A stretch of DNA of 25,962 nt from Nanobdellota archaeon. Lineage in GTDB: Bacteria > Patescibacteriota > Minisyncoccia > UBA6257 > GWB1-50-10. The stretch spans positions 1 to 25,962 of the forward strand of contig JAUYPG010000003.1 of the NCBI GenBank assembly GCA_030695805.1. The letters run 5' to 3'. The translations under genes and the position numbers were made by a program. Within the stretch, counting starts at the first letter, position 1, and the number at the start of each line of letters is the position of its first letter. Below are positions 1 through 25,962 of this stretch, piece by piece. Below the pieces are notes generated by a model. The model did no database searches. It was not told where the DNA came from and saw nothing but the letters and a program-made list of their open reading frames with translations.

Positions 1-916
1 CCCCGGTGCCGAAATACTTCCCGACAATCGCGATATTCACCTCTTGTTTCGCCGTTTTTATTTTTCTCACGAACGCCTCCCACTCGCCCCATTCATGCTT
101 TTTCGCTTTGAGGCCAAGCTTTTTCAAAATTCTTTTCCCTACGTTTTCTTTCTCGAAATTCATCGGAACTTCATAGATGCTCTCGACATTCGGAGCGGAT
201 ATCACGTCCCCTTTTTCCATACTGCACATAAACTCGATCTTCTCCTTTCGTTTCGCGTCGAGCGGCGCGCCCGCGCGTCCGAAGATCATATCCGGTTGCA
301 CTCCCACCGCGTTCAAGCTCCGGACCGCGTGCTGGGTGGGCTTCGTTTTTAACTCCGTTCCTCCGGACCCGAGCGCCGGAAGGAAACTTACGAGAACAAG
401 GAACACATCTTTCGGATGCTTTATCTTCATCATCCGAATGGCTTCCAGAAAGAGGATGTTTTCGTACTCTCCCACGGTTCCGCCGATCTCAATTACCGCG
501 ACTTCGGCTTTGTCTTTTTTCATAGCCGCGTCAATGCGCTCGATTACTTCCATGGGAATGCGGGGCACCACCTCCACCTGTCTCCCCCCGTACTCGAGAT
601 TCCGTTCTTTTTGTATCACCGAGAGATAGACGCTCCCTGTTGTCATGTAATTTTTGCTTGAAAAATTCCGATTCAGAAATCGCTCGTAGTTCCCCATGTC
701 CTGATCGCATTCGGTTCCATCCTCCAACACAAAGACCTCTCCGTGCTCGGTGGGATTCATAGTTCCGGCGTCCACATTTACATACGCGTCAATTTTCAGC
801 GCGGTTACTTCAAAGCCATAGGCCTTCAAAATGTTCGCGATCGAGGAGGATGTAATCCCCTTTCCCACGCCGGACATCACCCCCCCCACCACGAATATGT
901 ATTTTTTGTTTTTCAT
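1..916 (-). CDS. pyrG: CTP synthase, N-terminal ~305 codons; runs off the window edge
   Basis: Not in the ORF track because it is truncated. Manual translation from ATG 916: MKNKKYIFVVGGVMSGVGKGITSSSIANILKAYGFEVTALKIDAYVNVDAGTMNPTEHGEVFV, the PyrG synthase-domain signature. Confidence 0.96.
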   Translation of the reverse strand, partial: MKNKKYIFVVGGVMSGVGKGITSSSIANILKAYGFEVTALKIDAYVNVDAGTMNPTEHGEVFVLEDGTECDQDMGNYERFLNRNFSSKNYMTTGSVYLSVIQKERNLEYGGRQVEVVPRIPMEVIERIDAAMKKDKAEVAVIEIGGTVGEYENILFLEAIRMMKIKHPKDVFLVLVSFLPALGSGGTELKTKPTQHAVRSLNAVGVQPDMIFGRAGAPLDAKRKEKIEFMCSMEKGDVISAPNVESIYEVPMNFEKENVGKRILKKLGLKAKKHEWGEWEAFVRKIKTAKQEVNIAIVGKYFGTG

Positions 917-928
917 ATGCCAATACCG

Positions 929-1177
929 TTACACGCGGACGCTCTTTTCCCGCTCCTTTCTATCTTCGAGCTGGGTTGCGGCGTATGAAAGATTCAAATG
1001 AACGTTTTTACCTCCGATCATTCCCATTAAGCTCTCGCATTTCATAAACGCTTCTTCTTCCGTAAAGTCCTTGCGAGGAAAGTGCTCTATCTCAAGATGG
1101 AGAATAGCGAGAAACATGAGGTGCCCCTCAAAGTCCATTTTTGTTCTACAGAATTCGCAGTATGGGGTTCGTTTCAT
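929..1177 (-). CDS. Small hypothetical protein (82 aa) with CxxC...H...H, possibly Zn-binding
   Basis: The ORF fills the gap upstream of pyrG. Extended -10 TGaTACAAT (hexamer 1185-1190) lies 7 nt before the ATG. Confidence 0.55.
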   Translation of the reverse strand: MKRTPYCEFCRTKMDFEGHLMFLAILHLEIEHFPRKDFTEEEAFMKCESLMGMIGGKNVHLNLSYAATQLEDRKEREKSVRV

Positions 1178-1257
1178 CTCTCACATTGTATCATGTCTTT
1201 CATTTCGTACAAATTTTTCTATAAACCCTCTCGCGTGGTATTTTTTATTCTACCGGT

Positions 1258-1263
1258 TATAAT
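1258..1263 (+). promoter_or_regulatory. -10 element TATAAT, probable leaderless promoter
   Basis: Perfect TATAAT 7 nt before ATG 1271, which favours 1271 over the track start at 1082. Confidence 0.55.
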
Positions 1264-1270
1264 GTTTCCT

Positions 1271-2833
1271 ATGGCTACTCTGTCGAAACCCCTTGACGAA
1301 CTTTTGAAATCGTATTCCGCTTACCTTCTGGGGAAAAGGCCCTCTTCCGAAGAGACGAAGATCGAGGTTGATGAAATAGCATTGAAAATCGCCTCTTTTT
1401 ACGAGAAGTTTCGGAATCTCATTGACTATCAGGAGAAGCATCTTCTCCGCAAAAACGTGATCGGACGGGCCCTGCGGCGGCGCATTTTCCTGAAGGATGT
1501 AAGCGGAGAGGACGTCGCCGAGCCCCTCATCAAAGAAGTCATACGATCCGGCTATCTTGGAAATAACTGGATCCCGGCACGGAAAATCGGCGAGGTACAG
1601 CTTATTATTGACAACCTCCTTTTTTTTAGCGATCACGCGAAAACATCCTCCATCCCCATGCATGAGGACTTTCCGGACTGGCTCCTCGGGGTTACGGTAT
1701 GCGCCATTGAGGAGTGTCTCGCGCCTCCGGAAAAAAATAGGATGCTCGCCCAAATGATGCTCAATACCCTTCGCGGGGGGCTCGAGATAAGGGGTGGCAC
1801 AATTCCCCAGGCCGATCAAGATGCCCTTCTTTTTATCGCGGTTCAGAAGTCCCTCTTCCGCGTGGATAACGACCAGCTTTCCTACCGCCTGCTCCAGCTT
1901 CTTTCCCCTGCGTGGGAGAGCACGGACCTCCGCAACACCTCGCCGGTCACAAACGAACTCCTTACGGCCCACGAGCGGATATCCCACTACCTTCGCCATC
2001 CCCTCCTTCCCTTGTTTCTGAAGGCCTGCAACCATTACAATACCGTCTTTCAGATGTTGGGAAGTTTGGTCTTTGGAAGCAAGGGGGTTGAAAATTTAGA
2101 TCGCGACATTGAGGCGGCGTACGAAGACCGTCTGCGAAAGGAGCGCGGCAAACTTTCCCGCATGGCGTTTCTTTCCATCCTTTCCTTTTTTCTTTCAAAA
2201 ATTTTGGTCGCGATCGCGATCGAAGTTCCCATTGATCTTTATATTGTCGGCCGCTTTTCCCTTGTCCACGCCACCCTGAACATCGTCTTTCCTCCGATTC
2301 TCATGCTCCTTATCGTCGCCTCGATCCGTCTCCCCTCGCGGAAAAATCTTCACCTTATTCGCGAAGAAATGAAGGCCGTGATTTTTGAACATAACGCGCA
2401 CCCTTACGTCATCCAGATACCCAAAAAAAAGAGCTGGTTCATTTCTTTCCTTCTTTCCTTCTCCTACCTCGCCATATTTTTCGTAACCATCCGCATTATC
2501 GCGGATATCCTTCTCTCTTTCGGATTCAGCATCGCGAACATCGTGGTCTTCATTCTCTTCACCTCGCTTGTAACCGCGGTGGGAGTAAAAATCTATAACC
2601 GCTCCAAGGAGATGTGCCTGGAGAAGGATCCTCCCCGATTTTTCTCCTTCCTTCTTGATCTCTTCACCCTGCCCCTTGTTACGATCGGCCGATGGATTAT
2701 CTCCGGCTTCCGTAGATTCAACGTTTTCGTGATATTCGTGAATGTCTTCATCGAATTCCCCTTCCAGCTTATCGTGGAATTCCTGGAAAATCTCCACGAC
2801 TTCATACGGACGAAAAAGGAGGAGATACAATAG
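1271..2833 (+). CDS. Conserved hypothetical membrane protein (~520 aa): soluble N-terminal region plus several C-terminal TM helices
   Basis: Long ORF with hydrophobic segments from about LSILSFFLSKILVAIAIEVP onward. Start reassigned to MATLSKP; the track extension overlaps a promoter and the divergent ORF. Confidence 0.85.
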   Translation: MATLSKPLDELLKSYSAYLLGKRPSSEETKIEVDEIALKIASFYEKFRNLIDYQEKHLLRKNVIGRALRRRIFLKDVSGEDVAEPLIKEVIRSGYLGNNWIPARKIGEVQLIIDNLLFFSDHAKTSSIPMHEDFPDWLLGVTVCAIEECLAPPEKNRMLAQMMLNTLRGGLEIRGGTIPQADQDALLFIAVQKSLFRVDNDQLSYRLLQLLSPAWESTDLRNTSPVTNELLTAHERISHYLRHPLLPLFLKACNHYNTVFQMLGSLVFGSKGVENLDRDIEAAYEDRLRKERGKLSRMAFLSILSFFLSKILVAIAIEVPIDLYIVGRFSLVHATLNIVFPPILMLLIVASIRLPSRKNLHLIREEMKAVIFEHNAHPYVIQIPKKKSWFISFLLSFSYLAIFFVTIRIIADILLSFGFSIANIVVFILFTSLVTAVGVKIYNRSKEMCLEKDPPRFFSFLLDLFTLPLVTIGRWIISGFRRFNVFVIFVNVFIEFPFQLIVEFLENLHDFIRTKKEEIQ

Positions 2834-2840
2834 TTAGAAT

Positions 2841-2868
2841 TTCTAATGTCTAATTACTAATTTCTAAT
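2841..2868. repeat. Degenerate 7-nt tandem repeat (ttctaat/gtctaat/tactaat/ttctaat)
   Basis: Four units between convergent stop codons. Confidence 0.7.
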
Positions 2869-2886
2869 CCGCCGACTGGCAAGACA

Positions 2887-3918
2887 TTACTCCTTTCTAT
2901 TTTGCTCGACGATTGAAGGATATATCTCAAGAAGGGCCAAAAGAAAGCTCAAAAAGAGCGGGCCGATAAGGAACCCGACCGGGCCGAAGACGACAAGCCC
3001 CCCCAAGACGGAAAGAAGCACCAAAAGCGGGTGCATTTTTGTATCCCGCCCGATAAGATACGTACGAAGAATGTTGTCTATGAGCCCCACCACGGTCGCG
3101 CCCCAGAGAAGGAGGAGGAGGGCGTTTATGGGGTTTCCCATGATAGCGAGAAAGAGGACCGCTGGCACGATGACGAGCGCGGTCCCCACTCCCGGGACAA
3201 GAGCCGCCATGATCGCCACGCCTCCCCAAAGAGCTGGGTTCGGCACTCCGAAGATAAAAAATCCCACTCCGGCGAGAACTCCTTGAATCACGCCTATGAC
3301 GAGCGAGCCGCGCACGATCGAGGTGACCGCGGTTTGTATGGTCTTCAGTATTTTTTCATCTTCTATTTTTTTGAGAGGAGAGAGTTGCGTCAGCTTTTCC
3401 CGCAGGATTCTCCCGTCTTTTAGCAGGTAGTAGAGAGTGAGGAACGTAAGAACAATATGAAGAGCAATGCGCAGGACGCCTGAAAAAATAGGGCCGATAT
3501 TTTCGACGATTTTCAAAAAAACCTGCTTCAGATAGCCGTTTATTTCAACGGTCGGCGCCTCTATTTTTATTCCCGGAAAATACCGAGAGGCCATCTCGCT
3601 CCCCCTTGCAAAGAGTTTTTCCACATTTCCGTTTGAAGCCACGTAGGTATAGACGCTTCCGGCCTCCTCCGCCACCCTCTGCCCGATGAAGAAGAGCGGA
3701 ATAAACACTACGAAAAAAACGAGGAGAAGGGTGAGCATCGCGCTTACGCCACGGAATCGCAAAAAACGAAGGAAGAAGAGATATATCGGGTAAAAGACCG
3801 CGGCAAGAACACCCCCCACAAGCACGGCTGAAAGGAAGGGGCGCAGGAGGATGAATCCTACGATAAGCGCGAGGCCGAGGAGGAGAAGAAAAAAGTTGGT
3901 ATGCGTTGTTTTTGACAC
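2887..3918 (-). CDS. AI-2E (PerM) family transporter
   Basis: 343 aa, multiple TMs; motifs LYYLLKDG, GVPNPALWG, IDNILRTYLIG, HPLLVLLSVLGGLVVFGPVGFLIGPL. Confidence 0.93.
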   Translation of the reverse strand: MSKTTHTNFFLLLLGLALIVGFILLRPFLSAVLVGGVLAAVFYPIYLFFLRFLRFRGVSAMLTLLLVFFVVFIPLFFIGQRVAEEAGSVYTYVASNGNVEKLFARGSEMASRYFPGIKIEAPTVEINGYLKQVFLKIVENIGPIFSGVLRIALHIVLTFLTLYYLLKDGRILREKLTQLSPLKKIEDEKILKTIQTAVTSIVRGSLVIGVIQGVLAGVGFFIFGVPNPALWGGVAIMAALVPGVGTALVIVPAVLFLAIMGNPINALLLLLWGATVVGLIDNILRTYLIGRDTKMHPLLVLLSVLGGLVVFGPVGFLIGPLFLSFLLALLEIYPSIVEQNRKE

Positions 3919-3941
3919 GGTACGGTACGAGAAAATAAAAA

Positions 3942-4175
3942 CTATGAGATTCCCAGGAGTCCGGCGATCTTCTCCTCGTTGAATCCCACAACTACCTTGC
4001 CGCCTATATCAATGACCGGCACTCCCATCTGACCGGACTTTTGTATCATGGCATCACGCGCCGCGTCGTCTTCCGTCACGTTTTTCTCCTCAAACTCTAC
4101 ATCGTGTTCCTTAAAAAACTCTTTCGCTATTTTGCAATAGACGCATGATGGGGTGGTGTAGATGGTAACTACCAT
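3942..4175 (-). CDS. Glutaredoxin-like protein (NrdH/YruB type)
   Basis: YTTPSCVYC active site, GQMGVPVI cis-Pro motif, VVVGFN; 77 aa. Confidence 0.93.
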   Translation of the reverse strand: MVVTIYTTPSCVYCKIAKEFFKEHDVEFEEKNVTEDDAARDAMIQKSGQMGVPVIDIGGKVVVGFNEEKIAGLLGIS

Positions 4176-4314
4176 AATTAGAAATTGAAAATTTTAACAG
4201 ACGACCTTATATGAAGTCCATTGTATCATATTCATCTTTACTTTCATAAGTTGAAACACTACCATTACGTTACTGAGATATGCAAAATTTCAGCTGATAC
4301 ATTATTGAAATAAT

Positions 4315-5079
4315 ATGTTTAAAGACGTAGCAATTCAAGCGAGCACAGAAGCCGGAAAGATCCTTATGGATAATTTAGGCAATGTGAAGTCATTGAAATT
4401 GAAGCAAAAGAATGATTACGTTTCTAACGTTGACATCGAAGTTGAGGATAAAATCAAAGAGATTATTAAGTCACATTTTCCTGAACACAACATCGTCGCG
4501 GAAGAATCTGATGTACGAAAAAGAGAATCAAAATACACTTGGTTCGTAGACCCAATCAGCTCCACTGACAATTATATTCATTCACTCCCCCACTTTGCGG
4601 TTTCTATCGCTCTTCAGGAACACGGTATAACTATTTTAGGGGTGGTGCTGGACCCATTCTACAATGAGCTTTTTTATGCTGAAAAAAACAAAGGGGCATA
4701 CTTACATGATTCAAAAATAGAAGTTTCAAGTGTAAGCGATATTTCCAAATCAATACTTTGTGTTGGCATCCACAATAAAGGCGGCGCGGATACCGAAGAA
4801 GGATTAATATATTTTAGAAAAATTCTCTCTGCTCAAGCGTCAGTAAGAAGAATCGGCTCCACGGCGTTGCAGATGTGTTATGTCGCGTGTGGTCGGATTG
4901 AAGCGCATGTAAACAATAGTTCTGATCTGTTTGTGATACCTTCAGGAAAACTCATTTTGGAAGAAGCTGGCGGTATTGTTACTGATTTTAAGAATGATAT
5001 CTGGAACAACGATTCTAAGAGTATTCTTGCTTCTAACGGCAAGGTTCATAGCGCTTTAGTCAAGATATTAAAAACGTGA
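4315..5079 (+). CDS. Inositol monophosphatase (SuhB) family protein with a degenerate active site
   Basis: IVAEE, WFVDPISST, RRIGSTALQMCYVACGRIEA, LILEEAGGIVTD. The canonical DPIDGT and WD motifs are altered. Confidence 0.88.
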   Translation: MFKDVAIQASTEAGKILMDNLGNVKSLKLKQKNDYVSNVDIEVEDKIKEIIKSHFPEHNIVAEESDVRKRESKYTWFVDPISSTDNYIHSLPHFAVSIALQEHGITILGVVLDPFYNELFYAEKNKGAYLHDSKIEVSSVSDISKSILCVGIHNKGGADTEEGLIYFRKILSAQASVRRIGSTALQMCYVACGRIEAHVNNSSDLFVIPSGKLILEEAGGIVTDFKNDIWNNDSKSILASNGKVHSALVKILKT

Positions 5080-5104
5080 TTTTTTTGAACATTTCATATT
5101 AGAC

Positions 5105-5695
5105 ATGATCATTCAGCTAGCCGGATATTTATCTGGCATCGCGATACTTCTTTCTTTTGTCCCTTACATACGGGATATTCTTCGAGGCGTCACAAAACCC
5201 GAACGGACATCTTGGTTTATCTGGTCCATACTCGGCTTTACTTCCTTTTTCTCCCAACTTGCTAAAGGAGCATCATACTCTTTAGGAATGACGGGCGCAC
5301 AGGCCGCAGGAGACCTTGTTATCTTTTTTCTCGCCATTAAGTACGGACTCGGCGGATTCAAGAAGCGGGATATATTTGGTCTCATTGGAGTTGCTTTTGG
5401 TATTGTTCTCTGGATACTTACCCATGAAGCAAGCATTGCTTTGTTCATTGTCATATTCATTGATGGAGTTGGAGCTCTTCTTACTGCCCTAAAAGCATAC
5501 GAACACCCCACGACTGAAACCGTTAGTTCTTGGGTTCTCACTTTTATCGGTGGTGTGTTTGCGTCTTTTGCTGTCGGCAGTTTTAACTTTATTCTTCTTG
5601 CCTTCCCTCTTTATATCTCTCTTGCGAGCGCTTCTATACTCTTTGCCATTTGGCTTGGTTCACGGCATGGCAAGAAGTCGGCTTTTGTCTCATAG
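5105..5695 (+). CDS. Hypothetical integral membrane protein, PQ-loop-like two-repeat architecture
   Basis: 196 aa, ~6-7 TMs; LLSFVPYIRDILRGVTKPERTSWFIW and a second repeat LKAYEHPTTETVSSW. Confidence 0.75.
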   Translation: MIIQLAGYLSGIAILLSFVPYIRDILRGVTKPERTSWFIWSILGFTSFFSQLAKGASYSLGMTGAQAAGDLVIFFLAIKYGLGGFKKRDIFGLIGVAFGIVLWILTHEASIALFIVIFIDGVGALLTALKAYEHPTTETVSSWVLTFIGGVFASFAVGSFNFILLAFPLYISLASASILFAIWLGSRHGKKSAFVS

Positions 5696-5824
5696 CTCAA
5701 GCTCCTCGAGAGATAACATCTCCATTAAAATCGTTCCCTGCCCTGCCATGTCCGCGCGCGATATTTGAGAGATATACATGAATTTTGGGGTAAAGATTTA
5801 AAACACCGCGAAAAATGAGTATAA

Positions 5825-5900
5825 ACGAAAGCCACCCTCAATAAAGAGGGTGGCCCTAGGATGTATAACCCTAACGGTTCATGGCTGAACCGAAAGACAT
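5825..5900 (-). ncRNA. Candidate ~75-nt structured small RNA or short leader unit
   Basis: Bounded by a TTGACT-16-TATACT promoter and a terminator; internal hairpins ggttc-agccat-gaacc and tagg...ccta. Confidence 0.45.
5831..5854 (-). terminator. Intrinsic terminator-like hairpin
   Basis: Perfect 9-bp stem gccaccctc/gagggtggc with a 6-nt loop, followed on the minus strand by tttcgttt. Confidence 0.7.
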
Positions 5901-5904
5901 TATC

Positions 5905-5932
5905 AGTATAGCAAGCGCTTGCCATAAGTCAA
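5905..5932 (-). promoter_or_regulatory. sigma70 promoter TTGACT-16 nt-TATACT with palindrome GCAAGCGCTTGC in the spacer
   Basis: Read directly from the minus strand; palindrome at 5911-5922. Confidence 0.65.
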
Positions 5933-6021
5933 TCGTTTTGGCGCAAATCAGCAAACACAAAAAGAAGCCCGCGCGGATTTCTCCCCGCGTCGCGCGTGCG
6001 ACACACATTACCGATTGTTCC

Positions 6022-6051
6022 TTGCCAGTTTCGATGTCTATGCTATATAGT
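6022..6051 (+). promoter_or_regulatory. Probable guaB promoter (TTGCCA-18-TATAGT), leaderless
   Basis: The -10 hexamer ends 5 nt before the guaB ATG. Confidence 0.5.
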
Positions 6052-6056
6052 AAGGC

Positions 6057-7124
6057 ATGGATGATACAACCTTTCCTCTTGGTTTAACTTTTGACGATGT
6101 GCTCCTTGAGCCGCGGGAGTCCGCCGTGGTTCGAAACGAGGCGGACACGAAAACCCGTCTTACAAAAAAAATAGAACTTCAAATCCCCATTGTTGCCGCG
6201 GCCATGGATACGGTCTCGGAAGCCGCGATGGCGATTGCCCTCGGGCGCCTCGGAGGGTTTGCGGTTATCCATCGAAATTGCTCCGTTGAAGCGCAGGTAG
6301 CCATGGTCCGCGAGGCCAAGCAGGCCGGGGTCTTAGTCGGCGCGGCAGTCGGTTCTTATGATCTCGAACGCGCGAAGGCGCTTGATGCGGCGGGAGCGGA
6401 CGCGATTGTGGTTGACACGGCCCATGCCCACGCCCTTCGGACCATCCAAGGGGCAGAGGAGATAAAAAAGAATATTAAAGCCGAGCTTATCGTCGGTAAT
6501 ATTGCGACCAAGGAGGCCGCGAAGGCGATCTGTACATTCGCGGACGCTGTGAAGGTTGGTGTGGGCCCGGGCGCGATTTGCACGACGCGCGTTGTGGCAG
6601 GCGTGGGAGTCCCCCAACTCACTGCGATCTTGAGTGTCGCGGAGGTTGCCCGTGGGCGGGGCATACCCGTCATCGCGGACGGCGGCATTAAAAACTCCGG
6701 CGACATCGTAAAAGCGCTTGCCGCGGGAGCATCTTCTATCATGATGGGGTCCATGCTCGCGGGAACCGATGAGGCGCCCGGAGAGGTCTTTGAAATAAAT
6801 GGAGAAAAGTACAAATCGTACCGTGGCATGGGAAGTTTGGCTGTTATGAAAGGCGGCGCCTCTTCCGACCGCTACTTCCAGAAAGACGAGAAGGAATTCG
6901 TTCCCGAAGGAGTCGAGGGCGCGGTAACATGCAAAGGACCCCTGAAAGACGTCATTTTCCAAATGATGGGGGGCCTGAAAAGCGGTATGTGCTATATCGG
7001 CGCGAAGACCATCGCCGACATGGCCCCGCAGGCGCGGTTTATCCGTATCACTCAGGCAGGAATTCGCGAGTCGCATCCACACAGCATTGTCATCACGAAA
7101 CAACCGCCGAACTACCATGCCTAA
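6057..7124 (+). CDS. guaB: IMP dehydrogenase, short form lacking the CBS/Bateman domain
   Basis: [29 protein letters not shown] (catalytic Cys), IADGG, YRGMGS, flap DRYFQ...VPEG. Confidence 0.95.
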
Positions 7125-8106
7125 AAAAACCAAAATTAAAAGAGCCGAGCTTCACGCCCACCTCGGGGCATCAGTCAACCCGCCCATCCTCTGGTCCATC
7201 GCCCATCGCCAGGGGATCAAGCTTCCCATGAAAAACTACTGGGAGTTTGAGAATATGATCACCATGTCCAAATCGGAGAAAAACCGCAACCTCGATGAGA
7301 TGCACAACAATTTTTATCATTGGACGGAACTTATCCAGTCCTCTCCTGAGGCGGTTGAGGAGTCGGTACAGAGCGTTATTGGCGGCGGATACCGGAAGTG
7401 CAACCTCATACTTCAGGAACTGCGTTTTAATCCCATGTTCAGAAATCGCGGAGGAGAGCGCGACCTTGATCATATCATCCTGTCCGCGCTCTGGGGCCTT
7501 GAAAAAGCGCTCCTCGAATATCCGGAAGTGAAGGCAGGCATCATTCTCATGATGGATCGGACCCTTACCTTCGAGCAAAATTCCATTATTTTGAAAAAAG
7601 CGATCAAGTACCATAGTCAGGGTATCATCGGCCTTGATATCGCGGGTCCGCAGAGAAAAACGTTTTCTCTTAAAAAACATGCTCCGCTTTTTCGGGCGGC
7701 GAGGGAGGCGGGTCTTGGCGTTACGGTACACACCGGCGAGGAGGGGACGCTCGAGGAGATGCGTTTTGTTATCAAAGAAATCCGGCCCGACCGAATCGGA
7801 CACGGAATTATCGCCCACCGTGATCCGAAAATTCTCGCGGAACTCGCGGAGAAAAATATCACTCTGGAACTCTGCCCCACTTCCAACTTGCGGAACAACA
7901 AGATAAAAAATATCGCGGAACTCCGGCGCATTGTTTCCGCCTTTCTCCGTCATGGCGTGAAATTCACCATCAACACGGACGGACCCGAAATGTACCGCAC
8001 GAATATACACAAAGAACAACAGCTTCTTATTCAAAGTAAAATTCTTACGGAAAAAGAAATCGTCCGGTGCACCAGGTGGGCGTTTGAGGCGACTTTTATG
8101 AAATGA
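7117..8106 (+). CDS. Adenosine/AMP deaminase family metallohydrolase
   Basis: ELHAHL, VHTGE, RIGHG, ELCPTSN, INTDGP. The start at 7117 overlaps the guaB stop; the stop overlaps the guaA start (ATGA). Confidence 0.9.
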   Translation: MPKKTKIKRAELHAHLGASVNPPILWSIAHRQGIKLPMKNYWEFENMITMSKSEKNRNLDEMHNNFYHWTELIQSSPEAVEESVQSVIGGGYRKCNLILQELRFNPMFRNRGGERDLDHIILSALWGLEKALLEYPEVKAGIILMMDRTLTFEQNSIILKKAIKYHSQGIIGLDIAGPQRKTFSLKKHAPLFRAAREAGLGVTVHTGEEGTLEEMRFVIKEIRPDRIGHGIIAHRDPKILAELAEKNITLELCPTSNLRNNKIKNIAELRRIVSAFLRHGVKFTINTDGPEMYRTNIHKEQQLLIQSKILTEKEIVRCTRWAFEATFMK

Positions 8107-9623
8107 TCTACGTTCTTGATTTTGGCTCCCAATACTCTCACCTCATCACCCGGCGCGTGCGGGAACTCGGCGTGTACGCGGAACTCGTCCCTCCCAATAT
8201 TCCCGCCGCCAAACTGAAAAATGCGGAGGGCATTATTTTCTCGGGCGGACCCCAGAACCTGTCGAGTTCGGGCGCTCTCCGCGCGGACAAGGCCATTTTT
8301 CACCTTGGCATTCCTCTTCTTGGAATATGCTATGGGTTACAGCTTATGGCCTACGAACTTGGCGGGAAAGTTACGGCGGGCCGGAAGCGGGAGTATGGAC
8401 GGACAGATGTTCGGATCACGGGCGCATCCCCTATCTTCCGAGGACTTCAAGCAAACCAGGAAACATGGATGTCTCACGGAGACCACGTTACAAAACTCCC
8501 CGCGGGGTTTCGCGTCATTGCGAGCTCCAAAAACTGCCCCATAGCCGCGATCTCCAATGAAACGAAAAAGATGTACGGACTCCAGTTTCACCCAGAAGTT
8601 ATTCATACAAAAAACGGGATGAAGATGCTCGACAACTTTTTGAAGATATGCGGAGCAGGGCGCGTTTGGACCATGAAGGATTTTGTGGGGCGTGAAATCG
8701 CGAATGTGAGGAAGAATGTGGGTAAAGATAAGGTTCTTTGCGCTCTTTCCGGAGGGGTTGATTCCGCGGTTGCCGCCACATTGGTCCACCGCGCAATCGG
8801 GAGACAACTTGTCTGTGTGTACGTTGACACGGGTCTTATGCGGCAAGGCGAGACCGAGGAGATTCAAAAAGTTTTCAAAACATACCAAAAAATTGATCTT
8901 CGCGTCATCCGCGCGGAAAAAGAATTCTTCCGCGCCCTGAAGGGTGTTACTGACCCTGAACGAAAACGCAAAACTATCGGTGCCTTGTTTATCAAAATTT
9001 TCGAGCGGGAGGCGAAAAATATTGGCGGGATCAAATGGCTCGTACAGGGAACGCTTTACACGGACGCGATTACGTCCGGCATCAGCGTTGGAGGGAGCGC
9101 GGCACTCATCAAGTCCCACCACAATGTGGGCGGACTTCCGAAAAAGCTCGGCTTCAAACTTATCGAACCGCTTCGTGAACTTTACAAAGATGAGGTCCGC
9201 GAAATCGGGAGAATTCTCGGACTTCCTGATTCGATTGTCCATCGCCAGCCCTTTCCCGGCCCGGGGCTCGCGGTTCGCATTTTGGGAGAAGTTACACCAG
9301 AGAAGGTAAAACTTTTGAAGGAGGCGGACAAGATCGTGTGCGAGGAGATTCTGAAGGCGGGACTGCAAAAAAACATTCAGCAGTATTTCGCGGTTCTTCC
9401 CTCCATCCGATCCGTGGGGGTGCAAGGAGACGCGCGTACTTATGGGCACGCCATCATCATTCGCGCCATTGAAACCAGGGATTTTATGACCGCGGACTTT
9501 GCGAAGATTCCCTTCCCCCTCTTGCAGACGATTTCCGTGCGAATCACAAACGAGGTGCGCGGTATAAACCGCGTGGCCTATGATATCACCTCAAAACCGC
9601 CGGCGACCGTGGAGTGGGAATAG
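8103..9623 (+). CDS. guaA: GMP synthase (glutamine-hydrolysing)
   Basis: LDFGSQY, GICYGLQ, QFHPEV, SGGVDS, HRQPFPGPGLA, YDITSKPPATVEWE. Confidence 0.98.
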   Translation: MIYVLDFGSQYSHLITRRVRELGVYAELVPPNIPAAKLKNAEGIIFSGGPQNLSSSGALRADKAIFHLGIPLLGICYGLQLMAYELGGKVTAGRKREYGRTDVRITGASPIFRGLQANQETWMSHGDHVTKLPAGFRVIASSKNCPIAAISNETKKMYGLQFHPEVIHTKNGMKMLDNFLKICGAGRVWTMKDFVGREIANVRKNVGKDKVLCALSGGVDSAVAATLVHRAIGRQLVCVYVDTGLMRQGETEEIQKVFKTYQKIDLRVIRAEKEFFRALKGVTDPERKRKTIGALFIKIFEREAKNIGGIKWLVQGTLYTDAITSGISVGGSAALIKSHHNVGGLPKKLGFKLIEPLRELYKDEVREIGRILGLPDSIVHRQPFPGPGLAVRILGEVTPEKVKLLKEADKIVCEEILKAGLQKNIQQYFAVLPSIRSVGVQGDARTYGHAIIIRAIETRDFMTADFAKIPFPLLQTISVRITNEVRGINRVAYDITSKPPATVEWE

Positions 9624-9639
9624 TGCTGTTTAGTATTGT

Positions 9640-9690
9640 GTCATTCTGAGCACATTCGCCCCGCTCAGTGTAAACTCCGCGAAGAATCTC
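9640..9690. repeat. REP-like intergenic palindromic element
   Basis: gtcattctgag...cgaagaatctc ends with an internal inverted repeat ctgagc/gctcag, between convergent stops. Confidence 0.5.
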
Positions 9691-9691
9691 T

Positions 9692-10456
9692 TTATGACGC
9701 CCCTTCTTGCTCATGCTTTCTTGCCGCGTTTCGATACGCGCAATACTCGCAACTCTTTCCGGCTTCGGGAATTTCACTTCCCATAAGGCAGGCATGGGCT
9801 TTTTTAATGATATCTTCCACCCACGAATCATCACCTGTGTACGAAATAATCTGCACGTCAAATTCGAGTTTTTTATCAAATGCCTTTCTGTCTTTCTTCC
9901 CGTTCGCGTACACGAAGTATCCGGTGTCGGATACCGGATATCCGTTCTGCCGCAGGAGCCACTGGTAAATCTCCATCTGGCGCTTGTACCCCTGCCGATA
10001 CTCGGCATCAAGAGTAATCTCGCTTTCGGTTGAAGTTGCCTTGTAGTCCACTACCATCAGCTCTTTTTTCGGATTTATCCAAATGTCATCCACCGCGCCT
10101 GTAATCACAAGATTCGTGGGGCGATGTAGAAACTGCACCCCTTTGAAATTTTCCCTCCACTCATCCATCTGGTCCCCCGGGTACGGCACCGCGTCTATTC
10201 CATACTCTTTCATCAGGGGATGCTGTGAACCCTCGGCGCGGTGAATATCAAATTCTTTTTTTAGAAGCGTGTCCACCGCCGCGTTCAAGGTAAAAGGAAA
10301 GCCGGGCGGGCGATCCGTGCCGAGCCGACGATCAATATAAAAACAGCGCGGGCATCCATGAAAAAGCTCAAGCCGCGAGCGACTCAAGCGGAAGGGTTCG
10401 TTTGATTTCGGGTCAAACACATTCCGCGACCGTTGTGGATTATATTTCCAGTCCAT
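9692..10456 (-). CDS. PD-(D/E)XK nuclease family protein (RecB/AddB/Cas4-like) with probable Fe-S cysteines
   Basis: SRSRL...CPRCFY, GAVDDI, VVDYKAT, QMEIY, C-terminal CEYCAY. Confidence 0.9.
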   Translation of the reverse strand: MDWKYNPQRSRNVFDPKSNEPFRLSRSRLELFHGCPRCFYIDRRLGTDRPPGFPFTLNAAVDTLLKKEFDIHRAEGSQHPLMKEYGIDAVPYPGDQMDEWRENFKGVQFLHRPTNLVITGAVDDIWINPKKELMVVDYKATSTESEITLDAEYRQGYKRQMEIYQWLLRQNGYPVSDTGYFVYANGKKDRKAFDKKLEFDVQIISYTGDDSWVEDIIKKAHACLMGSEIPEAGKSCEYCAYRNAARKHEQEGAS

Positions 10457-10537
10457 TATTCCATCTTACCACGAACCAATAAATAAAAAAATCTGCGGAA
10501 AAACATATTCCGTTTTTTTGCTATTCTCTATTTCATT

Positions 10538-10581
10538 CTTATGTACATTTATTATGCGATCGCATAATAAATGTACATAAG
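10538..10581. repeat. Perfect spacerless 44-bp palindrome (P1)
   Basis: CTTATGTACATTTATTATGCGA|TCGCATAATAAATGTACATAAG; all 22 pairs checked. Confidence 0.95.
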
Positions 10582-10587
10582 CAAAAA

Positions 10588-11580
10588 CTACAAGTTCTTT
10601 TTTTCTACTATCTTTCGTTCAAAACACGTCTTCCCTGCTTCGTGCGTCCAATCGGAGTTTTCAATGTAGTATTCGGGTTCAGGTTTTTCAAAGTCCACAG
10701 GAACGCGCATCGGACGTTCGGGGCTCGGGTACCCTCCCTTCCCCCTTGTTTCTTTTTCAAATACCACGCAGAGCGCGAACGTGTTTTCTCCCCGAACTTC
10801 ATATCCGTACGTTTCTTTTGTTTTCGGATCTTTTCTTGGGTCAAACTCTTCTTCTTTCGCCTGAATATCCAGCACGTCCACGTTTTCCGGCAGTGTCTTT
10901 TCTTTTTTCCAGTATTCCAGAGTGTAATTTTGGAGGGTTTGCGCGTCCTGTACTCTCCGTTCATCTCGGCGGTACATCTGCTCTTCTTTTGGCGAGTCCA
11001 CGGCGAGCACTCCCCCGATGACGACAGCAAATATAATAATGACTACTTTCCACACAAAGATACGCTTCATGTTCCAGCCGAACGTCTTCCACTCACGCTC
11101 CCTCATTCCCTGCAGGTAGTACCAGAAGATCGCGGCCGCGACCGCGAGCACGGAACCAAATTTTAGAATGAACCGCAACGTGAGCTCTCCCTGCAAAAAT
11201 TCAAAAATAAGACGAATGAGGTCGCCGATAATAATAAGCGCGGTAATAAAAAGAGTTAGGTACACGAGCCACTTTCTAATCTTCAGTTCCTTTTTTTCCG
11301 GTTCTTTTTTATAAACGTTTTCCAAAAATCTTCCGGTTCCGAGAAGCACGGGAAACATGATGACAAGAAAGGCGACGCCCCAGCGAATCGTTCCGTTTAT
11401 CGCGAAATAGCGATACGCGTCCTGCGTCGGGTCCGGAAACCTTATGTTAATGAGTTGCCACAGGATTGAAAGAAGGGCTATTGCGCTTCCATAGAGCGTC
11501 ACGATATGGAGGAGGTGGAGAAAGAAGTCCCTCGGCGCGGCTCGGGACAGGTCGCCAGGAGTTGTTTGTGATTTTTCCAT
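10588..11580 (-). CDS. DUF5671-like membrane protein
   Basis: DFFLHLLHIVTLY...FPDP, IRKWLVYLTLFI...IIGDLI..IFEFLQGELTLRFILK, SPKEEQMYRRDERRVQD, FALCVVF. Confidence 0.85.
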   Translation of the reverse strand: MEKSQTTPGDLSRAAPRDFFLHLLHIVTLYGSAIALLSILWQLINIRFPDPTQDAYRYFAINGTIRWGVAFLVIMFPVLLGTGRFLENVYKKEPEKKELKIRKWLVYLTLFITALIIIGDLIRLIFEFLQGELTLRFILKFGSVLAVAAAIFWYYLQGMREREWKTFGWNMKRIFVWKVVIIIFAVVIGGVLAVDSPKEEQMYRRDERRVQDAQTLQNYTLEYWKKEKTLPENVDVLDIQAKEEEFDPRKDPKTKETYGYEVRGENTFALCVVFEKETRGKGGYPSPERPMRVPVDFEKPEPEYYIENSDWTHEAGKTCFERKIVEKKNL

Positions 11581-11586
11581 GTTTAC

Positions 11587-11616
11587 ATTATACCTTTCCC
11601 CGCCTCTTTTTCACAA
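11587..11616 (-). promoter_or_regulatory. Promoter TTGTGA-18-TATAAT, leaderless
   Basis: TATAAT ends 6 nt before the ATG at 11580. Confidence 0.55.
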
Positions 11617-11628
11617 TCAAATTTTTCC

Positions 11629-11672
11629 AAAAATATCATTTTAGATGCGGCCGCATCTAAAATGATATTTTT
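11629..11672. repeat. Perfect spacerless 44-bp palindrome (P2)
   Basis: AAAAATATCATTTTAGATGCGG|CCGCATCTAAAATGATATTTTT; all 22 pairs checked. Confidence 0.95.
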
Positions 11673-11703
11673 TGAAATCAGTCCTAATCCAATTAAAAAT
11701 TGA

Positions 11704-11731
11704 AAAGGCGTCGGCTTTCGCGGACGCCTTT
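11704..11731 (-). terminator. Intrinsic terminator
   Basis: Minus strand ggcgtc-cgcgaaagcc-gacgcc followed by ttttcaattttt, ~35 nt after the stop at 11767. Confidence 0.7.
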
Positions 11732-11766
11732 CCGTACTGGGCTGGGGAGTTTCGCGTCCTTAGGGA

Positions 11767-12237
11767 CTACTTGCTGGAGCTGCTGGGGGAGAAGATGCGC
11801 TCCCCTTTGTTGCAGAGGTTTTCGTTGGGACGTCGTACGGCCACGTGCCACTTTTTGGAGAACCAGACGACGTAGATCAGGAAGATCTCGCCTTCTTCGT
11901 GAACATAGAATATGTTCGCGTTGTTAGTAAGAAGATCGCCATTCTTACCACCTGCTTGCCGACGGATCATTTCTCCGAGGTTGGTCCTGAACGCGTTCAT
12001 GTCCTTAAAGACGTGTTCCGCCGGCAGAGCGGCGCGGATTTCCGCGTCATTTGCTTGTCGAACCAGCGTGAATGACACAATGACGGTTTGCGGGACCGCC
12101 ACCTGTTTCGCCAACAACAGGTCCGTAAAATTCTTCGAAACCCAGATGCCCGAGTTGAACTAAGAAAGCCCACCGGGATTCGTTTGCGCGGGGAGAAGAA
12201 TCTCACCCGGGTTACGACGCAAAGCCAAAGCGACCAT
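11767..12237 (-). pseudogene. Hypothetical protein gene (156 codons) interrupted by an in-frame TAG at codon 26
   Basis: AAGGAGG RBS precedes ATG 12237. The frame reads MVALALRRNPGEILLPAQTNPGGLS*FNSGIWVSKNFTDLLLAKQ... and continues into track ORF 11767..12117. Confidence 0.65.
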
Positions 12238-12365
12238 TTCTGGTCCTCCTTGCCTAAAATTGTTCATCCACGAAGCCCTTGCCATCATGGCGAAAAGCAT
12301 GGAATGAGCTACTACTACGCTGAGAACAGAAAAGCACAAAACTAGCTAAATGTCAAAAATTGCTG

Positions 12366-13445
12366 TTATCCCAATCTTTCAAGCGCGATTGCTTCCGCCG
12401 CGCTACGAGGAATCTCCCCTGTTTTTTTGGAGCGTTCCAGCATGGCTTTTACGCTTTTTTCTATTTTTTCTTTTACCAGTTCAAACATTTTTTTCTCGTC
12501 GTACCCCACATGTTCGGCATACGAGGAGATGACGCCTCCGGCGTTTGCCACAAAGTCCGGAATGACAAGCACCCCCCGCCTATGGAGTTCTTCCACGCAC
12601 TCCGACACAATTGAGATGTTCGCGCCCTCCACAATTATTTTTGCTTTGATATTTTCTACGTTTGATTTGTTTATAACATCAGGCAAGGCCGCGGGAATTA
12701 AGACGTCCACGTCCAGTTCAAATATCTTTTTTCCTTCAATTTTTTCTCCTGTTCCGTGCTCCGTAACACTTCCTTTGCTTTGTTTTGTCGCGAGGAGTTC
12801 GCTATGCTTCAGTCCGCTTGCGTCATAGATAGCCCCCCTTGAATCCGAGACCGCGACAATGTTTGCTCCCATCTCTTCAAGAAATTTATGAGCAAAAACA
12901 CCGACATTTCCATACCCTTCGATGGCAATTGTCGCGCCAGTCACCGAGATGCCCTTAGAGTCCAGCGCCATACGCGCGGAATGCGCCACGCCGAAACCTG
13001 TGCTTCCCAATTCATGCGGAAGACCCCCAAGGTCCTTTGGTTTTCCTGTGATTGCTTTCGGGTCTCCGTGGCCCTCCACAAACCACCTCATCTCCTCTTC
13101 CGCCATGTTTATATCGGGCGCGGAAATATAATATTTGGGGGCGTACATGCGAAGTGATTCTCCAAACCATGTTACTATTTCACGCTTCGCCTCTTTTGAA
13201 ATCGTTTTTGGGTCTACTGTGATTCCTGATTTCGCGCCTCCAAATGGAAGGTCTGCCATAGCGCACTTTAAGGTCATGGCGCGCGCGAGACGGCTCACTT
13301 CTTCAACACCGACTGTTCCCGTCATGCGGATCCCGCCCTTGCCCGGACCACGCTTTATATTATCAATAACCGTAGCCGCCCAAACATTGTGTTTAGGATT
13401 GTACATTTGTATTATGTATGACGGACCGAGTGTATCTCCTTGCAT
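12366..13445 (-). CDS. gdhA: Glu/Leu/Phe/Val dehydrogenase, probably glutamate dehydrogenase
   Basis: GPGKGGIRM, MTLK, LPFGGAKSG, APD, IEGYGNVG, EGAN, PDFVANAGGVISS. The Lys and Ser residues associated with Glu specificity are retained. Confidence 0.85.
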   Translation of the reverse strand: MQGDTLGPSYIIQMYNPKHNVWAATVIDNIKRGPGKGGIRMTGTVGVEEVSRLARAMTLKCAMADLPFGGAKSGITVDPKTISKEAKREIVTWFGESLRMYAPKYYISAPDINMAEEEMRWFVEGHGDPKAITGKPKDLGGLPHELGSTGFGVAHSARMALDSKGISVTGATIAIEGYGNVGVFAHKFLEEMGANIVAVSDSRGAIYDASGLKHSELLATKQSKGSVTEHGTGEKIEGKKIFELDVDVLIPAALPDVINKSNVENIKAKIIVEGANISIVSECVEELHRRGVLVIPDFVANAGGVISSYAEHVGYDEKKMFELVKEKIEKSVKAMLERSKKTGEIPRSAAEAIALERLG

Positions 13446-13446
13446 A

Positions 13447-13470
13447 GTTGTAAGTTGAAAGTTGAAAGTT
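13447..13470. repeat. 7-nt tandem repeat (gttgtaa/gttgaaa/gttgaaa/gtt)
   Basis: Directly upstream of the gdhA ATG. Confidence 0.6.
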
Positions 13471-13497
13471 TTTCTTACAACTTCAGTAAATTCAAAC

Positions 13498-13833
13498 CTA
13501 TTGCTTTATTGAATTCGCGACGTATGCGAACTGGTCAAAGTATGGCATGAGCCCCTCTAAAGACGAGTGATATTCCCTTCCTCCCAGCGCCGCGTCGCAA
13601 AACACTTCCCGCGCTCGCGCTATTTCCCTCAGTCGTCCTCTCCAGCGCGGGTCTTCCAATGTAAGGTCAAACAATTCCAGCGCCCGTTCGACCGCGCCCT
13701 GAAACGCTTCATTATCTTTTCCTTCCCGTTTTTTTGCTCTTGATACCTCGCTCCCGATATTCCCCATCTGCTCCGCAAGCGAGAGCTCAAACCATCTTCC
13801 TTCGGCAAGTTGTTTGTGGTATATCGCCTTCAT
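13498..13833 (-). CDS. Conserved hypothetical helical protein (111 aa)
   Basis: GRWFELSLAEQMGNIGSEVSRA; ATGA overlap with the upstream gene. Confidence 0.8.
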   Translation of the reverse strand: MKAIYHKQLAEGRWFELSLAEQMGNIGSEVSRAKKREGKDNEAFQGAVERALELFDLTLEDPRWRGRLREIARAREVFCDAALGGREYHSSLEGLMPYFDQFAYVANSIKQ

Positions 13834-14195
13834 TCTTCCTTTAAGAGCTTCTTCACGACTTCTTGTATTTTTTTTCTAATGTCCGCGTCTTCCACGCCGC
13901 GGGAGCGATTTCCCAGGTGGGGTTTTATATTGATCATCGAATTAAACTCGATAAAACCCTCTCCCTCTCCGCCCTCTGGCGGATCCGGATAAAGATTGAT
14001 CCCCCAGGCATACTCTCTCTCGGCTCCCTCTTCTTCCACCAATACGACCTCTTCATCCGCGTGCAGTTCGCCTCCTATGGCCATTATGCCCTGTTTCGTA
14101 TCAACTACTGCTTTTACCATATCTCCAAAGCCCTGCCGCGCCATCTCTCTCAACTCCGATCTCGTAACGCTTTTTTTTATAATTTTTATTTCCAT
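13830..14195 (-). CDS. DUF5674-like protein
   Basis: FGDMVKAVVD...MAIGGELHADEE...WGINLYP...FIEFNSMINIKP...NRSRGVED. Confidence 0.8.
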   Translation of the reverse strand: MEIKIIKKSVTRSELREMARQGFGDMVKAVVDTKQGIMAIGGELHADEEVVLVEEEGAEREYAWGINLYPDPPEGGEGEGFIEFNSMINIKPHLGNRSRGVEDADIRKKIQEVVKKLLKEE

Positions 14196-14199
14196 GCGG

Positions 14200-14622
14200 C
14201 TAAAATTTCAGGAGATTCAGGCCGATGCTCTCATCATACTCGCGACCCACTTCCTCGCCACTCGCCTCGACGATTGCTTCGAACGCGCCGCTTACTATAG
14301 CAGATTTGCAGTGCCCCGCATATGTCTTAAAATCCCTGTCGCTAAGCGTACTATGGCAGTGCAGATAGGGCTTGCCGTCTTTTCTTGAAATATTTCCCAG
14401 AAACGACGCAATCTCATAGCTTTCCCCCTCGAACACTTTTGAAGAATATTCTTTTTTATCCGAATCATACCAGAGAAGTTCTGCCTTGTTTGTCGCGCCA
14501 ATCGCCTGTATGGAACCGACTTTAATATCTTCCTGCTCGCATAATTCCATGAGCTTTTCGATCGCCTCTTCTCCTTTTTCTACGCGGACGATGTATGTGT
14601 TTTGAATTTTTTTGTACTGCAT
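14200..14622 (-). CDS. PPC/DUF296 domain protein
   Basis: VRVEKGEE, IQAIGA, EIASFLGNIS, PYLHCH, AGHC, EAIV. Confidence 0.9.
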   Translation of the reverse strand: MQYKKIQNTYIVRVEKGEEAIEKLMELCEQEDIKVGSIQAIGATNKAELLWYDSDKKEYSSKVFEGESYEIASFLGNISRKDGKPYLHCHSTLSDRDFKTYAGHCKSAIVSGAFEAIVEASGEEVGREYDESIGLNLLKF

Positions 14623-14638
14623 CGTGAAAATGCTATTC

Positions 14639-14672
14639 CCTGAGTTTATTGAATGCCTTCGACTAGCTCAGG
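14639..14672. repeat. Degenerate REP-like inverted repeat
   Basis: cctgagtttattgaa / ttcgactagctcagg arms with a tgcc loop. Confidence 0.45.
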
Positions 14673-14689
14673 CAATAACAAAATTTTAA

Positions 14690-15385
14690 TTACGTGATTG
14701 ATTTTCCTGTTACGTACTCATAGAGCGGCGTCCATATAAGTCCAAGAGAAAGCGCGTAGAGGAGTTCTTTCAGGGGAAAAGGGTATGCAATAACAGTCAG
14801 ATTTTTTAAATTCCATGCGACCTCTCCCGTGGCCATGTGATAGAGCAGGAATCCTATCACGTACACCGTAAAAAAAGTGAAGGCGCCCGCAATTGAGGCA
14901 AAAAATAGGTCCCTCCTTTGTATCATGATGACGAGCCACCCGAGAAAGCTTGAGAGGATCAAATTCCAGACCGGGTCCCACGGAGAGAGGAATGCGATCG
15001 CGACATAGGACACGAGAAATGTAATAACAGAAAGAATGTGGTGATGTTTTTCCGTGTTCCGGATCCGGTGAGGCGAGAAGATCTCATACGCGGTTGCCGC
15101 AAGGCCTCCCACGACTATCATAAGCAGTACGTCCTCAATACCCATGATTCCTGTTTTTGCTCCGAGATTCCAGAGCGTTTCTTTTGCGAGCCACGAGTCC
15201 GGAAATCTCCAACTTACGCCTTCAAACATCTGCCCTAGCGCTTTCACAAGAAACGTTACTGGCACGATGAGAAAGACATATACTCCCCCTCCCCAAAAGA
15301 GTGGCTGGCGCAGGTCTTTTCGAATGAGAAATATGAGTCCCCAAACAGCACAGAGAATAAGCGTTGCGATGAGATAATCGTACAT
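14690..15385 (-). CDS. Lycopene cyclase domain-like membrane protein (two repeats)
   Basis: 231 aa, ~7 TMs; repeated RKDL/RRDL and GIEDVL/PLKELL...YE motifs. Confidence 0.7.
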   Translation of the reverse strand: MYDYLIATLILCAVWGLIFLIRKDLRQPLFWGGGVYVFLIVPVTFLVKALGQMFEGVSWRFPDSWLAKETLWNLGAKTGIMGIEDVLLMIVVGGLAATAYEIFSPHRIRNTEKHHHILSVITFLVSYVAIAFLSPWDPVWNLILSSFLGWLVIMIQRRDLFFASIAGAFTFFTVYVIGFLLYHMATGEVAWNLKNLTVIAYPFPLKELLYALSLGLIWTPLYEYVTGKSIT

Positions 15386-15389
15386 GTTT

Positions 15390-15713
15390 TTATAATTGTT
15401 TTATTTTTTCTTGAATATAAGCCGCTTCGTCTCGCACCACCTCGCCGTCATAGTCCCCGCTGTGCGCGGTTTCATTTCCGTACGTGGGACGCTTTTGATC
15501 AAGGTGGATGTTGAACACGAACTCATCCCCCTCTTCCTTTATATAGGCGTGGAAGCGAGGATAATCCCCTCCCAGGAGGCGAACGCAGTTCAATTCCCCC
15601 TTATCCGTAAACCCCAGAGGTTTATATCCTAGATGACGCACGATGGTCTGTAAATTCGCGTGCTTTGATTTTTTTATTCTTATTGTCATCTGCCGTTCTT
15701 GGTATTGTATCAT
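15390..15713 (-). CDS. Conserved hypothetical protein (start at 15713 or 15689)
   Basis: LGY...VRLLGGDYPRFHAYI...FNIHLDQKRPTY...HSGDYDGEVV. The track start at 15773 overlaps the divergent gene. Confidence 0.8.
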   Translation of the reverse strand: MIQYQERQMTIRIKKSKHANLQTIVRHLGYKPLGFTDKGELNCVRLLGGDYPRFHAYIKEEGDEFVFNIHLDQKRPTYGNETAHSGDYDGEVVRDEAAYIQEKIKQL

Positions 15714-15719
15714 ATTTTC

Positions 15720-15747
15720 TTGCCTTCTTTTGTCATCGGCGTATAAT
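15720..15747 (+). promoter_or_regulatory. Promoter TTGCCT-16-TATAAT for the carbonic anhydrase
   Basis: TATAAT at 15742-15747, 12 nt before ATG 15760. Confidence 0.5.
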
Positions 15748-15759
15748 ACGCTCCAAATT

Positions 15760-16827
15760 ATGAATGAAAGCAAGAATGGAAACGGAATAGATTACCTTAT
15801 CCGGCTAAACGAGGCCCACTCGAGCGAATTTGTAAGCCCGGAAATGACCCTCGCGCGGAGGCAGTATCGCGCCAAACACCCGACAGAAATCGGAGTTTTG
15901 AAATGCATGGATGGACGCCTGCACCTTCCCGTTATGACGAACACCGCGCTCGGCATCATCCAGCCGTGGAGGAATCTCGGCGGGCGTTTTGACCTCGGAT
16001 GGTATGGATTCGCCCTCTCCATCAAGGGGTGGGTGGACTACGCAATCGGCAGAGGTCGGGATGTCCTTATTATCGTTACCTACCATTTTGCCAAAGGAAA
16101 TTCTCATCGCGGATGCCGCGGTTTTAATTATGATGTGGAGGCCGCGAAGGCATTCACCTCTCGCCTGAAAAAACAATTCGACAGGGTTTTCGGCAAAGGC
16201 ACGGTCTACGCGATTCAGTGCGGGATAGAAACGGATTCGGACGCGCTCATCCTGCACGGCGAGCATGGAGAAATTGCGGATCTTTCACTCCTCGAGGATT
16301 TTTCGGAACCGCGCCTTGAACAATTGATCCGTGAACTCTACCCGGATATGCCGGAGGCGATAGCAAAAGATCTTCTCCCGCTTGCTTGCGGAAATGTGAA
16401 CCATGTTGCGGAGGTAAAAGATTCAAACCGCCCGATAGCCGATGTCGAACACAAGGAATGGGTTCTCGCGCTCGGGCGCGGATTCGACTGGCTGCACCTC
16501 ATAAACACCGGGCTTATCGTAGGTCCCTTTGATCCCGATTTCGCGGGCGCCATTGAAAAAGCAACCCTTATTCTCGAATCGAATCTTAAGGAAGGCAGGA
16601 TTGACGAGAAAAGTGGAGTCGTGCTTATGACCTCGGCGCCATACCGCGAGGCCTCTGGTCCGGAGCCCCGCCTTGCGGAAGAGAAGACCAGGTTTCTCAT
16701 GGACTTCGCTCTCGGGGTCATTGAAACCCGGGTTCCGAAGCTTATTTCCCACATCAGCCGCGTTTCCACAACCGTTGACATGAACACGCGCCGACTCCAA
16801 CTTATCGAACGGTTTGATAAGAAATAA
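15760..16827 (+). CDS. Beta-class carbonic anhydrase resembling carboxysomal CsoSCA
   Basis: KCMDGR (Cys-x-Asp-x-Arg), TYHF...HRGC (His and Cys Zn ligands), IETDSDALILH, EHKEWVLALGRGF. Start reassigned to MNESKN. Confidence 0.75.
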   Translation: MNESKNGNGIDYLIRLNEAHSSEFVSPEMTLARRQYRAKHPTEIGVLKCMDGRLHLPVMTNTALGIIQPWRNLGGRFDLGWYGFALSIKGWVDYAIGRGRDVLIIVTYHFAKGNSHRGCRGFNYDVEAAKAFTSRLKKQFDRVFGKGTVYAIQCGIETDSDALILHGEHGEIADLSLLEDFSEPRLEQLIRELYPDMPEAIAKDLLPLACGNVNHVAEVKDSNRPIADVEHKEWVLALGRGFDWLHLINTGLIVGPFDPDFAGAIEKATLILESNLKEGRIDEKSGVVLMTSAPYREASGPEPRLAEEKTRFLMDFALGVIETRVPKLISHISRVSTTVDMNTRRLQLIERFDKK

Positions 16828-17697
16828 TTATTCGATTTTTACATATCTTTTCGTGTACTCCGGATTTGTTCCGCAACACCCGCCGATTATCGTTGCGCCA
16901 AGTTTCTTCCATTTTGCGGCCTCTGCGACATAAAGCTCCGTATCGTCCTTATTTTTGAATTCCCACCCTTCTTTATCCGCGGGCCCTCCATCGCCGTTTC
17001 CGTAACCGCCAAATGGAATATTGGTGCATTCTTTTATTTTTTTTATGCTTTCCGTAATAATTTCCGGTCTGGCGCAATTTACGAGAAACGCAATCGGCCC
17101 GAGTGGCGCGAGCGCTTCAACCGCCTCTTTCCACGAACTTCCGTCGAATATATCTCCGCTTGTATCAGGCACAAAACTTATGGCAAATGGTTTTCCGGTT
17201 TTTCTGGCAGCGCACGCGGCAACCTCTGCCTCCGCAATCGTATTCATGGTTTCAATGAGGAAAAAATCAATCCCGAATCCCGCGAGCAGCTCCGCCTGTT
17301 CCCTATGTTCTTTTTCCAGTTCTTTTTCTGCGGGCACCAGGTTCGGGCGATAACAATCCTCAAGGGTTGTTGTGCAGGCCGCTATCCAAATTTTTCGGTC
17401 CGCGCCCGCCTCCTCAATGGCTTTTGTCGCGAGTTGTACGGCGAGCTTATTTATCCTTTCCGTTTCTTTTTCCAGTCCGACTTTCCGAAGCGTCCGCCTC
17501 TGCGTGCGGAAGGTGTTTGTGGTTATCACGTCTGCTCCGGCTTTTATGTAATCTTTGTGGATCTCTTTTACCAACTCCGGCTTCTCGAACAGCACTTTTG
17601 CCGACCAGAGCGGAAGGGTGGTGAGGCATCCGCGACGCTGTATTTCCGTGCCCATGGCACCGGACAAAAATGTGATTTTATTTTTGCTGAATATCAT
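16828..17697 (-). CDS. Homocysteine S-methyltransferase (HMT/MmuM family)
   Basis: GAMGTE, LWSAKVL...HKDYIKAGADVITTNTF, FLIETM, VNC and GGCCG Zn ligands. Start at MIFSKN. Confidence 0.92.
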   Translation of the reverse strand: MIFSKNKITFLSGAMGTEIQRRGCLTTLPLWSAKVLFEKPELVKEIHKDYIKAGADVITTNTFRTQRRTLRKVGLEKETERINKLAVQLATKAIEEAGADRKIWIAACTTTLEDCYRPNLVPAEKELEKEHREQAELLAGFGIDFFLIETMNTIAEAEVAACAARKTGKPFAISFVPDTSGDIFDGSSWKEAVEALAPLGPIAFLVNCARPEIITESIKKIKECTNIPFGGYGNGDGGPADKEGWEFKNKDDTELYVAEAAKWKKLGATIIGGCCGTNPEYTKRYVKIE

Positions 17698-17737
17698 ATT
17701 TTTTAGTTTAATGTTATTGGTTGAAAATTGAAGGTGG

Positions 17738-17761
17738 GGCGGCGGAAGCAAGTCCGCCGCC
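17738..17761. other. GC-rich hairpin between the Met methyltransferase and HMT genes
   Basis: Perfect 9-bp stem ggcggcgga/tccgccgcc. No immediate U-tract, so more likely an mRNA-stabilising hairpin or weak terminator. Confidence 0.55.
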
Positions 17762-17774
17762 TCGATGCTCTATG

Positions 17775-18614
17775 TCATGCGAGACGACCCTCGATGACGT
17801 AGATGTAATGATACACACTCTCCCTTAGGGAAAGGCGATGCGCGGCTTCCATGGCGCCAATGCACCCCTTCCCCTCGGGAGAAAGAAAGAACTCGAACCG
17901 ATGCTCCCCAGACATCTCCATTTCAGCGAGGGGCCGGAGGTCCGTCTGTGCGTGCTGACGGACTATCTCCTTGTGGATGACGCGCGGCTCGTACCCGCAC
18001 ACCACGAAGAGATTCGTGAGGCGCTTGATTCCGGGTCGTCCACCGAGGTTCAGGATGACACGGCCGTTTTTCGGAAGCGCCACTCCCTGGGCCTGTCGGA
18101 GGAGATCCTCGACAAGACCCAGGCCCAAAGAGTGGTTATGCCCAGGATGCTCCTCGGCATTGTAGTAGTGGGCAAGGGTGTCCCCCTCGCCCAATACCAC
18201 ATTCTTGGGGCACGGAACCTGAGGGATGCAACCGATGACGATGTCGGCCTTCGGGGGTGTATTACGTCCGCTTTTTACCAGATTCCACCTTCCAAACAAG
18301 GGGAAATCCCTTCCCTTAAGAAAATCCTCGAGTGGCGCGCTCGTGGTGAGGTTTTTCATCGCGAGTTTTGTACAACGCGCATCGTAGTCCGAGAAGATGC
18401 GTGTCGCACCCGGAAACCAGCGACGAAGGAGGATCTGTACGATCCCCGTTCCAACGCCGATTTCCCAAACGGTTTCGGTGGTGAGTTGTGCTTGTTTCAA
18501 CCCTCGGGCGAAAGTCCATGTCCATGCGTCTGGCATGAATGCCCACTCCGGAATTTCGATTTCTCCCTCGATCCCCTCGCGGAGATCTTCGGGAAGAAGC
18601 TCTTCGATCCTCAT
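17775..18614 (-). CDS. mmtN: Methionine S-methyltransferase (MmtN / plant MMT N-terminal domain homologue)
   Basis: FMPDAWTWTFARGL, EIGVGTG, VIGCIPQV, LGLGL, ILNLGGRPG, TDLRPLAEME...HRFEFF match my recalled plant MMT motifs (FMPEDWSFTFYEGL, VGCIPQI, FGLGL, IFNMGGRPG, TDISALVEIE...HRFEFF). AAGGAG RBS lies 8 nt before ATG 18614. Confidence 0.85.
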   Translation of the reverse strand: MRIEELLPEDLREGIEGEIEIPEWAFMPDAWTWTFARGLKQAQLTTETVWEIGVGTGIVQILLRRWFPGATRIFSDYDARCTKLAMKNLTTSAPLEDFLKGRDFPLFGRWNLVKSGRNTPPKADIVIGCIPQVPCPKNVVLGEGDTLAHYYNAEEHPGHNHSLGLGLVEDLLRQAQGVALPKNGRVILNLGGRPGIKRLTNLFVVCGYEPRVIHKEIVRQHAQTDLRPLAEMEMSGEHRFEFFLSPEGKGCIGAMEAAHRLSLRESVYHYIYVIEGRLA

Positions 18615-18716
18615 TCCCTTCACTCCTTATTGATAAGGTGCGGTTGCGGCGCCTGCTTCCCCATGGATTCTCCATGAAGTAGGCACCGTGCCACACCCCA
18701 TCTTTTTTCAAAGAAC

Positions 18717-18766
18717 CAAAAACAAAAAACAGCCCCGACAAGAGTCGGGGCTGTTTTTTGTTTTTG
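18717..18766 (-). terminator. Attenuator terminator (23-bp perfect inverted repeat, 4-nt loop)
   Basis: caaaaacaaaaaacagccccgac-tctt-gtcggggctgttttttgtttttg on the minus strand. Confidence 0.92.
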
Positions 18767-18770
18767 TACT

Positions 18771-18860
18771 TCAAAACCCCCGATTCTTGTCGGAATGTTG
18801 CATCATCATATCCATCATTATGCTCGTCGTTATTTTTTTGTGCGTTATGACGTTTTTCAT
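18771..18860 (-). CDS. Met-rich leader peptide (29 aa) of a putative attenuator
   Basis: MKNVITHKKITTSIMMDMMMQHSDKNRGF*; five ATG codons within codons 15-20, directly before the antiterminator strand. Too short for the ORF track. Confidence 0.8.
   Translation of the reverse strand: MKNVITHKKITTSIMMDMMMQHSDKNRGF
18778..18793 (-). promoter_or_regulatory. Antiterminator strand
   Basis: ccgacaagaatcgggg pairs 15/16 with ccccgactcttgtcgg inside the terminator hairpin. Confidence 0.8.
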
Positions 18861-18925
18861 TTTCAATATTCAGGATATCGGATATCTCTTCGAGCCTGAG
18901 GCTCTCAGAGCCGAATGGCCTGATT

Positions 18926-19969
18926 TTACATTTCCTCCCACGGGAGGCCGGGCTTGCCAAAGTGGCCGTAGACCGCGGTTTGCTTGTAGATGGGACGCCG
19001 CAGATTTAGGCGTTCAATAATCGCGCGCGGGCGGAAGTCGAAACGCTTTTTTATTTCTTCGGTCATGCTCTCTCCTTCTTCGTTTATTGCCTCCACCATA
19101 AGAGGATCCACGTGTCCTATGGCGTAGGCCACGGAAACCAGACATTTTTTCGCAAGCCCCTCTCTCACCATCTGCTTTGCGGCGTATCGGCACATATAAG
19201 CCGCGGAGCGGTCCACCTTTGTGGGGTCCTTCCCTGAAAACGCTCCGCCTCCATGCGGGATAAGGCCTCCGTAAGAATCCACCATAATCTTCCTTCCGGT
19301 TAGCCCTGCGTCGGCCTCAAATCCGCCCTGTACGAACTTGCCTGTGGGATTCACGAAAATCTCCACTCCTTCAATGTCGCCTATCACGGGCTTTATTAGT
19401 TTTTCTATGAGTTCTTTTCTGATTTCTTCCTGTGTAATGCTTTCTTTGTGCTGACAGCTTACGAGCACGATACGCGCCTTATCATTTTCAATTGTAATCT
19501 GTGCTTTGCCGTCCGGCAGGAGCCACGGAAGAACTCCGCTTTTTCGGAGATTCTCCAGGCCCTTTGTAAGATTATGAACGAGGACGATGCCTTTCGGCAG
19601 ACACTCCTCGGTCTCGTCCGTGGCATAGCCGTACATAATCCCCTGATCTCCGGCGCCGCCGGTGTCCACACCCATCGCAATGTCCGGCGACTGCGTTACG
19701 ATCTGAGTTATGATTTTTATATCGTCTTCGTACCCGATCTCCTTGTAGAGTTCGCGGGCTATGTTTTCATAATCGAGCTTCGCTTCCGTGGTAATTTCTC
19801 CTCCCAATACGAGAAGTCCGTGGGAGCCCATAGTTTCCGCGGCAACGCGACTTTTTGGATCTACGGCGAGGGCCGCGTCCAAAATCGCGTCCGATATCTG
19901 GTCGCAGACCTTATCCGGGTGGCCGGAGGTAACTGATTCGACTGTGTATATTTTTGGGACGTGTACCAT
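18926..19969 (-). CDS. metK: S-adenosylmethionine synthetase
   Basis: ESVTSGHPDKVCDQISD, GAGDQGIMYGYA, NPTGKFVQGG..ADAGLTGRKIMVDSYGG, GGGAFSGKDPTKVDRSAAY. Start at MVHVPK, after AAGGA. Confidence 0.97.
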   Translation of the reverse strand: MVHVPKIYTVESVTSGHPDKVCDQISDAILDAALAVDPKSRVAAETMGSHGLLVLGGEITTEAKLDYENIARELYKEIGYEDDIKIITQIVTQSPDIAMGVDTGGAGDQGIMYGYATDETEECLPKGIVLVHNLTKGLENLRKSGVLPWLLPDGKAQITIENDKARIVLVSCQHKESITQEEIRKELIEKLIKPVIGDIEGVEIFVNPTGKFVQGGFEADAGLTGRKIMVDSYGGLIPHGGGAFSGKDPTKVDRSAAYMCRYAAKQMVREGLAKKCLVSVAYAIGHVDPLMVEAINEEGESMTEEIKKRFDFRPRAIIERLNLRRPIYKQTAVYGHFGKPGLPWEEM

Positions 19970-19981
19970 TATGCTTCCTTT

Positions 19982-20072
19982 CCAACACGAATGACGCGAA
20001 TAGAACGCGAACAACACGAAAACGCAATAACGTTCGCGTTGTTCGTGATGGAGTTCGTGTTATTCGTATTGG
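19982..20072. repeat. Long imperfect inverted repeat built from cgaa-containing short units, in the metK leader
   Basis: Outer arms pair 18/19 (with G-U); inner arms aacgcgaac/gttcgcgtt. Confidence 0.6.
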
Positions 20073-20077
20073 TCTTT

Positions 20078-20105
20078 AAAATAAATATACTTCCCGCAAA
20101 GGAAG
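20078..20105 (-). terminator. Riboswitch expression-platform terminator
   Basis: cttcct-ttgc-gggaag followed by tatatttatttt. Its 5' arm (atcttcc) can alternatively pair with ggaaagat of the aptamer. Confidence 0.65.
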
Positions 20106-20115
20106 ATTCGACTGA

Positions 20116-20221
20116 TTATCTTTCCCTTGTGGGGTCCGAAGGAGCACCTTTCCCCTCGAGTCACCTCGGGGCGGTTGCTGTGCGGATCGTTGGGTCGGTT
20201 CCCTCCCCGCGCTCTTGATAA
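20116..20221 (-). ncRNA. SAM-I (S-box) riboswitch aptamer
   Basis: TTATCAAGAG...GGAGGGA..ACCC..CAGCAACC...GGTGC...GAAAGATAA; P1 ttatc/gataa, P3 gcaacc/ggtgc, P4 ccc/ggg; upstream of metK. Confidence 0.92.
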
Positions 20222-20239
20222 CTATGAAATTGTAGCGTA

Positions 20240-20267
20240 ATTATATACGACTTTTATTTCGTGTCAA
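20240..20267 (-). promoter_or_regulatory. Consensus sigma70 promoter TTGACA-16-TATAAT
   Basis: Perfect hexamers, 18 nt upstream of the riboswitch P1. Confidence 0.85.
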
Positions 20268-20299
20268 CTTACCTGTGGAAAAGTTGCGAGTTCGTTCTA

Positions 20300-20328
20300 T
20301 TGACGATGATTTTCTGCAAGAGTAACGT
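20300..20328 (+). promoter_or_regulatory. Promoter TTGACG-17-TAACGT
   Basis: Divergent from the metK promoter and upstream of the 48-aa ORF. Confidence 0.55.
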
Positions 20329-20378
20329 GTGATTAGTACCGGTGAGAACAACGTAGGGGCTCTCTGGAGGGAAAAATC

Positions 20379-20525
20379 ATGTCCGTTTCTTTTGACCCCG
20401 GGGTTGTGTACCCCCTGTTTCTCTTTTTCGCGTTAATTCTTGGGGCGCTTTTTCTTCGGCGCGGGCAACGTGCGCGAAAGAACTTTCGCCGCACCCGAGA
20501 GTCCCTCAAGAATGGTGGCAGGTAA
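20379..20525 (+). CDS. Small single-pass membrane protein (48 aa)
   Basis: MSVSFDPGVVYPLFLFFALILGALFLRRGQRARKNFRRTRESLKNGGR*; GGAGG RBS, own promoter and downstream hairpin. Not in the ORF track. Confidence 0.65.
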   Translation: MSVSFDPGVVYPLFLFFALILGALFLRRGQRARKNFRRTRESLKNGGR

Positions 20526-20539
20526 TGCCACCTCGTAGC

Positions 20540-20564
20540 GGCCCCTTGCGAACAACGAGGGGCC
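20540..20564 (+). terminator. Hairpin between the small ORF and the pgi/pmi stop
   Basis: ggcccct...aggggcc followed by ttgctatttttt. Confidence 0.55.
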
Positions 20565-20567
20565 TTG

Positions 20568-21542
20568 CTATTTTTTCATAAGTTCCTTGAACTCCTCTAC
20601 CATGGGAACTCCTTCCGACTCCAGGCCGTAGAGTTCGGCGGTATAGAGCGCGGTCCAATCCGCGAGGAGGAGGGAGGAAAAAATTTTTTCGAAAGTGGAA
20701 CTCCCTTTCAATTCTATCGTACGCGCCGGAAGTCCCCTCTCTTTATAAAGCTCCTCCAGTGCGTCCATTCGCTTCCCAATTCGCGGGTGGTCGCTTTTGT
20801 CCCGCAATAACATAAACGCGAATTGTTTTGAAAGATGTTTTGACGAGTCCTTCACGTCGAACCCGGTCATTTCGTTGTGATTCAATTCCGGTATTGCGTT
20901 GCAGAAGGCCGGAATTTTGCCGGTTTCGTTGAACTTGATTTTCCAGATATACGCGACTGGTTCGTTTCTTGTCGAGGAGTAGATGACTGGAATTTTATTT
21001 TTTAATTCTTCCGCCAATTTCTTTCCGGTTCCTTCAAATGTTTTAGGATGAAGGGTTTTCGCGAGCTCTCCCGCCTCTTGCAGGGCCTCTTCCTCGCCCA
21101 TCAGTTTTAAGAACGCTTTGAAACTGAAGCCAAGCGCGGATCGGGGCTGGATGCCGGTCTCGGGGAGCACAACGTATGGAATTTTTTTCTTTTTCGCGAG
21201 ACCCAAGAGCTTGCCGCCGGTCGTGATGACGGCGCACGACAACCCCTTCTCTTCCGCCTGTTCGAAAGCGTCCAACACCTCTTCGGTGTTTCCCGAATAA
21301 GAACTTAATATGATAAGCCGCTCTTTCAACTCCTCATCCGAACGCGCGGGGAGGCCGTAGTCGCGGTGGATTATGATATCAAGATAGGGGTTCCATACCC
21401 TCAAAAGCCCTGCCGCGAGGTGGGAGCCGCCCATGCCAACCACGACGAATTTGCGTGAAGACGCAAAGGAATCGGCGTTCTCAATTTCTGGCTTGAATAA
21501 GAACTGCTCCGCGAAATTCTCTATGGCGGTTTTCATCGACAT
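20568..21542 (-). CDS. Bifunctional phosphoglucose/phosphomannose isomerase (SIS domain)
   Basis: GMGGSHLAA, SSYSGNTEE, IQPRSALG, KFNETGK, ELNHNEM. Confidence 0.9.
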   Translation of the reverse strand: MSMKTAIENFAEQFLFKPEIENADSFASSRKFVVVGMGGSHLAAGLLRVWNPYLDIIIHRDYGLPARSDEELKERLIILSSYSGNTEEVLDAFEQAEEKGLSCAVITTGGKLLGLAKKKKIPYVVLPETGIQPRSALGFSFKAFLKLMGEEEALQEAGELAKTLHPKTFEGTGKKLAEELKNKIPVIYSSTRNEPVAYIWKIKFNETGKIPAFCNAIPELNHNEMTGFDVKDSSKHLSKQFAFMLLRDKSDHPRIGKRMDALEELYKERGLPARTIELKGSSTFEKIFSSLLLADWTALYTAELYGLESEGVPMVEEFKELMKK

Positions 21543-21551
21543 GCGCTTTTT

Positions 21552-21586
21552 AGGAAGTCCGACTTCCAGCGGATGTCGGACTTCCT
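21552..21586. repeat. REP-like hairpin
   Basis: Perfect 12-bp arms aggaagtccgac/gtcggacttcct. Confidence 0.7.
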
Positions 21587-21589
21587 CGT

Positions 21590-22300
21590 TTACTTCGTGA
21601 GCTTCTTAATTACTTGATACGCTTCGTCCGCGTTATCCACCAGATAATAGATATACATGTCTCCCTTGTCTATCGCCTTATTTTTTTTGTACACCACCTC
21701 CTCGATGTATTTCAAAAGCGGCGTCCAGAACTCTTTGTTTACCAAAATAATAGGAATTTGGGGAATTTTTTTCGTCTGTACAAGCGTTATCATCTCAAAA
21801 AATTCATCAAGAGTTCCGAACCCTCCGGGAAAAAAGATGTACAAGTCAGACGCGAAGGAGAGCATTACCTTGCGCGTAAAGAAGTAGTGAAACGCCTCTG
21901 AATCCGTCACATATTTGTTCGTGCGCTGTTCTTTCGGGAGCTGGATGTTTATTCCCACGGAGTCCCCGCCCGCCTCATACGCTCCCTTATTCGCGGCCTC
22001 CATGACGCCGGAGCCGCCGCCCGTCATGACCGCGTACCCGTCCTTCGCGAGGCGCGCCGCGAGCTCAGCCGCTTCTTTATACACGCTGGCGTCGAAACTG
22101 CTCCTCGCGGACCCGAAGAAGGTTACCGCCTTCTTGTATTTTCGAATAAACTCAAACCCTTGGACAAATTCGGAGAGTATCTTGAATATCCTCCACGATT
22201 CTATCTCGTGTGAATGGATGCCAAGCGCCTCCTGTATGCGCTTTGGAAGAATTCCATTTGTTCCGTTTTTGCCGTTCCCTTCTTTTTGTGTTCTAGCCAT
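21590..22300 (-). CDS. LOG family (TIGR00730-like) nucleotide monophosphate phosphoribohydrolase
   Basis: AVTFFGSAR, TGGGSGVMEAANKGA, FFTRKVML, PGGFGTLDE. Confidence 0.92.
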   Translation of the reverse strand: MARTQKEGNGKNGTNGILPKRIQEALGIHSHEIESWRIFKILSEFVQGFEFIRKYKKAVTFFGSARSSFDASVYKEAAELAARLAKDGYAVMTGGGSGVMEAANKGAYEAGGDSVGINIQLPKEQRTNKYVTDSEAFHYFFTRKVMLSFASDLYIFFPGGFGTLDEFFEMITLVQTKKIPQIPIILVNKEFWTPLLKYIEEVVYKKNKAIDKGDMYIYYLVDNADEAYQVIKKLTK

Positions 22301-22301
22301 A

Positions 22302-24125
22302 TTAGATGATTTCTTTTATTTTTTTTATAATCGCCTCTTTTGATATTTCTTCATACCTCAACAGTTCCTCGGGAGTTCCGCTCTTCGGACGCTTTCGGAT
22401 GGCAAGAGAGCATATGCGGACATCTTCCCCTTCAAGCGCGGAGCGGACCGCCTCGCCCATCCCCCCCTCTGGAACATGATCTTCGACTATGACGAAACGC
22501 TTTGTCTCGCGTGCCGCCTTTTGCAGGGTCTCTGTGTCAATCGGCTTCACGCTATAAAGATCTATCACTCTGACCGCTATTCCTTGTTTCTTTAATTCCT
22601 CCTCGGCATCCAGGGCCTCATAGAGCGTTATCCCCGCGCCTATTATTGTCGCCACATCATTCTTCGTCTCCCGGATGACCTTACTTCCTCCGATATGGAA
22701 CTCATCGCTTTCATTATACAAAATTGGCGTATCTTTGCGAGTCGTGCGGATATAGACGATGCCCTTGTGACGAGCGGCTTCCCCCACGAGCGCCTCTGTT
22801 GCAACCGCGTCCGAGGGATAGAGCACCACGCTTCCCTCGACCGCGCGGAACATGGCGATATCTTCCAGGCCCATCTGGGAGGCGCCGTCTTCTCCGATTG
22901 AGACGCCCGCGTGCGACCCCGCAAAGATAATATGCGCGTCCGAATATCCGCACATCCGAATCTGATCAAAAGCCCTGGTGAAAAACGCGGCAAAGGTCGA
23001 GACGCACGGCAGTTTCCCTCTTCTCGCAAGGCCAAGCGCCGCTCCCACCATATTTTGTTCCGCGATATACATTTCAAAAAATCGGTCCGGGTACTTTTTT
23101 TTGAACATTTCCGCAAAGGTCGAGTTTGAGGTCTCGGCATCCAACACGACAATTTCCGGATGTTTTTTATGAATCCGGACGAGCGCGTTGCCGTAGGCCT
23201 TGCGCGTTGCCGCGGGCTCTTTATAGACCGCTCTTTCTCCTCCTTCGGGAGCGTAGGGCGCGGGAACTCTTTTCTCTGGCGCGAGTATTTCTCCCCGGAT
23301 ATCTTTCCGCACCTCCCCCAGCGCGGCAATTGCTTTTTCATAGTCCTCTCCTTTCAGCGCCCTGCCGTGCCATCCATCCGCGTTCTCTATTCCGGGAAAT
23401 CCCTTCCCTTTTTGCGTTTTCGCGATTATGATGACCGGCTTTTCTTTTATGTTCCCTGCCTCGTTATATGCTTTTTGAATTTCCCCGATATTATGGCCGT
23501 CTGGGAGCGTGACCGCGTGCCAGCCAAAGGCCTCTGCTTTTTTGCCGTACGCCCGAACGTCATGCCCGTGCATGGTCTCGCCTCTTTGCCCCAAACGATT
23601 CACATCAAGAATCGCGACGAGGTTATCCAGTTTATAATGCGCGGCAACTTCCATGGCCTCCCATACAGACCCCTCTGCCATCTCGGAGTCGCCCAAGAGC
23701 ACATACGTTTTATACGGAAGATTGTCGAGATGCTTTCCATTTATGGCCATCCCAACTCCGATTGAGAGGCCCTGACCGAGCGAGCCCGTCGGCGCTTCGG
23801 TGTATGGGAATTCAAGCGTGGGATGGCCCTCCAGACGACTGCCGAATTTTCGGAGCGTTTTTATCTCTTCCTCGCTCACCTTCCCGGCCGCCGCGTAGAG
23901 CGCGTAGAGGAGCGGGGCGGCGTGGCCCTTGGAAAATATCAGGCGGTCATTATTCGGGTTTTCCGGATCTTCCAAGTCCGCCCTAAAATACCCTCCGAAG
24001 CAAAGGCAGGCCATAAGCTCCACCGCGGACGCGGAGGATGTGGGGTGGCCGGAGCCGGCTTCTTTGGTCCCGAGAAGAATATAATAACGGACGAGCTTCG
24101 CGAGTTCGATTAAGTTGTTAGACAT
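22302..24125 (-). CDS. tkt: Transketolase (single chain, 607 aa)
   Basis: SGHPTSS, SKGHAAP, TGSLGQG, ThDP motif GDSEMAEG...N, IAEQNM, GEDGASQ. Confidence 0.95.
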   Translation of the reverse strand: MSNNLIELAKLVRYYILLGTKEAGSGHPTSSASAVELMACLCFGGYFRADLEDPENPNNDRLIFSKGHAAPLLYALYAAAGKVSEEEIKTLRKFGSRLEGHPTLEFPYTEAPTGSLGQGLSIGVGMAINGKHLDNLPYKTYVLLGDSEMAEGSVWEAMEVAAHYKLDNLVAILDVNRLGQRGETMHGHDVRAYGKKAEAFGWHAVTLPDGHNIGEIQKAYNEAGNIKEKPVIIIAKTQKGKGFPGIENADGWHGRALKGEDYEKAIAALGEVRKDIRGEILAPEKRVPAPYAPEGGERAVYKEPAATRKAYGNALVRIHKKHPEIVVLDAETSNSTFAEMFKKKYPDRFFEMYIAEQNMVGAALGLARRGKLPCVSTFAAFFTRAFDQIRMCGYSDAHIIFAGSHAGVSIGEDGASQMGLEDIAMFRAVEGSVVLYPSDAVATEALVGEAARHKGIVYIRTTRKDTPILYNESDEFHIGGSKVIRETKNDVATIIGAGITLYEALDAEEELKKQGIAVRVIDLYSVKPIDTETLQKAARETKRFVIVEDHVPEGGMGEAVRSALEGEDVRICSLAIRKRPKSGTPEELLRYEEISKEAIIKKIKEII

Positions 24126-24172
24126 TAGGAATGAGTTTATTTTACCTTATTTTTCCTTCTTTTTTAATACGC

Positions 24173-25408
24173 TCATTGCAAGCTCTCGCGTTTCAACGCG
24201 GACCAGGTGTATGTATTCGAAGGGTCCCAAAGATAGTATCCGGCATAGCTCGCGCCCATCGCGTCTTTCGTCGCCTCGATCTGGGCCCGCACCATCTCCG
24301 GCGTGTAGGGCACGCCTCCCAGATCAAAATCCTGAAGCCATGGCCGTATCTTCGCGCGCTCTCGCGTCGAGGTCGCCGTGTTCCGCAGACGCTTCAGCGC
24401 GTGCTCCATGGAAAATTTCACAACTTCGTAGGGGCGCGCCGCCGCGTTATCCAGGCCCAGAAAATTTTTGACGTAATGCGAGGGATAGAGCATGGGAGAG
24501 GTAACGTCGAAATAGTCGTAGGCATCCTCGAGCACCTGCCCTATCCCCATGTCGCTCGTGTAGGTTACCGTGGTCTGCCCGAATACATCCGCGGAGATCA
24601 CGACATTCGGAAGCTCCTGCCGAAGATAACTGAAAAAGTTTCGGATCGCGGTTTCGCGCCGCGTATTCTCATCCCACGAAAGAAAGTGGGTGTATTGAAG
24701 CCCCGCGTCCGAGGGAAAACGGATATAGTCGAAATTCAGCTCATCAAAGCCGCGGCTCGACGCGTCCTTCGCGATTGCGGCAACATATTCCCACGCCGGG
24801 CGGGCCGCGGGGTCAAGCCAGCCCGCTTTGTGGTTATCAAGCCAAATCGTACTTGAAGAAATGGGCGTGGAGGACGAGATTTTTCTTGTATCATGAATCG
24901 CGAGATCCGGGCGCCACACGGTTAACATCGGGTCCTGAAACACCGTGATCCGCGCGATCACGTATATTCCCGCGTCATGGAGCTTTTTAATCACACCGTT
25001 TACGTCTTTGATCCGACTTTCCCACGCGTTCATTCTATTCACCTCTTCAATATCCGCTCTATAGGAGAGGACTCCGGTGTGGTCTTTTATATCTATGACC
25101 ACCGCGTTTATCTCCGAGTCCTTTACGCGGACTATTACATTGTCTATTGTCGCGGGATTTCCCGCGGACCATGCCGTGAGATATATGGCGCGGATAATCT
25201 TCGGTGGATTCTCGAGCGGCAATTGCCGCGGCGTTTCTTTCGGAATACGTTTCACAATTTTTTCGGTACGATCGTTTTTTTCCGCCGCGCCTTCATCTCC
25301 TTTTTCGCTTCGCACCTCAAATGTGTTTCCGATAATCAAAAACCGCGTTCCGAACACGAACGCTCCCAACATTCCTCCCAAAAGAAGCAGACGCAACACC
25401 CTCTTCAT
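24173..25408 (-). CDS. Putative glycoside hydrolase (DUF4015-like), N-terminal membrane anchor
   Basis: RAIYLT, NAVVIDIKD..G, IARITVFQD, GFDELNFDYIRFP, SADVFG, PMLYPSHY, RPWLQDF. Confidence 0.88.
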   Translation of the reverse strand: MKRVLRLLLLGGMLGAFVFGTRFLIIGNTFEVRSEKGDEGAAEKNDRTEKIVKRIPKETPRQLPLENPPKIIRAIYLTAWSAGNPATIDNVIVRVKDSEINAVVIDIKDHTGVLSYRADIEEVNRMNAWESRIKDVNGVIKKLHDAGIYVIARITVFQDPMLTVWRPDLAIHDTRKISSSTPISSSTIWLDNHKAGWLDPAARPAWEYVAAIAKDASSRGFDELNFDYIRFPSDAGLQYTHFLSWDENTRRETAIRNFFSYLRQELPNVVISADVFGQTTVTYTSDMGIGQVLEDAYDYFDVTSPMLYPSHYVKNFLGLDNAAARPYEVVKFSMEHALKRLRNTATSTRERAKIRPWLQDFDLGGVPYTPEMVRAQIEATKDAMGASYAGYYLWDPSNTYTWSALKRESLQ

Positions 25409-25420
25409 GATTTTCCTATC

Positions 25421-25939
25421 CTACTTCACCCGATACACGGCGTAAAGAGACCCCTTTTTGTTCAATTTTTTCACGCTTCGAAGTTCAAAGATTTTTTCTC
25501 CGGTGGGTTCCGAAAAAAGCGAAATTCCTTTTCCGAAGACGACGGGCTCAATCGTCAGATGAAGTTCGTCCATCATCCCTTCTTTCAGGGCCCAGTCGTA
25601 TATTTTCGCTCCCCCGATTACCGCGATATGTTTGTAGCCCTTTTCTTTAATAATATCTTTCGGATGTTTTCCTTTCGGATTGCAGAAACAAATGTTTGGT
25701 TTCTCACATTTCGTGTTTTTTACCTGGCGCGTCAGCACGATGCAGTTGCGCCCTGAAAGCGGCTTCTTCGCGGTTTTATAAGTATTCATTCCTACGATAA
25801 TTACGTCCGCCTTTGCAAGTTCTTTTCGAAATATCTCCTTGTCCTCCCTGCTTGTCCAGTCCGAAAAGTGCCGCGCATGCTTCGCGATTTTTCCGTCGAG
25901 CGTTACGGCCGCGTAGGCCCTGTACATACATTTCCCCAT
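25421..25939 (-). CDS. Dihydrofolate reductase / RibD C-terminal domain family protein
   Basis: AAVTLDGKIA, DKEIF, VGMNTY, IGGAKIY, DELHLTIEPVVFGKGISLF. Confidence 0.88.
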   Translation of the reverse strand: MGKCMYRAYAAVTLDGKIAKHARHFSDWTSREDKEIFRKELAKADVIIVGMNTYKTAKKPLSGRNCIVLTRQVKNTKCEKPNICFCNPKGKHPKDIIKEKGYKHIAVIGGAKIYDWALKEGMMDELHLTIEPVVFGKGISLFSEPTGEKIFELRSVKKLNKKGSLYAVYRVK

Positions 25940-25962
25940 ATTTCAATATTTAAATATTTAAA

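Follow-up and report, generated by a model that had tools for sequence, protein, structure and literature searches.

Two predicted cis-acting sensors in series in a probable methionine/SAM homeostasis operon of a CPR bacterium

We analysed a 25,962-nucleotide stretch of DNA (the window) from the 695-kb, 83% complete genome of a groundwater CPR (Patescibacteria) bacterium. It carries on its minus strand (20267..16828), in this order, a promoter, a SAM-I riboswitch, metK, a Met-codon leader with an attenuator, mmtN and a homocysteine S-methyltransferase gene (HMT). The original prediction named this gene order and four regulatory elements, and all of them are present. The arrangement is probably a methionine (Met) and SAM homeostasis operon of an auxotrophic host, with two cis-acting sensors in series. 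The elements are there and the design of the leader is conserved; as for the operon's likely physiological role, the regulation points to induction of the S-methylmethionine (SMM) cycle by shortage of Met or SAM, not to buffering of excess SAM.

Results

The sigma-70-type promoter (TTGACA-16-TATAAT; 20240..20267, minus strand) matches the consensus at 12/12 positions. Sixteen nucleotides downstream of it begins a SAM-I riboswitch aptamer (RF00162; 20113..20224, minus strand), which is matched over the full model (1-108) with 54.7 bits and an E value of 3e-10, the gathering score being 44.4. It is the only copy of this aptamer in the genome and is predicted to bind SAM. The expression platform (20078..20112, minus strand) contains the element CUUCCUUU at 20105..20098, which has three alternative partners: the 3' half of the aptamer; GGAAG, with which it forms a hairpin at 20105..20090 followed by a U-rich tail; and the metK Shine-Dalgarno (SD) sequence AAAGGAAG (19974..19981, minus strand, read from the sequence), which is the perfect complement of 20105..20098. 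The anti-sequestor duplex of the expression platform has an energy of -19.0 kcal/mol. The anti-SD:SD duplex in the metK 5' UTR spans 8 nt and has -11.9 kcal/mol, and the terminator-like stem at 20105..20090, of 5-6 bp, has about -5 to -6 kcal/mol (-5.3 to -6.0). A long stable hairpin in the same UTR (19982..20072, minus strand; -42.7 kcal/mol), part of a fold with a z-score of -4.68, sets the anti-SD and the SD near each other.

The SAM-bound aptamer would free CUUCCUUU, which would then turn metK off, either through the short terminator hairpin or by pairing with the metK ribosome-binding site. SD sequestration is as plausible an output of the riboswitch as the weak terminator, and because that terminator is weak, the SAM gate may not extend to mmtN-HMT.

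The first gene of the operon, metK (18926..19969, minus strand), encodes a methionine adenosyltransferase of 347 aa that scores 432.5 bits against TIGR01034 (cut-off 309.4 bits) and matches 3/3 of the Pfam S-AdoMet_synt domains. The product of mmtN (17775..18614, minus strand; 279 aa) is a Group II methionine S-methyltransferase by similarity, its best solved relative being MmtN of PDB entry 7VVV (E 1e-31). Over its full length it shares 45% identity with TSC76298.1, a Parcubacteria CPR MmtN that Peng et al. 2022 (PMC9135737) assayed, and it shares about 33% with OGG13690.1; the original prediction was right that functional CPR homologues had been reported. In the alignment the SAM-binding residues are conserved, while the residues with which Group I MmtN binds Met (E127, R132 and E250) are unmatched, the window having C135, V140 and S235 at the aligned positions. 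HMT (16828..17697, minus strand; 289 aa; PF02574, 4e-63) is the only PF02574 match in the genome; among solved structures its best relative is E. coli MmuM (5DML, 2e-27). By sequence comparison the three proteins belong to the MetK, MmtN and HMT families and would presumably have the corresponding activities in this organism.

The transcript of metK would run on into a leader ORF of 29 codons (18771..18860, minus strand), in which codons 15, 16, 18, 19 and 20 are Met codons. The 18-nt pattern of this run (MMxMMM; 18801..18818, minus strand) is found nowhere else in the 695-kb genome. The 3' end of the ORF holds an antiterminator segment (18778..18793, minus strand; read from the sequence and from fold simulation), and beyond the ORF lies an intrinsic terminator (18718..18765, minus strand) that was detected by a terminator scan and has a GC core, a U tract and an upstream A tract. 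Its stem has 20 pairs, 9 of them GC, the core hairpin has an energy of -21 kcal/mol and the fold z-score is -7.45. The antiterminator pairs with the terminator core at 15/16 positions, the two structures are mutually exclusive, and the antiterminator effect is reproduced by 0/200 shuffles. Fold simulation of the ribosome-free RNA already favours the antiterminator. Equilibrium folding with the U tract included always prefers the terminator, so the switch must be kinetic.

With ample charged Met-tRNA, a ribosome would reach the stop codon and cover the antiterminator, the terminator would form and the RNA would end after metK. When Met-tRNA is short, the ribosome would probably stall at the Met run, 18793..18778 would base-pair with the terminator's 5' arm, and RNA polymerase would read through into mmtN and HMT. 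The leader ATG has neither an SD nor a promoter of the leaderless type seen in relatives, and the best promoter match ahead of it (7/12) fits feeding from metK. From the stop codon of metK to the start codon of the leader, the scan detected neither a terminator-like site nor, at its threshold, a promoter-like one, and it detected no promoter-like site in the stretch from the attenuator terminator to mmtN. A GC-rich hairpin between mmtN and HMT (17736..17763, minus strand; read from the sequence) lacks a U tract and was not called as a terminator by the scan. Co-transcription of metK with mmtN-HMT is probable.

Comparison confirms the Met-codon leader: MMxMMM, a stop codon, a terminator and a competing pairing stand in the same arrangement ahead of mmtN-HMT in 12/23 distinct CPR loci (the window and 11 others), although MmtN identity among these distinct loci is just 37-47%. 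All of the leaders tested (12/12) have a terminator probability of at least 0.95 with a ribosome at the stop codon and of at most 0.07 in at least one Met-stalled state. Shuffled spacers mimic this switching in only 0-12 of 200 trials per leader, so that the antiterminators are non-random in every one of the twelve. This comparative evidence strongly backs the Met-codon attenuator of the original prediction, and no published attenuator that senses methionine was found in the literature searched. Among the loci examined, adjacency to metK is confined to the present window. In 10/11 of the other mmtN loci the leader ATG follows the end of a promoter (8-11/12 positions) by 6-9 nt, which makes their leaders leaderless transcripts, and about half of the leaders lack segment 1, so their untranslated state reads through too. 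Within the leader peptides the Met codon run alone is conserved, and the flanking residues vary freely.

Elsewhere in Patescibacteria the same Met leaders precede metA (PF04204, 1e-60) and five SAM-hydrolase-like genes. For one of the latter proteins an AF2 model (pLDDT 93) has as its top 19 PDB matches SAM hydroxide adenosyltransferases, chlorinases or fluorinases without exception. These Met-leader genes all raise free Met. MmtN itself is rare in the phylum (4/400 other genomes). Three further mmtN-HMT loci (L008, L043 and L046) have a SAM-I-like aptamer and a clear terminator in place of the Met leader. SAM repression of mmtN-HMT in these three loci fits badly with a pure SAM-to-Met draining role.

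In the 83%-complete host genome we found no metE, metH, metA, Cys/Met PLP enzymes or MetQ; ahcY is present outside the operon. We regard the host as a probable methionine auxotroph, in which apart from HMT no methionine synthase was detected, although an assembly of this completeness may lack genes that the organism has. MmtN would convert Met and SAM to SMM, HMT would convert SMM and homocysteine to two Met, and AhcY would regenerate homocysteine for HMT. The net reaction originally proposed, SAM + Hcy -> SAH + Met, is correct in its stoichiometry, but it would not amount to net remethylation: MetK takes the methyl group from Met in the first place, and the loop is therefore closed. MetK, MmtN, HMT and AhcY together would form an ATP-burning loop with a net yield of only SAM -> Met + adenosine, which would favour free Met in the Met:SAM partition without making new Met. 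The operon's neighbours in the window are PGI, a LOG-like gene, transketolase, DUF4015 and GDH; no DMSP-pathway genes adjoin it, as the original prediction stated.

Discussion

The nested logic first proposed, in which low SAM opens the operon and low Met additionally opens mmtN-HMT, holds in part: the Met-leader design is conserved, but with a riboswitch stem of 5-6 bp set against an SD pairing of -11.9 kcal/mol, the AND gate is unproven. It is quite possible, though in our judgement not probable, that one constitutively made mRNA carries two independent single-input controls, the riboswitch governing metK translation only, by SD sequestration, and Met-tRNA charging alone governing mmtN-HMT. 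The perfect complementarity of the anti-SD CUUCCUUU to the SD, the -42.7 kcal/mol hairpin that draws them together, the low energy of the terminator-like stem and the Met input acting alone on mmtN-HMT in relatives would all agree with this. However, a hairpin with a U-rich tail is present at 20105..20090, an untranslated metK could exert polarity on the distal genes, and the related riboswitches of L008, L043 and L046 have clear terminators. Peng et al. 2022 (PMC9135737) propose that the pair buffers SAM overshoot, and a plant-like role of this kind, in which MmtN drains excess SAM and regulation only sets the enzyme level, would suit both the low affinity for SAM that they report for MmtN, as in an overflow valve, and the presence of genes for MMT, HMT, MetK and SAHH. 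We consider it unlikely, since all regulators found, both the Met leaders and the SAM-I OFF switches of L008, L043 and L046, mean ON at low Met or SAM and OFF at high SAM, opposite to what an overflow device needs, and the genes co-regulated elsewhere (metA, SAM-hydrolase-like) supply Met.

Small-molecule-sensing arrest peptides are known, and a Met-run peptide of the TnaC/SpeFL type that stalls at high free Met or SAM would let excess induce mmtN-HMT. The antiterminator favoured in the naked RNA of the window's leader would agree with such a peptide, yet conservation is limited to the Met codons, and the same leader type stands before the biosynthetic metA, which is expected to be induced by starvation rather than by excess; this reading is very improbable. 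We give still less credence to a chance ORF followed by a plain metK terminator, with mmtN-HMT served by an unrecognised promoter of its own. The leader does lack an SD, and the terminator, with its A and U tracts, is typical of a gene end, but the Met pattern is single in the genome, the design is seen again in 11 further distinct loci, none of them preceded by metK, the antiterminators are non-random and the scan returned no promoter-like site past the terminator. A Met- and SAM-responsive operon with two sensors in series is the reading we retain.

Several known systems resemble parts of this arrangement. Grundy and Henkin are said to have shown in 1998 that the Firmicutes S-box (SAM-I) regulon includes metK and the HMT-domain gene yitJ; the window shares with it a SAM-I aptamer, predicted to act as an OFF switch, before metK and HMT-family genes within a SAM-repressed methionine regulon, and differs in its phylum (CPR), in its very weak terminator with a long-range SD-sequestering option and in the second, ribosome-based sensor within the operon. 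More than one cis-acting RNA sensor per transcript is also found in the tandem SAM-I and AdoCbl riboswitches that Sudarsan et al. reportedly described in 2006 on Bacillus clausii metE, and in the B. subtilis pyr operon, which has serial intercistronic attenuators and, like other internal attenuators, allows proximal and distal genes to be controlled differently. Here, in contrast, the sensors differ in kind (a metabolite-binding RNA and ribosome-read codons) and have a gene between them. The leader itself resembles trpL, hisL, leuL, thrL, pheL and the ilv leaders of E. coli and Salmonella: a short ORF with a run of codons for the sensed amino acid, a stop codon just before an intrinsic terminator, and an exclusive antiterminator covered by a ribosome at the stop. 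Unlike these, it would sense methionine and is intercistronic rather than at the 5' end, and the leaders of its relatives are mostly on leaderless mRNAs, about half of them without segment 1.

The plant SMM cycle of MMT and HMT, as Ranocha et al. reportedly set out in 2001, has the same chemistry and, with SAM synthetase and SAH hydrolase, the same futile-cycle stoichiometry. Plant MMT has a C-terminal aminotransferase-like domain that is missing from MmtN, and in the window the genes are operonic, under starvation-type control, in a methionine-auxotroph host with no other methionine synthase detected. The plant-like cycle of the original prediction, with its adjacent HMT, is not new to CPR bacteria: Peng et al. 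2022 (Nat Commun 13:2947; PMC9135737) reported the pair and a predicted SMM cycle there, and the Group II MmtN and HMT of CPR/Woesearchaeota have the same enzymes, gene order and absence of DMSP genes. That work does not mention a riboswitch, a leader peptide or metK; in the window metK stands upstream of the pair, with a Met-codon attenuator between them, and the control of the pair points to Met/SAM shortage rather than to buffering of excess SAM. The metK linkage of mmtN-HMT is new, and it is this linkage and the regulation, rather than the enzyme pair or the cycle, that the window adds: metK would respond to one input and mmtN-HMT perhaps to both.

A predicted operon with two RNA-level sensors

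The predicted operon lies on the minus strand and begins with a sigma-70 promoter that matches the consensus at 12 of 12 positions (20267..20240). Downstream are a SAM-I aptamer (RF00162, 20224..20113; 54.7 bits against a gathering threshold of 44.4, E 3e-10), metK (19969..18926), a leader ORF of 29 codons which starts 65 nt past the metK stop (18860..18771), the intrinsic terminator of an attenuator, located by terminator scan (18765..18718), mmtN, whose 279-residue product matches 7VVV (18614..17775), and a homocysteine S-methyltransferase gene (HMT; 17697..16828). This gene order and these regulatory elements had been proposed for positions 16828-20267 from the sequence, and scans together with covariance and profile models bear them out. 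The stretch from metK to the leader showed no terminator-like site and, at the scan threshold, no promoter-like one; nor did the scan reveal a promoter-like site from the attenuator terminator to mmtN. The sequencing runs that contain the locus are groundwater DNA metagenomes only, with no RNA run among them.

The genes adjoining the operon encode PGI, a LOG-like protein, transketolase, a DUF4015 protein and GDH. As had been claimed, no DMSP pathway genes are adjacent, and on this neighborhood a role in DMSP synthesis was rejected. Two further features of the region are a stem-loop rich in GC but lacking a U tract (17736-17763, minus strand), which is found in the 77 nt that separate mmtN from HMT and may serve in RNA processing or stability or as a weak internal attenuator, and a 394-aa ORF (15643-16827, plus strand) which converges on the HMT stop, ends abutting it and has no Pfam match; it was originally described as CsoSCA-like.

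Assignment of MetK, MmtN and HMT

The metK product is assigned as a methionine adenosyltransferase at equivalog level (TIGR01034, 432.5 bits against a cut-off of 309.4). The 279-aa methyltransferase matches no Pfam family above threshold, but aligns over residues 21-278 with the solved MmtN of Roseovarius indicus (PDB code 7VVV; E 1e-31) and is 45% identical to TSC76298.1, an assayed MmtN from Patescibacteria (CPR bacteria). It has a GxGxG motif (GVGTG, residues 53-57), and its D76, L112 and C129 align with the SAM-contacting Asp69, Leu102 and Cys121 of R. indicus MmtN; all of these are invariant across our MmtN alignment (A1). Ser101 of the R. indicus enzyme aligns with Asn111. The Met-binding residues of Group I MmtN, Glu127, Arg132 and Glu250, are unmatched in the window protein, where C135, V140 and S235 align with them. 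TSC76298.1 has Thr rather than Glu opposite C135, and Group I enzymes mutated at Met-contacting residues retain more than 50% activity, making these residues dispensable for catalysis, so the mismatch weakens a Group I identity and not membership in Group II. By sequence the protein is a Group II MmtN, predicted to form S-methylmethionine (SMM).

HMT matches PF02574 over its full length (214 bits, model positions 3-278 of 283), and its translation has a Cys in an NC motif and a GGCCG pair near the C-terminus, which we take to be the zinc-binding cysteines. Among solved structures E. coli MmuM is nearest to it (PDB code 5DML, 2e-27), and it scores 168.6 bits against the MmuM equivalog NF007020, short of the cut-off of 215. 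We assign it as a PF02574 homocysteine S-methyltransferase with SMM as its putative methyl donor.

Group II MmtN was established by Peng et al. for CPR bacteria and a Woesearchaeon; five CPR proteins that they expressed, TSC76298.1 among them, proved to be Met S-methyltransferases (PMC9135737), in keeping with the expectation that functional CPR homologs had already been reported. They also pointed out that HMT adjoins CPR mmtN, twice along with MetRS, and predicted that a plant-like SMM cycle controls Met and SAM; their text mentions neither a riboswitch nor metK (PMC9135737). The enzyme pair and the SMM cycle are therefore not new.

A methionine-codon attenuator ahead of mmtN

The leader ORF has ATG at codons 15, 16, 18, 19 and 20, giving five Met in six codons, and its 18-nt Met pattern occurs once in the 695-kb genome. 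The attenuator region folds with a z-score of -7.45 against shuffles, and a segment at 18793..18778 can pair with the terminator core at 15 of 16 positions. The fold model took in the RNA that is free as the polymerase arrives at the U tract and left out the U tract itself. In this model, a ribosome on the stop codon gives a terminator probability of 1.00, and one stalled on the first or middle Met codons gives 0.07-0.08; none of 200 shuffles did as well. When the U tract is included, the terminator is always favored at equilibrium and the states are not separated (window leader and two others, L002a and L009), which is why the RNA of the decision point was used, and which implies that the choice must be kinetic. 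Classical leader-peptide attenuators also make a kinetic choice.

The Met run, the mutually exclusive folds and the recurrence of the design in relatives sustain the proposal of a Met-codon attenuator ahead of mmtN: a ribosome-mediated attenuator with predicted read-through on Met starvation is well supported by sequence and fold model. The leader AUG is internal and has no Shine-Dalgarno (SD) sequence. The best promoter match upstream of it reaches only 7 of 12 positions with the wrong spacing, and metK lies there instead; this fits entry of transcripts from the metK promoter, and supports the originally proposed single transcript carrying metK and mmtN-HMT.

The same leader design at other mmtN-HMT loci

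Genome and metagenome collections yielded about 85 related loci. In 23 distinct CPR loci mmtN adjoins HMT and enough upstream sequence is available; 12 of these have a Met leader ahead of mmtN-HMT. These leaders contain four or five Met within six codons, mostly as MMxMMM, and a stop codon 5-16 codons past the run is followed by a hairpin and U tract. The Met run is the sole feature common to the leader peptides, and the MmtN proteins of leader-bearing loci are 37-47% identical to that of the window. In the fold model, a ribosome at the stop codon gives a terminator stem probability of at least 0.95 in all 12 leaders, and stalling in the Met run lowers it to 0.07 or less at one or more positions in every one; of 200 spacer shuffles for each leader, 0-12 reproduced the effect. 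In about half of the leaders the untranslated state is default-ON. At 10 of the 11 other leader-bearing mmtN loci, only 6-9 nt separate the end of a TTGACx-16/17-TAnnnT promoter (8-11 of 12 matches) from the leader ATG, so the mRNA that encodes the leader peptide would be leaderless or nearly so.

A survey of conservation separates the two halves of the predicted metK-mmtN-HMT operon: mmtN-HMT with its Met leader recurs, whereas linkage to metK is found in the window alone among the ~85 loci and was rejected as a conserved trait. One ENA locus has a gene for a 365-aa protein upstream of mmtN. Locus L002 (3275-3530; identical to L006, MAG WB02no5_39_7) has a tandem pair of full Met-leader attenuators upstream of mmtN-HMT, each with terminator and antiterminator. 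Loci L050 (~485-505) and L051 (~385-405) share a hairpin, CTCGGA...TCCGAG, just 5' of the mmtN start, and their leaders differ. A candidate leader at locus L111 was rejected, being the acidic C-terminus of a protein in another reading frame.

Other genes behind methionine leaders

A scan for the 18-nt Met pattern across 400 other Patescibacteria genomes found leader-plus-terminator units ahead of mmtN-HMT (genome G019), of metA (homoserine O-acyltransferase, PF04204, 1e-60) and of genes for two proteins without a Pfam family. At the metA locus (L092, G047:C70, minus strand, ~1471-1720) the attenuator is directly upstream of metA and is followed by a second Met-rich mini-ORF without a terminator of its own; the contig also carries a SAM-hydrolase-like gene of the kind described next.

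One of the two proteins without a Pfam family, L115:489-1394:- (G169:C83), has 208 relatives at E <=0.001, and 45 of 48 sampled relatives match PF20257, the C-terminal domain of SAM hydroxide adenosyltransferases. The full length of its AlphaFold model (pLDDT 93.4) aligned with no other proteins than SAM hydroxide adenosyltransferases, the SalL chlorinase, fluorinase and the MJ1651 SAM hydrolase, which made up the top 19 matches (E down to 2.6e-11, TM 0.6-0.7). The other, L104:407-1396:- (G353:C31), shares the QFRS...D.FGN region with this family. The possibility that either is a divergent MmtN was rejected (hhalign probability <=1%). Proteins of this SAM-hydrolase-like family are ~270-330 aa long, with the C-terminal Pfam domain alone detectable, and occur in 22 of the 400 genomes; three further members (L134, L137 and L140) are behind Met leaders with terminators, bringing to five the genes directly behind such leaders. 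Another SAM-hydrolase-like gene, G129:C31:16974-17796 (L139, L147), has 12-16 in-frame TGA codons, which suggests that this genome reads TGA as a sense codon, as in a code 25-type lineage.

All known enzymes of the superfamily that comprises SAM hydroxide adenosyltransferase, chlorinase and fluorinase attack SAM at C5', which sets L-methionine free. Every gene class behind a Met leader would thus raise free methionine.

Chemistry of the cycle

The genome is 83% complete, and within it we found no metE (two models), no second PF02574 domain and hence no metH, no metA, Cys/Met PLP enzymes or MetQ, and no SAM-hydrolase-like gene. AhcY (421 aa) is encoded on contig C55, with no RNA element found upstream of its gene. 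A genome check suggested with the original prediction thus returned ahcY but neither metE nor metH, and the full SMM cycle set is encoded: metK, mmtN and HMT in the window, and AhcY elsewhere. With no other genes for Met synthesis found, MetK, MmtN, HMT and AhcY form a closed loop.

The predicted net reaction, SAM + Hcy -> SAH + Met, has the correct stoichiometry, but as a remethylation route it yields no new Met, since the methyl group passed on by SAM was itself derived from Met. Taken together with the MetK and AhcY steps, the reaction only consumes ATP, as does the SMM cycle of plants. The single net conversion by MmtN, HMT and AhcY is SAM + H2O -> Met + adenosine, precisely the conversion expected of the SAM-hydrolase-like enzymes encoded behind Met leaders in other genomes.

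SAM-I and SAM-I-like aptamers in the window and at other loci

The window aptamer matches the covariance model of the four-helix RF00162 over positions 1-108 of 108 and is the one SAM-I element in the 695-kb genome. It is assigned to the SAM-I class and predicted to bind SAM; a SAM-I riboswitch ahead of metK is an ordinary arrangement. The expression platform could act in two ways. Without SAM, CUUCCUUU (20105..20098) would be held by the aptamer 3' half in an anti-sequestor pairing (-19.0 kcal/mol). With SAM, the freed CUUCCUUU might fold a short terminator-like hairpin with a U-rich tail, a poor terminator of 5-6 bp (-5.3 to -6.0 kcal/mol), or it might sequester the metK SD, with which it pairs at 8 of 8 positions (-11.9 kcal/mol) and beside which it is placed by a hairpin of -42.7 kcal/mol. 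This near-perfect hairpin of 91 nt, with ACGAAC/ACGAAT-like repeats, lies between riboswitch and metK start (19982-20072, minus strand) and is unusual for an S-box platform.

SAM also appears to control mmtN-HMT at three loci without a Met leader: L008 (2733-2869), which encodes the assayed TSC76298.1, L043 (418-539) and L046 (131-236). Each has a SAM-I-like aptamer (28, 40 and 38 bits, respectively, all under the Rfam gathering threshold) followed by a clear terminator, whose 3' arm echoes the aptamer CAAGAG in L008 and L043. A terminator 3' arm that repeats aptamer sequence is the usual OFF design. The L008 aptamer has a 48-nt insertion in P2. These aptamers may be a CPR variant missed by standard annotation. 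Scanned at the Rfam gathering threshold, the loci L001, L002 and L005 gave no match, and another thirteen related loci gave no riboswitch.

Direction and logic of the control

The presence of biosynthetic metA among the leader targets argues for a switch that opens on starvation. The leaders could instead encode ligand-induced arrest peptides, but metA and other Met-raising genes behind the same leaders speak against this. The regulators also speak against the published idea that the SMM cycle runs off surplus SAM, as Met leaders and SAM-I-like switches both point to induction by shortage. We tentatively favor, at a little under even probability, the reading that shortage of charged Met-tRNA makes these auxotrophs pull Met back from SAM. 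Its weak point is the predicted repression of mmtN-HMT by SAM at the three loci with SAM-I-like OFF switches: there seems little sense in using up SAM that is already scarce. For those three loci a generic methionine regulon, in which the cell treats HMT as its methionine synthase, fits better. The wider proposal, that Met-codon leaders, mostly leaderless, form a phylum-wide Patescibacteria regulon (mmtN-HMT, SAM-hydrolase-like genes and metA) with the window sensor nested in a SAM-riboswitch metK transcript, we hold with slightly less confidence still.

Whether the two window sensors act in series depends on the platform. If SAM causes termination, mmtN-HMT would need low SAM and low Met together, as in the original prediction; if it acts by SD pairing, metK would answer to SAM and mmtN-HMT to Met alone. 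Such independent control, with the riboswitch gating only metK, would make better physiological sense for a path that returns SAM to Met, and we rate its chance at not much over one third.

We found no methionine leader-peptide attenuator in the literature searched, comparative-genomics papers included; also absent from it are an association of this attenuator class with mmtN-HMT, SAM-I control of these genes as the alternative, and the serial arrangement with metK. The window offers a further well-supported case of a methionine-sensing, ribosome-mediated attenuator, and the class has unusual features in its leaderless leader mRNAs and, in about half, a default-ON untranslated state. Met-leader and SAM-I motifs mark methionine-related genes in poorly annotated CPR genomes, unannotated SAM-hydrolase-like ones too. 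The regulators give a direction to the published but untested idea of an SMM cycle in CPR bacteria, namely on at Met or SAM shortage, and two unlike sensors in one predicted transcript would make a compact control of the opposing fluxes from Met to SAM and from SAM to Met. If the regulon reading is true, these auxotrophs would meet a shortage of charged Met-tRNA by withdrawing Met from SAM, and the operon described here would set the Met:SAM partition by push and pull, with two sensors made of RNA and ribosome only. This makes a testable hypothesis of SAM as a methionine reserve in cells where Met is neither made nor remethylated.

Follow-up and report, generated by a model that had tools for sequence, protein, structure and literature searches.

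Ribosome-mediated attenuation is a textbook mechanism, yet a methionine version of it is uncharacterised. The regulators generally assigned to methionine genes are S-box and other SAM riboswitches, T-boxes, MetJ or MtaR. At the locus described here, a short open reading frame (ORF) containing a run of Met codons ends directly before a strong terminator and is followed by a gene pair of methionine metabolism, which raises the question whether the ribosome acts as a methionine sensor in front of this operon. The locus was analysed within a stretch of 25,962 nt, contig JAUYPG010000003.1 of assembly GCA_030695805.1, referred to below as the window. The assembly, obtained from groundwater, measures about 695 kb (0.7 Mb) in 94 contigs and is 83% complete; its size is that of a CPR/Patescibacteria genome. 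The sequencing runs found to contain this sequence were groundwater DNA runs, with no RNA run among them. All features are located on the minus strand unless indicated otherwise.

Genes of the operon and upstream unit

The mmtN gene (17775..18614), preceded by AGGAG at 18627-18623, encodes a protein of 279 aa. No Pfam family was hit by this protein. The family profile matched the MmtN structure 7VVV (E 2.6e-61, residues 23-277), so that the gene label proposed in the original prediction holds and the product is, judged by this profile match, a Group II methionine S-methyltransferase. Activity was reported for five CPR homologues, indicating that CPR Group II MmtN proteins methylate methionine (Peng et al. 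2022; PMC9135737). The linkage to a homocysteine S-methyltransferase (HMT) gene was noted in the same study and an S-methylmethionine cycle was proposed for CPR MmtN, while regulation of MmtN is not mentioned in PMC9135737. HMT was found adjoining mmtN in at least 24 loci.

In the window, the HMT gene (16828..17751) was identified by domain search and is the sole member of its family in the assembly. Searches for the MetE and MetH families gave no hit in this assembly, which is 83% complete, and HMT therefore appears to be its only methionine-forming enzyme; SAH hydrolase is present. MmtN converts Met and SAM into S-methylmethionine (SMM) and SAH, and HMT converts SMM and homocysteine into two Met. 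Taken together, both reactions give a net conversion of SAM and homocysteine into SAH and Met. An ORF of 394 aa on the plus strand (15643-16827) abuts the HMT stop codon; it showed a weak match to the carboxysome shell carbonic anhydrase (TIGR02701, E 2.7e-5, far below cut-off) and no Pfam hit.

Upstream of the leader lies metK (18926..20017), encoding S-adenosylmethionine synthetase with three S-AdoMet_synt domains. A promoter scan located a sigma-70-type promoter of this unit, TTGACA-16-TATAAT, with a score of 12/12 (20240..20267), and a SAM-I riboswitch aptamer (RF00162; 54.7 bits versus a gathering score of 44.4, E 3e-10) was detected at 20113..20224. The original prediction had placed the SAM-I riboswitch in tandem with the attenuator. 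This arrangement did not hold up: the riboswitch precedes metK, a whole gene further upstream, and metK was found upstream of mmtN-HMT in this window only and in none of the other MmtN-HMT loci.

Leader ORF, terminator and antiterminator

The leader ORF (18771..18860) runs from an ATG at 18860-18858 to a TGA at 18773-18771 and comprises 29 codons plus the stop codon. As read from the sequence, codons 15-20 (18801..18818) are ATG ATG GAT ATG ATG ATG, that is, five Met codons (18818-18813 and 18809-18801) with a single GAT in between. A 29-codon ORF with five Met codons at 18818-18801 had also been described in the original prediction, and the peptide was recovered in an ORF scan. The assembly as a whole contains 6,990 ORFs of 6-70 codons starting with ATG, and this one alone has five Met in a 7-codon window; the second-best density, four Met per 7 codons, was reached by one other ORF. 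In 1 Mb of control sequence from the related loci, at least four Met per 7 codons were present in 8 of 5,757 short ORFs, a count in which the leader copies of L024-L028 were left unmasked, so some of the eight may be leaders. The Met cluster fits the cognate amino acid, given that the downstream HMT forms Met. Read on the plus strand, the same run consists of His codons; this reading was rejected, as there is no plus-strand gene downstream.

An intrinsic terminator follows at 18766-18717, consisting of a perfect 23-bp stem with a 4-nt loop (-37.7 kcal/mol) and the tract U6GU5. Its G+C core of 10 bp (18753-18730) accounts for -21.0 kcal/mol. The TGA ends 4 nt ahead of the extended stem, confirming that the stop codon sits just before a strong terminator, and the terminator is separated from mmtN by 100 nt. 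Downstream of the terminator, and ahead of the ribosome-binding site of mmtN, lies a long imperfect hairpin (18628..18703; -44.7 kcal/mol, z -5.4) with no Rfam match and no second copy found in the genome; stabilisation of the readthrough mRNA and a further regulatory function are possible roles.

After the last Met codon and a spacer of 7 nt (18800-18794), the antiterminator strand (18772..18793) begins. It is situated within the 3' end of the ORF, overlaps the stop codon and has as partners the terminator A-tract, 5' arm, loop and the start of the 3' arm. The pairing of 18793-18778 with the terminator core claimed earlier was recomputed and reproduced: 15 of 16 positions pair with 18750-18735, with one A x C mismatch and a duplex energy of -26.5 kcal/mol. 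In the terminator, the target consists of the upper part of the 5' arm, the loop and the five initial bases of the 3' arm. The post-Met segment complements the 5' arm of the terminator significantly better than do dinucleotide shuffles (p = 0.015) or natural segments of the locus (p = 0.012).

No Rfam leader or riboswitch family was found at gathering score in the region 18500-19000. Sub-threshold matches were obtained for Thr_leader (30.5 bits) and Phe_leader (18.2 bits; threshold 55 for each), both on the terminator alone.

Comparison of MmtN loci

MmtN is nearly absent from the order to which the organism belongs (one weak match in 300 genomes), and close kin were therefore unusable for comparison. 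When the intergenic region was searched at the DNA level against 40 relatives, repeat copies alone were returned and no leader, and a single-protein scan of genome contigs for MmtN gave no match. Alignment-based scans did find loci; the resulting set consisted of 80 loci found with the family alignment and four looked up by identity.

A Met-run ORF followed by an intrinsic terminator was present in 17 of the 24 MmtN-HMT loci with upstream DNA, which belong to Saccharibacteria, Paceibacterota/Parcubacteria and Peribacteria/Peregrinibacteria. These 17 loci yielded 16 distinct leader peptides of 14-31 residues. Among the MmtN loci without HMT, about 45 in number, no Met-run ORF was found. Three of the 24 loci (L031, L062 and L065) carry a SAM-I-like riboswitch at the same place instead, with matches of 28.1 and 37.9 bits, which is below gathering, and local E values of 3e-4 and 3e-7. 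Leader peptides and SAM riboswitches thus exchange at one operon; sensor exchange is known for other attenuated genes (PMC2965389). In two further loci, both from Peribacteria, the leader ORF has been lost (L038, about 2280-2400; L040, about 2310-2375). Promoter and terminator-like hairpin are retained there and the ORF of L040 is reduced to ATG-TGA, which looks like decay or rewiring of the switch.

Several variants of the arrangement were observed. Two tandem Met leaders, each with antiterminator and terminator, precede one mmtN-HMT operon in L029:2202-2476 (same as L024). An extra ORF of ~100 aa is located between the Met leader and mmtN in the Peregrinibacteria-type loci L039:2012-2314 and L068:730-1038. 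Upstream of HMT-less MmtN genes (L023:3915-4003, L033:2375-2464 and L034:2378-2467), a near-invariant element of ~65 nt extends up to the start codon. Within it lie the palindrome ATGGTATATACCAT and a hairpin that covaries; Rfam gave no match at gathering score, and the element is a possible operator or small leader of riboswitch type.

Directly after the U-tract of the window's terminator, the motif GTTCTT is present (18711..18716). It is common to 7 of the 16 leaders, with 0.026 expected per window, and occurs just past the terminators of L030, L032, L035, L037, L067 and L027. It likewise follows the terminators of L062 and L065, two of the SAM-I-like leaders. The motif may form a distal part of the termination signal.

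Covariation of the two helices

For each leader, the segment from the last Met codon to ~10 nt past the stop codon was compared with the terminator A-tract, 5' arm and loop. Complementarity to the 5' arm was detected in 15 of 16 leaders (p <= 0.015 with dinucleotide shuffles, p <= 0.027 with natural segments). Fisher's combined p amounts to ~1e-22 for the 16 leaders, a value that is overstated because kin loci are not independent.

Ten leaders could be aligned over their whole length and were used for covariation analysis. They share one order of elements: the Met run, a G-rich U-tract strand mimicking the terminator 3' arm, a spacer, the A-tract and hairpin, the U-tract and often GTTCTT. In the antiterminator, 87% of cells are paired and 5 of 11 pairs changed on both sides, while slid controls reached 39-60%. 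Similarly, 87% of cells are paired in the terminator, with 5 of 8 pairs changed on both sides and slid controls at 39-68%. For neither helix was the score reached in any of 500 shuffles. Both helices involve identical 5'-arm columns; such a pair of conserved but mutually exclusive helices is the hallmark of attenuators.

The leader is thus a real, conserved cis-regulatory element. A search for Met-run uORFs with covarying stems upstream of mmtN/HMT homologues had been suggested as a check in the original prediction, which would have been contradicted by homologues lacking the Met run and the alternative pairing. The run was recovered in 17 of 24 loci and the pairing in 15 of 16 leaders, and both helices covary.

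Start of the leader

No SD was found before the leader ATG at this locus. The original prediction had listed this as a weak point; the absence is confirmed and is not peculiar to this copy, since an SD-like motif is missing in 15 of 16 leaders. In 11 of 16 leaders, a sigma-70-type promoter scoring at least 8/12 is present with the -10 box ending 4-12 nt ahead of the ATG, a score reached by only 2.4% of control ATGs. Being mostly SD-less and having the -10 box 4-12 nt before the ATG, the Met leaders of most relatives look leaderless. For the window, the candidate promoter TCGAAG-17-AATATT scores 7/12, which is reached by 10% of control ATGs.

The sequence just 5' of the leader ATG is a mobile-looking palindromic repeat. 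As found by a genome repeat search, one arm of it (18861..18886) ends in AATATT (18870-18865), a weak candidate for a -10 box, 4 nt before the ATG. The repeat, AATATC-NN-GATATCCGATATC-NN-GATATT, gave 65 hits (both strands counted) and is found at ~30 other places in genome G000, for example C75:1189-1231, C17, C25, C67 and C85, often in tandem. It often ends 1-10 nt before the ATG of real genes such as trmD, which begins 3 nt past the same repeat arm as the leader ATG. Possible roles of the repeat are those of a REP-like element, of an operator or of a cassette supplying promoters to genes that lack an SD. Another repeat, an intergenic hairpin of the type GGCC-TTCGGCTCTGAGAGCC-TCAGGCTCGAAGAG that occurs in multiple copies, is located at 18884..18923 and is regarded as context outside the switch. 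Further copies are present in G000 (C67:3798-3848, C33, C30 and C74), and the repeat is common to genomes of different families in the order, with 21 matches in the relative G028. In C67, the hairpin repeat adjoins the palindromic repeat in the same order as at the leader.

According to folding, the start region of the leader is unpaired and A-rich. SD-like motifs precede the first start of 11% of 555 ORFs of at least 200 codons in G000, versus a background of 12%, in a crude test with uncurated starts; this suggests that initiation in this organism is largely SD-independent. On the minus strand, no terminator-like site was found between 18926 and 18766, so that the leader would also be reached by transcripts from the metK promoter. 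As the local promoter is weak, such metK-derived transcription of the leader is possible.

These features bear on the alternative that survives best. The family of leaders would be real and this copy crippled: insertion of the repeat would have removed the promoter, the leader would rarely be translated, and a constitutive partial terminator or antiterminator would remain between metK and mmtN. The promoter score of 7/12 against at least 8 in 11 of 16 relatives fits this explanation, as do the palindromic repeat abutting the ATG and a stem that is much longer than those of the relatives. However, this copy has kept intact the ORF, the Met run, the position of the stop codon and the 15/16 pairing, its start region is A-rich and free of structure, SD-like motifs are unenriched before long ORFs, and trmD starts 3 nt after the same repeat arm. 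A crippled copy is therefore considered unlikely, with the translation frequency of this leader copy being the main uncertainty.

Terminator and downstream promoter

A second alternative is that the hairpin is a plain metK terminator, the Met-rich ORF and the upstream complement being chance features of a 3' untranslated region. It is the first terminator after the metK stop codon, it is very strong and looks bidirectional, and the ORF has no SD. Against this explanation, the cassette of ORF, antiterminator and terminator precedes mmtN-HMT in 16 other loci, none of which has metK upstream. At the DNA level the terminator is homologous to those of leaders L067 and L027; since both lack an upstream metK, it belongs to the mmtN leader. 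Moreover, no promoter-like sigma-70 site was found between terminator and mmtN (18716-18615), so that expression of mmtN-HMT depends on readthrough, and the ORF is the most Met-dense short ORF of the genome. The chance explanation is accordingly given very little weight. Both roles are compatible, and the terminator probably has to end metK transcripts too.

Met codons versus RNA motif

The 16 leader peptides are alike in the Met run alone. The codon interrupting the MMxMMM-type run varies (D, V, E, C, A, T, G or S) and is always exactly 3 nt, which favours reading the run as codons over reading it as an RNA motif. This observation is relevant to a third explanation, in which the AUG-rich stretch and hairpins form a translation-independent RNA switch or protein-binding site, responding to Met, SAM or a regulator, and the frame is incidental. 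The AUG repeat could indeed be a binding motif, and orthologous operons use a SAM-I-like riboswitch. Nevertheless, the Met codons are always in one frame, which always opens at an ATG by the promoter and closes 7-17 codons past the run, 4-38 nt before the terminator. The alignment contains no conserved structured aptamer outside the two helices, and no Rfam match was obtained. A role independent of translation is thus highly improbable. Least probable of all is that the nascent Met-rich peptide arrests the ribosome on a small molecule or acts in trans, the sensor not being tRNA charging: leader peptides with such roles exist (TnaC, PMC8429421; peTrpL, PMC7298713), but known arrest peptides have a conserved sequence and among the 16 peptides, 14-31 residues in length, only the Met run is conserved.

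Folding model and proposed mechanism

Transcripts of increasing length were folded under a ribosome footprint of 29 nt. Without a ribosome, or with a ribosome stalled at Met15-18, the antiterminator is the predicted minimum free energy structure for transcripts ending at 18744-18730, which is the RNA outside the polymerase while on the U-tract. In these states, the terminator takes over only from 18726 on. With the ribosome at Met20, the antiterminator is predicted to be weakened. A ribosome at the stop codon covers 18788-18760; in the model, the antiterminator cannot form in this case and the emerging terminator zips up, and for this window the probability of upstream pairing of the 5'-arm core drops from 0.83 to 0.02. 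In several relatives, whose stop codon is situated past the antiterminator, a ribosome placed at the stop codon did not mask the antiterminator in the footprint model; masking would there have to be brought about by a moving rather than a parked ribosome.

Equilibrium folding favours the full terminator (-37.7 kcal/mol) over the antiterminator (-26.5 kcal/mol) whatever the state of the ribosome, and the switch must therefore be kinetic. Strand 2 alone forms a self-hairpin of only -5.8 kcal/mol. Consequently, there is no effective 1:2 protector and the untranslated leader is predicted to read through. The trp/his geometry of the original prediction thus stands for the ORF, the antiterminator and the terminator and does not extend to a strong 1:2 protector, with readthrough instead of super-attenuation predicted for the untranslated leader. 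The mechanism put forward at that time, in which a stall on Met leads to readthrough and arrival at the stop codon leads to termination, agrees with the folding model and with the conserved, covarying pairings.

We conclude, with a probability of roughly 80%, that the leader is a ribosome-mediated transcription attenuator that senses charged elongator Met-tRNA and gates mmtN-HMT. From the model we infer ribosome stalling, kinetics and methionine response as follows. Polymerase would enter the leader from the weak promoter by the ATG or from the SAM-riboswitch-gated metK unit, and a ribosome would translate the 29-codon leader ORF. When Met-tRNA is plentiful, the ribosome would reach the TGA and cover 18788-18760, including the antiterminator strand; the 10-bp G+C hairpin would then form on emerging and transcription would end in the U-tract. 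When Met-tRNA is scarce, the ribosome would stall at codons 15-18, leaving 18793-18772 free to pair with the terminator 5' arm and loop once these are made, resulting in readthrough into mmtN-HMT. A leader without translation is expected to read through as well.

Methionine has a single codon and is also needed for translation initiation, which makes the logic of Met sensing less clean than that of Trp or His. As the untranslated leader would read through, the switch is predicted to stay ON even if Met shortage blocks initiation. Such default readthrough suits Met, because the classical design would, with initiation blocked, shut the operon when it is needed. This initiator-Met paradox would thus find a concrete answer in a switch that, by the folding model, reads through by default.

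Under Met-tRNA shortage, the induced enzyme pair would make methionine from the SAM pool and from recycled homocysteine, while the SAM-I riboswitch would separately adjust metK to SAM. A counterpoint to this supply logic is that MmtN itself consumes Met. These elements can be combined into a broader reading, which we offer tentatively and at somewhat less than even odds: a default-ON Met attenuator, which dropped the protector hairpin because Met also starts translation and which terminates only when a ribosome finishes the leader, would be combined with the SAM-I riboswitch of metK into a circuit with two inputs, SAM and Met-tRNA. This circuit would run a plant-like S-methylmethionine cycle as the only Met-regenerating route of a CPR bacterium, and the whole cassette would have spread between CPR phyla.

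The element, ~145 nt as a whole, provides the first regulatory evidence that the CPR MmtN-HMT pair (PMC9135737) serves methionine supply. Hardly anything is known of gene regulation in CPR bacteria, and the conserved, covarying Met-codon leader suggests, on comparative sequence grounds, that this group employs the ribosome to sense methionine.

Comparison with known systems

No characterised Met-codon attenuator was found in the full-text literature searched, and Rfam holds no Met-codon leader family. The statement in the original prediction that none has been characterised can be kept in this form, with the addition that a Met leader, metL, was already predicted upstream of metNIQ in Streptomyces lividans TK24 (PMC8079986), the one predicted case encountered. 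Like the leaders described here, metL is a leaderless short ORF with Met codons ahead of a methionine gene and was proposed to be an attenuator. It differs in having two or three scattered Met codons within CMCRRMC, no clear terminator, and no comparative or experimental support (PMC8079986).

Other leaders outside the classical set are the leaderless leader peptides of Deinococcus deserti (PMC4007540), some of which are translated from an AUG at the 5' terminus of the transcript, and the Cys-codon uORF before cysS of Rhodobacterales (uORFC-8-2; PMC8632094), which senses another sulfur amino acid. Amino acid, lineages and target genes differ from those of the Met leaders, and no Met leader is mentioned in the main text of either paper.

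The SAM-I (S-box) riboswitch, which precedes metK in this window, acts by premature termination on the same operon in L031, L062 and L065. Unlike the leader, which is predicted to sense Met-tRNA charging via the ribosome, its aptamer senses SAM directly.

The closest likeness is to the trpL, hisL, pheL, leuL, thrL and ilv leaders of E. coli and Salmonella, which combine a short ORF carrying a run of cognate codons with an intrinsic terminator. As in these attenuators, the antiterminator shares the 5' arm of the terminator, and the stop codon is placed for masking on completed translation. The Rfam families of such leaders (Trp_leader, His_leader, Leu_leader, Thr_leader and Phe_leader) do not cover the element, the best match being Thr_leader on the terminator only, at 30.5 bits versus a gathering score of 55. 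Unlike in the classical attenuators, the sensing codons are Met codons, hence a single codon that is also the initiator, a stable 1:2 protector is lacking so that the untranslated leader is predicted to read through, most leaders appear leaderless, and the hosts are CPR bacteria. The Met leader would work like a classical attenuator and departs from it in the amino acid sensed, the missing protector and the leaderless starts.
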